Positions 1 to 64,000 of a stretch of DNA of 64,000 bases are shown here, in pieces (position 1 is the stretch's first letter; every line of letters starts with the position of its first letter). Origin of the DNA: Candidatus Hydrogenedentota bacterium (GTDB taxonomy: Bacteria; Hydrogenedentota; Hydrogenedentia; Hydrogenedentales; SLHB01); the NCBI GenBank assembly GCA_045863335.1, contig BTVY01000023.1:15755-79754 (forward strand), read 5' to 3'. The translations under genes were made by a program, and so were the position numbers. The notes beneath the pieces are model-generated. The model was not told the DNA's origin, did not search any database, and was given only the letters and a program-made list of their open reading frames with translations.

Positions 1-289
1 TCTGCGGATCGAAGTACACGACCAGGTCGCGGATGACGTTTTCGGACAGTCGAAAATGGTTCTCGAGCTTGCCTACAAATTCCGGGCTCGATTCAAACCG
101 GAGAAGCACATAAACTCCTTCGGTCTGTTTCTTTACCTCGTAGGCCAGTTTCCTCTTGCCCCAGATTTCCGAGCGCACGATAGTCCCGCCATTGGTCGTC
201 ACAAGGGATTCCACATCCTTGGCTATCGTCTGGATCTCATCGTCCTGCACATCCGGCTTGACGATGTAGAGCGCTTCGTACGTTCTCAA
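1..289 (-). CDS. rpsF: 30S ribosomal protein S6 (partial; C-terminus beyond window edge)
   Basis: Own minus-strand translation: MRTYEALYIVKPDVQDDEIQTIAKDVESLVTTNGGTIVRSEIWGKRKLAYEVKKQTEGVYVLLRFESSPEFVGKLENHFRLSENVIRDLVVYFDPQ, which has the S6-like pattern (GKRKLAY, FR.SENVIRD). TTG start at 289 preceded by GGAGG. Absent from ORF track because it runs off the edge. Confidence 0.6.
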   Translation of the reverse strand, partial: MRTYEALYIVKPDVQDDEIQTIAKDVESLVTTNGGTIVRSEIWGKRKLAYEVKKQTEGVYVLLRFESSPEFVGKLENHFRLSENVIRDLVVYFDPQ

Positions 290-448
290 TGCATTCACCT
301 CCTCACAATTGACGGTTTGGTACCCAGGCGGTTTTAGGGCACGAACGGGGAAGCATAGCAAACGGAGAATTCAAAGCGCAAATCGATGCGGGGATTGGAC
401 AAAGTCCTAGTCGTCCTATCGGTCCCATACGTCCTGTTCCCGCGGAAA

Positions 449-1738
449 TCAAAGGATCTGCGCGTAGTCCGCTTCAATCCGCTGCAGATTCAAGCGGTTG
501 AGGAAACTCGAATAGCACATCCAACTGACCAATGCGTTCAGATCGGAGAAGACCGGCGGCAGATACTTGGGCGCCGCGACCAACCCCTCGTCCACGAGAC
601 CGGCAAGCGTCCGGATGTCCTCCAGCGTGGCCTTACCGCAAAACAGGAGTGGGATGCGCTCCGGAATACCCCGCGTCACGGCTAGGCGCAGGTAGTTGTA
701 AACCAGCACGAAACCTTTGCTGTAGCAGATGTCCTTGGTGAACGGCGCACCGTCGGGGGTGCTTCCGCGGAAAACGCGGACCGTGTTGGTATAGCTCTCG
801 ATATCGGAGAAGCTCTGGGCGCGGTAAAACTCGAAAACCTCGACGAAGTTCGCCCCGGACTCCGCCATATGGACCGCCCGAACCCGGTTCGTCAACCGCC
901 GCAGACGTGCCGGATGGGATGCAAAGGCCAGGATTTCCGCGATGATCGCCAAGCCTTCCTGGGTTACCGTTGAGGAGGGCGGCCCCTTGCTCAGGAACGT
1001 GCAAACTGGCTGGTTGAGGCCGTTTAGCGTGGTCCCCACGTGTACCCAGCCTTCGTGAATCTCCAGCAGCCGCAGGTCCCGCTGGCTGAACCGGGCCTCT
1101 TTGCGAATCTTGATGTAGTCGGACCCGGCGGCGGCGTCGGCCACGATGCCGTCGCTCAGGCGCACCCGGACGCGTCGGTCCGCGTCGTGGAAGTAATCGC
1201 GCATCCGCTGCTGAAGAATGGCTACCGCGTCCTCCCCGCTAATGGTGCGATCCTCCTGTTGGGAGAGCGCACTCCGGTCGATGTTTTCCAGGGCTTCGGT
1301 CAACATCGTGGCGAGATCGAAGAGCGTGGGATCGCCCGCATGAAACACGTCTCCCGCGCTGCCGTAGAGCTTCTGGGACAACTCCGAAAACTCGGGCGTG
1401 CCCCGGCATTCCAGCATGCGGACGACCATGCGGTACTCACGGCACATGCGTTGCATCAAGACGCCAACGGGATTGAACTGGCCCAACTGCCGCTGGATGT
1501 CCCGTTCGATTTCGTGGAGTTCCTGCTTCTTGTCCTCGGGATCGAAGGGGAGCGGGCGTTGGGCGTAGTACGCGGCGTCGACGGCGGGCAGTTCCCGGCA
1601 GTCCTTTTCAAAGAACGACACGAGCACCGCCGGATCCCACTTGATCGCGTCGAGCACGCGAATGGGGCGCTGCGCCTCCACCACCCGATCCGAAAGCAGC
1701 CGAACCGTCTGCCGGTAATTCTCTTCTGTCGTATCCAT
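449..1738 (-). CDS. DUF1704 family protein (QEGLA-motif, flavohemoglobin expression-modulating-like)
   Basis: 488-aa ORF contains the TQEGLAIIAEILAFASHP (QEGLA) motif. Start trimmed to internal ATG (MDTTEENYRQ). Confidence 0.5.
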   Translation of the reverse strand: MDTTEENYRQTVRLLSDRVVEAQRPIRVLDAIKWDPAVLVSFFEKDCRELPAVDAAYYAQRPLPFDPEDKKQELHEIERDIQRQLGQFNPVGVLMQRMCREYRMVVRMLECRGTPEFSELSQKLYGSAGDVFHAGDPTLFDLATMLTEALENIDRSALSQQEDRTISGEDAVAILQQRMRDYFHDADRRVRVRLSDGIVADAAAGSDYIKIRKEARFSQRDLRLLEIHEGWVHVGTTLNGLNQPVCTFLSKGPPSSTVTQEGLAIIAEILAFASHPARLRRLTNRVRAVHMAESGANFVEVFEFYRAQSFSDIESYTNTVRVFRGSTPDGAPFTKDICYSKGFVLVYNYLRLAVTRGIPERIPLLFCGKATLEDIRTLAGLVDEGLVAAPKYLPPVFSDLNALVSWMCYSSFLNRLNLQRIEADYAQIL

Positions 1739-1846
1739 ACACCCGCCGAATACCAAGACCCGAAACTGCCGAATACTACCACGTTCTGCCTTATCCCGCG
1801 AATGTGCCACGTGCAGTCTCGAAGGAAGAATTGGTCCAGGATGTGA

Positions 1847-1889
1847 TGCAGGCTTCCAGCCTGCGACAGAGGCAGGCTGGAAGCCTGCA
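1847..1889. repeat. Perfect 18-bp inverted repeat (tGCAGGCTTCCAGCCTGC-gacagag-GCAGGCTGGAAGCCTGCa); each arm is itself palindromic
   Basis: Read directly. Lies in the divergent region between the DUF1704 gene start (1738, minus) and the queC start (2090, plus). No U-tract on either side. Confidence 0.6.
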
Positions 1890-2089
1890 CCACAACCACT
1901 GCTCAGTCGTGCCAACGAGGAGTTCGCAACTGTTGCCGGAGGCGCGGGAATCCATCCACCGGAAACTCGTGCCGCTGCGAACAGGAAGTTGAAAACCTCC
2001 GATCAAAAACGGCAACGTGGACACTAAGCGCGGGTTCGCCCGGACCGCGCAGCTTAACGATCGGTACTCCACCACAAGGCTTTAGTTCT

Positions 2090-2785
2090 ATGAGCAACGA
2101 TACCTCATCGGGGGCCGTGGTCCTGGTAAGCGGCGGAATCGATTCCTCCGTGCTGCTCCATCACGTGTCGCGGAATTTGAAACATGCGCCCCTTCATGTC
2201 TTGAGTTTTAACTACGGCCAGCGCCATTCGAAGGAAATCGATTGCGCCCGCTGGCAGGCGGATGCCGTCGATGCGGACGCCCACCGCATCATCGACATCA
2301 GTTTCATGGGCGGGCTGGTGCGCGGGGCGTCGGCACTCATCTCCGGCGGAAAGACCGTTCCCGAATTCGCGGCGTTGGCCCCCTCGGACCTGGACCAGCC
2401 GCCGACTTACGTGCCGAACCGCAACATGATTCTCCTTTCAATCGCGGCGGCTTATGCGGAGGCCCACGGCATTCGCAACGTGTTCTACGGCGCCCAGGCT
2501 TTGGATGAGTATGGCTATTGGGATTGTACGACCGACTTCCTGGAACGCGTCAACGCGGTGCTCTCCCTGAACCGTAGAGAGCGCGTCACCGTTCACGCGC
2601 CTTTCATTGAAAAAAGAAAGGCGGACTCAGTTCGGCTCGGGCAGGAGCTGGGCGTCTTGTTTACCCAGACTTGGTCGTGCTATCGCGGAGAGGAAAAAGC
2701 CTGTGGGGTTTGCCCGACCTGCGTGGAACGGTTGAAGGCGTTCCAAGAGGCCGGCATCGAAGACCCCGTTCCCTATGAGACCTAG
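2090..2785 (+). CDS. queC: 7-cyano-7-deazaguanine synthase QueC
   Basis: PP-loop VSGGIDSS, NYGQRH, and C-terminal zinc motif CGVCPTC. 231 aa. Confidence 0.85.
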   Translation: MSNDTSSGAVVLVSGGIDSSVLLHHVSRNLKHAPLHVLSFNYGQRHSKEIDCARWQADAVDADAHRIIDISFMGGLVRGASALISGGKTVPEFAALAPSDLDQPPTYVPNRNMILLSIAAAYAEAHGIRNVFYGAQALDEYGYWDCTTDFLERVNAVLSLNRRERVTVHAPFIEKRKADSVRLGQELGVLFTQTWSCYRGEEKACGVCPTCVERLKAFQEAGIEDPVPYET

Positions 2786-2813
2786 TGGGTTCGAACTGCC
2801 GGGATAGGAACAC

Positions 2814-3641
2814 ATGCTGAACAATCAAGTCGTTCTCATCACCGGCTGTTCCTCGGGGATTGGCCGGGCCTTGGCCGTCGAATTTGCAATGCAGGGGCAC
2901 CGGGTCATCGCTTCCGCGCGCAGACCCGAAAGCATCGCGGATCTGACCGCGCAACAGATCGAAACCGCACAGATCGATGTGACCGACCCGGCATCGATCA
3001 AGGACGCTGTGGAAACGATTATCGCCGCTGCGGGTCGAATCGACATCCTCGTCAACAACGCGGGCTTCGGCCAAATCGCTCCCATGATCGACGTGCCCAT
3101 CGAGAAACTCCGGCTGCAACTCGAAACCAATGTCATCGGCGCCGTCGCCATGATGCGGGCCGTGGCTCCCCATATGATTCGGCAGCGCCACGGACGCATC
3201 GTCCAGATCGGGAGCATCTCGGGAATCCTGACGACCCCCTTCGCCGGCTCCTACTGCGCGTCCAAGGCGGCGTTGCACGCCCTGTCCGAATCGGCGCGGA
3301 TGGAACTCAAGCCTTTCGGAATCGACACGATCATCGTTCAACCCGGAGGCGTGACGACGCGATTCGGCGACACATCGACCGGCCACATCGTGATGCGTCC
3401 CGGGTCGGTATATGGCGGGATCGCCGGGCATATCGCGGCACGCGCCCAAACGTCTCAGCACGGCGCGGCCCCTGTGGACAAGGTCGCCCGGAAGATTGTC
3501 GCTGCGGCCACGCGTTCCCGGCCGCCTCGCGTACTCCGCCTGGGGCGTGGAGGACACCGGTATCCCCTGATTAAGCGGCTTGTGCCCGATGCGCTGCTCG
3601 ACAGGGTCCTCATGAAGATGTTTGGGCTGTCGGAGTTGTAG
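2814..3641 (+). CDS. Short-chain dehydrogenase/reductase (SDR)
   Basis: TGCSSGIGRA Rossmann motif, NNAG, catalytic YCASKAA (YxxxK). Confidence 0.8.
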   Translation: MLNNQVVLITGCSSGIGRALAVEFAMQGHRVIASARRPESIADLTAQQIETAQIDVTDPASIKDAVETIIAAAGRIDILVNNAGFGQIAPMIDVPIEKLRLQLETNVIGAVAMMRAVAPHMIRQRHGRIVQIGSISGILTTPFAGSYCASKAALHALSESARMELKPFGIDTIIVQPGGVTTRFGDTSTGHIVMRPGSVYGGIAGHIAARAQTSQHGAAPVDKVARKIVAAATRSRPPRVLRLGRGGHRYPLIKRLVPDALLDRVLMKMFGLSEL

Positions 3642-3717
3642 GGGGCAGTGAGATTCGTTTTCCTCGGATACGTGCCTGAAAAGCGAGGACTCGCGCGCGA
3701 CCGTCCGATCCTTCCCG

Positions 3718-4641
3718 CTATCGCCCTATAACCGATACGCTGCCGCTGAACGATCGAGCCCTTACGCGGGCAGCGCCGCTTCCAGCAACATACTCGAGGG
3801 ATCGGCCCGGACCAAACTTGGGTTCGTTTACCTCTCCCCCGAAATCGCTATCAATGCCTCCGCTGAAGGTGTTCAGATCCAACGAGACCGGAGACCCCGC
3901 GGGAAGCACGATATCGATGCTGCCGCTGTGGGTTTGAAGTTCGGCCTCTCCGTTGGCAGCGATCGCGCCGATGAAATCGACCGAACCGGAGACCGTCTCG
4001 CATTGAAGCAACTCCACGTCCACGGATTCGATATCGATGCTCCCACTCACCGTGGACGCCGCGATGCGTTCCATACGAGTTCGCACCGTATCCGGGTCGT
4101 CGGGAGCGGAACGGAGCGGGGCATTGGAAGCCACCATAATGTCCACCTTGCCGCTGACCGTTTTTGCCTCAACGCTGGTCGGACGGCCTTCGACTTCCAG
4201 TGAACCGCTTACCGTTTCGGCGCGCACCCGGCCCGCGGTTTGCAGGGCCTCGACTTTTCCGCTGACGGTGCGCAGGTCCAGGCCGCCTTCCACATCCTCA
4301 ACTTCAATCTTCGCGCTGACGCATTCCACCTGAACCGTTGCGCCGAAGGGCACGCGCACTAGCAGGCTGGCTTCCTTGGGACGCTTGTTCGGGTTCGACA
4401 CGCGAATGGTCAAGCGGTCTTCGGTACCGCTGAACTCCAGGACATCCGAATCGGAGCCCAGTTTTCCCGTCACTTCGACGACGGCCTGCTCCCATCCGAG
4501 GATGTCAACGGAGCCTTTCGTGTTGGTGACATCTACAGCCACGTCCCGTGTGGCTGGCCGCAACTCTTCGATTTGCGTCTCGGCAATTGCCACCCCGACG
4601 ATTGCCGCCGCGACGATCGCGATTCGTACATAAGTCTCCAT
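3718..4641 (-). CDS. DUF4097 (YvlB/LiaF-like putative adhesin beta-helix) domain protein
   Basis: Repeated TVSGSV/TVSGKV/HSGSID beta-helix repeats and an N-terminal TM helix. Immediately downstream of the anti-sigma gene on the same strand. Confidence 0.6.
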   Translation of the reverse strand: METYVRIAIVAAAIVGVAIAETQIEELRPATRDVAVDVTNTKGSVDILGWEQAVVEVTGKLGSDSDVLEFSGTEDRLTIRVSNPNKRPKEASLLVRVPFGATVQVECVSAKIEVEDVEGGLDLRTVSGKVEALQTAGRVRAETVSGSLEVEGRPTSVEAKTVSGKVDIMVASNAPLRSAPDDPDTVRTRMERIAASTVSGSIDIESVDVELLQCETVSGSVDFIGAIAANGEAELQTHSGSIDIVLPAGSPVSLDLNTFSGGIDSDFGGEVNEPKFGPGRSLEYVAGSGAARVRARSFSGSVSVIGR

Positions 4642-4652
4642 TACCCAATCCC

Positions 4653-5303
4653 CTAGAGTTGCGCAGGCAATTGCGTCGCCTGCTGCAAGAGGTCCACTTC
4701 CTGATCGTAGGCGGCCACGAGTGACCGAATGAGCTGTTGATTGGCGGGGTCCTGTTTCAACGCCGCCTTTATCTCGGCAATCGCGGTGCCGATAATCGCG
4801 AGATTCTCATCCACCACCGCAACCGTTTCCGGCGACAACTGGTCGCGCGAGTCATCCAGCGCTTGCACCAGGAGCGCGCGGGCCTGGCCGTACTCGGCCT
4901 CGACAAGCGCCAATTCCGAGCCGTCCGTTTTGCCGGGCTCAACGAGCGTCACAGTCGTGTCCTGCGGCGGCGTGCCCCATTGGAATTGCGCGAACAGGAT
5001 TCCCGCGAAGAAGACGGCCGCAAAGGACGCCGCAAGCAAGGCGTACCGGTACCGGCCCGAGCCTTTCGGTCGTTCCGGCTCGCGCCGCTCCAGGCGCGCT
5101 TCGATACCCGCCCAGAGATCGCGCTGCGGCGTCACGGTCTTCGGGAGCGCCGCCGCTTCGTCCATCACCCGCCGCAGCGAAGTTTCCAAGGCTCGATAAT
5201 CCGCGTCTCGCGCGAGTTCTTGCTCCACGGTTGCCGCTTCCTCGGGCGTCAACACGCCGTCGAGATAGTCGTTCAACCGGGCTTCCCGATCATCCACGTT
5301 CAT
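4653..5303 (-). CDS. Anti-sigma factor (single-pass membrane protein)
   Basis: N-terminal anti-sigma-like helix (LNDYLDGVLTPEEAATVEQELA) and a central TM segment (YALLAASFAAVFFAGILFA). The start overlaps the sigma stop (ATGA). Confidence 0.55.
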   Translation of the reverse strand: MNVDDREARLNDYLDGVLTPEEAATVEQELARDADYRALETSLRRVMDEAAALPKTVTPQRDLWAGIEARLERREPERPKGSGRYRYALLAASFAAVFFAGILFAQFQWGTPPQDTTVTLVEPGKTDGSELALVEAEYGQARALLVQALDDSRDQLSPETVAVVDENLAIIGTAIAEIKAALKQDPANQQLIRSLVAAYDQEVDLLQQATQLPAQL

Positions 5304-5827
5304 TGCAACTGTTCCCTCAGGAGTTTCCTCGCCCGATGGAGATGCGCTTTCGAGGTGCCCGTTGCCAGGCCCGTCATCTCCGCAATCTCTTCGTGCTTGT
5401 ACCCCTCGACGTCGTGCAGGATGAACACCTGCTTCGCGCCGGGAGGCAGCGTCGCGATTGCCGCTTCGAGGTCCACCCGTAACCCCGGCCGCCGGTGGTC
5501 GCCATCGGCGTGCGGCAGATCCGACAAATCCTCACGTTCGACCACCCGCGCGTTTCTGCGCGCCTGCGATCGCTTGTCCCCGAGCACTACGTTAAACGTC
5601 AACCGGTACAGCCACGAGTAGAACGCGCTGTCACCCCGAAATGAACCGAGCTTTTCCCAGGCCCGGATAAACGCTTCCTGCGTCAGGTCCTCCGCCAAGG
5701 TCCGTTGCCCGCACATGCGCAGGCATAGACCGTACACGCGGTTCACGTGCAGCCGGTACAACTCTTCGAAGGCGCGCCGGTCGCCATCTTGCGCCCGACG
5801 CACCAGCAGCATGTCGTCCGGCGCCAT
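5300..5827 (-). CDS. RNA polymerase ECF (sigma-70 family) sigma factor
   Basis: Region 2 (LVRRAQDGDRRAFEELYRLHVNRVYGLCLRM...DLTQEAF) and region 4 (VFILHDVEGYKHEEIAEMTGLATGTSKAHLHRAR). Start set at MAPDD. Confidence 0.8.
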   Translation of the reverse strand: MAPDDMLLVRRAQDGDRRAFEELYRLHVNRVYGLCLRMCGQRTLAEDLTQEAFIRAWEKLGSFRGDSAFYSWLYRLTFNVVLGDKRSQARRNARVVEREDLSDLPHADGDHRRPGLRVDLEAAIATLPPGAKQVFILHDVEGYKHEEIAEMTGLATGTSKAHLHRARKLLREQLQ

Positions 5828-5962
5828 TGTTTCCGTCGCTGGCACCTGCGGTCCTTCTCCTCGCCCTGACCTGTCCTGCCTCAACGCGTTCTCATCCCTT
5901 ACGATACCGCTCGTGCACCTTTGGTTTACCGGCGGGATCCAGTATACGCGGGAGCGCGTTGA

Positions 5963-5987
5963 GCGTTCCCCAGGCCTTTGCTACAAT
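5963..5987 (-). promoter_or_regulatory. Candidate ECF-type promoter (GGAAC-N16-CGTA) upstream of the sigma gene
   Basis: Minus strand reads GGGAACgctcaacgcgctcccgCGTAtac, ~130 nt upstream of the sigma start. This is the classical AAC / CGT ECF promoter architecture. Confidence 0.3.
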
Positions 5988-6026
5988 AAGCGTTTAGCTT
6001 GAAGGGCCTGTCACGCGGCCTTTCAT

Positions 6027-6821
6027 ATGGAGCACGCCTTGAGTCACGACCCCTTTCATATAGCGGGACGCGAATTTCGGTCGCGTCTCATGGTAGGTAC
6101 AGGCAAGTTTCCGTCCACCGAATCCCTGCGCGCCACGTTGGACGCGTCGGACGCGGAGATCGTCACCGTGGCCCTTCGGCGCGCCGACTTGGCTAACCCC
6201 AAGGGCGACGGGATCTTATCTGCCATCGACCCCGCCCGGCACCTGCTCTTGCCGAACACGTCCGGGGCACGCACCGCCGAGGAAGCGGTCCGGCTCGCAA
6301 AGCTTGCCCGGGCCGCGGGATGCGAACCCTGGGTCAAGCTCGAACTCACGCCGGAACCCCGCTATCTTCTGCCCGATCCGATCGAGACCTTGCGCGCCGC
6401 GGAACTGCTGGTCAAAGACGGGTTCGTCGTCTTGCCTTACATCCAACCGGATCCCATTCTCGCGAAGCGGTTGGAAGAGGTTGGAACGGCGACGGTCATG
6501 CCGCTGGGCGCGCCTATCGGCAGCAACCGGGGCGTCAAATCGCGGGACCTCATCAAGATCATCATCGAGCAGGCGACGGTCCCGGTCGTCGTCGATGCGG
6601 GGCTGGGCGCGCCGTCCCACGCGGCGGAATCCATGGAACTCGGCGCCGATGCAGTACTCGTGAATACGGCCCTCGCCGACGCCACCGATCACGGGGCCAT
6701 GGCCAAGGCCTTCGCCATGGCCACGGTGGCCGGACGCATGGCCTACCTCGCCGGCCTCGGCCCGGAGCGCAGCACCGCCGAAGCGTCCTCGCCTTTGACG
6801 GGTTTCCTGGATTCGATGTAG
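6027..6821 (+). CDS. thiG: Thiazole synthase ThiG
   Basis: [13 protein letters not shown]-terminus, TIM-barrel ThiG pattern; 264 aa. Confidence 0.85.
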
Positions 6822-6845
6822 ACGGGGAGGATCACCGTTCGCTCG

Positions 6846-7298
6846 TCAGCCGGATCCAAGCAAATCTTCGCCGTATCTCACGAGAAGCGCTTTAATGATG
6901 CGGACCTTGTCCGTCGGTTCGGGGCCAAACCTTGGGCGTTCTTCGGGGTCGCGAAATTCTTCGTAGCGGTTCCGGTTCGGCACTTCGGAAGTCTCACTCG
7001 TCACGTAGACCAGGGCATCTGCCCCGCGATCCATGGCCGCCCGGATCATCTTACGCTGAATCTTTTCGACACCAACCTTGTTGGCCTGCGCGCGTGCCGT
7101 GAGATTTCCGATGACGGTGTACGGCCCTTCGATATCTTCCAGTGCGAACAACACATCGACTTTATCGGAAGGTGCGAAAACGTCCCCCTTGTACTCCAGG
7201 GTCGTGCAGGACAGGCCGCCGCACAGCAGCCCTGCAAACAGCAGCGCAACTGCACCTTGCGGATACCATAGTCGGACTTTGGCAAACGGCTTACGCAT
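6846..7298 (-). CDS. Secreted/lipoprotein-like hypothetical protein
   Basis: N-terminal signal peptide with Cys-rich end (LLCGGLSCTT). No recognised domain. Confidence 0.4.
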   Translation of the reverse strand: MRKPFAKVRLWYPQGAVALLFAGLLCGGLSCTTLEYKGDVFAPSDKVDVLFALEDIEGPYTVIGNLTARAQANKVGVEKIQRKMIRAAMDRGADALVYVTSETSEVPNRNRYEEFRDPEERPRFGPEPTDKVRIIKALLVRYGEDLLGSG

Positions 7299-7453
7299 CT
7301 GCGGTTCTTCCCGGCGTCGTCGTGACGATTTCGAACGGAACGTTGGTGAAGGAGACCGAAGCCCTGTCCGGTTTGCTCAAGAGTGGGCTCGTGCAATGCG
7401 AACCGGGCTTCAGCCTCTCGCCCAGTGTACCACGGGACAGGCCGTGATTCCGA

Positions 7454-7777
7454 TCAGGGTGTTCGGCCAGAGATCGTGTCCTTAGACATGAAGAGCGGCC
7501 CCAGCAACACGACCCACAGCGGAAAGAGCAGCAGCACCCAGCCGGCAAACCGAATGTACAGCGGCGCGATCCGGTAGGGCAGCCGGAATCGGCGGAACCG
7601 GAGAGGGATTCTGGAGATCTGCACCGGGTACCAGATCAACCAGCAGGCTACGGTGATGTAGGCCGTGGCCAATGCACCCGTTGTGACGCTGTGTCCGGCC
7701 CCGAGGGCAGCCCAAAGGTAAAACATGCCGATACAAAGCGTGATGACGCGTTCCCGGTTGGAGGCGTTCTGGTTCAT
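7454..7777 (-). CDS. Small membrane protein (3 predicted TM helices)
   Basis: Hydrophobic 107-aa ORF. Its ATG overlaps the stop of the upstream propeller-protein gene (ATGA). Confidence 0.35.
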   Translation of the reverse strand: MNQNASNRERVITLCIGMFYLWAALGAGHSVTTGALATAYITVACWLIWYPVQISRIPLRFRRFRLPYRIAPLYIRFAGWVLLLFPLWVVLLGPLFMSKDTISGRTP

Positions 7778-8712
7778 GCGAGCACCGCCACGTCATCCAG
7801 GGCCACACGGCCCATGCGGACTTCGTTCGAGCGATTAGGCCGCGCCGCCTCGAAGTACACGAACATTTCGTCCCCGACGCGCAACCAGTGCGAATACCGC
7901 CAGGTATTGTGCAATGGACCCGGTGTTGTGCTGACCAGAAGCGGTGCGTCTGGCGTAAGGTCGTGAAAGGTAACAAGGTCTGGCGTGTACGCCAGGCCGG
8001 TGCAAATGTTGTAATTCGGGTCGTACCACCCGAGCGTGGAGCCTTCGTAAACGAACAGATATCCGAACGCCATTGGCACCACGCTGGCGGGGCGGGTGTA
8101 GAGATTGTGCCAGCCCCCGTTATCGAACACCGGGGCCAAGCTGATCGGCGTCCACGTTTCGCCCTCGTCGCTTCTGAAGAGATACGTGCGTTCAACGCGG
8201 TCAAGCCCGATGACGTACATGTGCCAGCACCCTCTCGCCCACAGAATGACCGGATCCTTGTACCCAATAACCTGGATGGTGTCGTCATCTTCCGCGTCGG
8301 CCTGAAGCACGGTTCGTACGGTGCCGGGGTCGAACGAATCGGGTGAAACCGCGTCATCGAATCGGAGGATCGACCAACCCTCCTTCAGCCACGCGCAGGT
8401 GTACAGCCGGAACTTGCCCGTGGCAGGGTCGATCAGTAGCGTGGGCCGCTCGAAACCCGGCACGCCCGCGTCTTCACGGGTGATGCTTGCGATCGGTTCG
8501 AACCGTACGCCGTCGGCGCTTCGCAGAATCCGAATCTCGTAGCCCCGATACCCCTTCGGCGAATTGCCCTCCCGCATGCGGGCGGCGAGGTAAAAGGTAC
8601 CATTCGCGGCACGGACGACCGACGGCGCGCCCGCCCACCACTCCGGCCGGTCTTCGTCCGGCTCAAGCACGACGCTGTAATCGGCCAGCGCCGATACGAT
8701 TCGCTCAAGCAT
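7774..8712 (-). CDS. Five-bladed beta-propeller glycoside-hydrolase-like protein (GH43/GH32/GH130 superfamily)
   Basis: Composition and motif spacing typical of the beta-propeller GH fold. Start trimmed to ATG (MLERIV) with a GGGGAG RBS. Confidence 0.4.
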   Translation of the reverse strand: MLERIVSALADYSVVLEPDEDRPEWWAGAPSVVRAANGTFYLAARMREGNSPKGYRGYEIRILRSADGVRFEPIASITREDAGVPGFERPTLLIDPATGKFRLYTCAWLKEGWSILRFDDAVSPDSFDPGTVRTVLQADAEDDDTIQVIGYKDPVILWARGCWHMYVIGLDRVERTYLFRSDEGETWTPISLAPVFDNGGWHNLYTRPASVVPMAFGYLFVYEGSTLGWYDPNYNICTGLAYTPDLVTFHDLTPDAPLLVSTTPGPLHNTWRYSHWLRVGDEMFVYFEAARPNRSNEVRMGRVALDDVAVLA

Positions 8713-8924
8713 AAACTGCTGCTCCCCAAGTGCGATCGGAACTACAAAGCACGAAAGCCCGGAGAAAATCAACTGACCTGCCCCGGCTAGCCGGCATCAC
8801 TGCGCGCCACGAGGGCGTCGGCTACGGTCCGCGGCCTTTCTCCGCTCCGCCCAGTGCGCTACAATGAGTGAGAATTCGGAGTCAGCCGCCGAACAGGATA
8901 CGCCAACCCCCAAGGAGGTGTCCG

Positions 8925-9905
8925 ATGTCCAGAGATCGTGTGAGTCGCAGAGAATTCATCCGGGACGCCGCCGTGTTAACCGGTGGCGTCGCCGCGGTGT
9001 CGTCGGTCCACGCGCAGCAAGCCGCAAAAGTGCCCCGCGCTATTCTTGGCCGTACCGGCGTCGAAGTGTCGCGGCTGGGCATCGGCTGCGCCCATTTTCA
9101 GCGGCCCAACGTAACGGTCGACGACGTAGGCGCCGCCATGCACCGCGCCCTGGAACTGGGGGTCGACTATTTCGATACGGCCCCGAACTATGGCCGGGGC
9201 GACCACTTTGCCGAAACAAAGATGGGCCCCACCGTCAAGGAAGTTCGGGATCGAATCTTCCTCGTGACCAAGACGGAAGAGCCGACGTACGATGGCACCT
9301 GGAAATTACTGCGCCAGAGTATGGAACGGTTGCAGACCGATCGGCTCGACCTCGTCCACGTCCACAACTTTGGCATGGAGTCGCGATTCGAGGACCTCGA
9401 TTTCGTATTCAGTGACAAGGGCACGCTTGGAGCCCTTCGCGAGGCCAAGCAACAGGGCGTGATTCGTTTCATCGGCGCCAGCGGCCACTTGTATCCATCG
9501 CGCTTTCACAAGATCCTCGATACGGGCGATATCGACGTGCTCATGAATGCGGTCAACTTCGTGTGCCAGCACGTCTACGATTTTGAAGGCAAGGTGTGGA
9601 GCCGCGCGCGCGGCGAAAACATCGGCTTGGTTGCTATGAAAGTGTTGGGCGGCGCATCGGGGGGCAATACCTTCCGCATGGCCAAGGACCATTACGAGTC
9701 GGCGGTGCGTTATGCGCTATCCATTCCGGGTTGTGCGGTGGCCGTGATCGGCTGTGAGAACGCGAAGGAGATCGAAGAGGCGGCCCAGGCTGTCGCCTCT
9801 GCCCAACCGCTTTCGGATGACGAGCGTATCCAGCTCGCCCAGCTGGGCCAGGAATTGGCGACGACCCAAGCGTGGAAGGCTGCGTACGGCGAACCGTTGA
9901 CATAG
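8925..9905 (+). CDS. Aldo/keto reductase with twin-arginine (Tat) signal
   Basis: SRREFIRDAAVLTGGVAAV Tat motif; AKR motifs (GIGCAHF, DYFDTAPNYG). AAGGAGG RBS 7 nt upstream of the ATG. Confidence 0.75.
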   Translation: MSRDRVSRREFIRDAAVLTGGVAAVSSVHAQQAAKVPRAILGRTGVEVSRLGIGCAHFQRPNVTVDDVGAAMHRALELGVDYFDTAPNYGRGDHFAETKMGPTVKEVRDRIFLVTKTEEPTYDGTWKLLRQSMERLQTDRLDLVHVHNFGMESRFEDLDFVFSDKGTLGALREAKQQGVIRFIGASGHLYPSRFHKILDTGDIDVLMNAVNFVCQHVYDFEGKVWSRARGENIGLVAMKVLGGASGGNTFRMAKDHYESAVRYALSIPGCAVAVIGCENAKEIEEAAQAVASAQPLSDDERIQLAQLGQELATTQAWKAAYGEPLT

Positions 9906-9998
9906 ACCGCAATAGCCGCTCGCGCAAGACCCTTTTGCCCAATCGCGGCCGGGGAATATCGCGCGGGCCTGTGAGGTTTTCCCGTTTCCAGGCACAGA

Positions 9999-10027
9999 AT
10001 TGCGTGCCAAAGCGCGGTACTGTATAA
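9999..10027 (+). promoter_or_regulatory. Candidate sigma-70 promoter TTGCGT-N17-TATAAT upstream of trxA
   Basis: Read from sequence; ~160 nt upstream of the trxA ATG. Confidence 0.25.
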
Positions 10028-10184
10028 TCCGGTGGCTTTTTATGCGGGTAATCCGGGCATGCCGTCTGGTTAACGTAACCCGTTGACATGATTGGGCATT
10101 GATTGCGAATTTAGACCAGGTGTAGCGGATTCGCCGGAATAGGCGGGCCGGGTGCGCCGTTAGGCTAGTTCAGGAGGCGACACG

Positions 10185-10505
10185 ATGAGCAACGCACAGG
10201 AACTGACGACCAGCAACTTCGATACGACCGTCAATGAGGGGGTCACCCTCGTTGATTTCTGGGCGGAGTGGTGTGCGCCGTGTCGTATGATGACGCCGGT
10301 ACTCGATGAACTCGCCACTGAATACGACGGAAAGGCGCGCATCGGCAAGATCAACGTCGACAACGAGCCGGATCTTGCCATGAAGTTCGACGTATCGAGC
10401 ATTCCAACCTTGATTGTTTTCAAGAACGGCGAGATCGCCAAACGGTTCGTGGGCGTCACGTCCAAGGGCGAACTGGCCGAAGCGCTGGACGGCGCCGCCG
10501 GGTAA
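10185..10505 (+). CDS. trxA: Thioredoxin
   Basis: WCAPC active site, 106 aa, strong AGGAGG RBS. Confidence 0.85.
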   Translation: MSNAQELTTSNFDTTVNEGVTLVDFWAEWCAPCRMMTPVLDELATEYDGKARIGKINVDNEPDLAMKFDVSSIPTLIVFKNGEIAKRFVGVTSKGELAEALDGAAG

Positions 10506-10540
10506 CGCTGGACGACGAGGGCTCACGCCCCTATCTTCGT

Positions 10541-11041
10541 ATGCTGATCAAACTCTGCATCATTGGACTCTTCGGGGTCGCGGCGTATATCGCGGCCTAC
10601 CGATTTGGGTTTGATGGGTCGCGGGGTATCTTGAGGGACCCGCTTACCATCGCCTTGCTGGCAATGGCGGCCGGATACGGCGTGGTGCGCGCTGTCATGG
10701 GTCCCTTGGCCGGACCGATGGTCTGGGCCGAGCCCATTACCGAAGTGAAATCGCAAACGGAGCTGGCGGCGCTCATCGCAGATGCTGGTGACAAGCCGAT
10801 TCTCGTTGATTTCTATGCCCCGTGGTGTATGCCGTGTCGCGCTACCGCGCCGGCCGTGAACGCGATGGCTGCGGAAGGGCACCGGGTCGCGGTCGTCAAT
10901 GTGGACGAAGCCAAACAGCTCGCCTGGGACTATGAGGTCGGTGCGATTCCGACGATCATCGTGCTTCGCGACGGCAATATCGTGGCCCGGGCGCAGGGAG
11001 TCCACACGGCGAGCGGGTTGAGGGCGCTTCTGGAGGGGTAA
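10541..11041 (+). CDS. Membrane-anchored thioredoxin-like protein
   Basis: Two N-terminal TM helices, then a thioredoxin fold with a WCMPC motif. Confidence 0.6.
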   Translation: MLIKLCIIGLFGVAAYIAAYRFGFDGSRGILRDPLTIALLAMAAGYGVVRAVMGPLAGPMVWAEPITEVKSQTELAALIADAGDKPILVDFYAPWCMPCRATAPAVNAMAAEGHRVAVVNVDEAKQLAWDYEVGAIPTIIVLRDGNIVARAQGVHTASGLRALLEG

Positions 11042-11196
11042 CGGTCACCGTCGCGCCAAGGGCGTGACCGTCAGCAACAACACCAATTCAAAACTGTAGA
11101 CCGGGGGAAATGCATCCGGACGCCGGCATGGCGCAGGATGCGCATAACCGTTTGAGATTACGAAGTACGTCTCGAACAGAACGAACGGAGCAAATC

Positions 11197-12201
11197 ATGA
11201 CACCGAAAGTGGTAGCCGTAGCCGGCGCGACCGGCTTGGTAGGACGACAGATGATGCAGGTGCTCGAAGAGCGCAACTTTCCCGTGAAGTCGCTGAAACT
11301 GCTGGCTTCCGAACGCTCCAAGGGGAAAACGCTCACGTTCAAAGGCGAGACGATTCCGGTCGAGGTGCTGTCCGAGGACTCCTTCAAGGGTGTAGACGTG
11401 GCGTTGTTCAGCGCGGGCGGCGGCACCAGCAAGAAGTATTCACCCTGTGCGGCGAAAGACGGGTGCGTGGTGGTGGACAACTCCAGTGCCTGGCGGATGG
11501 ATCCTAACGTGCCTCTGGTCGTTCCGGAAGTGAACGCACACGACATCGCGAAACACCAGGGCATCATCGCCAATCCCAATTGTTCGACGATTCAGATGGT
11601 TGTCGTATTGAAACCGTTGCACGACGCGGCGAAGATCAAGCGCGTGGTCGTGTCCACCTATCAGGCCGTTTCGGGGGCCGGCATCAAGGCGCTGGATGAA
11701 CTCAAGGCGCAGACCCTGGCAATACTCGAGGGCCGGGAACCGGAGTGCAGCGTGTTCCCGTACCCCATCGCATTCAACTGTCTGCCGCAGATTCCCCAAA
11801 GCGATGCGTTTGCGGACAACGGATACTCCACCGAAGAGCTGAAGATGGTCAATGAGACCAAGAAGATCATGGGCGACGATAGCATCCGCGTCACCGCCAC
11901 CACGGTGCGCGTGCCCGTCTTCAGCGGTCACAGCGAATCGGTGAACGTGGAAACCGAAAAGAAACTCACGGCGCAGCAGGCCCGCGAGATCCTGTCCAAG
12001 GCCGAGGGCGTCGTCGTGCAGGACGACCTTTCCAAGCAACTGTACCCCCTCGCGCCCAACGCCGTCGGCAAGAGCGAGACCTTCGTGGGGCGCATCCGGG
12101 AAGACGTGTCGCACCCGTCCGCGCTGGACATGTGGATCGTCTCCGACAACCTGCTCAAAGGCGCCGCGCTCAACGCGGTGCAGATTGCCGAGCGGCTGTA
12201 G
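11197..12201 (+). CDS. asd: Aspartate-semialdehyde dehydrogenase
   Basis: VAVAGATGLVG NAD-binding motif and ANPNCSTI active-site Cys; 334 aa from the internal ATG with an upstream GGAG. Confidence 0.9.
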   Translation: MTPKVVAVAGATGLVGRQMMQVLEERNFPVKSLKLLASERSKGKTLTFKGETIPVEVLSEDSFKGVDVALFSAGGGTSKKYSPCAAKDGCVVVDNSSAWRMDPNVPLVVPEVNAHDIAKHQGIIANPNCSTIQMVVVLKPLHDAAKIKRVVVSTYQAVSGAGIKALDELKAQTLAILEGREPECSVFPYPIAFNCLPQIPQSDAFADNGYSTEELKMVNETKKIMGDDSIRVTATTVRVPVFSGHSESVNVETEKKLTAQQAREILSKAEGVVVQDDLSKQLYPLAPNAVGKSETFVGRIREDVSHPSALDMWIVSDNLLKGAALNAVQIAERL

Positions 12202-12226
12202 ACGGCGTTTTTTCGCGTAGGATTGT

Positions 12227-12265
12227 GGAGGGCGTTCTCTCAACGGAACGCCCTCCCGTTTTTTT
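12227..12265 (+). terminator. Rho-independent terminator after asd
   Basis: GGAGGGCGTTC-tctcaacg-GAACGCCCTCC (11-bp perfect stem) followed by CGTTTTTTTGG. Confidence 0.65.
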
Positions 12266-12365
12266 GGTATGAGGGTTAGGTCCTTTTCCGGCCGGAACAC
12301 ATCCCTCGATTGAACCTGCTTCCTCGCAAGCCTCATACTGGTCGCGGTTGCAGGGGAGAATCGCT

Positions 12366-13820
12366 ATGAAGATGCACAAGCTCGCGTTGCTGCTCTCGCT
12401 GGTACTGGTCGCCGTGCCGGCAGCGTGGGCGGATTTCGATGAAGAAGCGGAGGCCGGCCTCCTCGACGCGTTCTTTTCGCTAAGCCAGTCACAGAACAGC
12501 GAGGCGGCCAACTTCATTGCAGCGTATTTGGCCGACAGCCGGTACGGCACAAGCGACTGGTCCCGCCTGTTCGGTACGTACTTCGAAGAAGGCGGCGGAT
12601 TCACTGCGGGGCACGCGACCTTCTGGAACTGGGCGATCTCCAACTCCGCAGGCGAAATGCAACGGCACATCGGGGTGGTGTCCGGCTTCTGGGCGGCGGA
12701 AGCGATTGGCGGCAGTCTCGAACTCGGCCCCTGGGGCGATACTGTGGCGTACCAGTCCCTGGTATCGGGCTTCGACTGGCTCGCTGGCATTGCGCAAGCG
12801 CTCGGCTCCAACGGCCGCAGCGCGGTCTTCTCAGCCCTATCGGATGCGGCCGGAAATCGCACGATCGCGGCGTTGGCCCAGTCGCCGCAACAGTTCCCGA
12901 CCTACGTGCAGTACGGGCTGATTCTTCGCGAATATGCCACGGGAAACCCCAACAGCCGGAAGGTCGTCAGCGAAATCATGGGGTTTCAAAACGCGCCGCT
13001 GCAGTTCTGGGAAGCGCGCGGGATCTTCCTCTTTGACAACGGCGCGCTCGACGCTGCCCAGTTGAACAGCCTCGACCTGCTCATCACGGTGATCCCAAGC
13101 GAACTCCACAACATCGGCGCCTTCATCGTTCCACAAAGTACGGGCATTCCGGCGGGAACGTCCTTCGCCACGCCCGTGCAGATCGTCTATCTCGAACCCG
13201 TGCCAACCGGCGTGACCACGAATCCCGGCGAGTTTCCGGAACGGCTGGGCCAACCCGTTGCATCCCTGTTTACGGTTTCGACAGCGGCGAGCATTATTCG
13301 CGCCGTGCAGGACATCCAGTTCGCGAAGCGGCCCGAACTGCGCGCGCGCCGCGATATCATTCTCGCAAACGCACGAGGCAAGCGGGAGCGGTTCCTGCGC
13401 CGCTTTCAGATCGTGCCGCCCGAGCAGTACTACGCGGACCCCGATTCCTTGCTTCCTTCAGTAGCCTATCCATACTTCATCGATTCGTCCCGCGCCTTTG
13501 CGATGGGAATGCTCTTGTTCGAGATCGAAAAGCAGGAGGCCATCGACTCGTTTCTGCTCCTTGCGGACCTGTTATCCGGCGGGTCGAACACGACCGTCCT
13601 GTTCGCGACGGATCCTGTCGGGCGAATTACCCACGCCCGCGCATCCTTATCCCGCATCTACCTCGGCCAGATCCGGCAGGCGGCCTCCGATGACTTCGGG
13701 TTCTCGGGCAACTACATTCCCGCGAACATCAACATCTGCAACGGCATCGCCATACAAGGCGCCTATTTTCTCTTCGAACCCGATCCGCAAGGGATCTCCA
13801 TCCGGGTGCACCGCAGGTAA
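12366..13820 (+). CDS. Secreted hypothetical protein (signal peptide)
   Basis: MKMHKLALLLSLVLVAVPAAWA signal peptide; GGGGAG RBS. No recognised domain. Confidence 0.45.
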   Translation: MKMHKLALLLSLVLVAVPAAWADFDEEAEAGLLDAFFSLSQSQNSEAANFIAAYLADSRYGTSDWSRLFGTYFEEGGGFTAGHATFWNWAISNSAGEMQRHIGVVSGFWAAEAIGGSLELGPWGDTVAYQSLVSGFDWLAGIAQALGSNGRSAVFSALSDAAGNRTIAALAQSPQQFPTYVQYGLILREYATGNPNSRKVVSEIMGFQNAPLQFWEARGIFLFDNGALDAAQLNSLDLLITVIPSELHNIGAFIVPQSTGIPAGTSFATPVQIVYLEPVPTGVTTNPGEFPERLGQPVASLFTVSTAASIIRAVQDIQFAKRPELRARRDIILANARGKRERFLRRFQIVPPEQYYADPDSLLPSVAYPYFIDSSRAFAMGMLLFEIEKQEAIDSFLLLADLLSGGSNTTVLFATDPVGRITHARASLSRIYLGQIRQAASDDFGFSGNYIPANINICNGIAIQGAYFLFEPDPQGISIRVHRR

Positions 13821-13833
13821 CGCAGGGGGCCGC

Positions 13834-14211
13834 TTGAGCAAACGATATCTTCTCGCAACAGGACTTTACTGCGCGTTCATCTGGGTGCTGTCTTCCCAAT
13901 CCGAACCCGGCGACTTCGAACTGCCCTTCACGTTCGAAGGCATGGACAAGGTGGGACACATGTTTCTCTACGGAGGACTCGCGGCGGTGGTGTCTCTCGG
14001 GCTCCGGCGTGCGAGGGTCAGGCCTTCGGCATGGGTCCAGGTATTCGCGCCCATCCTGTTCGCGACCTTTTACGGTGTGACGGACGAGATTCACCAGTAT
14101 TTCGTGCCCATGCGCCACTTCGATATCGTCGACCTCATCGCGGACTTGGCGGGTGCGACCGTCGTCCAGTGCGCACTCTGCTATCGTTGGCTGCGAAACC
14201 TGCACGCCTGA
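13834..14211 (+). CDS. VanZ-like family membrane protein
   Basis: DKVGHMFLYGGL ... VTDEIHQYFVPMRHFDIVDLIADLAG matches the VanZ pattern. TTG start after an AGGGGG RBS. The upstream portion of the 237-aa track ORF is Arg/Ser-rich and judged non-coding. Confidence 0.5.
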   Translation: MSKRYLLATGLYCAFIWVLSSQSEPGDFELPFTFEGMDKVGHMFLYGGLAAVVSLGLRRARVRPSAWVQVFAPILFATFYGVTDEIHQYFVPMRHFDIVDLIADLAGATVVQCALCYRWLRNLHA

Positions 14212-14233
14212 CGCCGGGATCGTTTCCGGTCTG

Positions 14234-14878
14234 CTATCGGGCTTTCTTTTCCAGCACAACCAGTCCGAACAACTCCAAGACCTCCTCGTAATCGCTCGTC
14301 ACGGACATCAATTCCCGATAGAAGCGCGTAACACCTTCCCAATGGCCGATGTCGTGAAGGGCGACAAGCCCGCCCGGGACAACATGCGGCGCCCACAACT
14401 CGAAGTCCAGTCTGGAACCGTCGTACGAGTGATCTCCGTCGACAAACAGCAAGCGAATGGGACCTTTCCACTCTCTTGCCGCGTCGGCCGAGGTGCTGAC
14501 CACGGGTGTAACGTGGTCGAAGAGATCCAGCTTTCGCAGGTTCTCTTCAAAAACCGGTAGTGTCGAACCTAGAGCGGCGAGATCGGAATCGGCCCATTCC
14601 TGCCCCGCCTGGTGTTCTGGCGATCCGGTGAACGGATCGATAGCGGTCACCTTCTCCCGGCCCGCAGTTTTGGCGCCGTAGGCAAGCCACGCCGTGGAGC
14701 GGCCTTTGAAGCTGCCAATCTCGACGACCGCGCCAACGCCCGGCCCCTGCTCGGCCATCAGCGAGAGAACATACCCCTGCATGTCATCCAGCCAGCCGTC
14801 GATGTCGCGGGTGCGAATCGACATCTGGTGAAACTCCAGCGCGGTGCGGAGCCGGAACATGAGCATTGCGCTAAGCAT
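14234..14878 (-). CDS. Class I SAM-dependent methyltransferase (family-3 O-methyltransferase-like)
   Basis: VVEIGSFKGRSTAWLA motif I, LLFVDGDHSY. Start trimmed to MLSAMLMF with a GAGGG RBS. Confidence 0.6.
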   Translation of the reverse strand: MLSAMLMFRLRTALEFHQMSIRTRDIDGWLDDMQGYVLSLMAEQGPGVGAVVEIGSFKGRSTAWLAYGAKTAGREKVTAIDPFTGSPEHQAGQEWADSDLAALGSTLPVFEENLRKLDLFDHVTPVVSTSADAAREWKGPIRLLFVDGDHSYDGSRLDFELWAPHVVPGGLVALHDIGHWEGVTRFYRELMSVTSDYEEVLELFGLVVLEKKAR

Positions 14879-15045
14879 AGAGACCCTCCCGTTTGGAGCC
14901 TGATGCCAAAAGAATATCGGCGCAAGGAAGAGCGCACAAGCATTCGCCGAAACAGCTGGTGCCGAGCGTTTGCCAGGATGACCCGAATTCCAGTATCGTT
15001 CTCCGAACTTTCCCGGCAGAAGTGCCATCCCAAGGGGTGCTGTTC

Positions 15046-16926
15046 GTGCGAATCTCCATTCGTCATACCTTGCGTATCGCATTACTCCTGGCAGTCGTGC
15101 TCGGCACGGGCTGCTTTGCCGGCGTGTCTCTCAAGCCCGTGCCGACAGCGGTTTCGTTTCGTGAGTTGCAGGGAAATGCGCTCAGCACCAACGGGCTGAG
15201 CATTCACACGAAACAGTTGCTGCGCACCTACAATCTCCAGGAATCCTACCTTGAAGATGTGCGTGGCGCATTGAAGGTCCTTCATGAGGAAGCCTGCAAG
15301 ACCGGCGAACGGCCGATCCTGTTCGGCCTGTCGGAGCTGGCCTGTTTTGCGGGGATGCGCAGCGAAAAGTCTCAGCCGGAAGCAGCGCTCGCCGAGTACA
15401 ACAGCGCCGCCCGGTATGCCTACTTCTACCTTTTCGACGAAGGATTCGGAGCGCCTCCAGACCCCTTCGACCCGCGCTTCCGGCTGGCCTGCAACCTGTA
15501 CAATTTCTCCCTCGCACGGGTGATCGATCTCGTGCAGCGTTCCGGGCATCCGATGGCGGAAGACGCGTACGAGATCCCCCTTTGGAACGGATCCGTGCAC
15601 GTGGACATCGAACGCACGGGCTTCCTGCCGGAGGAGGACATCGACCGGGTCATGCTGGCCACGGAATACGACGTGGTGGGCATTCGGAATCAGTATCGGA
15701 CCTTCGGCCTTGGCGTTCCACTAATCGCGGTGGGAGCGAAACCGCCCAAAGAAAGCTACCTCCCCAAGACCCCAAGTTTTGCGGCCACGGCCTTCCTCCA
15801 ACTGGACGGCACAATATGCGATCCGGCCGGCGCAAGCGGGACTTTGGAACTGTTCGATACCATGCAGATTCACTCGGTATACGTTGCGGAGGCGAAGATC
15901 CCCCTGGAAACGGACATCACGACGCCGCTGGGGTTTCTGTTGTCGAATCCCGAACTGGAGCGCACCGCGTACATCGGGTTGCTGCGCGCCGACCGCGTTG
16001 CCGAAGACGGCGGCCTGTATATGCTCGAACCCTATCAGCCCGGCAAAATTCCCGTCGTGATGATTCACGGGTTGGTGTCCAGCCCGCTCACGTGGGCGGA
16101 GATGTTGAACGACCTGCGCGGCCAACCCGAGCTTCGCGAACGGTACCAGTTCTGGTTCTACCAATACCCGACTGCATATCCATTTGCTTATCCCGCGAGC
16201 CAGTTGCGGAACGCGTTGCGCGAAGTGCGGGAGAATTTTGACCCTGAGCACAACGATGCCGCCTTCGACGACATGGTCCTGATAGGACATAGCATGGGCG
16301 GCCTGATCGCGAAAATGCTGGTCCAGGACAGCGGCGACGCGGTGTGGGGCGCGATTGCCCGCAAACCCTTGGATGAACTGCATGCGTCGCCCGAGGTTCA
16401 AGCGGCCATTCGCGATGTCTTCTATTTCGAACCGCAACCCTTTGTGAAGCGGGTGATCTTCATTTCCACGCCCCACCGAGGAAGCTCGCTGAGTAAGAGC
16501 ATCCTGGGGACCGCAGTGTCACTTTTGATTGCAGTGCCGAAAACGTTACTCGAAGAAGTGTGGTCTTTTATCGACACCAATCCCGGTGCATTGCGCGAGG
16601 ACGTGAAAAAGCGGCGGCTGACGAGCATCGCCAACCTTTCCCCGGACAATCCGGTCATCGAGGTCCTGCAGGAGATCCCCATCGCGCCGGAAGTAACGTA
16701 CCACACCATTGTCGGCAACGTGGCGGAGAAACCGGACGAGGAAATGACGGACGGCGTCGTTCCTTACACCAGTTCCCATCTCGAAGGCGCGGCTTCCGAG
16801 AAGATCGTGGAGGCGGGCCATTCCGCGCACTACCATCCGCTGGCGATTCTCGAGGTCCGGCGCATTTTGCAGGAACATCTTCAAACCCTTCCCGCGGCGG
16901 CCATGGCGGAAGTGCCGGGTCACTGA
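15046..16926 (+). CDS. Secreted alpha/beta-hydrolase (lipase/esterase-like) with large N-terminal domain of unknown function
   Basis: GHSMGG nucleophile elbow, downstream Asp (DGVVPY) and His (AGHSAHYH). GTG start gives the signal peptide MRISIRHTLRIALLLAVVLGTGCFAG. Confidence 0.55.
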   Translation: MRISIRHTLRIALLLAVVLGTGCFAGVSLKPVPTAVSFRELQGNALSTNGLSIHTKQLLRTYNLQESYLEDVRGALKVLHEEACKTGERPILFGLSELACFAGMRSEKSQPEAALAEYNSAARYAYFYLFDEGFGAPPDPFDPRFRLACNLYNFSLARVIDLVQRSGHPMAEDAYEIPLWNGSVHVDIERTGFLPEEDIDRVMLATEYDVVGIRNQYRTFGLGVPLIAVGAKPPKESYLPKTPSFAATAFLQLDGTICDPAGASGTLELFDTMQIHSVYVAEAKIPLETDITTPLGFLLSNPELERTAYIGLLRADRVAEDGGLYMLEPYQPGKIPVVMIHGLVSSPLTWAEMLNDLRGQPELRERYQFWFYQYPTAYPFAYPASQLRNALREVRENFDPEHNDAAFDDMVLIGHSMGGLIAKMLVQDSGDAVWGAIARKPLDELHASPEVQAAIRDVFYFEPQPFVKRVIFISTPHRGSSLSKSILGTAVSLLIAVPKTLLEEVWSFIDTNPGALREDVKKRRLTSIANLSPDNPVIEVLQEIPIAPEVTYHTIVGNVAEKPDEEMTDGVVPYTSSHLEGAASEKIVEAGHSAHYHPLAILEVRRILQEHLQTLPAAAMAEVPGH

Positions 16927-16980
16927 TTCGGGAGAGGCCGGCTGCAACGAAGCGGCTCCAAGAGACAGAGGAGACCGCTG

Positions 16981-17502
16981 ATGCCGTCCGCACCCCGTAG
17001 CCATCCCAACACTTTCCGAGCCTTGTCCTCGTACTGGGCCGATTCGAATCGCATCGACGACCTTTTAACACGCGAAGAGCACGACTTTGTAGCCGTCGCG
17101 GTGCGGGAGTTCCGGCGCCGGTTCGGAGACGTAAAACCGACCGTGGTGATGCGGATCGAGGGGGTGATCATGCTCTACGTGCTCGCGCGCCGGGCCGGAC
17201 TTGCGGCACTTCGTGCGGGCCTCGCGCCAACGGATCTAAACCGGCCGCAGAAAGATGGTAAGACGCCCGCGGCTGATGATGTTTGCAGGGCGCACGATCA
17301 TCTTCGCAAAGCGGTAAAGGACCTCGAGGACGCAACAGGAGACGGCGAGACGGCAGTGGCGCAAGGGGTCGCGGACCTTCTCCGGCCGCTGCTCAAGGAT
17401 ACGGAAGGGTTGGCGGAGTCCCTGGCGAATGAGGATCGCGAAGCGGGGTCGAATAACGGCCTGCCGTCCCGGCGTCGCGACTCCGTTGCGGCGGGGCCGT
17501 GA
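16981..17502 (+). CDS. Hypothetical helical protein; candidate terminase small subunit
   Basis: Position immediately upstream of, and translationally coupled (GTGA overlap) to, the terminase-large-like gene. No motif-level support. Confidence 0.3.
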   Translation: MPSAPRSHPNTFRALSSYWADSNRIDDLLTREEHDFVAVAVREFRRRFGDVKPTVVMRIEGVIMLYVLARRAGLAALRAGLAPTDLNRPQKDGKTPAADDVCRAHDHLRKAVKDLEDATGDGETAVAQGVADLLRPLLKDTEGLAESLANEDREAGSNNGLPSRRRDSVAAGP

Positions 17503-18977
17503 ACCGGATGCGATCGCCACACTACGAACGCGCCCGGCGAGAGTTGAAAACCCGCGGTTTCAGCGACGATGCGGTCCGACAGTGGTTGAATCTGCACGAG
17601 CGCGCGCGATTCGCCCATGCATACCTCCCCGGCGCGAAGGGCCGGCCCTGGATGGTGCGGGACTACCAGCGAAAATCCCTCGAATCCTTCGCGCTGCGCA
17701 AGGTGCATTGCGATGGTCGTGACGTGGGCAAGACGGCGGAGATCGAAATCATCGCGGCGTGGGCCATGGTCGCATGCCCCGACACGGAGATGCTCATCGC
17801 CACGCAGTGTGAGAATCATCTGTTCCCGTTGATGCACCGGCTCGTGCGCCGGTTCCAGACAACACCGGCTTTCGCGCCAAGCCTCGTTGAGTTGCGCCGG
17901 TCGCCGTCCTGGTTCCTTCGATTCTCTAACGGGTTCGTCCTTTGGGGGCGCATTGCGGGTCCGCGGGGAATGAATTTCCAAGGGCTTCACGTGGACTGGC
18001 AAATCGTGGACGAAGCCCAAGAGATGACCGAGAATTCCTGGGGAGAGTTGTATCAGGCGTTGAACGGGTGCGGCCGCCGCTGGGTGTATGGCGTGCCAAA
18101 TGGCTTGCGCAATACCTTCTACCGCATGACGCGCATGCCGGACGCGGAACAGTACAACTGGCCGTCCACGCTGAACCCGGATTACACGGCCGAGAAAGAC
18201 GCCGAGTTAACCCTGCTCTACGGCGGCAAGGATTCGCCCGGCTATCTTCATCGCGTACTCGGACTCCACGGATCACCGGCCCATGCCGTCTTTAATCTCG
18301 ACCACTATCAGGAATGCGTAGACGACGGTATTGACTTCCTGGCGCTGACTGTGGACGAGCAAGACCCGCTTGATCTGCCGGGCGCCACCGAACCGGGGGA
18401 ATACTACCTCGGCTGTGATCTGGGCTACGCGCGCGACCCGTCGGAATTCGTCGTGTTCCGAGCCGAGCCGCCGCACTTGACCAACGTGATACGGGTGCAT
18501 CTTCGGGGCGTAAACTATGCGCGGCAACAGGAGATCATTGTCGAACTGGACGCGGCGTTTGACTTCCGCTCCATCGGGATTGACTGCGGAAACAATGGCC
18601 GTGCTGTCGCCCACAATCTCATGGCGCAGGGGCCGTTGTGGTGCGAGAAGGTTCGCGCCTTCGAGTTCGGTTCGGTTTTGGAACTGGAACCGTTGCCGGA
18701 CGGCCGTCCCGACCGACGCCCCATGAAGACGTTCATGACCGAATTGCTCCAGCGACACTTGGCAGACCGGTCGGTCGTGTTTCCGCGCTTGCCGGACCGC
18801 GAAACGCAGTATGCCTCGCACACGTACTCAATCGGCATCAGCGGTCAAGTGCTGTTTGAGAAGGGCAACGATCACATCATCGACGCCGACCGATGCGCCG
18901 TGCTCGCCCATTATCTCGACACCCAGCGCGGGACCGCGGCGCCGTCAATTGGCCGTATGCGGCTGGAAGGATTCTGA
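17499..18977 (+). CDS. Phage terminase large subunit-like ATPase-nuclease
   Basis: Walker A-like DGRDVGKT, Walker B LHVDWQIVDEAQEM, C-terminal RNase-H-like nuclease Asp motifs (LGCDLGYARD, IGIDCGNNG); 492 aa. Confidence 0.55.
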   Translation: MNRMRSPHYERARRELKTRGFSDDAVRQWLNLHERARFAHAYLPGAKGRPWMVRDYQRKSLESFALRKVHCDGRDVGKTAEIEIIAAWAMVACPDTEMLIATQCENHLFPLMHRLVRRFQTTPAFAPSLVELRRSPSWFLRFSNGFVLWGRIAGPRGMNFQGLHVDWQIVDEAQEMTENSWGELYQALNGCGRRWVYGVPNGLRNTFYRMTRMPDAEQYNWPSTLNPDYTAEKDAELTLLYGGKDSPGYLHRVLGLHGSPAHAVFNLDHYQECVDDGIDFLALTVDEQDPLDLPGATEPGEYYLGCDLGYARDPSEFVVFRAEPPHLTNVIRVHLRGVNYARQQEIIVELDAAFDFRSIGIDCGNNGRAVAHNLMAQGPLWCEKVRAFEFGSVLELEPLPDGRPDRRPMKTFMTELLQRHLADRSVVFPRLPDRETQYASHTYSIGISGQVLFEKGNDHIIDADRCAVLAHYLDTQRGTAAPSIGRMRLEGF

Positions 18978-18989
18978 TCTTGCGGTCTC

Positions 18990-21068
18990 TCACAGACCGT
19001 TCAGCACGTTGCTTACCCGCTCGGTGAGCACGTCCGCCGTAAAGGGTTTCTGAATGAAGCGGTCTCCCAGTTGCTCCGCGATAAACCGGGAATCGCGGTT
19101 TTCGATATGGCCGGACATGAACAAAATCCGCATGTTCGGCCAAGTCTCAAGGATGCTCTCCGCCAGATCGCGGCCCGAAGGTCCAGGCATGACCATATCC
19201 GTCAACACCAGATCAATGGCCGTCCCCTGCCTCTGGAGAATTCGCAACGCTTCACGAGCATTCGGGGCGGCGAGAACCGTGTACCCCTCCTTCTGAAGGA
19301 TCCGTTCCACGACCTTACGGACCGACTCTTCATCCTCCACAACAAGAACCGTGCCTTCCGCATCGGTTCTCCGATCGCGCGGCGCTGGGGAATCAGCGTC
19401 TTCCTCGGTGTGCTCCGCCACCGGCATCGCGATCGTAAAGACCGATCCCTGGCCGGGCGTACTCTCGGCCACGATCTTGCCGTCACAACTTCGGACAATG
19501 GCGTACACGGTGGAAAGCCCCAAACCGGTTCCTTGACCCTCCTCCTTTGTCGTAAAGAACGGTTCAAAGATACGGGCGAGGACTTCCGGATCCATTCCCA
19601 TGCCCGTATCGGAAACGCTGAGGTGTACGAAACTGCCGTCCGGCGCTTCCTGAAGCGCTTTGCGCAACCTGGGCCGGTCCACACGGGTACGCACGGTGAT
19701 CGCGCCGCCTCGCGGCATGGCGTCGCGCGCATTCACCACCAGATTCAGTAACACCTGTTCGATCTGACTGATGTCCGCATAGATGTCTGGCAACGACGAG
19801 GCCAACTGCACGTCGAGCCTGATGTTCTCGCCGATGAGACGGCGCAGCAATTCGTGCATATTCTTGATGATCTGATTGAGATTCACCACGCGACGGCTCG
19901 CGACCTGACGCCGGCTGAAGGTTAGTAGCTGCCGGGTCAGGGCAGCGCCGCGCTCGGCGATGCCAAGAATCTCCTCGGCTCCAGACTGCACGGCTTGTGT
20001 ATCCCCGGGCTGGCCTGCCATCAAGTCGGCGGTGCCCATGATGGCAGTGAGCAGATTGTTGAAATCATGAGCGACGCCGCCGGCCAGCCGGCCAACCGCT
20101 TCCATCTTTTGGGCCTGCCGAAATTGATCTTCGAGCTTCCGAAGATCAGTCACGTCGAGCCCGTAAATAAGCACATGCGTCACATTGCCGTTTTCGTCAA
20201 GAATGGGTTTGTGCGTGCGAATCCAGTGTTCGACGTCTCCCGATTCAAGCGGGAATCGTTCGTCGAACTGCATCACCTCCTTGCGCGCCACCACAAGATT
20301 GACCCACTCGGTGCGTTGTTTGCCGATCTCGGGATTGATCCCGCGGTATTCGCAGTACTCCTCCATCGTCTGCCCGATAATCCAGGATCGTGTTTCCGGG
20401 TCTGGAACCGCGCTGGGAGAAGCGTACTCGTACCGGCACGAACTGTCGACCATGGCAATGTGCGCGGGCAGCAAGGCCAGCAGCTCCTCATAGAATTCAC
20501 GCAGTCGTATCGCTTCCAGTTCGGCCCGGCGCCGCTCCTCGATATTCTGCGTGATGGACAGGATGCAACGTTCGCCATTCAATGTAATGAGCCGCGCATA
20601 GAATAGACCGTGAATGACCTCGCCACCCTTCTTGCGGACGCGAATCTCCAACCCATTAATCTCGCCGTCTTGACGTAGCGCATCCACAATGCGCTGCCGG
20701 TTCTCGCCATCCGCCCAGAGGCCGATCTCGGCGGAAGTGTGTCCGATGATCTCCTCCCGAGCGTAACCGGTCCGCATAATGAACGCTTCGTTTACATCGA
20801 AGAATCGTCCATCGGCGAGCGTAGCAATCGACATGGAGAAGGGGCTGTCTTCGTAGATAAACTGGCGGAAATCCTGCGCATGGGCGCGGCGGGCCATTTC
20901 CTCGTCGAGCGCCTTGTACAGCCGTTCATTCTCCGCGAGGAGACTCCCCAGCGATTCCTGAATGGCGTCACATGCCTCTGTGCCGCCGGGCAGATCCTTA
21001 ACCAGTCTGCTCAGTCCGGACAATTCGGCTCGGACCTTCGCCTCTATATTGTTCTTCTGATTTGTCAC
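18990..21068 (-). CDS. Hybrid sensor histidine kinase/response regulator with PAS domains
   Basis: H-box HDFNNLLTAIMG, HATPase N/G boxes, C-terminal REC domain (LVVEDEESVRKV...DLVLTDMVMPGPSG). Confidence 0.85.
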   Translation of the reverse strand: MTNQKNNIEAKVRAELSGLSRLVKDLPGGTEACDAIQESLGSLLAENERLYKALDEEMARRAHAQDFRQFIYEDSPFSMSIATLADGRFFDVNEAFIMRTGYAREEIIGHTSAEIGLWADGENRQRIVDALRQDGEINGLEIRVRKKGGEVIHGLFYARLITLNGERCILSITQNIEERRRAELEAIRLREFYEELLALLPAHIAMVDSSCRYEYASPSAVPDPETRSWIIGQTMEEYCEYRGINPEIGKQRTEWVNLVVARKEVMQFDERFPLESGDVEHWIRTHKPILDENGNVTHVLIYGLDVTDLRKLEDQFRQAQKMEAVGRLAGGVAHDFNNLLTAIMGTADLMAGQPGDTQAVQSGAEEILGIAERGAALTRQLLTFSRRQVASRRVVNLNQIIKNMHELLRRLIGENIRLDVQLASSLPDIYADISQIEQVLLNLVVNARDAMPRGGAITVRTRVDRPRLRKALQEAPDGSFVHLSVSDTGMGMDPEVLARIFEPFFTTKEEGQGTGLGLSTVYAIVRSCDGKIVAESTPGQGSVFTIAMPVAEHTEEDADSPAPRDRRTDAEGTVLVVEDEESVRKVVERILQKEGYTVLAAPNAREALRILQRQGTAIDLVLTDMVMPGPSGRDLAESILETWPNMRILFMSGHIENRDSRFIAEQLGDRFIQKPFTADVLTERVSNVLNGL

Positions 21069-21128
21069 CCGAATCCAATCTGGTTTTTGAACTGGCTCTC
21101 CGGCTCCTACTGTCGTAATCGATCGTCG

Positions 21129-22100
21129 CTACCCGTTGGACATTGAGCCCACGGGAAACAGTGACTCGACCCGCGCCGTGCATTCACTCGAAAGCGTCAC
21201 GTTCGCAGCAGCGATATTCTCCTTCAATTGCGCCACCGAGGTGGCTCCAAGAATGACGCTGGACACGTTTGAATTTGCGAGGCACCACGCGATCGCGATC
21301 TGTGTGGCGGTCATTCCCTGCTCTTCGGCGATCGCGGCCAGTTCCTGCGCACGGACCTTGTTGGTTTCCTTCCAGTACATATCCTTGATGACTGCGTTCT
21401 GCCGGTCGTCCGCTGCGCGGCTCCCGGGCGGAGCATCCTCACCCGGCTTGTACTTCCCAGTCAACATGCCGTGGGCGAGGGGGGAGAAGGTCACGTTGCC
21501 AATCCCCTCGGCTTCGGTCGTTGGAAACAGGTGAGTCTCCGGATGCCGGTACAGGAGGTTGTAGCGGGGCTGGCTGACTGCGATGGGCCGCGCGCCCAGT
21601 TCGCGGGAGAGCGCGTTGGCCTGCACGATGAGTGTCGCGGGCCATTCGCTGATCCCCCAGTAGATGATCTTCCCCGCGCGGGCGAGGTCTTCCATCGCCC
21701 GCACCGTTTCCTCCAGCGGCGTCGACGGGTCGGGACGGTGGCACATGTAGATATCCACATAGTCCATGCCGAGCCGTTTGAGGCTTGCGTCGCACTGTTC
21801 GCGGATGTGCTTTGCGGAAAGACCGCGATCATTCGGGCCGTCGCCCATGGGCGCCCAGACTTTCGTCAGTACAACCAGGTCCGAGCGGGCAAACTCGGCC
21901 AAATGCTTGCCGAGCATGCGTTCCCCCTCCCCCATGTTGTACGCATTGGCCGTATCGAAGTAGTTTATGCCGTTATCGTAGGCGAAGCGGATCGTGTCTC
22001 GCGAGGTCTCGTCGTCGCAAGTCATTCCGATGGTCAAATAGCTGCCCAGACCCAGCGCGCTGACTCGCACGCCCCACTTCCCTAGCTGTCGGTACCGCAT
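21129..22100 (-). CDS. Aldo/keto reductase (Kv-beta/YajO-like)
   Basis: GLGSYLTIG, NYFDTANAY, ILGATSVAQLKEN. Start at MRYRQLGKWG with a GGAGGG RBS. Confidence 0.8.
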   Translation of the reverse strand: MRYRQLGKWGVRVSALGLGSYLTIGMTCDDETSRDTIRFAYDNGINYFDTANAYNMGEGERMLGKHLAEFARSDLVVLTKVWAPMGDGPNDRGLSAKHIREQCDASLKRLGMDYVDIYMCHRPDPSTPLEETVRAMEDLARAGKIIYWGISEWPATLIVQANALSRELGARPIAVSQPRYNLLYRHPETHLFPTTEAEGIGNVTFSPLAHGMLTGKYKPGEDAPPGSRAADDRQNAVIKDMYWKETNKVRAQELAAIAEEQGMTATQIAIAWCLANSNVSSVILGATSVAQLKENIAAANVTLSSECTARVESLFPVGSMSNG

Positions 22101-22311
22101 GGAACCCTCCAATCTATTCGTTTGCCATCGTAGCAACCAGAACCGGCTGGCGCAATGACAAGCGTTTACGGACCAAACCGCTCTTGCAACATCGCTCCAA
22201 GACGTGTCAACGCACAACGGAAATGTCCGACCCAAGACGTTTGTCCCGTCGAATCAAAGTGGCTATGCTCGCCGTGGACAAACCGTCAACTGTTGACATT
22301 CTGGACGGCCT

Positions 22312-23115
22312 ATGAAACCGGAACTGTTTGAATTCCTGGGGATACCGATCTACTCGTACCGGCTTTTGCTGGCTGTTGCCTTCGTTCTATGCACCTTGCT
22401 CGCCGTTCGCGCGTCGGAGCGGCAGTCCGGTGGCGTCCGTCTCGTTCCCTTCATGGGGATTTGGGCCTTGGGCGGCGCCCTGTTGGGCGCGCGTACTTTT
22501 TACGTTTTACAGTATCGGAGCCCCGCGGAATACTGGACGGCCATGGTCGTGTGGGAAGGAGGCCTGGTGTTCTACGGCGGGCTGTTGGGTGGCGCTGCGG
22601 CGGTGGCCATCCACTGGAGACTGCACCGCACCCCTTTCCTGAAGAGTGCCGACGTTGTCGCTCCATATCTCGCTCTGGGAGAGGCAATTACGCGGATCGG
22701 GTGCTTCCTGAACGGATGCTGCTATGGCGCGTTGACGCACGTACCTTGGGGAATGCGTTTCCCACCAGGCAGCGTGGCGTACCAGGCCCAACTGGACTCG
22801 GGTTTGATCACAACCGCCGACCTGCGCGCCCACGCCTGCCACCCCACGCAACTCTATATGGCGCTTGGACTACTTCTGGTATTCGGATTGCTGCACCCAT
22901 TGCGTCTGCGCCAGCTTCAGGCTGGATTCACGGTGTGCGGATACCTCCTTCTGTATGGTATTCTGCGTTTTCTCGTCGAATTCTTACGCGGCGACAGCGC
23001 CCGTTCGGTATTCGGGATGACCGTCTCACAGGTGATTAGTCTCGCGTTGATCATCGGGGCCGGTTCGCTGTTGGCGAGCCGATACTTCCGGGTCTCTACA
23101 ACGGAGATTCCATAA
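22312..23115 (+). CDS. lgt: Prolipoprotein diacylglyceryl transferase
   Basis: Lgt signature GGLVFYGGLLGG and RIGCFLNGCCYG. Confidence 0.85.
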   Translation: MKPELFEFLGIPIYSYRLLLAVAFVLCTLLAVRASERQSGGVRLVPFMGIWALGGALLGARTFYVLQYRSPAEYWTAMVVWEGGLVFYGGLLGGAAAVAIHWRLHRTPFLKSADVVAPYLALGEAITRIGCFLNGCCYGALTHVPWGMRFPPGSVAYQAQLDSGLITTADLRAHACHPTQLYMALGLLLVFGLLHPLRLRQLQAGFTVCGYLLLYGILRFLVEFLRGDSARSVFGMTVSQVISLALIIGAGSLLASRYFRVSTTEIP

Positions 23116-23215
23116 GGGTGCACGTGTAGGTGGTGAAAACCGAAGCGTTGCCCCAACCGTCAATCCCGGTGATACGTGGTCAGTCAGCGCCCGGCGCGCA
23201 CGGAGTATGTACAAA

Positions 23216-24658
23216 ATGAAGCGAGTCCTGCTCATGGTCACCTTGATGTTCTTCCCCAGACTGCTTGCGGCCCAGTCTCTGGACATATCGAGCCTGGAGG
23301 GAGAAAGCTGGTACGGGCTTTACCTGAACGGGCAGAAGTCCGGATATTCGATGCACGTGGTAAAAAAGGCCGACGACGGCACGGTCAGCGTGCAGGAGGA
23401 CGCCCATTTCCGGATGAACATGGCGGGGGTGCCCCAGGACATGCGCATGTTCGCGAACCGTATCTACGCGGCGGACGGCCGGCTACTATCCGTCGAATCG
23501 ACTATCGATGATGCGAGAAGCACCTCGCGTTTCAACGCGATTGTCGAGGGCGACAACCTGATACTGCGCGCGGACATTGGTGGCGCCGTCACGGAGCAGG
23601 AGTTCCCTCGGCCGAAGGAATCGCTGGAGGACGCATTGAAGCAGGTAGAACTGGTTCAAGGCGAGGCCAAAGTCGGCGATGCGCTCACCTTCACGACCTT
23701 CGAGCCCATGAAACCGGGAGAAATCAAAGGGCGCAGCGAGATCCTTGCGATCGAGGAGCGCCTGCTCGAGGGCGCGCCGACCAAGGTATACAAAATCCGC
23801 ACCACCATGGACTTCATGGGCATCGAAACGGTGTCGTACGTCACCGAACAAGGGACAACGCTGGAGGACATCACGGCCGGACAAATTACGATGCGTCTGG
23901 AGCCGGAAGAAATCGCCAAGGATGTCGACTACAGCAACGACGTGATCGTTTCCAACGCGGCCATGGTGGACGAAATCATTACCGACCCCCGGACCCGGAA
24001 TGGTCTCAGGCTGCGGCTGTCGGGACCGCTCTCGCCCGCGCACTTGTTCAACGATGAGCGCCAGTTTCTTACGAAGAACGGGGACGGGTACGAGTTCATC
24101 GCCAAAGCGGTAACCCTGGAAGGCTTCGAAACCGCGCAAATTCCCATAACCGATGAAAAGGTGGCGCAGTGGCTGGAGCCGACCCTGTTCGTCCAATGCG
24201 ATGATCCCCGTATTGTGGAGAAGGCCAAGGAGATTGTCGGCGACGAAACCGATTCACTCAAGGCGTCTGCACTCCTGAGCGAATGGGTCTACAAGAACGT
24301 CAATACCATCTTCTCTGCACGGCTGACCAACGCCCTGGAAGTGCTGGACAGCCTTGAGGGCGATTGCACAGAGCACAGTATTCTCTTCGTGGCGCTGGCG
24401 CGGGCAGCCGGTATCCCCGCGCGCGAAGTGGCGGGGTTGATCTACATGGATGCGGGTACGCGGCCGGGCTTCTACTTCCATCAGTGGGCGAAGGTCTGGG
24501 TCGGCAAGTGGATTGACGTGGACCCAACCTGGAATCAGCCCCTTGCCGACGTGACGCATATCAAACTCGCCGAGGGGGATCTATTCCAGCAGGCTCAGCT
24601 CATCCCCATCATCGGACAGATCAAGGTGGAGGTGCTCGACGAAGCGTCCGGCGGTTGA
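23216..24658 (+). CDS. Secreted transglutaminase-like domain protein
   Basis: Signal peptide; C-terminal transglutaminase core GDCTEHSILFVALARAAGIPAR. Confidence 0.6.
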   Translation: MKRVLLMVTLMFFPRLLAAQSLDISSLEGESWYGLYLNGQKSGYSMHVVKKADDGTVSVQEDAHFRMNMAGVPQDMRMFANRIYAADGRLLSVESTIDDARSTSRFNAIVEGDNLILRADIGGAVTEQEFPRPKESLEDALKQVELVQGEAKVGDALTFTTFEPMKPGEIKGRSEILAIEERLLEGAPTKVYKIRTTMDFMGIETVSYVTEQGTTLEDITAGQITMRLEPEEIAKDVDYSNDVIVSNAAMVDEIITDPRTRNGLRLRLSGPLSPAHLFNDERQFLTKNGDGYEFIAKAVTLEGFETAQIPITDEKVAQWLEPTLFVQCDDPRIVEKAKEIVGDETDSLKASALLSEWVYKNVNTIFSARLTNALEVLDSLEGDCTEHSILFVALARAAGIPAREVAGLIYMDAGTRPGFYFHQWAKVWVGKWIDVDPTWNQPLADVTHIKLAEGDLFQQAQLIPIIGQIKVEVLDEASGG

Positions 24659-24673
24659 ACAAGGTGACGTGGC

Positions 24674-27600
24674 ATGAATGTGCCGACAGACTCTTTACCG
24701 CAAGGTAGACGCGCGCGCTGGAGACGCACGCTATTCGCGACGTTGCTTATTGCGCTCACGGTGATCACACTGTTTGTCATCGGTCTTCCTCAGCGTTATG
24801 CACTTGAGTATGGGTTGCGCAGCGCGCTGGGAACCAACGTGCGCGTCACGGGGTTGTCTATCGCTCCTTCCGTCCGGATTCGGGAACTGGTCGTCACGGG
24901 TGGCGCCGACACGCCTCCTGTCGTGATCCGCGGGATCAACCTTGACTATGCGCTGAACGTCGATTCCATCGTTACCATTTCCACGGTCTATGTTGAATCA
25001 ATCGCACTCGACTTGCGCCAAAACGAGGACGGCGCCACCAACTACGCTTTTGCACAGCGGCTTCTGCAGGGCGATTTGGAATCCAAACCCAGCGACGAAC
25101 CGCCAATGGACATAGCGCCTTATCTGCCGGACTCGGTCGTGGTCGGCAACCTGTCCATCTTGTTGGAATCGCCACAGGGCAACCTCTCCCTTGACGGACT
25201 CCGGATGGAGGCCGATATGGAATCGGTCCTGGCCATGAATGCCCGATTGCTTGGAGAGAACGTGCATGGCTTCGTCGCCGGTGCCGGTTTGGAGGAAAAG
25301 CAGCCGGTCAACGGCTCGATCGACCTCCAGTTCATGCGCAATATGGCCAGCATGGGATTCACTGCGTCCGTCGCTCTCGACGGCATCGCGACACTCGACG
25401 GCACGCTGCACACGATTGCCGCCGTGGGTACGACGGCCGCCCAATTGCGCATCGAGGAGGGCCGATTCTTGGACGACCGCTTCGCGGCCCTGTTACCTGG
25501 AGGGCTGCGGTTCGAGTCGCTCGATGTGTCGGGGACCGAGGTGACGATGTCCTCGCCCCCGGGCATTCCCTGGGACGTAAACGCGAACATTCACGTCGAT
25601 GGGAAGGGGATTCGCTATGGCGTCGCGGATCATGAATGGTACGAGGGCGACTTGCAGGTACGCGGGAATTACGACGGCGAACGCGGCGACTTCGAGGCGG
25701 TACTGAACAATGGTCAGCGGCTTTCCGTGCTGGTCAGCGGCGAGGTGGAAGACATCCACGTCGCCGCGACCCTCATCGATTGGGATCGCGCGGATCTCGC
25801 GGATGCGTTGCCCAAAGACTTCCGGCCCTTGCTTGACGAACTGCCGCACCTCAGCCAGATCGGTGCGTCCGCAGAAGTGCGAACGCAGTGGCCCGCCTAT
25901 ACCGTGAATGCTTCCGTCGACCCGCTCTTTACGCCCGAGGCTGGAGAAGGCGAACGATTTGCCCTGCGCATTGCGGGTGAGGGCAATACGAATGCGGCGC
26001 ACGAGGACCTGTTTCATGGAAAATTGAACGCCACGCTCGGCGAGGGCGAGTTGAACGTCATCATCGATGCGGATTCCGCGAAGCGTTACAACGGCGACTT
26101 CAAGGTTGCCTACATTGACATGGCGCGATGGTTGACGCCGATCCAACAACGCGTGCCCATCGCACCGCCGCCAGGCACGCTGAACGGATCGCTCCGTATC
26201 CGGCACGAGGCCGAGTTTGCAATCGAGGGCGAACTCTCCCTTGATGCGGATGAACCGGGACCGGACGTGTCATTGACGTTCACCGCCGCGTCGGAGACTC
26301 CGGAATCCATCATTCCAATGACCGGAAAAGGGACCGTACGGTTCCCCACGCTCGAACCTGAAGGGTCCGCGGACATTAACTTCCGAATGACCGACAAGGA
26401 TCTGTCCGTCTCGTCAGTTCTTTCCAACGTCAATCTCGCTTCCGCAGTATCACTGGTCAATCGCGACCTCATGCCGGAAGGAATGGCAGCAACGCTGACG
26501 GGCAGCGCCAATGTCACGCGCGATTCCGAACAGGTTTCCATCGCGTTGAACGTGGACGCCGCGCCCGCAACGATCGCCGGGCTGACCGTACCGGCCGAAC
26601 AACCATTGCACATCGAAGGTACGTTGCGCGGTCCGGCGGCGTTGAGCGAATTGCGCGCGGAGACGCTGGCATTACGATTGACCGACGATGCAAGGGTAGA
26701 TATCGGCAACCTCGCGATTGCGTTCTCGCCATTCAAAGTTCGTGGCCACCTCACGGGACGCGTTGATTTCGACTACGTAGGCCCCATCATTGGACTGCCC
26801 ACCGTGGTCGGTGCGCTTACGGTTGACGCGCCGTTTACGCTGATCGACGGAGTATTGGAGGCGCCGCTACGCCTCGAAGGTGACGGATTCGGATATGGCA
26901 AATGGGCCGGACCTTACGGGACCCCCGTTGTACTGACGGGAGACGCACGCTACGCGCTGGATACGCAGTCCCTCGGCATCGGCAACGCAGAAGTGCTCTG
27001 GGGAGAAAGCACGCGCATCACGAGCACGCAGGCCGCCGCTGTGTTGAGCCCCTTCTCGCTTTCGGCGCCTTTCGAGGTTGCCACGGATCTTGCTCCCTTG
27101 GTTGACCTCCGCTTTCTTGATGCCGCAGACGGCACGGCGACGGCGAATGGCACGCTCGGCATTGGCAGCGGCCAGCAAACACGTGTGGAATACGATCTTG
27201 CCGCGCGGTCCCTGACCTTGGCCGGAGCCGTGGCCGCGTTCGGCGGATTGTCGTCCTCCGGCAACCTGGTGTACGGCGAGTCGCTGGACGGACGGGTCCG
27301 ATTCGCGGCCGCCGAAGCCGCGGCCGCCGGCGCGGTCCTGACCGATCCCCGCGGCATTTGCATGATCGAGAACGGCGTTGCGCAAGCCACCCATGTCGAA
27401 GCTTCGCTCTATGGGGGGCGAACCGCTTTTGATGCGACGGTGAATATCCTGGATATGGACGAGGGGGGCCGCCTGGACGCCCATCTCGAAGGGGTCGATT
27501 TGGATCGGTTTACCAAAGAATACGAACCGCCGTCTGTCGTGCTCACGGGGATTGCCAACGGAGACGTGTCGCTGGTCTGGGCTGCGAACGGGCTCGCTGA

Positions 27601-28048
27601 CTTGCGCGTCGATCTGGCCTCCGACGAGAACTTTTCCATGAACCGGGAGATCATCGAGAATCTGTTGCTCCAGTCCGTCACCGCGGACATGACCGGCCTC
27701 AAACGGCTCAACAAACGCATTCGCGAGGACACCATCGGCGAAGGATCGCAACGCCCCTTCGAACGGGCAGTGGTCTCGTTGTCGCTCGAAGGCGACACTT
27801 ACGAGGAGCAACGACTGATTGGACCGGTGTCCCTGGAAAGCGAAATGCTCGACCTGTCCATCGACCTGGGCGTCGACCTGCTGGCTATTGCCAGCGCCAT
27901 GGAGCTCCAGCAACAGGCGCAGCTTGGCGAAGGTGATACGATATCCGCAGAACCTGTACAATGGGAGCTTCCTGGAGAGTCTTCCAATCCCGATTCGAAT
28001 AATTCGGACGATCCGTCGTCCAGTACGTCAAAGGAGGAGGAATCATGA
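24674..28048 (+). CDS. AsmA-like (YdbH/TamB-type) giant envelope protein
   Basis: 1124 aa, N-terminal TM anchor (LFATLLIALTVITLFVIGL), long repetitive beta-rich body, acidic C-terminal tail. Confidence 0.45.
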   Translation: MNVPTDSLPQGRRARWRRTLFATLLIALTVITLFVIGLPQRYALEYGLRSALGTNVRVTGLSIAPSVRIRELVVTGGADTPPVVIRGINLDYALNVDSIVTISTVYVESIALDLRQNEDGATNYAFAQRLLQGDLESKPSDEPPMDIAPYLPDSVVVGNLSILLESPQGNLSLDGLRMEADMESVLAMNARLLGENVHGFVAGAGLEEKQPVNGSIDLQFMRNMASMGFTASVALDGIATLDGTLHTIAAVGTTAAQLRIEEGRFLDDRFAALLPGGLRFESLDVSGTEVTMSSPPGIPWDVNANIHVDGKGIRYGVADHEWYEGDLQVRGNYDGERGDFEAVLNNGQRLSVLVSGEVEDIHVAATLIDWDRADLADALPKDFRPLLDELPHLSQIGASAEVRTQWPAYTVNASVDPLFTPEAGEGERFALRIAGEGNTNAAHEDLFHGKLNATLGEGELNVIIDADSAKRYNGDFKVAYIDMARWLTPIQQRVPIAPPPGTLNGSLRIRHEAEFAIEGELSLDADEPGPDVSLTFTAASETPESIIPMTGKGTVRFPTLEPEGSADINFRMTDKDLSVSSVLSNVNLASAVSLVNRDLMPEGMAATLTGSANVTRDSEQVSIALNVDAAPATIAGLTVPAEQPLHIEGTLRGPAALSELRAETLALRLTDDARVDIGNLAIAFSPFKVRGHLTGRVDFDYVGPIIGLPTVVGALTVDAPFTLIDGVLEAPLRLEGDGFGYGKWAGPYGTPVVLTGDARYALDTQSLGIGNAEVLWGESTRITSTQAAAVLSPFSLSAPFEVATDLAPLVDLRFLDAADGTATANGTLGIGSGQQTRVEYDLAARSLTLAGAVAAFGGLSSSGNLVYGESLDGRVRFAAAEAAAAGAVLTDPRGICMIENGVAQATHVEASLYGGRTAFDATVNILDMDEGGRLDAHLEGVDLDRFTKEYEPPSVVLTGIANGDVSLVWAANGLADLRVDLASDENFSMNREIIENLLLQSVTADMTGLKRLNKRIREDTIGEGSQRPFERAVVSLSLEGDTYEEQRLIGPVSLESEMLDLSIDLGVDLLAIASAMELQQQAQLGEGDTISAEPVQWELPGESSNPDSNNSDDPSSSTSKEEES

Positions 28049-28731
28049 AGCGTATCGGACTTGCATTGGCCACGACCGTGTCGCTCATCGCCCTCGGATG
28101 TGTCATCACCACGAAGCACAAGATCGATGCGCATATCGTGCTCGATATTCGCCATATTCAGGAACAGGCCGACGGGGTGCTCGACTATATCGAAGGCAAA
28201 ACGGACGAACTACCGGCCGCGGCCCCCCCTAAGGAAAGCATGGGTCCGACGATTCTGGAGCGCGCCTGCTACGCCATGCTCTCCACCCCCGTGGCCTACG
28301 CGGCGGAGCTGAAGGAATCTTCGCCCAAGGTCAAGGAACTCGCCGACAAGATGCGTGAGCGTCAGCCCAAGATCGAGGCGCTCAAGAAACAAGGCGCCAT
28401 CGGCGAAGATAACCGCGGTTATGCCACGCTCCGCGAAAGCGAAGCCATCGCGGATGCCGAGAAGAAGAACGAGGCGCAACAACTGATCGCCGCGGAAAAC
28501 GCGGACCGCAAAGCCCTCTACCGCGAAATCGCCACAGACAATGCCGACCAGAATGTTACGCTTACCACCGTAGAGCGGATCTTTGCGCAACGCCGTCTCA
28601 TGCGTGCCGCCGCCGGAGAGGTCTTTCAGTTGCCGCCAGCTGGTGACGACTTTGACAAGTTCAAGGCATCTCCCATGGGCCAGAAGCTCGGCGACGAATG
28701 CGCCCCCGGCGCCTGGGTCACCATGAAGTAG
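28045..28731 (+). CDS. Lipoprotein with YnbE-like N-terminal segment and DUF1318 (YdbL)-like C-terminal domain
   Basis: Signal + Cys (LIALGC); N-terminal KIDAHIVLDIRHIQEQADGVLDYIE resembles YnbE; C-terminal GAIGEDNRGYATLRES...RKALYREIATDNAD resembles DUF1318 (from memory). ATGA overlap with the upstream gene. Confidence 0.4.
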   Translation: MKRIGLALATTVSLIALGCVITTKHKIDAHIVLDIRHIQEQADGVLDYIEGKTDELPAAAPPKESMGPTILERACYAMLSTPVAYAAELKESSPKVKELADKMRERQPKIEALKKQGAIGEDNRGYATLRESEAIADAEKKNEAQQLIAAENADRKALYREIATDNADQNVTLTTVERIFAQRRLMRAAAGEVFQLPPAGDDFDKFKASPMGQKLGDECAPGAWVTMK

Positions 28732-28779
28732 GGTTTTCCAATCACACGACGCCGCGCTCTTCATGAGCGCTAGCAACCG

Positions 28780-28816
28780 AAGCGCCCGGGATTCACCTCC
28801 CGGGCGTTTGGGTTTC
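28780..28816 (+). terminator. Rho-independent terminator (GCGCCCGGGA-ttcacc-TCCCGGGCG + TTTGGGTTTCT)
   Basis: Hairpin plus T-rich tract after the lipoprotein gene; overlaps the 3' end of the convergent membrane-protein ORF. Confidence 0.4.
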
Positions 28817-31054
28817 TGGCGGCCGGCAACATTCAGTCTTCGCCGAAAGATCGTCCGTGTTTGTCCGTGTTCGTCCGTGTGGCCACGGCCAAAACAACAA
28901 GGCCACCGCAAAAATACCCAGCAACCCGAGTCCCAACCCAGACCACCGGACACCCACCTGAAAACTTTCGGGGTTAAAACGGAAGCGAATCTCCCGCTCG
29001 CCCGTTGGCACCACTACCCCCATGAAATCGCCGTTGACACGCAGAATGGGAAGTACTGAGTTGTCCACCGCGCTTGTAGCGTGCCACCCTTTGTGAAAGC
29101 TTTCGCTAAGAATTAGCAGTTGGGGTGTTTCCGCGCGCACGTGTACATGCACGTCCCCCGGTCGCGAAGTCACTAAGCTCACCTCGCCGTCGCCGGGGCG
29201 TATGCCAATCGCTTCCTCGACAAGCGCTGTCGTCGCGACGTCAATGGTCTGGATATCTCGCGCCGGAGAATCGCTCACGATTGCCGAGCCCGCGAGATAA
29301 ACCCGCGAAACCGGATCGCTCACCGGAATCCATCGACCCGGTTCGCGCGTCACATGGTCGTTCATGTAATACCGCGCACCCGGTTTCTCTTTGTAGGCAA
29401 CCCCGGCCGCGCGCAATGCAGCGTCGCCGGAGTAATCGAGATTGCGCCGCGGCAGCACACCGGCAAGACCGCTGGCCATATCGTACTCGGCCAGAGCCCA
29501 ACCGTTGCTCTCCGGCTTGCGGCCGGAGTACACGCGATACGGTCCAATGTCGCCAGGCCCAGGAAAGCGCTGAGCGAAACGCTCGATCGTGGTGGGCGTG
29601 CTCCACCAATGGAGAAAGTGCAACCCGTAAAGCGACTGGTCCAAGGCGGCCAGCACGAACAAAAGCGGTAGTGCAAACCGAAGCCTGTACGCGGCCCCGG
29701 CAACAAGGACCACACAGGCCGTGGTCGCCAAGGGACCCCACCAAAGCAAGGGTGGCGTGGACAAGTCGCCATTGAGCGCTATATCGAGGACACCCCCGTA
29801 CGCGAGCACGGCGAAGGCCCAGCTTGCGAGCGCAATCGCGACCGCCACCGCGACCGCACTGCGCTTCAGACTCCGGCTGCATGCCCTCTGAAGTTGATCA
29901 AAACCGATTCCCGCGATCGCCGCCGTGGCAAAAAAGAAGAGAACCAGGTACCGGCAAGGTCCTTTGAACAACGAAATGAGCGGAATCCAGTTCACGAGGC
30001 GGTGGAACCCGGTGTAAGGACCAAACGCTAGGAGGAGAGCAAGTACGGAACCCGCGAGTAAAAACACGACAAGTCTTCGTTGTCCGCCGAGGCGCGGCAT
30101 GCGCACCAATGCCCAGACCAGCAGGAACGCACACACGGCGCCGCCGTACATGGTGAACTCCTGCAGGTTACCGTAGAAGCTTCCGTACTCGAAGAGGAAT
30201 GGATTGAGCAGTTGCAGCAGGTTCAGCGGATGGAGCGAGAGGTAATTGCGAAGCGCATCCGCGTCGGCGATGCGATCGGAATTCAGAAGGAAGTCATAGC
30301 TCGGAAGCCATTGGGCCGCGCCGATCAGGAATCCGATACCCTTCGCGAGAAACAAGAGGATGGGGGTCCCCCAACGCCGGTGCCGGAACGTCAGTGCCAG
30401 CGTATAGGCCGCCTCGGCGAGTCCGATGATCCAGATGAACTGCGGATAACCGAGGAGCAGCTCCGATGCCGTCAGCAATGCCACTGCGATGACAGACCAT
30501 GCGCGCTGGCGCGGAGTCCTGCCAGTAAACGCGCCATCGATCGCGAGGAGAAGCCACGGCAGATGAACTGTCATCTCGACAAGATGCATATGCGCCGCGC
30601 GCAGAATGCCGAATCCGGAGAAGGCAAATAAGAAGGCGGCAAACAGCGCCGCCGCACGGCTCATGGACCAGCGGCGAAAAAGCAGGTAGCAACCCGACAA
30701 GATGGCTGGATAGCAGAGCAGCAGTTCGAGATTAAAGGCTACCTGTAGGGGCAGGAACCGGTAGAGCAGGTAGTGCAACGGATGCAGAAATCCACCTTGG
30801 CCTTCGCCGTGGATGTAGTGCCCGCACAACACCTGCGGCTCCCACAGGAAGGAGTCCCCGTTACGCAGGCAGTCCTGGTAGAAGGCGCGCGCGGGTAGAT
30901 GAAAGCCACCGAGGTCAATGTGGGTGTAAACCTTGCCAGTCAGCAAGGGGATAGACAGCGCGAACAGGACCGACGCACAACAGGCCAGGCCGACGCGGAG
31001 GAGGATCGTATCGCGGGGGTCGGTTTTGCGGCTTGGTTGTGATGTGGTTGGCAC
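28793..31054 (-). CDS. Large polytopic membrane protein (YfhO/glycosyltransferase-like fold suspected)
   Basis: 753 aa with >12 hydrophobic segments and a soluble C-terminal domain. Confidence 0.4.
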   Translation of the reverse strand: MPTTSQPSRKTDPRDTILLRVGLACCASVLFALSIPLLTGKVYTHIDLGGFHLPARAFYQDCLRNGDSFLWEPQVLCGHYIHGEGQGGFLHPLHYLLYRFLPLQVAFNLELLLCYPAILSGCYLLFRRWSMSRAAALFAAFLFAFSGFGILRAAHMHLVEMTVHLPWLLLAIDGAFTGRTPRQRAWSVIAVALLTASELLLGYPQFIWIIGLAEAAYTLALTFRHRRWGTPILLFLAKGIGFLIGAAQWLPSYDFLLNSDRIADADALRNYLSLHPLNLLQLLNPFLFEYGSFYGNLQEFTMYGGAVCAFLLVWALVRMPRLGGQRRLVVFLLAGSVLALLLAFGPYTGFHRLVNWIPLISLFKGPCRYLVLFFFATAAIAGIGFDQLQRACSRSLKRSAVAVAVAIALASWAFAVLAYGGVLDIALNGDLSTPPLLWWGPLATTACVVLVAGAAYRLRFALPLLFVLAALDQSLYGLHFLHWWSTPTTIERFAQRFPGPGDIGPYRVYSGRKPESNGWALAEYDMASGLAGVLPRRNLDYSGDAALRAAGVAYKEKPGARYYMNDHVTREPGRWIPVSDPVSRVYLAGSAIVSDSPARDIQTIDVATTALVEEAIGIRPGDGEVSLVTSRPGDVHVHVRAETPQLLILSESFHKGWHATSAVDNSVLPILRVNGDFMGVVVPTGEREIRFRFNPESFQVGVRWSGLGLGLLGIFAVALLFWPWPHGRTRTNTDDLSAKTECCRPPETQTPGR

Positions 31055-31236
31055 GGGTATCTTCCGGTTAATGGCTGGAAGATTGCCACGGTGAGGCTTC
31101 GGAATCCAGTGGAGGGAAGAGATATGGACCTGCGGTCCATGTGGGACATGGGCTGGAAGCCCATGGCACCTCGAATCACGACCTGGAAGGCCGTGCCACC
31201 TTCACGTGCCGCCTCTGGCGTCACGCGAAGTATCGG

Positions 31237-32301
31237 TCAGACCTTGCCGGACTCGATGGCGGCGACGGCTTTGCGGCCGAGCATGTGGACCATGACGATC
31301 AGCATGGCAAAGCGTTCGTCTGTGGTGAGCCCCTGTTTGTAGCGGTAGTAGATTTGTTGGACGATGACCGAAAGTTTAAGCAGGGCGAGAACGTAGTAGA
31401 AGAGGATACTCGAGATGTCGCGGCCGGTGCGGGCGGCGTAGGCCTCCGCAAGTTCCATGCGGGTCATGGCGCCGGGTTCGGTGGTGAGAAAGCACTGGAC
31501 CACGTGCATCTCCTCGTCGTCGGCCTGGATCCAATAGCCGAGGGAAGTGCCAAGGTCCGCCAGGGGATCGCCGATGGTCGCCATCTCCCAATCGAGCACG
31601 CCGAGAATCTTCGTGAGGTCATCCGGATCGAGCACGATGTTGTCGAACTTGTAATCGTTATGCACGAGCACGGCCCCGGTATCAGCCGGAATGCGTTCGT
31701 GAAGCCACGCGATGACACGATCGATCTCGGGAATGTCGTCGGTCTGCGAACCAGCGTAGCGCTTTGACCAACCTTTCACCTGACGTTCCACGTAGTTTTC
31801 GCCTTTGTACAGATCGGCAAGCCCGATGGCGCGATAATCCAGCGCGTGCAAATCGGCAAGATTCTCGATGAACGACTGGCAACACTGGCGCGTGAGGCCG
31901 GCTGTGTTTTCCAGCCCCTCCGGTTTTCTTGATCGAAGTATCACCCCCTTGATGCGTTCCATGACGTAGAACTGCGCGCCGATAATCGATTCGTCCTCGC
32001 AGAACGCCAAGGGGCTCGGCGCGGACGGATACACGGGATGTAATTTCGATAACACCACAAACTCGCGCCCCATATCATGGGCGGATTTCACCTTGCTCCC
32101 AAAGGGCGGACGCCGCAAAACGAGTTCTCGTTCGCCCGCGCGCAAAAGGTACGTCAGATTGGAATGGCCGCTCGGAAACTGCTCGACCACGATGGGTCCC
32201 TCCATGCCGGGCACAGCATCCGCCAGGTAGCGCGCGAGCGCCTCCGTGTCGAGTTCCTCTCCCTTGCGAACCGCGGCCGTGCCGTCAAGCGGACCCATCA
32301 T
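31237..32301 (-). CDS. Phosphotransferase (APH/choline-kinase-like) family kinase
   Basis: Brenner motif HNDYKFDNIVLD and DWEMATIGDPLADLG. The start ATG overlaps the ACAD stop (ATGA). Confidence 0.7.
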   Translation of the reverse strand: MMGPLDGTAAVRKGEELDTEALARYLADAVPGMEGPIVVEQFPSGHSNLTYLLRAGERELVLRRPPFGSKVKSAHDMGREFVVLSKLHPVYPSAPSPLAFCEDESIIGAQFYVMERIKGVILRSRKPEGLENTAGLTRQCCQSFIENLADLHALDYRAIGLADLYKGENYVERQVKGWSKRYAGSQTDDIPEIDRVIAWLHERIPADTGAVLVHNDYKFDNIVLDPDDLTKILGVLDWEMATIGDPLADLGTSLGYWIQADDEEMHVVQCFLTTEPGAMTRMELAEAYAARTGRDISSILFYYVLALLKLSVIVQQIYYRYKQGLTTDERFAMLIVMVHMLGRKAVAAIESGKV

Positions 32302-33515
32302 TGGTTCGCCCCCGACTTGATCGTGATGCCGTGACGTTTCAGGATGCGTTTCGCGACCGACTGCTTGTGAACTTCGTCCGGGCCATCGTAAATGCGCGCG
32401 GGCCGTTCGTGCCGGTAGAAGTGGGAGAGCACGGAGTCGTCCGTGACGCCGTAGCCGCCAAGACATTGCACCGCGCGATCGACGACGCGCTGCATGGTGT
32501 TCGCCACGGTGAATTTGATGAGCGAAATCTCTTCCCGCGCTTCCTTCGCGCCGTGCTGCTCGATGCACCAGGCCGCGTGCAACACCATGAGCCGCGCCGC
32601 ATTGATCTCTGCGCGGCTGTCGGCGATCCACTGTTGGACCATCTGCCGCGTGCCGAGCGGTACGCCCGGAGCAACTTCGCGTTTGGCCGCGTGGGCGCAC
32701 ATGATTTCAAAACTGCGTTCGCAGATCCCGATCCAGCGCATGCAGTGGTGGATGCGCCCTGGACCAAGCCGTTCCTGTGCGATGGCGAACCCCATGCCCT
32801 CGCCGCCGAGCAGGTTGGACTGCGGCACCCGGCAATCGTCAAAGCGAACCTCGCCGTGGCTGGCCCAATCCTCGCCTGCATCGCCCATGACGCCGATGTT
32901 GCGCACGTGCTTGTAGCCCGGGTTGTCGAGGGGCACGAGAATCATGCTCGCGCGGAAGTGAGGTTCCTGGTTCGGATCGGTCACCGCCATGACCACGGTG
33001 AACGAAGCGCCCTCGGCCGATGACGTGTACCACTTGTGACCGTTGATCACGTAGTCATCGCCGTCTTTCACCGCCGTCGTGCTCATCCATACCGGATTGG
33101 ATCCCGCATGCTCCGGCTCGGTCATGGCGAAACAACTGCGAATGTCCCCGCGCAACAACGGTTCGAGAAATGTTTTCTGCTGTTCCGGCGTGCCGAACTG
33201 AATGAGGATCTCCATGTTGCCCGCGTCGGGCGCCTGGCAATTGAAGCAATAGTGACCGAGCGGCGTGCGGCCCAGCTCTGCGCTCAGAAGACCATGCTCG
33301 ACCAGACTGAGCCCGAGCCCGCCGTGCTCTTTGGAAATCTGCGGGAGCCACCAGCCGCGCTTCTTGACGTCTTCGCGGATGCGCGCCAGTTCCGGCAACA
33401 GCGCCTTGAATCCCCGCGCGTGGTCTCTGCGCTCGAAGGGGTACAGCTCTTTCTCAACGAACTCCCGGACGGCGCCGAGAAAATCCTGCGTCTGTTGCGG
33501 TATCGAGAAATCCAT
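32298..33515 (-). CDS. Acyl-CoA dehydrogenase family protein (ACAD10/11-like)
   Basis: 405 aa with typical ACAD N-, middle- and C-domain pattern (AMTEPEHAGSNP, GHKWYTSSA, GGYGVTDD). Confidence 0.85.
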   Translation of the reverse strand: MDFSIPQQTQDFLGAVREFVEKELYPFERRDHARGFKALLPELARIREDVKKRGWWLPQISKEHGGLGLSLVEHGLLSAELGRTPLGHYCFNCQAPDAGNMEILIQFGTPEQQKTFLEPLLRGDIRSCFAMTEPEHAGSNPVWMSTTAVKDGDDYVINGHKWYTSSAEGASFTVVMAVTDPNQEPHFRASMILVPLDNPGYKHVRNIGVMGDAGEDWASHGEVRFDDCRVPQSNLLGGEGMGFAIAQERLGPGRIHHCMRWIGICERSFEIMCAHAAKREVAPGVPLGTRQMVQQWIADSRAEINAARLMVLHAAWCIEQHGAKEAREEISLIKFTVANTMQRVVDRAVQCLGGYGVTDDSVLSHFYRHERPARIYDGPDEVHKQSVAKRILKRHGITIKSGANQ

Positions 33516-33545
33516 GACCGGCTTCCTTTCTGCGGCAGGCCCCGC

Positions 33546-34265
33546 CTACCGGTACGTCCACAGCATGGGATCGTTGAGATGGGACATGCCATTAAATCCA
33601 TTTAAGGTGAAGCGCCCGTTTGTGAACAGGAACTCCGTGGTCGAAGCGTTCCGCACCTGCCACACCAGTTCGAGCGTCGCCTCAGGAGTCGTGTTAAGGG
33701 CCATACCGAGTGCGACCGCCGTCGGGCCGCCGGAAGTAAACGCGGCGATGCGCTCGCCTTTCTTCGCGCGGTCGAGGATGGACCGGTACGCCGTTGTCAC
33801 CCGATCCCGAAAGTCAGCGAAAGTCTCTATCGCGTCGTCCCGATACTGTTCGTTGGCCCAGTGCAACATGAGCTTCTCAAAGGCCTTTTGGAAGTTCTTC
33901 TCCTTCTCGCGCTTGTCCTGGACTTCCATAAACTTCTGCATGAGCAACAGGACTTGCTCATCCTCCGCACAAAGTTGGGGCATAAAACGCTTCGCCAATT
34001 TCTCGACGGCCATCTCCGCGATGGCCTCTTCGATTTGAATCTCAGGAAACGTCTCGCCGGCCTTCGCATAGCATTCCGCGACGATCTCCGCGGAACGGCG
34101 TTGCCGCGCCAGGGGACCGGAGTAGACGCGATCGAAGGCGATCCCATGGCGGACCCAGAACTCCCCAAGGTGGCGGCACTGTTCCTCCCCCAACGGGCTC
34201 AGTTTGTCGTAGTCTTCCTCGTGAAACGAAGCTTGCCCGTGGCGGACAAGAATGAGAACACCCAT
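33546..34265 (-). CDS. Histidine phosphatase (phosphoglycerate-mutase-like) family protein
   Basis: LVRHGQASF (RHG motif). Start set at MGVLILVRHGQ. Confidence 0.6.
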   Translation of the reverse strand: MGVLILVRHGQASFHEEDYDKLSPLGEEQCRHLGEFWVRHGIAFDRVYSGPLARQRRSAEIVAECYAKAGETFPEIQIEEAIAEMAVEKLAKRFMPQLCAEDEQVLLLMQKFMEVQDKREKEKNFQKAFEKLMLHWANEQYRDDAIETFADFRDRVTTAYRSILDRAKKGERIAAFTSGGPTAVALGMALNTTPEATLELVWQVRNASTTEFLFTNGRFTLNGFNGMSHLNDPMLWTYR

Positions 34266-34305
34266 TTTGTGCTGAGACTCCAATACGTGCGGTAGACCTT
34301 GATTG

Positions 34306-34588
34306 CAAATTCGAAATCCGAAGCACGAAATCCGAAAACAAATTCTAATAACCGAAATTCAAAAAGACCCGTTCTCGATCAAACCGAAACAACCAATCCT
34401 CGCGAAGACCTTGAACCATACCGAAACGCGAATCCTTCGTGGCTTGGACGCCGTCGCCCAAGACGTATTGTCGGAATAGCCTGAGCGCGGCTCCCAAAAC
34501 CTTGGGCGAGGACGCCCAAGCACGGGATATACTTTCGCGCTTTGAACATTAATCTGTTTCGGATTTCGTGCTTCGGATTTCGAGTTTA
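34306..34588. mobile_element. MITE/REP-like element copy A: ~38-bp terminal inverted repeats flanking a ~205-bp non-coding core
   Basis: TIR-L caaattcgaaatccgaagcacgaaatccgaaaacaaatt (34306-34344) versus the reverse complement of TIR-R aatctgtttcggatttcgtgcttcggatttcgagttta (34551-34588): ~36/39 identical. Each TIR holds two CGAAATCCGAA units. The core contains two related hairpins (cttggacgccgtcgcccaag, cttgggcgaggacgcccaag). Confidence 0.45.
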
Positions 34589-34599
34589 ATCCCCTTACC

Positions 34600-34932
34600 T
34601 TACGGAATCGACGGAGGCGGGACAAGGGGCTCTCCCGATTCCAGCGAACGGACCACCGCGTCCAGAATAGGCTCAAGGTCGGCCGCGGTCACATGCGAGT
34701 ACCAGACGTTGTCCGGAAACACCATGATGTTGGGGCCGTCCTCGCACTTGTCCATGCAGCCCGACTGACTGACTCGAATCCTTGAGCGAAGCTGCCGCGC
34801 CTTGACCATGGCTTTGAGCGTGTCACGCAGTTCTCCGCCGCCCGCGCTCATGCAGCAGACCCGCTCGCCCTCCGCGCGTTCGTTGGTGCAGACAAAGATG
34901 ATCTTCTCAAAGGGTAGCGAATTGACGTCCAT
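34600..34932 (-). CDS. (2Fe-2S) thioredoxin-like ferredoxin domain protein
   Basis: FVCTNERAEGERVCCMSAGG ... SGCMDKCEDGPNIMVFPDNVWY Cys pattern. Start trimmed to MDVNSL with a GAAGG RBS. Confidence 0.45.
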   Translation of the reverse strand: MDVNSLPFEKIIFVCTNERAEGERVCCMSAGGGELRDTLKAMVKARQLRSRIRVSQSGCMDKCEDGPNIMVFPDNVWYSHVTAADLEPILDAVVRSLESGEPLVPPPSIP

Positions 34933-35045
34933 AGCGCGCCTTCTGAAAGGTAAAGCCGTTCCTAGCCCCAGGATCGATGATGGCGGGATTATACAGAATT
35001 CCGTGCCAATCGGAACGTGCCCGGCGGTCACACCCGTTGCGGCCT

Positions 35046-35088
35046 TTCGAATTTTGGACATTCGAAATTGTTCCGGATTTCGGATTTG
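35046..35088. repeat. Solo copy of the CGAAATCCGAA-type terminal repeat (right-end-like orientation)
   Basis: ttcgaattttggacattcgaaattgttccggatttcggatttgg is ~75% identical to the right-end region of copy B (ttcgaatttataacatttgaatttgtttcggatttcgag). Confidence 0.3.
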
Positions 35089-35195
35089 GTTCTTTCGCGG
35101 CGCCATACCTTGTCCCTCACGATGCCATTCGATATGCTGTGGTCCAGGCGGCAACCGCTGCCATCGACTTCCATCACCGGCCTACGGGGTATCTT

Positions 35196-37004
35196 ATGGC
35201 TGAATCCATCGTACTCGGACTCGCGGGTATCGTCGTACTCGGCATTGCCGCGGAGTGGCTGGCCTGGCGCATTCGCCTGCCAACGATCTTCGTCCTGCTC
35301 ATATTCGGCGTCTTCGCCGGGCCGATCACGGGCCTTTTCGACCCGGATCGCATGTTCGGCGACTTGCTGATGCCGCTGGTCTCCCTGTGCGTCGCCGTAA
35401 TTCTTTTTGAAGGCGGCTTGACCCTTCAGCTTCGGGAGCTGCGCGCCGTCGGCCGAGTCGTCTGGCTCTTGATTACGGTAGGCGTACTGATTACATGGGT
35501 ACTCGCGGCGGCGGCGGCGAGTCTCTTCCTTGGGTTCGAAGCCCGGCTCGCTGCCTTGCTCGGGGCCATCCTCGTAGTGACGGGTCCGACTGTCATCATA
35601 CCCCTGCTCGCGCACGTTCGGCCACGCGGGAAGGTCGCGTCCATCCTCAAGTGGGAAGGCATTACCATCGATCCCGTGGGCGCCAGCTTTGCCGTGCTTC
35701 TATTTGAAGCACTGTATCTCCATGCGGACGAAACAGCGACCTTGGTTGTAGCGTTGGGCGTGATTCGCACCATCGCCATTGGGTGTCTGCTTGGCGGCGC
35801 GGGGGTCGTCTTTCTCGTCGTCGTGTTGCGGAAGCATTGGGTTCCCGATCATCTGCATAGCCCCGTGGCGCTTGCCGTCGTCCTCGGGACCTTCGCGTTG
35901 TCCAACACGCTACAGCACGAATCGGGACTGTTGACCGTGACCTTGCTCGGGGCGATTCTCGCCAATCAACGTTACGTGAATATCCGGCACGTGGTGGAGT
36001 TCAAAGAGAATCTCCGCGTTCTTTTGTTGTCTAGTTTATTCATCCTACTCGCGGCACGCCTGGATTTGGACCGTCTCCTGCGGCTTGGTCCAGGTACCGC
36101 CTTGTTTCTCGGCGCGCTAATACTCCTCGTACGACCCGCAACCGTGCTCACCTGCACCATCCGTTCCGGCTTGAACTGGCGGGAACGGGCCTTTCTCGCC
36201 TATCTCGCGCCACGCGGGGTCGTGGCAGCAGCAGTGGCTTCCGTCTTTGCCCTCCGGCTATCGGAGAACGGCATCGCGCAAGCGGAGGAGATGGTGCCGG
36301 TCACATTTTTTGTGATTGCGGGGTTAGTCGGCTTGTACGCGCTGACCGCACGCCCGGTCACGCGGCTGCTGGGGCTTGCGCTACCGGAGCCGAACGGTGT
36401 GGTGATTGTAGGCGCGCACCGCCTGGGCCGCGCCATTGGTAAGGCTTTAAAAACCGAGGGCATTCCCGTGCTTGTTATCGATCGAAACTGGGGCAACATT
36501 TCCGCGGCACGCATGGAAGGATTGGCGACCTACCATGGCGACGTGCTGTCGGAACACGCCCTGCACGAAACAGACCTCTCCGAGATGGGCAAACTCGTCG
36601 CCCTGACGGCTAACGACGAAGTCAATTCGCTGGCTGCGCTACACTTCAGCGAACGTTTCGGTACCACCGCGGTCTACCAGTTAGCCGTAGCTGGCTCCAC
36701 CTCGGATAGAAGCGAAACGAAAGAACCGGCGTCCCATCTGCGCGGACAGATTCTTTTCAGCAAAGACTTTGGCTATGATGCGCTCGCGCGGCGGGTTGTC
36801 GAGGGCGCGGCCATGAAGGCCACCAAGATCAGTGACAAGTTCACCTTCGACTCCTTTCGGGATGAGCACGGCGAATCCGCGACGCCCATGTTTATCGTCA
36901 CTGAGCGGGGAGGACTGCGCATGATCACTGCCGGTATGGAGGTGAATCCGCAGCCCGGGGACAAGATCATCGCGTTGGTCGATCGCGAACCGGAGGTTGC
37001 GTGA
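35196..37004 (+). CDS. Cation:proton (Na+/H+) antiporter, CPA1 family, with C-terminal TrkA-N/RCK domain
   Basis: 10-12 TM helices, then VVIVGAHRLGRAIGKALKTEGIPVLVIDRN (Rossmann/RCK). Start trimmed to MAESIVLGL. Confidence 0.7.
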   Translation: MAESIVLGLAGIVVLGIAAEWLAWRIRLPTIFVLLIFGVFAGPITGLFDPDRMFGDLLMPLVSLCVAVILFEGGLTLQLRELRAVGRVVWLLITVGVLITWVLAAAAASLFLGFEARLAALLGAILVVTGPTVIIPLLAHVRPRGKVASILKWEGITIDPVGASFAVLLFEALYLHADETATLVVALGVIRTIAIGCLLGGAGVVFLVVVLRKHWVPDHLHSPVALAVVLGTFALSNTLQHESGLLTVTLLGAILANQRYVNIRHVVEFKENLRVLLLSSLFILLAARLDLDRLLRLGPGTALFLGALILLVRPATVLTCTIRSGLNWRERAFLAYLAPRGVVAAAVASVFALRLSENGIAQAEEMVPVTFFVIAGLVGLYALTARPVTRLLGLALPEPNGVVIVGAHRLGRAIGKALKTEGIPVLVIDRNWGNISAARMEGLATYHGDVLSEHALHETDLSEMGKLVALTANDEVNSLAALHFSERFGTTAVYQLAVAGSTSDRSETKEPASHLRGQILFSKDFGYDALARRVVEGAAMKATKISDKFTFDSFRDEHGESATPMFIVTERGGLRMITAGMEVNPQPGDKIIALVDREPEVA

Positions 37005-38152
37005 ATCCTACCGTGACGATCTCGTCTGTGGCCCATGGCGGCTATGGCATCGCCCGCATCGACGGGCAGGTCTGTTTCATCCCCTACGCATTGCCCGGCG
37101 ATGAAGTGGTGGTGCAGGTTGAACGACGGTCGAAGGGTGTTCTGTGGGGCGCCATCGATCGCATCGTCGCGCCGTCGCCGGATCGGATCGATCCGGGCTG
37201 CGGCGTCTACGGGCGCTGCGGCGCATGCACGTGGTTGCATTTCGCCTATCCGGCCCAGGCGGAATGGAAACGGCGGATCGTGCGCGACTGCTTCGAGCGT
37301 ATCGCCAAACTTCAGGTAGAGGTTACTTGGGCCGACGACCCAGACCGGCGCCTGCACTACCGCACGCGCGCCGAGTTTCACGGCGATGGAAATGGTTTTG
37401 GCTTCTACGCAGGCGGCACGCACGACGTCGTCGATGTGGTCACTTGCCCGCTGTGTCATCCACGGCTGAATACGGTGTTGTCCAGGTTGCGCGAACTGGG
37501 ACTGCGTGGATCGGTCGAAGTGTCCGTGAACCCGGAGAGCGACGACGTTCTTGTATGGTCGACAAAGCAGAGCGCGCCGCTAGCCTCGGCGTATCCGAAC
37601 GCACAGTGGATCGGTTCGGATGGTCCGCGCGCGCAGTTTCGGTTCGACGGCGTACCCGTGGTGAATGGCGCGTTTTCGCAGTCCAGCCTGTTATTGAATC
37701 GTGTGCTGCTGCGCGTCGTCCAGGAGGCGGTGGGCGATTCGGAACGAATTCTCGATCTCTATTGCGGTAGCGGCAACCTCTCGCTCGCCTTCGCGCGGGA
37801 TCGGTCGGTGGTCGGCATCGATCATAATCGCGCATCTATTGAAGCTGCTCAAGCCGCCGGACAAGGCGAGTACCGCACCGGAGACGAAACCGCTTTCGGT
37901 GCCGCGCTCGGCGAGGGGCAGTGGGACGCCATCCTGCTCGATCCGCCCCGTACCGGCGCGAAGCCTGTTGCCGGAGTGCTCGCTGAGTGTCGCGCGAAGC
38001 GGGTCGTCTACGTGTCCTGCGATCCGGCCACGTTGGCGCGTGACGCCAAGGTCCTGGCCGCGGGCGGCTGGAAGCCGAACCGGGTCACCGCGGTTGACCT
38101 CTTTCCCAACACCTGCCACATCGAAGCCGTGTGCGAATTCCTGCGCGCTTGA
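37001..38152 (+). CDS. rlmD: 23S rRNA (uracil-C5)-methyltransferase RlmD/RumA family
   Basis: TRAM-like N-terminus, 4-Cys cluster (CGVYGRCGAC...C), SAM motif LDLYCGSGNLSL, DPPRTG. GTGA overlap with the antiporter stop. Confidence 0.7.
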   Translation: MNPTVTISSVAHGGYGIARIDGQVCFIPYALPGDEVVVQVERRSKGVLWGAIDRIVAPSPDRIDPGCGVYGRCGACTWLHFAYPAQAEWKRRIVRDCFERIAKLQVEVTWADDPDRRLHYRTRAEFHGDGNGFGFYAGGTHDVVDVVTCPLCHPRLNTVLSRLRELGLRGSVEVSVNPESDDVLVWSTKQSAPLASAYPNAQWIGSDGPRAQFRFDGVPVVNGAFSQSSLLLNRVLLRVVQEAVGDSERILDLYCGSGNLSLAFARDRSVVGIDHNRASIEAAQAAGQGEYRTGDETAFGAALGEGQWDAILLDPPRTGAKPVAGVLAECRAKRVVYVSCDPATLARDAKVLAAGGWKPNRVTAVDLFPNTCHIEAVCEFLRA

Positions 38153-38229
38153 CGCGTTGCGTTTCGCACGCCTGCCGGGCCTGGTGTATAATCCGCCATC
38201 GGTGTGTCCCCACGTATTGGAGAAGATTT

Positions 38230-40035
38230 ATGACAACGCGTCTCTATTCCTTCGTTCCGGCGCTTCTTATACTGGCGTGTTTCCCGGCGTTCGCGGAAGA
38301 AGAGCCCGCCCCCGACCTGGCGGACCTTCCGTGGTCGTTGCGGGACCACTACACCATCACCACCGCCGACCAGCAGATGTACATCACTTACGGCGGCGAC
38401 AACGGGGAGTGGAGTCTCGATATCAAGGGGATCGGTACGGTACTCACCAAGGTGGCGGCAACGATTACCCTGGCGGACGGCTCGGTTATCGATCTGCGCG
38501 ACCTTGGTGTGGGCGATACTACCCGCTACAAGGAAACGGCGGAACTGGGACCCGGCATGAAGTACACGGTCAAAATGTCCGCTCCGAACGGACTGGGCAT
38601 CGTGCATTCCTTGACCTACCACGAGACCCATCCGTTCTACGTGGTACGCATGGAACTGACCAACAACGGCTCCGAACCTCTCGAAGTCGCCAGGATTAGC
38701 CCGGTCGTGATTGGCCCGGGCGGTTTCGGTAACCTGAGCCTGGAGACGACCGAGAGTCCGCGCCGCTTCGATGTCATCGGCGCCTCGCCCGTGTACACGA
38801 AAGTGGGCGACCCCCTCTTTTCGCTTTTCCACGATCCCGTCAAGAACGTCACCTTGGCCGTGGGCGGTCTTCCCGTAGGCCGCGCGAAGACGGGCGTCCA
38901 CCTGGAAAAGTTCGAAGGCCGGTACCAGGGGCACATCACGACCACCTTCGACCCGGCGGTGACGCTGGCGCCCGGCGCTTCGCTCGCATCGGACCCCGTG
39001 TGGATCGCCTTTACCCTGCCCAAGCCCGCCGACGTGGACATGTTCTACGCCTGGGCTCATGCGAACATGCCCGACGCCAAGTCGGAGGGCGTGCCGGAAT
39101 GCTGGGTCACCGTGCCGGACGGCGAGTCCTTGCCGGAACTGATCCAGGCTGTGAACTTCTGGAAAGGCGCCGACGTTGCCCACGCGCTCGTTCCCGTCAC
39201 CTGGGAAGGCCGGCCGGGATCGCTGGAAGGCGCTCAGCCTGATTATCCGAAAGACATGGCCAATGCCGCCGCGCAACTCCGTCAGGCGGGAGCCACACCG
39301 GGCATCACGCTTGACCCGTTGGCGGTAGTGGACGGGAAAGACGAGTTCACGGCGGTGTCTGCCGACGGTCAACGCTGGCTCAATCCGGCCAACGAACAAG
39401 GCAAACAGTTCGGCGTCGAGCGGCTCCGTGCCGTCGCGCGCTGGGGCTTCGGATTCTACGTTGTCGAGCCTTCCCTGATACCGGATGAAGTTCTGAAACA
39501 TTTCAATCTCACACGTACCCAGGCCAACGACCTCGCCTACGACATGATGGTCGAAGTCGCGGCCGGCGCCCCCGTGCTCGGGGCTTCGGAGGCCACCTTG
39601 GGCGCATCGATCGACGAGTGGCTCCTCGCCGCCGCGGCCACCAGCCGCATGGAGGAGTACTCCGTCGTCGTCGGGCCGGTGCGGTTTGATGCGAACGCTG
39701 CCGGAGACCTGCCGGACGATGCCGTTACCGCCATGGCGTTTTTTGGCGGGCCCATCGAGTTGGTGGGAAATCCGTCGTCGGGGCTTCTAAAGCAAATCGG
39801 CAAGGTGTTTCCCAAACCGTACATCTGGCCGCGCGCCATCGATTCCGGTTCTCCCGCGCCGAAGCTGTGGCAGGTTCACGTACAGCAAAGCCAGGGAGCA
39901 GGCGAACGCCTGGCGATCGTGTCGTTCCCCGGCGCGCGGGCCCATACGCCCGCGGATTTGGTTTCGCCTTCGGGTGAAGGACTTCAGACCATGGAATCCA
40001 GTGCGGCCGAGTTCCTGGATGCCCTCGGCCGTTAG
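38230..40035 (+). CDS. Secreted hypothetical protein (~600 aa)
   Basis: Signal peptide MTTRLYSFVPALLILACFPAFA; GGAGAAG RBS. No confident domain. Confidence 0.4.
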   Translation: MTTRLYSFVPALLILACFPAFAEEEPAPDLADLPWSLRDHYTITTADQQMYITYGGDNGEWSLDIKGIGTVLTKVAATITLADGSVIDLRDLGVGDTTRYKETAELGPGMKYTVKMSAPNGLGIVHSLTYHETHPFYVVRMELTNNGSEPLEVARISPVVIGPGGFGNLSLETTESPRRFDVIGASPVYTKVGDPLFSLFHDPVKNVTLAVGGLPVGRAKTGVHLEKFEGRYQGHITTTFDPAVTLAPGASLASDPVWIAFTLPKPADVDMFYAWAHANMPDAKSEGVPECWVTVPDGESLPELIQAVNFWKGADVAHALVPVTWEGRPGSLEGAQPDYPKDMANAAAQLRQAGATPGITLDPLAVVDGKDEFTAVSADGQRWLNPANEQGKQFGVERLRAVARWGFGFYVVEPSLIPDEVLKHFNLTRTQANDLAYDMMVEVAAGAPVLGASEATLGASIDEWLLAAAATSRMEEYSVVVGPVRFDANAAGDLPDDAVTAMAFFGGPIELVGNPSSGLLKQIGKVFPKPYIWPRAIDSGSPAPKLWQVHVQQSQGAGERLAIVSFPGARAHTPADLVSPSGEGLQTMESSAAEFLDALGR

Positions 40036-40076
40036 GATAGCCGTTTACGTGAACGAACGCCGCTGAAAGGATAGTT

Positions 40077-41750
40077 GTGCCGTACCGAACCATCTCGCGA
40101 CGTGTCGGCGACGCCGTGCGACTTGCGGAAGTCGCGCAGGTGCTGGTCCGTCACGGCTTCGCGGACCTGGTACGGCGCGTCGGATTGTACGAGGGGGCGC
40201 CGGCCAAACTGCTGCGCAGCCTGCATCTCATCGAGCAGGCTCCTGACGTGCCGGAGACGATGGGCGCGCGCTTGCGGGCCGCTCTCACGGAATTAGGGCC
40301 GACGTTCGTTAAGTTCGGTCAAATCCTGAGCACCCGGCCAGACGTGCTCGGGCCGGAAGTCTGCGCCGAGTTGAGCGACCTCCAGGACCGAGTGGCAGCC
40401 CTTCCCTTTGAAACGATGCGGCCGGTCATTGAAGCCGAACTCAAGGGAAGGCTCGAGGATCACTTCAGCACGTTCAACGAAACACCCGTCGCCTCCGCCT
40501 CGCTGAGCCAGGTCTACCGTGCGCGCACCCAGTTGGGCCGGGAAGTTGCGGTCAAAGTGCAGCGTCCGGGAATCCGGAAAACGATTCAGTCGGACCTGAG
40601 CCTCATGCGCGGTTTGGCGGAATGGATCTCCGAGCACGTCAAGGAATTGCAGTGGATCGATCCCGTCGGGACCGTGGAAGAGTTCAACCGCACCGTCATG
40701 CGGGAACTCGATTTCACGATCGAAGCCCACATCATTCAGCGCTTCCGCAAGAACTACTCCGGCGAGACGGCGGTCTTCGTGCCGCGCGTGGAGACCGACA
40801 TTTCCGGTCCGCGGATGCTCGTCATGGACTGGATTGACGGTGCGCGGGTGGATGCTCTGGACCAGTACGAATCCCGCAATTGCATCCCGCGGACCGTTGC
40901 GGCCAACGGCGCAAACACGCTATGCCGGCAGGTCTTCGAATTCAACCTGTTCCACGCCGACCCCCATCCCGGCAACATTCTCGTGACGCGAAACGACCAG
41001 ATCGCGTTTCTGGATTACGGCATGGTAGGGCACTTGCAACCCCACGATGTCGATGCCATCGCCGATTTGTTGCGGGCGGTCTTCGAAGAGGATTCGCCGC
41101 GCTGCGTGGACGCGTTGCTCAGGTTCACGGTCGCCGGGGAGACCGAGCACCGCGCGGAACTGGAACACGACGTTGCCGAGTACATCGCCTTCGAAGCCCG
41201 CTCAGTCATGGGCAACGCGGACGTCGGCAAGGCGCTCGACCAAATCACAAACATTCTGCGGCGGCACCGGCTGCAGCTTGCCCCGCGCTTTTCCCTGTTG
41301 CTGAAAGCCATGGCGACCATCGAGTCTACCGCAAAGACCCTCGACAAAACGCTGGACATGGGACCCGTCATTCGCCCCTATGTGGAGAACATCATCAAGC
41401 AGCGCTTTGCCCCGGTGCGGCTCGCCAAGGAAAGCCAACAGACCCTCGCCTCGGCCATCCGCATCGGCAAAGAGATTCCCGGCGAAGTGCAAAGCCTGGT
41501 GCGCACGTTCCGCAAGGGCAAGTTCCGGATTCAACTCGATCACGAAGGGCTCGACCACCTGGCCAACGTCACCGACCGGGCCAGCAACCGGATCGCCTTC
41601 AGCCTGATCGCCGGGGCCCTGATTGTCGGTTCCAGTCTGCTCATCTCGTCCGACATCGGAGCGCGATCGCTCGGCTACGCCGGATTCACCTTCGCCGGAG
41701 TCCTCGGAATCATGCTGCTAATCTCGATTCTGCGCTCGAAGAACTATTAG
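40077..41750 (+). CDS. ubiB: UbiB/ABC1 atypical kinase family protein
   Basis: ABC1 motifs (PVASASLSQVYRA, VAVKVQRPG, HADPHPGNIL) and C-terminal TM helices. Confidence 0.8.
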   Translation: MPYRTISRRVGDAVRLAEVAQVLVRHGFADLVRRVGLYEGAPAKLLRSLHLIEQAPDVPETMGARLRAALTELGPTFVKFGQILSTRPDVLGPEVCAELSDLQDRVAALPFETMRPVIEAELKGRLEDHFSTFNETPVASASLSQVYRARTQLGREVAVKVQRPGIRKTIQSDLSLMRGLAEWISEHVKELQWIDPVGTVEEFNRTVMRELDFTIEAHIIQRFRKNYSGETAVFVPRVETDISGPRMLVMDWIDGARVDALDQYESRNCIPRTVAANGANTLCRQVFEFNLFHADPHPGNILVTRNDQIAFLDYGMVGHLQPHDVDAIADLLRAVFEEDSPRCVDALLRFTVAGETEHRAELEHDVAEYIAFEARSVMGNADVGKALDQITNILRRHRLQLAPRFSLLLKAMATIESTAKTLDKTLDMGPVIRPYVENIIKQRFAPVRLAKESQQTLASAIRIGKEIPGEVQSLVRTFRKGKFRIQLDHEGLDHLANVTDRASNRIAFSLIAGALIVGSSLLISSDIGARSLGYAGFTFAGVLGIMLLISILRSKNY

Positions 41751-41854
41751 CATTAGCGGCTTCGGTGAGTTCCCTTTTCAGGTCGGACGAGACAGGCCCT
41801 CCAACGGACGGCAAACATGTGAGCCAGAGATTCTGAATGGATGTCCGTGTTAAG

Positions 41855-41872
41855 TCCCCCTTCGAAGGGGGA
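41855..41872. promoter_or_regulatory. Perfect 18-bp palindrome TCCCCCTTCGAAGGGGGA between ubiB and ispE
   Basis: Read directly; followed by ttt then aggggg. Could be a weak terminator or an operator. Confidence 0.3.
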
Positions 41873-41930
41873 TTTAGGGGGATGTTTCCCGAAGAACCGG
41901 GATCAGCTATCGGTTGTTGCAGGAACAAAC

Positions 41931-42800
41931 ATGCTCGAGATCAAGTCCCACGCCAAGATCAACCTCTACCTCGACGTGCTCAACAAACGGCGCGACGGGT
42001 TCACCAATATTGAAACCATCTTCCAGACCGTAAGCCTGGCGGATACGCTCCTGCTCGAACCACGGCCGGAAGAAGTCACCATGGAGTGCACCATGCCCGG
42101 CGTGCCGACGGACGAGTCGAACCTCGTCATCCGCGCCGCGCGATTGCTACAGCAGGAAACCGGTTGCCGCGCTGGCGCACACATGCGGCTGGAGAAACGC
42201 ATCCCCATGGCCGCGGGACTCGCAGGAGGTTCGGGGAACGGTGCCGCGGCCCTGGCCGGACTGAACGATTTGTGGGGCCTTGGCCTATCGATGCCGCGCC
42301 TGGAACGCCTGGCTGCGCGGCTCGGATCGGACGTGCCCTATTGCCTCCATGGCGGCACTGTCGCCGCGACCGGACGGGGCGAGCGCATGAAGCAACTGGG
42401 CCCGATTCAGGAAACGTGGTTCGTCCTGCTGCACCCCGACCTGCACGTGAGCACGCGCGACGTGTACACCAGTCCGGACTTGGCACGCAGCGCCGAACGG
42501 CCATTCGCCGGATCGACGCCCGCCTTTCGTCGCGCCATCGAAGCGGTAACCGAAGGGCGCCTCGCCGATGCACTATTCAACCGCATGGAAACGGCCGCTT
42601 TCCCCATGCACCCCGAGTTGGCGGATTGGAAGCAACAACTGCTCGACTGCGGCTGCAACGCCGCCATCATGAGCGGCAGCGGCCCCACCGTCTTCGGACT
42701 CTGCGCGTCGCAGCAGCACGCGGAGTCTGTCGCCGGACAAATGAGCGGGATTCGCGTGTCGGTCGTCCATAGCGTGGACCGGGCGCTTGAGTTGATCTAA
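41931..42800 (+). CDS. ispE: 4-diphosphocytidyl-2-C-methyl-D-erythritol kinase
   Basis: N-terminal AKINLYLDVLNKRRDGF and GHMP-kinase motif PMAAGLAGGSGNGAAAL. Start trimmed to MLEIKSH with an AGGAA RBS. Confidence 0.8.
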   Translation: MLEIKSHAKINLYLDVLNKRRDGFTNIETIFQTVSLADTLLLEPRPEEVTMECTMPGVPTDESNLVIRAARLLQQETGCRAGAHMRLEKRIPMAAGLAGGSGNGAAALAGLNDLWGLGLSMPRLERLAARLGSDVPYCLHGGTVAATGRGERMKQLGPIQETWFVLLHPDLHVSTRDVYTSPDLARSAERPFAGSTPAFRRAIEAVTEGRLADALFNRMETAAFPMHPELADWKQQLLDCGCNAAIMSGSGPTVFGLCASQQHAESVAGQMSGIRVSVVHSVDRALELI

Positions 42801-43074
42801 ATTCGAAATCCGAATCTCGAAATCCGAAACAAATCCGAAGGACCAAAACCCTAAACGTGACCGTTCCGGTCGGCTGGCGGGAGACGGTCACCGTGGCAGT
42901 GCGCGAGTCGAAGGCTGAAGCGGAGTTCGCCGCTGGCACCAACGAAGGTTATGAATACTGACCGAACCAGAAACTCCTGCGATAACCGATAAACGCTGTT
43001 GAGGCCCGTTTCGGTCATTCGAATTTATAACATTTGAATTTGTTTCGGATTTCGAGATTCGGATCTCGAATTTG
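42799..43074. mobile_element. MITE/REP-like element copy B: ~35-bp terminal inverted repeats flanking a ~205-bp non-coding core
   Basis: TIR-L aaattcgaaatccgaatctcgaaatccgaaacaaa (42799-42833) versus the reverse complement of TIR-R tttgtttcggatttcgagattcggatctcgaatttg (43039-43074): near-perfect. The element exactly fills the gap between the convergent ispE stop (42800) and esterase stop (43080). Confidence 0.45.
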
Positions 43075-43079
43075 TCTTC

Positions 43080-45089
43080 TCAGTTTCGCCCCACCGGATT
43101 ACCGACCGCATTGGTGGGCTCGATCACTTCGACTTTATCGCCAAGTGATTCGACCAAGTCCGGAAGATCGTAAACCCGTAACGCCCCGTGTACGACGTTT
43201 TCGTATTGCCGCTTCGTCTCCGGCGTGCGCACGACGCTGGACCAGGACTGCAGCGAGCGAGTCAGCGTGACGCGGCTGAACAAGTCCGGCTCCAGCGCAG
43301 CGGCGTGAAGGGCCGGCGGTCCCGCGACGTCCTGCGCCAAGAGCACCACCTTACGCGCCGCGCCAGCGTTCTCGTAGGTCGCCGCGAAACGGGCGCAGAC
43401 CAGCGCGTCTTCGGCGCGCATGCTCAAGATGGGCTTGTCGAGCAGGTACGCCAGCGATGTGGCCTTGTAGCCGGGGCCGAAAGCGTGGTCCCAACCTTCG
43501 CCGTGGGTCCAGTTGGACGTGGTTTCGCCAAGGCCGCGAAGGTCCGCAGCCACGACGACGTACCCGCTGCGCGCGAGCTGAGCGAGCGAGTCGTGGTCGA
43601 GGTCCGCCTTGCCATTCGCGAGGACCAGCATGGCTTCCCCATTGACCGCTTCGGGGAGGTAGACGACTGCAGGAAGGTGTATTCCGAGTTCTGGCGTCAG
43701 CACCACATGCCGAACGGTGCAGCCGTACTCCTTCGCCTCGTGCGCCACAACGATCTCGGGCTCCGGAAGTTCCGCCAGAGGCCGAATCCCCGTCACGTCG
43801 CGCACCTGCGAGATGAGGTTATCTTTTGGAGCGGCCTTGCGCGACTCCGCGAGTTGCGCGTCCACCTCCGCGTTGATGTCGAATACCGATCGCGCACCGT
43901 CCAGCAACAGGACCTGCCCTTGCGGCGTGACCTGCACTTCGGCATCCGTCAAGACGTCGACATCCCCTTCAACCACGGGCTCATCGACCCCTTTAAGCCA
44001 ACGCAACATCCACCGAGCCATGGCCTGGCGCAGCAGGATGGTGAACCCGTGTTGCTCGTCCGCCTCGGCGAGGTTTACCCGCTCTTCGTACCCAAGCTTG
44101 GTGTAGGCGCGTTTTGCGACGCGGAAGCTGTCCCACACCCCGGCAATAGGAAAAAAATCCTGCGTGGCGCAACAGATGAGCGTGGGCCGCGGCGCGCGCA
44201 TGAGCAGGAAGTCGCTGTGGTCCATCCCAAACGCGAGGGCGCCCGCGATGTTCTGTTCACCGTCATGCGGACCATCCTTGATAATAAGGTTCTTCAACGA
44301 CGTGATGTAGCAGCTCGGCGCGGCGCAGACCACCCGTTCGTCGAGCGCCATGATATAGCTGGTCAAGGTGCCGCCGCCGGAGTTGCCGGTGCATCCAATG
44401 CGTTCCGGGTCGATGTCGTCGCGACTGCAGAGGTAATCGATCCCGCGAATGCCGTCCCAGATGCGGTAGCCCGCCACGTTCAACCCAAGGGGTATGCTGC
44501 CCACGGTGACGATGGTGTGTTCGATGGTCGATCCGTACTTCTGCTTGCTGTTCTCGTCGAGCAACTGGCTGCGCTCGCCCTGACCGATGGGGTCATAGAT
44601 CATCGCCGCGATGCCGTTGCGGGCAAGAAGTACGGCGGCCCGCTGGTAAGCTTCCGCAGCCTTACCGTTGGCGTCGTGTCCGCAGGGCACGAGCACGCCG
44701 GGATAAGGCCCTTCCGTCAGCGGCAAGTAGATGATGGCAGTCACATAGAGACCAGGCCGGCTCTCGTAGAGGATCTTCTCGTACCGGAATCCGTCGCGGG
44801 TTTCGCCCGGGAATACCTGCGCATTCAACGGAGTCTTCTCCGGCCAGCCGCCAAGTTGTTGAACGAAGAATTCGCGCATGCGCTGTCCCCGCGCGAGGAT
44901 GCTCTCCGGCGTCGCGAGATCCTGCTCCAGCACCTCGGCGCGATTCTCAAAAGCGTCGACCATCTCGCCGCGCAGGTAGAGCGTCATCACTTCCGCGGGT
45001 GACGCACCGTTGGGCAGAGGCTGGAGGATCTGCGCTCCGGGGTCCGCACCCAACGTTGCTGTTAATACTGTTACCGCCGCCATCCACAT
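43080..45089 (-). CDS. Secreted alpha/beta-hydrolase (acetyl-xylan-esterase/dienelactone-hydrolase-like)
   Basis: GCTGNSGGG nucleophile elbow. Signal peptide after trimming the start to MWMAAVTVLTATLGA (GGAGG RBS). Confidence 0.5.
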   Translation of the reverse strand: MWMAAVTVLTATLGADPGAQILQPLPNGASPAEVMTLYLRGEMVDAFENRAEVLEQDLATPESILARGQRMREFFVQQLGGWPEKTPLNAQVFPGETRDGFRYEKILYESRPGLYVTAIIYLPLTEGPYPGVLVPCGHDANGKAAEAYQRAAVLLARNGIAAMIYDPIGQGERSQLLDENSKQKYGSTIEHTIVTVGSIPLGLNVAGYRIWDGIRGIDYLCSRDDIDPERIGCTGNSGGGTLTSYIMALDERVVCAAPSCYITSLKNLIIKDGPHDGEQNIAGALAFGMDHSDFLLMRAPRPTLICCATQDFFPIAGVWDSFRVAKRAYTKLGYEERVNLAEADEQHGFTILLRQAMARWMLRWLKGVDEPVVEGDVDVLTDAEVQVTPQGQVLLLDGARSVFDINAEVDAQLAESRKAAPKDNLISQVRDVTGIRPLAELPEPEIVVAHEAKEYGCTVRHVVLTPELGIHLPAVVYLPEAVNGEAMLVLANGKADLDHDSLAQLARSGYVVVAADLRGLGETTSNWTHGEGWDHAFGPGYKATSLAYLLDKPILSMRAEDALVCARFAATYENAGAARKVVLLAQDVAGPPALHAAALEPDLFSRVTLTRSLQSWSSVVRTPETKRQYENVVHGALRVYDLPDLVESLGDKVEVIEPTNAVGNPVGRN

Positions 45090-45167
45090 GGTCTTTCCTC
45101 CAACGTTTGCCGCGCCAATCTCAGAATTGTAGGGAGCGCGAGGACGGGCGGTCAATGGCGAGAAGGA

Positions 45168-45218
45168 AATACGTAATCCGAATTTCGGAATCCGAAACAA
45201 ATTCGAAGGACCAAAACA
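45168..45218. repeat. Solo left-end-like copy of the CGAAATCCGAA-type repeat
   Basis: cgtaatccgaatttcggaatccgaaacaaattcgaaggaccaaaac. Shares TIR plus the adjacent CGAAGGACCAAAAC with the left end of copy B, in the same orientation. Confidence 0.3.
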
Positions 45219-45324
45219 CGAAACTGGGGGGCCGAATCGTTGGAAGCGTGCTCGTTGCACATCCGATCGGTACAATGGTGCGGACCTTTTGAAACGAGTA
45301 CCACGACTTGCGGGGGTTCCATCC

Positions 45325-48312
45325 ATGGCGCGTTCGATTTGGATTCTAGTGTTGACGTTGGGTCTCTGGTCGGGCGCGGCTTGGTGCCAGGCCGTGGAGG
45401 ATGCGCCCGTCCCGGAGAAGGTCTATCAGGGCGACCTCATCGCCTATCCCGGACCGTGGGCCTTTGAACTGGGGCGTCCGCACATCATCCTCGTAAGCGA
45501 CGAGGAGTTAGAATTCCTCTCCGACCCTGACAAGGTCTTCAATATGACCACGGGCCGCAACCCGCGCGAAGACTCGCTGCGATCCATTTGCGAACGCGCC
45601 CAGGCCGCCGGGCATCCGACGCTCGTCATCGCATTCGACCATTTCTTCAGCCAATACCGTCCCGGCCAGGAAGGGAAGCCGCGCCGCCTCACGCCGGACA
45701 TGGACGAGTACGTGGAGCGCATGACCGCCATCGCGAAGTTCGCCCAAGGCTACGGGCTTGGCCTGGAGCTGAGCCTGTTGAGCCCCCTCGAAATCGGGCC
45801 CGCCTACCGCGCCGCCACGGGCGAGTCGGGCGTATGGATGCATTACCGGAAAGGCGTGCGCGACCCGGAGACCGGCGCGTTCAGCGTGCAGCTCTGGCAA
45901 CACCAGCGCTGGTCCAACAACAAAGGCCCCATCGACCTCGAAGATGCGGGCGTGCGTGTGTTTGCGTTCAACGAGCGCGGCGTCCGCGGAACGCCGTACC
46001 GCGTCGTCGATCCCGCGTCCATCATTGAGATTACGGACGTGGCAAAGGTGGAGCCGTGGGACGGCGCCGTTCGCACTGCCGGCGACTTCCGCGCGCGGCG
46101 GGTCCGCATCCATGGCGAAGGACGCACGGAGATTGGCAATCTCGATCGCGTGCTGGTCGTGCAGGTTTACCGTACGCCGGAGATGGACTATTTCAGCGAC
46201 CAGGCCCTGCCCTTTCTCAAAGGACTCATCGACAAGTACGCCGACGCGGGCGTAAAACTCAACGGCCTCTACTCCGACGAGATGCACATCCAGCAGGACT
46301 GGGGGTACTTCAACCACCACGACAACGGCGAATTCGCGGTGCGCTACGTAAGCCCGGGCATTGTGAACAAGTTCGCGGACCGCTATGGCGAGGAGTACCG
46401 CGACTTCGCGAAGTACCTGGTCTATTTCTGCTACGGCCAGGAAGACACCATGCACGATCTCAGCGCGAAGCAAGGCGTCATGCACGCCTTCGGCGATTCG
46501 CCGGAAGCCATCGCACAGACGGCCTTGTTCCGCGCGCGGTACTACCACTTCCTGCAAGATGGCGTTGTCGATCTCTTCGCTGCGGCGAAGGATCATGCCG
46601 AACGCCGCATGGGACATCGCCTCCACGCGCGCGCCCACGCCACCTGGGCTGAGAGTCCTACTATCGACAAGTGGAACACGGGCCGCCTGCCTCATGCGCG
46701 GAATCAGTACGAGTACACCTCCAACTTCCTCTGGTCCGATACGGTCCACCAAGCGACCTCGGCCTGTTACGACTACTTCAAGTGGGGCGACTTTCTCACG
46801 GGAAACGGCAACGACCACGCCGAGGGCGGCTGGCTCGACCGAAACTATTTCGCCATGGCGCTCGCGTGTTCGACGGGAATTCTGAACGAGGTGCCCTACT
46901 CCTACGCCGCTCATTGGGGTATGCCGCATGAACTGGCGCAACGGCGCCACGCCTTGGTCGACGTGTACGGCGCGGCGGCGTCGCCTCCCTTCATGCTCGT
47001 GGAAGAGGCGCAACACCGCGACACGGACGTGCTCATGCTGTATCCAATCGACCTCGTTGCGGCGGAAGAACGCTTCGGAAGCTGGATGACGCAGTACGGC
47101 TACGCGAACTACATCACCCAGGCGAAACTGCTCGAACGCGGCGTCGTGAAGAATGGCGCCATTGAAGTTGCTGGACGACGGTTCACAACCCTCGTCACGC
47201 TCTTCGAACCCTTCCCGAGCCCGGCGCTCATGACCATGATGAACGACCTCGCCGCGCAAGGTGGACGCGTGATCTGGTCGGGTCCACCGCCGGTGCTGGA
47301 CGCCGAGGGCAGTCCGGTCACGGCCGCGTGGAACGATCTCTTCGGCGTGGAATCCACGCCTGAACCCGGTGACGGGCTTATCGTCCCGGGCCGGGAGATC
47401 CAATTCGCAGGACCCCTGGCGCAGGTGCCCGCGCAAGCGATTCTGACGGACTTCATCGTGGACCGCATCTATCCCGTGACCGCGCGTGAAGGTGCCGCGG
47501 TCGCAGCAACCGTGCAGGACTGGACCGTCGGCGCCGTGCGGGCCACCGAATCCGGCGGCAGCCTGACCTATCTTGGGTTCCGCCCTCGTGACGATCAGGC
47601 GGCCAGCCTGGGCTATGAAACCCGCACTTGGTTCGAGGTGCTGAACGCGCTTGGCGCCTATCCCGCGTCGGGGGCCTTCGAAGGTATTAACGACAATCCC
47701 GACTACCTATCGCGCACGACCGAGTACCTGGTAGGCCGCTTCCCGAACGGTACCGTCGCAATCGCGCCCCACTTCCGCGCCATGGAAGAAGGCTGGCCCG
47801 GCGGGTTCGCGCGCAACGAAGAAGAGGACGCCGCGTATCTCACCGCAAATCCTCCGCCTTCCGACGCGCTGCAATTGCGGGACTTCAAAGCCTGGGGTCA
47901 TACGATTACCTACGAAGGTACGGGCGCCATGGCGTTCCGCCTGGACGACACGAACCGGCTCGTTGCCTTTGCCGGGTCCGGCTCCAACGCCGTCACCCTC
48001 GACGGTCAGACGCACACCTTCACCGACGGATCGCTCGCGCGTGTGGCGTGGGCGCCGGTCGCCGAAGCGCGTAAGGTCCCCGGCGGCGCTCTGGTTCAAA
48101 TCCTCGCCCACGGCAACGGCACGCTGCGCATTCCCGCAGCCAACATTCCGGCTGACGCGGTGGTCGTAGCCCAAGGCGCCACACCGGGCAGCCGCGGCGC
48201 GGTGGTCGAATCAACGCGCGAGGGCGACTATCTGCTGGTGACGATCGGGCCCGGATCTTCCGGCCGCTGGCTGTTTGCCGGTCCCGCGAGTCCGGCGCCG
48301 ACGGCTTCCTAG
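45325..48312 (+). CDS. Large secreted hypothetical protein (~1000 aa), possible carbohydrate-active enzyme
   Basis: Signal peptide MARSIWILVLTLGLWSGAAWCQA. No confident family; neighbours are esterase, GH95 and sulfatase. Confidence 0.4.
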   Translation: MARSIWILVLTLGLWSGAAWCQAVEDAPVPEKVYQGDLIAYPGPWAFELGRPHIILVSDEELEFLSDPDKVFNMTTGRNPREDSLRSICERAQAAGHPTLVIAFDHFFSQYRPGQEGKPRRLTPDMDEYVERMTAIAKFAQGYGLGLELSLLSPLEIGPAYRAATGESGVWMHYRKGVRDPETGAFSVQLWQHQRWSNNKGPIDLEDAGVRVFAFNERGVRGTPYRVVDPASIIEITDVAKVEPWDGAVRTAGDFRARRVRIHGEGRTEIGNLDRVLVVQVYRTPEMDYFSDQALPFLKGLIDKYADAGVKLNGLYSDEMHIQQDWGYFNHHDNGEFAVRYVSPGIVNKFADRYGEEYRDFAKYLVYFCYGQEDTMHDLSAKQGVMHAFGDSPEAIAQTALFRARYYHFLQDGVVDLFAAAKDHAERRMGHRLHARAHATWAESPTIDKWNTGRLPHARNQYEYTSNFLWSDTVHQATSACYDYFKWGDFLTGNGNDHAEGGWLDRNYFAMALACSTGILNEVPYSYAAHWGMPHELAQRRHALVDVYGAAASPPFMLVEEAQHRDTDVLMLYPIDLVAAEERFGSWMTQYGYANYITQAKLLERGVVKNGAIEVAGRRFTTLVTLFEPFPSPALMTMMNDLAAQGGRVIWSGPPPVLDAEGSPVTAAWNDLFGVESTPEPGDGLIVPGREIQFAGPLAQVPAQAILTDFIVDRIYPVTAREGAAVAATVQDWTVGAVRATESGGSLTYLGFRPRDDQAASLGYETRTWFEVLNALGAYPASGAFEGINDNPDYLSRTTEYLVGRFPNGTVAIAPHFRAMEEGWPGGFARNEEEDAAYLTANPPPSDALQLRDFKAWGHTITYEGTGAMAFRLDDTNRLVAFAGSGSNAVTLDGQTHTFTDGSLARVAWAPVAEARKVPGGALVQILAHGNGTLRIPAANIPADAVVVAQGATPGSRGAVVESTREGDYLLVTIGPGSSGRWLFAGPASPAPTAS

Positions 48313-48335
48313 TCGCCCGCCAACCGGATGGCGTC

Positions 48336-48381
48336 TTTACAACCGCCTCCAATGTGTATTACGATTAGAATATTCGTAATA
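48336..48381 (+). promoter_or_regulatory. Candidate promoter (TTTACA-N15-TATTAC) with overlapping palindromic operator TATTACGA-N9-TCGTAATA upstream of cbiM
   Basis: AT-rich island in the GC-rich intergenic region. 8-bp perfect inverted repeat arms at 48357-48381. Confidence 0.3.
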
Positions 48382-48418
48382 CGTTACGTCAGTCGATACT
48401 TGAGGACCACCATCTTTC

Positions 48419-49054
48419 ATGCATCTCGCGGAAGGCATCGTACCCTTGCCCGTGCTCGCCGGCGGCGCTGTACTCGCCGCAAGCGGAGTCGCCATCGGAT
48501 TGCGCAAGCTGGACGAGGAACGAATCGTGCCGGTCGCGGTGATGGCATCATCCTTGTTCGTGGCGTCGTTGATTCACGTGCCGGTTGGACCAGCCTCCGC
48601 GCACCTTGTCATGAACGGACTCGCAGGACTCATCCTGGGTTGGGCGGTGTTCCCCGCCATGCTGGTCGCCCTGTTGTTGCAGGCGCTGTTCTTCGGCTAT
48701 GGCGGCTTGACGACGCTCGGCGTCAATACGCTGAACATGGCCCTGCCGGGCGTGCTCTGTTTTCTGCTCTTGCGCCCGCTGATGTATGGCGGCCGTTCCG
48801 TTTTTGTCGTGGGCTTTTTCGCGGGTGCGCTCGCCGTCGCCCTTGCCTGCACGATGCTGTGCCTGACCCTGCTCACCGCCGGCCGCGGTATCGTCCCGCT
48901 CGCCCAGGGCGTCTTTCTTGCCCACGTTCCGGTGATGCTCGTCGAAGGTCTCGTCACCGGATCGGCCGTATCGTTCCTCTACCGGGTGCGGCCTGAGACG
49001 TTTGCCCTGTGGTCCAAACCCGAATGGAGCGCCGCTCATGCGCCAGTGTCTTGA
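48419..49054 (+). CDS. cbiM: ECF-type Ni/Co transporter substrate-capture component CbiM/NikM
   Basis: N-terminal MHLAEG (M-H-x-x-E-G metal-binding N-terminus) and multiple TM helices. Confidence 0.65.
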   Translation: MHLAEGIVPLPVLAGGAVLAASGVAIGLRKLDEERIVPVAVMASSLFVASLIHVPVGPASAHLVMNGLAGLILGWAVFPAMLVALLLQALFFGYGGLTTLGVNTLNMALPGVLCFLLLRPLMYGGRSVFVVGFFAGALAVALACTMLCLTLLTAGRGIVPLAQGVFLAHVPVMLVEGLVTGSAVSFLYRVRPETFALWSKPEWSAAHAPVS

Positions 49055-49676
49055 TCGATACGGTTTGATGCGGGGTTTCGCGCTTACGTTTTTGCTGGCT
49101 GCTGCTGCGCCGTTGGCGGGCGCACATGCGTTGCATCTTTTTGCCTCCGTCTCTGGCGATCACATCGAAGGTAAGGCGTATTACTCGGACAGTCCGGCCG
49201 CCGGCATTGCCGTCACCGTACTCGGGCCTGATGATGAAGTCCTTGCCACGGTCCGTTCGGACGTATCCGGCACCTTCACATGGCATCCAACGAAGCGCTG
49301 CGATCTCCGATTCGTCGCGGAAACGGAAGACGGTCATCGAACCGTATTCACTATTGCGGCGGAAGAATTACCCGGATCGCTTCCCCCCCCGGAACCGGAA
49401 TCCGTGCCAAGCGTGGTCACAGCAACAGATGGATCAGACGGATCCGACCGATCCGACCGATCGGTCCGATCGCAAAACAGCGGCCCGTCCCCTGCCGATC
49501 TCGAGCGTCTTGTTGCGGAAGCCGTGAGTCGTGAAGTGGCCCCCCTCCGCGAGCAACTGGATGCCGCCGCGCACCGCACCCAGCTTCGTGATGTCATCGG
49601 GGGCATAGGCTACATCGCCGGCGTTGCCGGACTCTTCGCGTTGTGGAAACGCCGGACGAGCCGGAGCGATCGTTGA
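49038..49676 (+). CDS. Accessory periplasmic/membrane-anchored component of the Ni/Co ECF transporter (CbiN/NikL-like, uncertain)
   Basis: Signal peptide, beta-rich domain, Ser/Asp-rich linker (DGSDGSDRSDRS), C-terminal TM anchor. Start ambiguous (49038 or 49068). Confidence 0.35.
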   Translation: MRQCLDRYGLMRGFALTFLLAAAAPLAGAHALHLFASVSGDHIEGKAYYSDSPAAGIAVTVLGPDDEVLATVRSDVSGTFTWHPTKRCDLRFVAETEDGHRTVFTIAAEELPGSLPPPEPESVPSVVTATDGSDGSDRSDRSVRSQNSGPSPADLERLVAEAVSREVAPLREQLDAAAHRTQLRDVIGGIGYIAGVAGLFALWKRRTSRSDR

Positions 49677-49677
49677 C

Positions 49678-50427
49678 GTGTTTACCGATGCCTTTCTCAA
49701 TATTGAATCGCCCATTCATCGCCTCGACGCCCGCGCGCGCGTGGCCGCCGCGATCGTTCTGTCCATTGCAGTCGCTGCTGTGGCCAGTCCGGCGGCATTG
49801 GCGCTGGGCCTGGCGGGTGCGATTGCGCTGGCCGTCGCCGCCCGGCTGCCGCTTCGACCCACATTGCGGCGGCTGCTTCCCCTGAATCTTTTCCTGGCCA
49901 TACTCGTCTTGCTGTTGCCCCTGACCACGCCGGGCCCCGCACTCTTTCACGTGCATACCGCGGCATTCACGTGGCCGGGACTTCTTGCGGGCCTGGCAAT
50001 CGCCGCACGCGCCAACGCCATCGTACTGATCGTCACCGCGCTGCTCACGACGATGGAAGCCGCCGAACTCGCGCGCGCACTCCGGTCGCTTCGCGTGCCG
50101 CCCGCGCTCGTAACGCTCTTTCTTTTGACGGGCCGATATGTCTTCGTGCTGCAGACCGAATACCAGCGCCTTCGCCGCGCCATGGGGGTGCGCGCTTTTC
50201 GGCCGCGCACCAACCGTCACACCTTGCGCGCCTTGGGCAATCTCGTCGGCATGCTCGTTGTGAAGGGATTCGACCGCTCGGAACGCGTGTACCAGGCCAT
50301 GAAATGCCGCGGTTATACAGGAGTCTTCCCCACGCGCGAACCGGCGCAGTGGGCGTTGCACGACGCGGTGTTTGGCTGCGGGACCGCAACGTTCGTCATG
50401 GTGATGCTGTGGGCGAACTCGCTGTAA
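49678..50427 (+). CDS. cbiQ: ECF transporter transmembrane (T) component CbiQ
   Basis: Polytopic membrane protein between cbiM/N and the ATPase. GTG start immediately after the upstream stop. Confidence 0.55.
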   Translation: MFTDAFLNIESPIHRLDARARVAAAIVLSIAVAAVASPAALALGLAGAIALAVAARLPLRPTLRRLLPLNLFLAILVLLLPLTTPGPALFHVHTAAFTWPGLLAGLAIAARANAIVLIVTALLTTMEAAELARALRSLRVPPALVTLFLLTGRYVFVLQTEYQRLRRAMGVRAFRPRTNRHTLRALGNLVGMLVVKGFDRSERVYQAMKCRGYTGVFPTREPAQWALHDAVFGCGTATFVMVMLWANSL

Positions 50428-51077
50428 ACGGCGCCTGCGTCGTCCTGGACGGTGTGACCTTCGGCTACGGCCCGAACCGTCCAGTACTCCGTTCGCTTGA
50501 CCTTACACTGCGCGCGGGCGAGCGCGTGGGGTTGATTGGCGCAAACGGTTCCGGCAAGACCACCCTGCTGCATCTTCTCGTCGGTCTTCGCAAACCGTCC
50601 GCCGGAAGGATCACATGCTTTGGCACGCCCCGCACCACGGAATCGGATTTTCGGGACCTGCGCAAACGCGCCGGACTGCTCTTCCAGGATTCCGACGATC
50701 AACTCTTCTGCCCCACCGTCGGCGAAGATGTCATGTTCGGACCGCTGAACCTCGGCAAGACGCACGCGGAAGCGCGTGCGATCGCGTCTGAGACGCTGCG
50801 ACGGATCGGCCTCGCGAACTACGAATCGCGCGTTACTTACCGTCTCTCTGGCGGTGAAAAACGCCTGGTCGCTCTCGCCACGGTGCTCGCCATGCAGCCG
50901 GACGTGCTGCTCCTCGACGAACCCCTCACCGGCCTTGACGAGGAACACGAAACCCGCATCACCGAGATCTTGCTGGACCTTCCCCAGGCCATGCTTATCG
51001 TCTCCCACAATCGCGAGTTCCTCGCGCGCGTCGCACAACGCACCTATGTACTACGAAACGGATCGCTGGAAGAATAG
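50409..51077 (+). CDS. cbiO: ECF transporter ATPase CbiO
   Basis: Walker A GANGSGKTT, signature LSGGEKRL, Walker B LLLDEP. GTG start overlaps the cbiQ end. Confidence 0.8.
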   Translation: MGELAVNGACVVLDGVTFGYGPNRPVLRSLDLTLRAGERVGLIGANGSGKTTLLHLLVGLRKPSAGRITCFGTPRTTESDFRDLRKRAGLLFQDSDDQLFCPTVGEDVMFGPLNLGKTHAEARAIASETLRRIGLANYESRVTYRLSGGEKRLVALATVLAMQPDVLLLDEPLTGLDEEHETRITEILLDLPQAMLIVSHNREFLARVAQRTYVLRNGSLEE

Positions 51078-51087
51078 GCACACACTT

Positions 51088-51157
51088 TTGAAATCCTCAC
51101 GAACCGGGTGTATAAGGCAATCGGAATTCAGTCCCCACCCTGTGCGCATCTGAATTT
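51088..51157 (+). promoter_or_regulatory. Candidate sigma-70 promoter TTGAAA-N17-TATAAG followed by inverted repeat GAATTCAG-N18-CTGAATTT
   Basis: Promoter at 51088-51116. The IR (51124-51157) lies at the predicted transcript start of the phosphoesterase gene; a third AATTCAG sits at 51188. Confidence 0.3.
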
Positions 51158-51215
51158 CATTTCCACACGCGAAGTTGAAGTAAATGCAATTCAGAACTAC
51201 AAGGATCGTCCTTTC

Positions 51216-53960
51216 ATGAGAACCACTCTTGTCATCGCCCTGACCGCATTCGTGCTTGCCGCCGCCGATGCCGCAGAACCCCTGCTCATGCGCGCGCCTT
51301 CCGGCGAAGCCTATGTCGAGCTGAACGAAACCGGCCGCACCATCCTTCCGAACGGGCGCTTCATCACACCCACCGGCACGATGATCCGCGTGCAGCCGCA
51401 CCCGTACGGCCTGACCATGAGCGAGGACGGACGCTGGGTAGTGGCGGTGTGCAGCGACGATCCTCAATTGGCCATCCTCGATCTCGCGAACCCTGGCGAA
51501 CCCCTCCTCTCGCACATCCCTGAAAACCTCGGCGAAGGCGAGGGCGTGCTGGACGCTGCCTTCATGGGCGCCGCGGTCGACCCTGCAAACAAGGTGGTCT
51601 ACATCGCGGGCGGCGGCGACTGGAGCGTCGTGGCCTTCGACCTGGAAACGCGGGAACGCCTTTTCCGGATCGACTGCGCCCACGAGAATGAGGACGGCGA
51701 TTTCACCTTCGGATACACCGGCGACCTGCGCCTCTCCGCCGACGGGAAGACGATCTACGCGGTCGACCAGTCGAACTTCCGCTTTCTCATTATCGATGTG
51801 GAATCGCAATCCCTGCGCAAGTCCATCGGCGTCGGGCGGTACCCCTTTGGGATTACTTTGTCGCCGGACGGCAAGAAGGCCTACGTCGCCAACGTGGGCA
51901 TGTTCGAGTACTCCTACGTGCGCGACGAAAAGGGCGGTATCGCTTCGCTCGAATTTCCTCCGTACGGCGTGCCGTCCAAGGATGCAAAGCGCGGCGTGGA
52001 GATCGACGGCAAAAAAGTCGAAGGCCTCGGCGATCCCAATGACATTCGCGGCATGTCCGTCTGGACGGTCGACATCTCCAAACCCGGCAAGGAGAAGGTC
52101 GTCGGCAAAACGAAGACCGGTCATCTCGTGGGCGAGAAGCTGGAAGACTTCCCGGCGGTGGGCGGCAGCAGTCCAAATTCCATGGCCGCCACCGAGAAGT
52201 ACGTCTACGTCTCCAACGGCAGCAATGACAGCATCAGCGTCATCAATCCCAAAAGCGGCAAGCGGCAGCACGACATCGATCTCGTGCTGGATTCCCGCGT
52301 CAATCACATCCGCGGCATGATCCCCTTCGGCGTGGCGCTCTCGCCGGATCGGGAGATCCTCTATGTCGCCGAGGCCGGTATCAACGCCATCGGTGTCGTG
52401 CGTCTGTCCGACGAAAAGGTGCTGGGCCATATCCCGACGGCGTGGTTCCCGAGCAAGCTTGCGGTTTCGCCCGACGGTAAGCGGCTCTACGTGGCCTGCG
52501 CGAAAGGCATCGGGTCGGGACCGAACGCGGGCCCCGGACACAAGGCCGGCGACCCGACCGGCATCGGCGCGCTTATGCGGGGGTACATCAACATCATCGA
52601 TCTCCCGCAATCCCAGGAAGCACTCGACGCCATGACGCGGCAAGTCATCGAAAACAACGTGGAGTTCTATGCCTTGTCCGATGACACTCGCCCGCAGGGA
52701 CATCCCGTCCCGCCCGCGCCCGGCACGTGGGAAAGCCCCATCAAGCACGTCATCTACGTGACAAAAGAGAACCGGACCTATGACGAGGTCTTCGGCGCGC
52801 TGCCGGGCGGCCGCGGCGACGCGGAATTATGCCGGCTTGGCAGACCTATTGACGTCTCGAACAAAGACAATTCGCGCACGGTGAAGGATGTCGTGCTCAT
52901 GCCGAATCACGTGGCCCTCGCAAAACGCTTCGCCGTCAGCGACAATTTCTATTGCGACTCCGACCACTCCGTCGACGGCCACCGCTGGCTCGTCGGCACC
53001 TACCCCAACGAGTTCATGGAAGCCAAGATCGGCGAAAACGCCAAGGGCGACGGCCCCGGCAACCACATGTTCATCGGCTCGTCCGGCGCGATTTATCCGG
53101 AGGACTACAATGAGGCGGGCGCGATCTGGGAACACTTCGCGCGGGGCGAACTGCGCTTCCGCAACTACGGTCTCGGTTTCGAGTTCAAGCCCCAACTCGA
53201 AGAGCAGGAGTACAAGTACACGGGCATCCGCCTGCCCATCAACTATCCCATGCCGGAGGTCTTGTTCCAGAACACCTCGCGCGAATTCGCCACCTACAAC
53301 ACGAGCGTGCCCGACCAGTTCCGCATGGACATGTTCCAGAAGGAATTCGAAGAGCGCTGGCTCAGCGGCAAAGAAGAATTCCCCGACATCATCACCATGA
53401 TGTTGCCCAACGACCACGGCGCTGGCGAACGGCCTGACGACGGGTATCCCTTCTGGGGATCCTACATGAGCGACAACGATCTCGCGCTGGGCCGGCTCGT
53501 CGAACTCATCAGTCACAGTCCATTCTGGAAGAACACGATCATCATGGTCACCGAAGACGACGCCCAAGGCTACCGCGACACCGTCGATGCCCATCGCTCC
53601 ATCTGCATGGTCATTGGACCCTACGCAAAGCGGGGATATGTTTCTCACCAACACGTGAGCATGTCGAGCATGCTGAAAACCATGTTCCTTATTCATGGCT
53701 TGCCCGCGCTGAACCAGTACGACGGATTCGCCACGGACCTCGCCGACATGTTCACCATGGAGCCCGCGAACGCCGAACCTTACAACGCCCTTCCCGTGAA
53801 CGCGGAGATCTTCGATCCGCAGAAAGCCTTCGATCCCCTGGACGAAGAGTTCGACTGGGAAGCCGCTACCGAGTACACCTCGGTCGACGACCAGGAATAC
53901 CTCGACACCGATCCCTACGGCCACAGCGGCGAGTCCGGCCACGTGGCCCGGACGGAGTAG
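51216..53960 (+). CDS. Secreted fusion: YVTN-type beta-propeller + phosphoesterase (PlcN/AcpA, PF04185-like) domain
   Basis: Signal peptide; repeated SPDGKxxYVAN propeller blades. The C-terminal domain begins with the hallmark VTKENRTYDEVFG (ENRSFDhyFG). Confidence 0.7.
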   Translation: MRTTLVIALTAFVLAAADAAEPLLMRAPSGEAYVELNETGRTILPNGRFITPTGTMIRVQPHPYGLTMSEDGRWVVAVCSDDPQLAILDLANPGEPLLSHIPENLGEGEGVLDAAFMGAAVDPANKVVYIAGGGDWSVVAFDLETRERLFRIDCAHENEDGDFTFGYTGDLRLSADGKTIYAVDQSNFRFLIIDVESQSLRKSIGVGRYPFGITLSPDGKKAYVANVGMFEYSYVRDEKGGIASLEFPPYGVPSKDAKRGVEIDGKKVEGLGDPNDIRGMSVWTVDISKPGKEKVVGKTKTGHLVGEKLEDFPAVGGSSPNSMAATEKYVYVSNGSNDSISVINPKSGKRQHDIDLVLDSRVNHIRGMIPFGVALSPDREILYVAEAGINAIGVVRLSDEKVLGHIPTAWFPSKLAVSPDGKRLYVACAKGIGSGPNAGPGHKAGDPTGIGALMRGYINIIDLPQSQEALDAMTRQVIENNVEFYALSDDTRPQGHPVPPAPGTWESPIKHVIYVTKENRTYDEVFGALPGGRGDAELCRLGRPIDVSNKDNSRTVKDVVLMPNHVALAKRFAVSDNFYCDSDHSVDGHRWLVGTYPNEFMEAKIGENAKGDGPGNHMFIGSSGAIYPEDYNEAGAIWEHFARGELRFRNYGLGFEFKPQLEEQEYKYTGIRLPINYPMPEVLFQNTSREFATYNTSVPDQFRMDMFQKEFEERWLSGKEEFPDIITMMLPNDHGAGERPDDGYPFWGSYMSDNDLALGRLVELISHSPFWKNTIIMVTEDDAQGYRDTVDAHRSICMVIGPYAKRGYVSHQHVSMSSMLKTMFLIHGLPALNQYDGFATDLADMFTMEPANAEPYNALPVNAEIFDPQKAFDPLDEEFDWEAATEYTSVDDQEYLDTDPYGHSGESGHVARTE

Positions 53961-54033
53961 CAGGCCGTATCTCTCCAACTAACAATAGGCTTGATACGTT
54001 GAATAACCCGTGACTGGAGACGATATTTCTCAA

Positions 54034-54110
54034 AATCGCTATCGGGATCGGGATCGAAATCGTGCGGCACTTCGATACCGATCCCGATAGCGATACCGAT
54101 ACCGATGAGG
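54034..54110. repeat. Long near-perfect inverted repeat (24-bp arms of GATCGG/CCGATC units, 1 mismatch, 12-bp loop)
   Basis: atcgctatcgggatcgggatcgaa-atcgtgcggcac-ttcgataccgatcccgatagcgat, then further (gatacc)n. Several GATC sites. Confidence 0.5.
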
Positions 54111-54227
54111 CCGTGAACGCGAACCGCAGTCGTTTCCAATCATGGACATCACCCCCGCCATTCGATAGGATAAGGGGAATCGAGACGAACGGGCGCATTC
54201 CGCCAATCCAGGAAGGGACGTGCAACG

Positions 54228-55010
54228 ATGAGACTTGGCATGGTGACCTACAACATGGGCAAGGATATGGACCTGCCCACGCTGATCAAGTTCTGCGAAG
54301 ACACTGGATTGGGAGGCGTGGAACTGCGCACGACTCACGCCCACGGCGTCGAAGTCGAGTTGTCCGCCGCGGAACGGGCGGAGGTGAGAAGCCGCTTCGC
54401 CGATTCCCCGGTCGAAATCGCCGGCCTCGGCTCGGCGTTCGAGTACCACAGCCCCGATCCCGCCGTCGTCAAGGAGAACATCGAAGGCTCCATCACCTAC
54501 GCGCGGCTCGCGGCCGACGTGGGCGCGTCCGGAATCAAGGTACGTCCGAACGGTTTGCCGGAAGAAGTGCCCGTCGAGAAGACTTGCGAACAAATCGGCA
54601 AGGCCATGCGGCAAGTCGCCCAGTTCGCGGGCGACATCGGCGTGGAAGTGCGCCTCGAAGTGCACGGGAAAAATTCGTCGGACCCGAAGATCATCCGCAA
54701 GATCATGGATTATGCCGACCATCCCATGGCCACCGTCTGCTGGAATTCCAACGGCACCGACATGGATGCGAACCAGAGCATCGAAGAGAACTTCAACCTG
54801 CTCAAGGACAAGATCACCCATTGCCACATCACGGAAATCGGCGTGTATCAGTATCCCTGGCAGGACCTGTTCAACCGCCTGAAAGCGATGGACTACCAGG
54901 GCTGGTGCCTGGCCGAGATCCAGTACAACGAACAGCCGGAGCGGTTCATGAAGTTTTATCGCACGCTGTTCGATCTGTACACCGGCAACTATTCCTGGCC
55001 CCACGATTAG
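54228..55010 (+). CDS. Sugar phosphate isomerase/epimerase (xylose-isomerase-like TIM barrel)
   Basis: TIM-barrel AP-endonuclease-2 family pattern (LGMVTYNMG, EVHGKNSSD); 260 aa. Confidence 0.65.
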   Translation: MRLGMVTYNMGKDMDLPTLIKFCEDTGLGGVELRTTHAHGVEVELSAAERAEVRSRFADSPVEIAGLGSAFEYHSPDPAVVKENIEGSITYARLAADVGASGIKVRPNGLPEEVPVEKTCEQIGKAMRQVAQFAGDIGVEVRLEVHGKNSSDPKIIRKIMDYADHPMATVCWNSNGTDMDANQSIEENFNLLKDKITHCHITEIGVYQYPWQDLFNRLKAMDYQGWCLAEIQYNEQPERFMKFYRTLFDLYTGNYSWPHD

Positions 55011-55020
55011 CGCCCATCCG

Positions 55021-55812
55021 GTGACGGCGATGTCGCACCCCACCATCGAAGCGCCCCCACCGCTGCCGCCATCCGAACCCCGCCCCTGGGGATTCTGGAT
55101 GACGACGGCGTTCACCGTGGCCATCTACGGCATTTACATCGTGATTCAGACCGGGATAGGTGTCATCATGGCGGTGCTGTGGTCCGTGCGCCAAGGGGGT
55201 GCCGACCCCAGCGCGTACGCTGAAGACCTCATGAACAACGGCCTGTTTGTCGCCGTGGCTACACTCGTTGCGGGCCCCCTGTGCATCCTGGTCACGCTGG
55301 CCCTGGCGCACTTCCGCAAGGGAATCACGCTGCGCGACTATCTCGCGCTCCGGCGCCCCCCCATTCTCCAGTCCATCGGCTGGACGGTCCTAACCGTCGT
55401 CGTGTTGTTCGGCATGGACTCCGTCCGCATTGCCGTCGGCGAACCGCTGGTCCCGGAGATCGTCGTCGCGTGGTACGAAACCGCCGTTCTCCTGCCCGTG
55501 CTCGTCCTGGCCATCGTCGTGACCGCCCCCGTCATGGAAGAACTCGTCACCCGCGGTTTCATGTATCGCGGCCTCGCCGCGTCCCGCGTGGGGATCCCGG
55601 GCGCGATTGTGCTCACGTCGCTCTTCTGGGCCGCCCTGCACTTCGGACAGTACAACTTGCTCAACACCGGGATGATCTTCCTCTTCGGCCTCATCCTCGG
55701 CGGCGCCCGCGCAACATCCGGCTCGATCTACCTCCCCCTCTTCCTCCACGCCCTCAACAACGGTATCTCCACCTTCCAGATCGCGTACTTCATCGGACAA
55801 GCGGGCCAATAG
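55021..55812 (+). CDS. CPBP family intramembrane glutamic endopeptidase (CAAX protease/Abi)
   Basis: EELVTRGF, FWAALHF, FLHALNN motifs and multiple TM helices. Confidence 0.7.
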   Translation: MTAMSHPTIEAPPPLPPSEPRPWGFWMTTAFTVAIYGIYIVIQTGIGVIMAVLWSVRQGGADPSAYAEDLMNNGLFVAVATLVAGPLCILVTLALAHFRKGITLRDYLALRRPPILQSIGWTVLTVVVLFGMDSVRIAVGEPLVPEIVVAWYETAVLLPVLVLAIVVTAPVMEELVTRGFMYRGLAASRVGIPGAIVLTSLFWAALHFGQYNLLNTGMIFLFGLILGGARATSGSIYLPLFLHALNNGISTFQIAYFIGQAGQ

Positions 55813-56098
55813 CGATTTCGTCTAGCCGAACCAACGGATCACCCGAAGCGGTGGCGACGAGTACAGTCCCGAAGTGAGGAACTTGGTATCTTTTCCGAAT
55901 GAGCCACAACCCGTCATAGCGCTTTCTTTAACCATGTCCGCTCTTCAGAGACACGGCGGCGCCAAGCCGCCGGAGTGGCCCGACGGGCCTAAATACAAAT
56001 AGCCCTGGGTTGACGCGCGACCCGTGCGGCTACCCAGGGTATCGGGCGTACTCTTCTCGGAAATCCCCTGTAAGGGGTACATAGCTGGCGGAGACGAT

Positions 56099-56812
56099 CT
56101 AATCCCGCGACATGAAGAGCCGGAGCACGTACCAGAACAGCAGGGCCACGCTGGCAAACAAGGCAAGCGACGCGGCGACATGCTGGCCGATGTGGTACTC
56201 GTGAAGGATATTGGATGTGTTGTAGAGGATGTACGCGCAGGCGAATCCGATCATCAGCACCGTGAACAGCACGCCGAGATTGAACCCAAACAGGATGCTG
56301 CACACGATCACGCCCAGCGCGACAATCCCCGCCACGCCGAGGAAGGGTCCCAGGAAGGAAAAGTTCTTGCGCGTGAAGAACACGAATACGGTCAATGCCG
56401 CAAAGATACCAATCGTCGCAATCGCCGCGGACGGGATAACGCCCGGCCCGCCGAACCGCGTGGCCACGTAGAGCATGGGTAGAAAAAGGAAGGCTTCGGC
56501 CACCACGTACAAACCCAGGCCCATGTATTGGGTGGAGAGTGAAGTCGTCGAAACCGCCCAACGGTTGGCAATGTAGCTGACACCCATGAATCCGCCCAGC
56601 ACCAACATCCACATGTAGCCATTCGTCATGGCCATGGTCATCTGTTCCGCGATGGGCAGACTCAGCAACACCGCTTCGATGGCAATGAACGCGACGATCG
56701 CCCCGAGCAGGTGCAGGTACGTCTTGACAATGAACGACGAGCGTTCGTCCACGGATGCCTGATCGGCCAGGGTGTACTCAGCAGGTCGTAAGGTCTGGGC
56801 GTCGTAGCTCAT
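56099..56812 (-). CDS. BAX inhibitor-1/YccA family membrane protein
   Basis: 7-TM protein with the BI-1 family pattern; AGGAGG RBS. Confidence 0.75.
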   Translation of the reverse strand: MSYDAQTLRPAEYTLADQASVDERSSFIVKTYLHLLGAIVAFIAIEAVLLSLPIAEQMTMAMTNGYMWMLVLGGFMGVSYIANRWAVSTTSLSTQYMGLGLYVVAEAFLFLPMLYVATRFGGPGVIPSAAIATIGIFAALTVFVFFTRKNFSFLGPFLGVAGIVALGVIVCSILFGFNLGVLFTVLMIGFACAYILYNTSNILHEYHIGQHVAASLALFASVALLFWYVLRLFMSRD

Positions 56813-56895
56813 GGGGGAGCGCCTCCTGTTGGTGTGAGTGCCTTCTGCACGCCGCTATCGTACTACGCGCCCCCGCAGAATGGCAACGGGAAGGG

Positions 56896-57036
56896 AATTG
56901 TGAATTAAGAATCAAGAATTAAGAATTAAGAAAGTGATGATACGAGCCGGGTGCGCGCCCGTGAGTAAACTCAAGAGTAGGAAAGATTTCTCGAGTCTTC
57001 CATCCCCAATTCATAATTCGTAATTCGTAATTTCCA
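56896..57036. repeat. AT-rich imperfect inverted repeat element (GAATTAAGAATTAAGAA ... TTCATAATTCGTAATTCGTAATTTC) with ~75-bp GC-rich spacer
   Basis: Tandem AATTAAGAA units on the left and complementary-type TTCGTAATT units on the right. Lies between the GH95 gene 3' end and the BI-1 gene 5' end. Confidence 0.35.
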
Positions 57037-57040
57037 TTTC

Positions 57041-59323
57041 TCATCCTCCTTTCGCGGCTCTAAACTGAAGCACATCACCGGTCTCCGTCTCCAGGGCGGC
57101 GATCCCGTCCGCCGTCTCGACGGGCGTCCAGGCACTGCCGTTTCGTTGCATTTCCGCTTTCCCCCACGGGAGCGCGGCGCGCAGCGTGCCGCCAACCGTA
57201 CTGGCAACCCGGAGTTCGCTTACGTTTCCTTCCGCAATTGCGGCGCTGACGAGAAACCCTCCTTGGGTGCGCAAGTTCTCGAAAGACCCGGGGATATGCG
57301 ATGGCCATGCGGGGAACACGCGAACCACGTCGCCGACGCTTTGCAGCAGCAGTTCCATGACGGGCAAGGCCGCTCCGAACATCTCCGTGTAGTGCCCGAA
57401 GTCGTTGAACCGGAAACGCGGATCGAGACGATTAAAACTCAGCGTGCCGTTGCGGCGCTCGCGCCACATCAACTCCGTGCGCAGGAAGTCGTGGGCGTCG
57501 GCCGTGCTGAGGCGCGCGCGCGTGACGGCCAGCATCACGGGGGCGTTGTTCCCGTTGTGCTGCAAGTGCTGGAGCGTGTTGGTAAACAAGGCCCGCTCTG
57601 GATCAGGCGATGCGAAGGTCACCACATCGCCGGGAAACACCGGCGTGGTCGGCACGGGGATGTTGTATTCGATGGGCGGCGCGTCCTCCACGTCGACAAC
57701 AATATTCGGATCGTCGCTCCAAACGGGATAGTCCGGCAGAAGCGCTTCCGCCGCGCGCCACTCTTCGATCTTGTCTGCGTCCACACCCAACGTCGTAGCG
57801 CCCTCGATGGCGGCGTTGAATATGTAGCGGAACATAGCAATGTCGAAGGTGCAATTCCGGTTCCGCTCGAAGTTCTCCGTCCACCCCCAATGCTCCGGCG
57901 ATACGCTCGGCGCGAGCACAACATGGTCGCCGTCGCGTTCGCATTGGGCGACGAAGTCGGCCTGAAAATCGGCCACGTCCCGCACTGCGGGATAGGCCAC
58001 GTCCCGCAGGAATTCCGGGTCGGGATCGTACTTGTAGTGCCACCACAAGGGCTGCACGCTGAACCCGTTTACGCCCTGCGTGAATCCCCACTCGTGGTGA
58101 ATGTACTGTCGGCCTCCGGGCGATTTGCATGCGGCCGGCTCCGGCGGTTCGTAGGCAAACAACACGTGCGGGATGTACGCGCCGTCCATGTCGAAGATGG
58201 TCCGCGCCATCCACCGCGCGCGCGGCAGATACTCGGAAATGAGCCGGTCGTAGGGTTCCGTCAGTTCGCACTGGTTCGCCGCGTACGCCGACCAGTAGGT
58301 CTGCTGGATGTTGTAGTTGGTGTGATAGTCGCCGTGCCACGCGGGCTTGTCGTCGAGCAACCCCGCGAAGAGGCCCGTGCTCACGACGCCGGGTTTCGAC
58401 ACGCAGCGCAGGAAGTACAGGTTCCGGTACCACACGCGTTCAAGGACGGGATCATCAATCGAAATGCCGCTTCTACTCCAGAAGTCGGCCCAAGCCGATT
58501 CATGTGATCCGGGATTCGTTGGCGACGCCGGCTGCACGGCACCATGGGCGATGGTCATGGCCAACCGCTTCGGATTCTCGTTCTCAAGCGAGGTCACCAC
58601 CGAGGCCGACGCGGCGCCCTCGTGTTGCGCCATTGCAACGGCGAATGACATGCCCGGCCAATCTAAATCACCGGGAATATCCTGCGCCGCCCAGACAACG
58701 CCCTCTTCCGTTCCGGTCTCGGCGGCGGGGATTCCCTCCGACGCAATTGCTTCCAGCGAGGACTCCAACGTCCCCGAGGAATGCTCTACCAAAACTTGAT
58801 TTGAGTCCGCGGGAATGACGACCGTGTAAGCGCCGCTTGCCGAGTGTATTTCGATACGCGCGCGCCGCAGATCGAGCTTCGCCACCAGCGGAGGCGCCGC
58901 GGCATCCGTGATCCGCATGACGCCACAAGCGCGCGGGCATGGGTAGGGGTTCGCGTGGTACGAGTCTGGCTTTTCCCAGGTGCTGCCTTCGGGGAGAATC
59001 AAGGTGCGATCCTCCCAGGGCCCGGCCGTGCCGAGTTCCTTCAACCGTTCCAGCGTGGGGATCGGCGGGTCCAGCGCCGACTCAAGACGCGCATCCCACA
59101 CATCGTTCTTCGTGATGCGGATGACGAGATCATTGCCCTCCGCAAAGACAAGCGCGTTCAGATCGCCGTTGCCGATGAGGAGTGCGTCGTTGATGGGATC
59201 ATCCAACGTGGCCAACGTGACCGCTGCGCGATCCAGCGCCTCCGGATACGGAACGTCTGCGACAGTGACTGGGCACACATAGACGAGTGCAATCGCCAGT
59301 AAACGTAACATCAAGTTAGTCAT
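57041..59323 (-). CDS. Glycoside hydrolase family 95-like (alpha-L-fucosidase-type), secreted
   Basis: Signal peptide; GH95 hallmark W.GD.H.N.N.Q..YW present as WHGDYHTNYNIQQTYW. Confidence 0.6.
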   Translation of the reverse strand: MTNLMLRLLAIALVYVCPVTVADVPYPEALDRAAVTLATLDDPINDALLIGNGDLNALVFAEGNDLVIRITKNDVWDARLESALDPPIPTLERLKELGTAGPWEDRTLILPEGSTWEKPDSYHANPYPCPRACGVMRITDAAAPPLVAKLDLRRARIEIHSASGAYTVVIPADSNQVLVEHSSGTLESSLEAIASEGIPAAETGTEEGVVWAAQDIPGDLDWPGMSFAVAMAQHEGAASASVVTSLENENPKRLAMTIAHGAVQPASPTNPGSHESAWADFWSRSGISIDDPVLERVWYRNLYFLRCVSKPGVVSTGLFAGLLDDKPAWHGDYHTNYNIQQTYWSAYAANQCELTEPYDRLISEYLPRARWMARTIFDMDGAYIPHVLFAYEPPEPAACKSPGGRQYIHHEWGFTQGVNGFSVQPLWWHYKYDPDPEFLRDVAYPAVRDVADFQADFVAQCERDGDHVVLAPSVSPEHWGWTENFERNRNCTFDIAMFRYIFNAAIEGATTLGVDADKIEEWRAAEALLPDYPVWSDDPNIVVDVEDAPPIEYNIPVPTTPVFPGDVVTFASPDPERALFTNTLQHLQHNGNNAPVMLAVTRARLSTADAHDFLRTELMWRERRNGTLSFNRLDPRFRFNDFGHYTEMFGAALPVMELLLQSVGDVVRVFPAWPSHIPGSFENLRTQGGFLVSAAIAEGNVSELRVASTVGGTLRAALPWGKAEMQRNGSAWTPVETADGIAALETETGDVLQFRAAKGG

Positions 59324-59374
59324 TCTGTTCCCCCTCCGTAGCCGCTACCGCGAACATTGAAGCGCTCGTCGCCC

Positions 59375-60793
59375 TCACTTCACCTGCCAGTGTTCGTTAT
59401 CGGTTCGCGCGACTTTCAAGTATTCCTCGATGCGTTGGATCACGTCGGGATGTTCCTCCGCGACGTTATTCGTTTCTCCGATATCCGTGGAGAGATCGTA
59501 GAGTTCCAGCGGCTCGTCCTTCCCGTTCCGGACCGCTTTCCAGTCGCCGCTGCGTACCCCCTGCTTGAATCCGCCTTCATGAAACTCCCAGTACAGATAC
59601 TCGTGCTGCTTCTGCACGGGCTTGATGCCGCCCATGCCATGAAGACGAAGGGTCTGCACCATGGACATGCCGTCGATCCCATCTGGCGCTTCGCCGCCCG
59701 CGAGTTCGACCGCCGTGGGTAGAAAGTCCCAGAAGGCCCACACCTGATCGCTGGTCTGTCCCGCGTTCAAGGTGCCGGGCCAGCGCACGATCATGGGCAC
59801 GCGAATGCCGCCTTCATAGAGATCGCGCTTGATCCCTTTGAGCGGACCATTACTGTCGAAGAAGTCGGGGTCGGCGCCCCCTTCCCGGTGTGGACCATTG
59901 TCGCTGGTGAAAAACACGATGGTATTCTCGTCGATCCCCAGTTCCTTCAAGCGGTCCATGAGCCGGCCCACATCTTGGTCCATCCGCGTAATCATCGCGG
60001 CGTGGCCTTTCTGCGGATTCGCCCATTCCTTTTCCGCGTAGCTCCCGTAGTCGGGCACTTCCATGCCGTCGCCGGTGGCACGTCCCCCCTCGTTGTTCGC
60101 GTGGGGCGTGGTCAGCGCAAAGTAGAGGAAGAACGGCTCATCCTGATGGCGGTTGACAAAATCGAGGGCCTCCTGCGCGAAGAGGTCGTGCGAGTACGTC
60201 TCGCGTTCTATCGCGACGCCCTTGTCTGTCTCGCTCTGCACGTTTTCCGGCAGTTCGACGCGTTCCTCGTTTCGCCACAGGTGGTCGGGGTAGTAGTTGT
60301 GCGCGTGGCCCTGGTCAAGGTACCCGAAAAAGTAATCAAACCCCTGTTTGTTGGGCACGCCCGTCGTTTCTTCATTGCCGAGCCCCCATTTGCCGACGAG
60401 ACCGGTGGTGTACCCCTGTTCTTTCAGCAGTTCCGCGACGGTCACGTCTTCGGGCCGCAACGGAACGCGTGCATTGCCGCGAATCCAGCAGTGTCCCGTG
60501 TGAAGTCCCGTCATGAGGGCGCAACGCGACGGCGCACACACCGTGCTGCCCGCGTAACATTGTGTGAACCGGATGCCTTCTTCCGCGAGTTGATCGATGC
60601 GCGGCGTCTGAATGACGTCCTGGCCGTAGCACCCGAGATCGCCGTAGCCGAGGTCGTCGGCCATGATGTAGATGATATTGGGACGACGGCCGCTTGCTCC
60701 CGCTTTCGCAGCACCCGCGCAGGCGCTCGCAACCAGTCCGCTGCCCGCCGCCAATCCCGCGCTGCGCAGCCACTCCCGCCGGTTCATTCGCAT
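59375..60793 (-). CDS. Formylglycine-dependent sulfatase (arylsulfatase family) with Tat signal
   Basis: CAPSRCALMTGL (C-x-P-x-R), Tat motif RREWLRSAGLAAG, GGAGG RBS before MRMNRREWL. Confidence 0.85.
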   Translation of the reverse strand: MRMNRREWLRSAGLAAGSGLVASACAGAAKAGASGRRPNIIYIMADDLGYGDLGCYGQDVIQTPRIDQLAEEGIRFTQCYAGSTVCAPSRCALMTGLHTGHCWIRGNARVPLRPEDVTVAELLKEQGYTTGLVGKWGLGNEETTGVPNKQGFDYFFGYLDQGHAHNYYPDHLWRNEERVELPENVQSETDKGVAIERETYSHDLFAQEALDFVNRHQDEPFFLYFALTTPHANNEGGRATGDGMEVPDYGSYAEKEWANPQKGHAAMITRMDQDVGRLMDRLKELGIDENTIVFFTSDNGPHREGGADPDFFDSNGPLKGIKRDLYEGGIRVPMIVRWPGTLNAGQTSDQVWAFWDFLPTAVELAGGEAPDGIDGMSMVQTLRLHGMGGIKPVQKQHEYLYWEFHEGGFKQGVRSGDWKAVRNGKDEPLELYDLSTDIGETNNVAEEHPDVIQRIEEYLKVARTDNEHWQVK

Positions 60794-60947
60794 CGTGGAT
60801 TCCTCCCTCATCCATGCTGACATTTAGCCCTCCTATCTTAGTGCCTGGAGCCGGCCGCGACAACTGCAGACCAAACGACATCGCAAAACATCCTCTTCCA
60901 CCGCACACATTGTCTGCGCTTTCGTGCTCCTGCTATTGTTGCGCGCT

Positions 60948-61970
60948 ATGGATATTTCAGAACTTGATTATGATTTGCCCGATGAACTTATCGCGCAACA
61001 CCCGAACGAGAAACGGGACGAATCCCGCCTATTGGTGGTCGATCGCGCGGACGGATCGCTCCGCGAAGACGTCTTTCGAAACGTAGGCGCGCATCTCCGG
61101 GCCGGCGATTGCCTCGTGCTCAACGAAACACGAGTTATCCGCGCGCGGTTGCACGGGCGGAAGCCGTCCGGCGGCAAGGTGGAGATTTTTCTCCTGCATG
61201 AACATGAGCCGGGCGCCTGGGACGCGCTCGTCCGGCCTTCGGCGAAGGTTTCACCCGGGACGACGGTCGTTCTGGGCTCCGGGATGGAAGCCGTGGTCGA
61301 GGAGGTCTTGCCCGAGGGGCGGCGTCGCGTGCGGTTTCACGCGCCCGATGTCCTGCGTGTGCTGGAAGAATGCGGCGAAGTGCCGCTGCCACCCTACATT
61401 CACCGGAAAGGACCGGAGGATGCGGACCTGACTCGCTACCAGACCGTCTATGCCCAATCGCCGGGCGCCGTCGCGGCGCCGACGGCGGGTCTGCATTTCA
61501 CGGATACGGTTTTTGCGGACCTGGAGCATCGGGGCGTACAACGCACATCTCTAACCCTGCACGTGGGTTATGGAACCTTCAGCCCCATTCGCGGCGAGCG
61601 GGTGGAGGCCCATATTGTCGAACCCGAGGAGTTTGTCTTGCCCGAAGCCACCGCGGCAACGCTCAACGCGACGCGCGATGCGGGCGGACGCGTCGTCGCC
61701 GTGGGCACCACGTCCACGCGGGTGCTGGAGTTTCAGTACCGTCATGGTCAATTTCAGCCGGGTGCCGGTACGACCGGACTGTACATCTATCCGCCCTATA
61801 CATACCGGGCCGTGGATGTCCTGCAGACCAATTTTCACCTGCCAAAGTCGAGTCTGCTGGCGCTCGTGTATGCGTTTGCGGGAATGGACTTGGCGCGGGA
61901 AGCCTATCGCTACGCCATCGCGAACCGGTTCCGCTTTTATTCCTACGGCGACGTGATGCTGATTCTGTGA
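60948..61970 (+). CDS. queA: S-adenosylmethionine:tRNA ribosyltransferase-isomerase
   Basis: MDISELDYDLPDELIAQHP N-terminus and QueA pattern throughout. Confidence 0.85.
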   Translation: MDISELDYDLPDELIAQHPNEKRDESRLLVVDRADGSLREDVFRNVGAHLRAGDCLVLNETRVIRARLHGRKPSGGKVEIFLLHEHEPGAWDALVRPSAKVSPGTTVVLGSGMEAVVEEVLPEGRRRVRFHAPDVLRVLEECGEVPLPPYIHRKGPEDADLTRYQTVYAQSPGAVAAPTAGLHFTDTVFADLEHRGVQRTSLTLHVGYGTFSPIRGERVEAHIVEPEEFVLPEATAATLNATRDAGGRVVAVGTTSTRVLEFQYRHGQFQPGAGTTGLYIYPPYTYRAVDVLQTNFHLPKSSLLALVYAFAGMDLAREAYRYAIANRFRFYSYGDVMLIL

Positions 61971-61977
61971 CCCGCGC

Positions 61978-62577
61978 CTACTCCGCGTCCAGAAGCCGTT
62001 CAATCTCCTTGGCGAGGGCTTCCTCCAGCTGCGACTGGTGTTCGCCGTAGATGCTCTCTTCCCGGAGTAGGGCCAGGGCGGCCTTGCACTTGACCAGGGC
62101 CGTCTGCGCGTCGCCGGCTTCGATCGCTTTCTGAGCGGAGTTGTAGACGCGCTCGAATTTCAGGCGCGTATTCTTCGCGAAGCTTTCCGCCCGTTTCGAG
62201 GCCACTTCCGATTCGCTGGGCCGCAGCGAGGGGGAAATATAGGGGGGAATGCGCTCACCGTTCTGGCGGGCGCGCATGGCGCGGATGGCGTGCTCGGTGC
62301 GCGCGCGGGCTTCTGTAGCCCGCTCCTTGGAGACTTTCTTGGGGTCGAAGGTAGCAAGGTAGCGTCCCGTGCCCGGCGCAAAGAGTCCGTCCCGAATCGC
62401 CTGCTCAACAGTGGGAAGTCCCTTAACCTTGCCGGTAACGCTCAGGATGGCGCCGGTCCAGTGACCGGTATCGGTCCGGTCGTCCCTGGGTCCAATGACG
62501 ATCACCAGTTCCGATCCCGAGGCCGCCAACCGCTGCATGAGCGGTTCGTGACGCCCCATCCCTCCGGCCCGATTCAT
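61978..62577 (-). CDS. Hypothetical protein
   Basis: 199-aa ORF (ELVIVIGPRDDRTDTGHWTGAIL core). No recognised domain; start uncertain. Confidence 0.3.
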   Translation of the reverse strand: MNRAGGMGRHEPLMQRLAASGSELVIVIGPRDDRTDTGHWTGAILSVTGKVKGLPTVEQAIRDGLFAPGTGRYLATFDPKKVSKERATEARARTEHAIRAMRARQNGERIPPYISPSLRPSESEVASKRAESFAKNTRLKFERVYNSAQKAIEAGDAQTALVKCKAALALLREESIYGEHQSQLEEALAKEIERLLDAE

Positions 62578-62789
62578 GGTCGTGGTCTTCCCAATCCCAG
62601 TGGCGCGATACGCGTGTACGTTTGAATTGCATGAATGGTACCACAGTCAATCGAGGATCAGAGAAGGCATCGAAACCAAAGGGCATAAACCGTTCCGCTC
62701 GCTGCGAAATTTGACAATTCCCCCGTCAATGGCTACGATCCGGCGTTTAACTGCGGCACGATATCAGTACCCGCTCTGGAGAAACGACC

Positions 62790-64000
62790 ATGCATCCCTT
62801 TCGAACGCATACCTGTGGCGAGCTGCGTCCATCAGACGTAGACAAAGAGGTCCGGCTGTCGGGCTGGGTCCATCGCAAGCGCGACCACGGGGGCGTGATC
62901 TTCATCGACTTGCGCGATCACTATGGCCTGACGCAGGTCGTCATCAACCCGGATCAAGCCTTTTTCACGGAAGCCGAACAGGTGCGGTCGGAGAGCGTCA
63001 TTCGCGTGGATGGCAAGGTCGTCGCACGCACGCCGGAAACGATTAATCCTAATCTCGATACCGGCGCGATCGAAGTCGTCGCCTCCAGTTTTCACGTGGA
63101 ATCCGTCGCCGACCAGATCCCCTTCCCGGTCAACCAGGAGCTGGAGTACCCGGAGGAAGTGCGGCTGGCCCACCGGTTTCTGGATCTGCGCAAGGAACGG
63201 TTGCACAAGAACATTTTGCTTCGTTCCCAGACCGCACAGCTCACCCGCGCCCATTTGACGGAGCGCGGGTTTACCGAGTACCACACGCCGATCCTGACCA
63301 GTTCGTCGCCCGAGGGCGCGCGCGACTACCTGGTGCCCAGCCGGCTGTATCCAGGCGAGTTTTACGCCTTGCCCCAGGCGCCCCAGCAGTTCAAACAGTT
63401 GCTCATGATCTCCGGCTTCGACCGGTACTTCCAGATCGCGCCGTGCTTCCGCGATGAGGACAGCCGCGCCGATCGCAGCCCGGGCGAGTTTTACCAGATC
63501 GATATCGAGATGTCCTTCATCACGCAGGACGATCTCTTTCACGAAATCGAGTTGCTCCTCGTGCGGTTGTTCAACGAGTTGTCGGACAAGACCATTCAGG
63601 CCAACCCCTTCCCGCGGATACCCTATCGCGAGGCCATGGAGAAATACGGCACCGACAAGCCGGACATCCGCTTCGGGCTCGAGATGATCGAAGCGACGGA
63701 CATCTTCGAGAACAGCGAGTTCAAAGTTTTCTCGGGCGCGGTGAAGAGCGGCGGCGCGGTGAAGGTCATCAACGCCAAAGGCGTCGCCACGCAATCGCGG
63801 AAATTTTTCGATGACGCGGAGGCCTTCGCCAAAGGCGAAGGGGCTAAGGGCCTGGCCTGGATCGCTCTGCGCGATGGCGAAATGAAAGGCCCCGTCGTCA
63901 AGTTCCTGAGCGAGGCGGAACAGAAAGCCCTCATCGAGCGGACTTCCGCCCGGGAAGGGGACGCCCTGTTCTTCGGCGCCGGCGACCGGACGGAAACCAA
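62790..64000 (+). CDS. aspS: Aspartate--tRNA ligase (partial; 3' end beyond window)
   Basis: Own translation MHPFRTHTCGELRPSDVDKEVRLSGWVHRKRDHGGVIFIDLRDHYGLTQVV... (OB-fold N-terminus, class II motifs FRDED, GEFYQID). Not in ORF track because no stop occurs in the window. Confidence 0.85.
   Translation, partial: MHPFRTHTCGELRPSDVDKEVRLSGWVHRKRDHGGVIFIDLRDHYGLTQVVINPDQAFFTEAEQVRSESVIRVDGKVVARTPETINPNLDTGAIEVVASSFHVESVADQIPFPVNQELEYPEEVRLAHRFLDLRKERLHKNILLRSQTAQLTRAHLTERGFTEYHTPILTSSSPEGARDYLVPSRLYPGEFYALPQAPQQFKQLLMISGFDRYFQIAPCFRDEDSRADRSPGEFYQIDIEMSFITQDDLFHEIELLLVRLFNELSDKTIQANPFPRIPYREAMEKYGTDKPDIRFGLEMIEATDIFENSEFKVFSGAVKSGGAVKVINAKGVATQSRKFFDDAEAFAKGEGAKGLAWIALRDGEMKGPVVKFLSEAEQKALIERTSAREGDALFFGAGDRTET

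Follow-up and report, generated by a model that had tools for sequence, protein, structure and literature searches.

The IVSs found in 23S rRNA genes of Leptospira, Coxiella and Xanthomonas, which carry a PF05635 ('S23p') ORF, are the described elements closest to the one reported here. That of Coxiella is 428 nt long, has a 28-bp terminal stem that is cut by RNase III, and contains, beside its PF05635 ORF, a heptamer repeated in tandem two or three times, depending on the strain; the authors state that its source is unknown (PMC4990558). Since the early 1990s it has been an open question how 23S rRNA IVSs arose and move and what their conserved four-helix-bundle ORF does (PMC4990558). Members or relatives of the protein family are also found elsewhere: PF05635 genes occur inside cas operons (PMC3936711), and Avd, the PF05635-like protein of DGRs, is a four-helix-bundle protein that assembles as a pentamer and binds both nucleic acid and a reverse transcriptase (PMC10053308). 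Tandem heptamers, in turn, have been described on their own, as TAACTGA arrays in Beggiatoaceae, Cyanobacteria and Bacteroidetes, for which horizontal transfer was suggested "with no mechanism evident" (PMC4679880), and as inverted MTYCTGA arrays in Geobacter (PMC2700814).

Here we analyze a short palindromic element, copy B, located behind ispE in a 64-kb stretch of DNA (the window, meaning the whole stretch analyzed). We read it as a member, 276 bp long and without a gene, of a family of palindromic cassettes that spans many phyla, an interpretation to which we assign a probability of roughly 0.6. The family resembles the ORF-bearing IVSs in its TIR stem, its size (441–720 nt, compared with 428 nt), the variable number of heptamers in its end regions, its cargo, which belongs to the same protein family, and its location inside a host transcription unit. 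In contrast to the IVSs, whose insertion site is helix 25 or 45, copy B and 60 gene-carrying cassettes lie outside rRNA genes, and the cassettes are built on the heptamer AAATYCG rather than the GACAGAT of Coxiella. Copy B further departs from the ORF-bearing class in having no PF05635 ORF, although full-length members of its family have one, and RNase III cleavage, established for the Coxiella stem, would be a prediction for the cassette stem.

Like the TAACTGA and MTYCTGA arrays, the cassette ends are tandem heptamers placed at start and stop codons, with a patchy phylogenetic distribution and some arranged as hairpins; however, the repeat unit is a different one, and the papers describing those arrays (PMC4679880, PMC2700814) link them neither to PF05635 nor to a bounded cassette. 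The cargo protein of the cassettes is homologous to Avd, but the cassettes, unlike DGRs, have neither a reverse transcriptase nor template and variable repeats next to them. In the open-access literature we found no description of heptamer-armed PF05635 cassettes outside rRNA or of gene-less derivatives, and the repeat strings themselves returned only unrelated primer sequences. The gene-less copy B thus belongs to a family that is apparently undescribed and is present in many phyla and some phages.

Results

Copy B fills the spacer between two convergent genes

Copy B makes up the entire spacer between ispE and a convergent hydrolase gene (Table 1). The near-perfect terminal inverted repeats described in the initial annotation were recovered by an inverted-repeat search, with arms of 41 nt each at 42799–42839 and 43033–43073 that are 93% complementary and separated by 193 nt. 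A 32-nt arm pattern allowing up to three mismatches matched the two B arms and nothing else in the 64-kb window, with 0 matches expected from shuffles. The repeats had been described as ~35 bp long; the inverted repeat stands, but each arm is in fact a degenerate period-7 array (AAATCCG × 4.4 in TRF), which the family arm profile (nhmmer) lengthens to about 60–69 nt. The right arm also carries a subterminal ..GAATGACCGAAAC.. segment that an end alignment finds in common with gene-carrying elements.

The fit to the neighboring genes is as close as had been claimed. The left arm begins inside the ispE stop codon (TAA, 42798–42800), and the right arm ends at 43073, six bases short of the hydrolase stop (tca, TGA on the minus strand) at 43080–43082. 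Pfam GHMP kinase and alpha/beta-hydrolase domains confirm the flanks as ispE and the gene that the initial annotation called an esterase. We placed the ispE start by its 289-aa homologs and the hydrolase start by a 669-aa ortholog together with a GGAGGA ribosome-binding site; an exact look-up of the window's IspE returned no identical record.

Two full copies, A and B, and two solo arms were found in the 64-kb window. Copy A had been recognized as an element of like build, and its arms (34307–34337 and 34557–34587; 31 nt, 97%) bear this out. No partner arm was found for either solo arm. The cores of A and B share no similarity, and the two copies align at their ends only, just as the earlier description of conserved ends around a variable interior held. 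When both cores were compared with all loci by blastn, the single similar sequence was the ortholog of core B in a related genome, L121 (97%). Rfam searches of copies A and B at permissive thresholds gave chance-level matches only. A PF05635 profile run in six frames detected no remnant of the gene in either core, so it is the ends alone that suggest derivation by internal deletion.

Table 1. Features of the copy B locus and of related arms (window coordinates unless stated otherwise).
Feature	Coordinates	Strand	Evidence and remarks
Copy A, same arms as B, different 213-nt core, between two minus-strand genes	34307..34587	.	Inverted repeat; arm profile; orthologous elements in L149 and L153
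Solo arm, ~90 nt upstream of small minus-strand gene 34600–34942	35034..35087	-	nhmmer E 1.3e-08
ispE, 4-diphosphocytidyl-2-C-methyl-D-erythritol kinase	41931..42800	+	Pfam GHMP_kinases_N/C; 289-aa homologs, 96% identity; stop overlaps copy B
Left arm of copy B	42799..42858	.	Inverted repeat; TRF period 7; arm-profile nhmmer E 8.6e-15; end alignment with PF05635-carrying elements
Heptamers of the left arm of copy B			AAATTCG AAATCCG AATCTCG AAATCCG AAACAAA TCCGAAG GACCAAA; first bases complete the ispE stop (T, then AA)
Core of copy B, non-coding, unique	42859..43004	.	Holds inner hairpin 42857–42891 (gtgaccgt..acggtcac)
Right arm of copy B, reverse-complement array	43005..43073	.	Inverted repeat; nhmmer E 1.3e-15; end alignment
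Alpha/beta-hydrolase (Peptidase_S9 / Abhydrolase_1), convergent on ispE	43080..45089	-	Pfam; L121 ortholog 2657–4666
Solo arm in divergent spacer upstream of the hydrolase gene	45166..45225	+	nhmmer E 1.1e-10; kept in L121 at 4747–4813; reads AAATACG TAATCCG AATTTCG GAATCCG AAACAAA TTCGAAG GACCAAAAC
ispE in L121	1508–2377 (L121)		

The ends of copy B recur across phyla and in phages

Members of the family end in degenerate AAATYCG heptamer arrays of ~60–70 nt, followed by AAACAAAT-YCRAATG-ACCRAAA, with the two ends inverted. Copy B has precisely these ends, (AAATYCG)n + AAACAAAT + YCRAATG/ACCRAAA in inverted orientation with termini AAAT..ATTT, and it has the position typical of the family, filling its spacer to within a few bases of the adjacent stop codon. 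Unlike full-length members it lacks a PF05635 gene, a state it shares with 41 short pairs among the genome loci listed.

Scanning one genome per species for ATCCGAANNNCGAAATCCGAAA yielded at least 120 loci. Among the matches listed, these are spread over more than 12 phyla, including Planctomycetota, Verrucomicrobiota, Acidobacteriota, Desulfobacterota, Patescibacteria, Omnitrophota and Chloroflexota; some matches are pure (CGAAATC)n arrays. Arms that match those of the window over more than 30 nt, such as AAATTCGAAATCCGAAGCACGAAATCCGAAACAAAT, occur in Syntrophobacteria and other delta-proteobacterial MAGs. Applied to the at least 120 genome loci, the arm profile delivered at least 41 short +/− pairs and at least 93 arms outside short pairs. 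All paired elements fold into long hairpins, and most of those among the matches listed fill a short spacer between ORFs. An end alignment showed that 65–70 nt at each end are common to elements with a gene and to those without one, such as A and B, and that the shared part includes non-periodic subterminal sequence, for example GAATGWCCGAAAC. The termini of 61 elements read 5'-AAAT..ATTT-3', and their flanks contain no target-site duplication.

Viral sequences carry the arms as well. A 17-nt arm core is present in 22 viral contigs, several of which contain complete gene-less pairs, identified with the arm profile, within phage structural modules; one lies between head-tail adaptor and Neck1 genes, one between portal and head-maturation protease genes and one near a terminase gene. 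Such carriage offers a possible vehicle for transfer between lineages. A blastn search of copy B against cultured phage and plasmid records, in which low-complexity masking may hide the arms, gave no match.

Full-length members carry a PF05635 gene

Between the arms of locus L120 lies an ORF of 121 aa. It matches PF05635 (23S_rRNA_IVP, E 2.6e-11) and TIGR02436 ("four helix bundle protein"), and its product has 2rld as its closest solved structure. Full-length members in general measure about 440–720 nt and contain one PF05635/TIGR02436 four-helix-bundle gene each. Such genes also adjoin arms at L060, L009 and L041, and the cassettes at L060 and L009 sit inside operons. Judging from translations, we take the genes flanking the L060 cassette to encode a V-type ATPase and the gene that the L009 cassette follows to be pyrR-like.

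We also ran the comparison in reverse, starting from the protein, with 80 independent loci from metagenomes, each coding for a relative of the L120 protein; 64 of these loci had enough flanking sequence. A strong inverted repeat spans the PF05635 gene in 37/64 loci, with scores of 18–50 against shuffle maxima of about 10–15. Nearly all of these 37 repeats consist of arrays of degenerate AAATnnN heptamers and end in AAACAAAT, and arms of CGAAATCCGAA, in the same order as in copy B, were found at 18 of the 64 PF05635 loci. The arms fall into heptamer types CGA, CTA, CCA and ACA, and for 47 of 64 loci the nearest protein neighbor shares the arm type (expected 16, maximum 32 in 5000 shuffles). On this pattern, arm type and PF05635 protein lineage are inherited together.

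Gene-carrying cassettes tend to stand in the same orientation as the gene upstream (25/29, p = 1e-4) and mostly begin 3–20 nt after its stop codon, the same geometry as that of copy B at ispE. Over at least 120 genome, 80 metagenome and 22 viral loci, PF05635 is the sole recurrent cargo. No transposase lies inside any arm pair of these loci; the only two long pairs (2–3 kb) enclose a molybdopterin oxidoreductase and a VWA protein. For 60 gene-carrying cassettes we found no rRNA match and no 23S rRNA insertion, so the link to classical IVSs is one of gene family and architecture. The PF05635 family is very large, with at least about 8,000 matches in a protein search, the best 120 of which are from Planctomycetota; a search of 124 kb of Hydrogenedentota sequence detected none of these genes. 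To our knowledge, no nuclease or recombinase activity has been assigned to these proteins.

Sites A and B have different histories

The source names of IspE and phosphatase homologs suggest that the window is itself Hydrogenedentota DNA. The same element in the same 279-nt gap is present in L121 (GCA_964632865.1), whose IspE is 96% identical. In L122 (85% identity) the same convergent ispE/hydrolase pair lacks the element, and the two genes overlap by 14 nt. L123 and L125 have other genes downstream of ispE and no element after it. At the filled site, the ispE stop codon consists of a host T and the AA with which the element begins, and IspE has a different C-terminus (..RALELI* vs ..QCLCSSSQSRSILR*). 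Copy B is therefore an insertion into the tail-to-tail ispE/hydrolase junction that took place after the split from the 85% relative, and the element now supplies the stop codon of ispE. The filled and empty sites reveal no target-site duplication; the comparison is made at 85% relatedness and thus is not nucleotide-precise.

The window and L121 versions of copy B differ at 7 positions in 276 nt (97.5% identity), and third codon positions are 0.855 identical in ispE and 0.694 in the hydrolase gene. Within ispE, however, third-position identity climbs to 0.93 over the last 250 nt, and identity drops sharply to the right of the element. Elevated synonymous sites on one side and a sudden drop on the other point to a recombination tract, and at least part of the conservation of copy B in L121 reflects a recent tract of this kind ending at the right arm. 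We considered purifying selection as the reason for the 97.5% identity and dropped it, as the synonymous sites of ispE beside the element are elevated too. The identity to L121 is thus no proof of function.

Site A behaves differently. The presence/absence pattern expected of a mobile element was borne out at site B; site A, in contrast, is occupied even in a relative at 82% protein identity. The orthologous spacers of L149 (phosphatase 95%) and L153 (82%) contain elements with these arms, a mini-hairpin is all that is left in L151 (90%), and a degenerate arm is left in L155 (81%). Third-position identity between the window and L153 is as low as 0.49, yet the gene-proximal arm is almost unchanged; the central core has already been replaced between the window and L149. 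Conserved arms around exchanged cores suggest that arms are constrained or homogenized as cores turn over. On these comparisons, site A is old and site B younger.

Folding is strong, and tests for RNA-level selection are negative

Folding of the whole element, which the initial annotation had proposed as a check, gave structures much more stable than those of shuffled sequences (z = −8.5 and −6.9 for RNA of the plus and the minus strand, and −7.2 for DNA), and the internal hairpin it had pointed out, gtgaccgt..acggtcac, is part of the minimum-energy fold of copy B. We then asked whether pairing itself leaves a trace. Arm mismatches on the sense strand of 57 gene-carrying elements have no bias of G.U over A.C (106 G.U vs 117 A.C). 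Covariation of arm against arm in 21 elements was likewise negative, with a within-element likeness of 0.786 vs 0.795 between elements. With no G.U bias, and the arms of one element no more alike than those of different elements, these data do not demonstrate selection for RNA pairing. The stems are real, and the data would be explained just as well if the arrays were recognized symmetrically as DNA.

A suggestion that copy B acts as a bidirectional terminator found no support. The consensus scan for intrinsic terminators returned one small hairpin inside the right arm, against 1.1 expected, and the 3' flanks of the element are not U-rich. A scan with the sigma-70 promoter consensus gave no match.

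Discussion

The best-supported reading of copy B is that it is a gene-less derivative of an IVS-type, PF05635-associated family of palindromic cassettes. We propose that the family would be a selfish cassette without a promoter of its own, transcribed by read-through from host genes. In RNA, the arms would close a long stem and offer a substrate of the RNase III type, as in rRNA IVSs, and such a stem could let hosts tolerate an insertion in a spacer, an operon or rRNA. A, B and other gene-less copies may be kept or spread in trans by a factor that recognizes heptamer arrays, for which the PF05635 protein is the obvious candidate; alternatively, they may move by homologous recombination through their arms, including transfer between close relatives and by phages. 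At ispE itself the element is probably near-neutral and perhaps keeps two convergent transcripts apart. The broadest form of the proposal is that PF05635 proteins are the trans-acting partners of their own arrays, and that together they make up a REPIN/RAYT-like system of promoterless cassettes and gene-less hairpins residing in stop-codon spacers, operons, phages and 23S rRNA of more than 12 phyla. We put this forward tentatively, as a possibility that we ourselves find more doubtful than the family membership of copy B.

Among other explanations, we gave most thought to a host-selected RNA element, in which the hairpin would serve the flanking genes, for example by terminating transcription in both directions, by offering RNase III a processing site or by stabilizing the 3' ends of convergent transcripts. 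Such a role would account for the strong fold on both strands, for the placement exactly at two convergent 3' ends, for arms at site A that are conserved far past synonymous sites and for the higher conservation of copy B relative to neighboring third codon positions. This last point loses its force with the extension of that conservation into ispE synonymous sites, which marks a recombination tract. The element is missing from the 85% relative and from two or three other ispE contexts and so is not required; the U-tract terminator signal does not exceed chance, there is no G.U bias, and the same ends stand beside unrelated genes in phages and more than 12 phyla. We therefore consider selection by the host an unlikely explanation, if one that deserves to be weighed. 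A role for the core as payload, a small RNA or micro-protein gene between generic arms, seems very improbable to us. Core B is 97% conserved in L121, forms a stable inner hairpin and holds a 34-codon GTG ORF (42857–42961), but three of the four window/L121 substitutions within this ORF are non-synonymous, as inferred from the alignment, and the seven substitutions in the element as a whole give no compensatory signal. Moreover, the core is unique and has no Rfam match, and at site A it was replaced between close relatives.

The label "MITE/REP-like" used in the initial annotation is a fair analogy and fails as a claim of membership: a dispersed family with inverted ends and an insertion are indeed present, but no target-site duplication was seen in 61 elements, neither a transposase nor a RAYT turned up in the loci searched, and the arms are not REP palindromes. 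A classical MITE would be the deletion derivative of a DDE-transposase IS, moved in trans via its TIRs. In common with bacterial MITEs such as Correia, RUP and Nezha (100–400 bp; reviewed in PMC10969869), copy B is small and intergenic, has TIRs, exists in several copies, varies in presence at its site and affects the ends of neighboring genes. We nevertheless judge this origin improbable: no parent IS was found, none of the 61 elements has a target-site duplication, PF05635 is the only recurrent cargo in the loci searched and no arm pair there holds a transposase, the arms are arrays of 2–7 heptamers in variable number rather than a fixed TIR, and near-identical ends across phyla and phages would be unusual. 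Mobilization of a REP, BIME or REPIN by a RAYT (Y1 HUH) transposase is the explanation we find least credible. The build is analogous to that of the REPIN/REP-RAYT system (PMC3733652), with non-autonomous inverted doublets that form intergenic hairpins and persist at orthologous sites, and with a small gene of single-copy type flanked by cognate repeats whose type co-varies with the gene lineage. However, the cassette arms are 60–70-nt heptamer arrays ending in AAAT/ATTT instead of 20–40-nt palindromes, they lack a GTAG or CGTC tag, and in place of a RAYT they flank a PF05635/TIGR02436 gene, which encodes a four-helix bundle with no known catalytic activity. Growth of simple sequence in place, with heptamer microsatellites expanding independently at gene ends, is scarcely more plausible. 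According to Mrazek (2007), as cited in PMC4679880, the long simple repeats of bacteria are most often heptanucleotides, and pure (CGAAATC)n arrays do exist. Yet what is missing at the empty site is the whole 279-nt block, non-repetitive core included; the 65–70-nt ends, with their non-periodic part, are common to elements of other phyla, and identical arm strings longer than 30 nt recur in different phyla.

For genome annotation, the family comes with a warning: its elements create or replace stop codons, as at ispE, and the arrays are free of stop codons in all six frames, with the result that gene callers extend ORFs across them. If the partnership of PF05635 proteins with heptamer arrays is true, it would explain both the source of rRNA IVSs and the presence of identical heptamers in unrelated phyla. 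The routine boxing of PF05635 genes by cognate arrays, their position behind co-oriented genes, and abundant gene-less derivatives with filled and empty sites make the IVS problem testable with a unit of 150–500 bp.

Copy B and site A in close relatives

Comparing window 42550-43075 with L121, a contig from a relative whose IspE is 96% identical, we found that divergence around copy B (the gene-less 276-bp hairpin insertion between the convergent ispE and hydrolase genes) is a mosaic. Third-codon identity is 0.82 across most of ispE and 0.93 in its last 250 nt; identity then reaches 0.975 inside copy B, beyond which third-codon identity in the hydrolase gene is 0.65. On this profile, copy B appears to be located at a recombination breakpoint.

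At the site orthologous to copy A (window 34307-34587), two relatives (L149 and L153) keep the arms around a different, shorter core, while L151 has a mini-hairpin remnant and L155 a degenerate arm. The arms thus persist at site A among close relatives, with an interior that seems to be exchanged or eroded.

Solo arms and gene boundaries in the window

Arms also occur without an inverted partner. One such solo arm lies at window 45166-45225, in the divergent spacer 5′ of the hydrolase gene, and is kept in L121 at 4747-4813. Another, in minus orientation, occupies 35034-35087, on the 5′ side of the small gene (34600-34942) at a distance of approximately 90 nt, and is followed, reading on the minus strand, by the motif TGTATAAT, which looks like an extended −10 box. 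The window also holds two unrelated tight hairpins: 1839-1897 (26-nt arms, 92%, 7-nt loop) and 54035-54094 (24-nt arms, 96%, 12-nt loop), the latter made up of GATCGGGATCG-type repeats.

Mechanical ORF calls over-extended three genes (window 41841-42800, 43080-45326 and 34600-35154). Heptamer arrays contain no stop codon in any of the six frames, and ORFs therefore read through them, as in the PF05635 (four-helix-bundle) ORF of L009, whose C-terminal end is ..QIRNPKSEIRN.

Gene starts placed in the window and gene-less hairpin elements in phage loci
Feature	Locus	Position	Protein length	Basis
ispE start	window	near 41931	289 aa	homologs
Hydrolase start	window	near 45089	669 aa	homologs
Small gene start	window	near 34942		homologs
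Phage gene-less hairpin	L134	4573-4679
Phage gene-less hairpin	L145	4736-4842
Phage gene-less hairpin	L137	6383-6543
Phage gene-less hairpin	L147	122-236

Related elements in phages and other genomes

Complete gene-less hairpin elements are found within phage structural modules, in portal/protease and adaptor/Neck1 settings and near terminase. PF05635 cassettes at L060 2667-3130 and L009 3443-3900 have their arrays the other way round, as (GATTTCG)n-gene-(CGAAATC)n; their proteins belong to another PF05635 subfamily, and their insertion sites fall between the putative B and D genes of a V-type ATPase and 3′ of a pyrR-like gene (neighbours assigned by translation only).

In the Acidobacteria MAG SZAS-13 (L040, L063, L086, L102, L108 and L112), operon spacers are filled by abundant units of approximately 130 nt, each built purely as (GATTTCG)n...(CGAAATC)n. 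Genes bordered by the arrays are a molybdopterin oxidoreductase gene, a VWA gene and a putative microcompartment (BMC) shell gene, the last recognized solely from its translated sequence. Arrays of (CGGAnnn)n heptamers, such as CGGATTG, CGGATGG, CGGACTT and CGGACAT, directly adjoin CGGATTT arrays at L008, L009, L011, L024, L029, L032, L095 and L117, an adjacency that suggests a broader set of related heptamer units.
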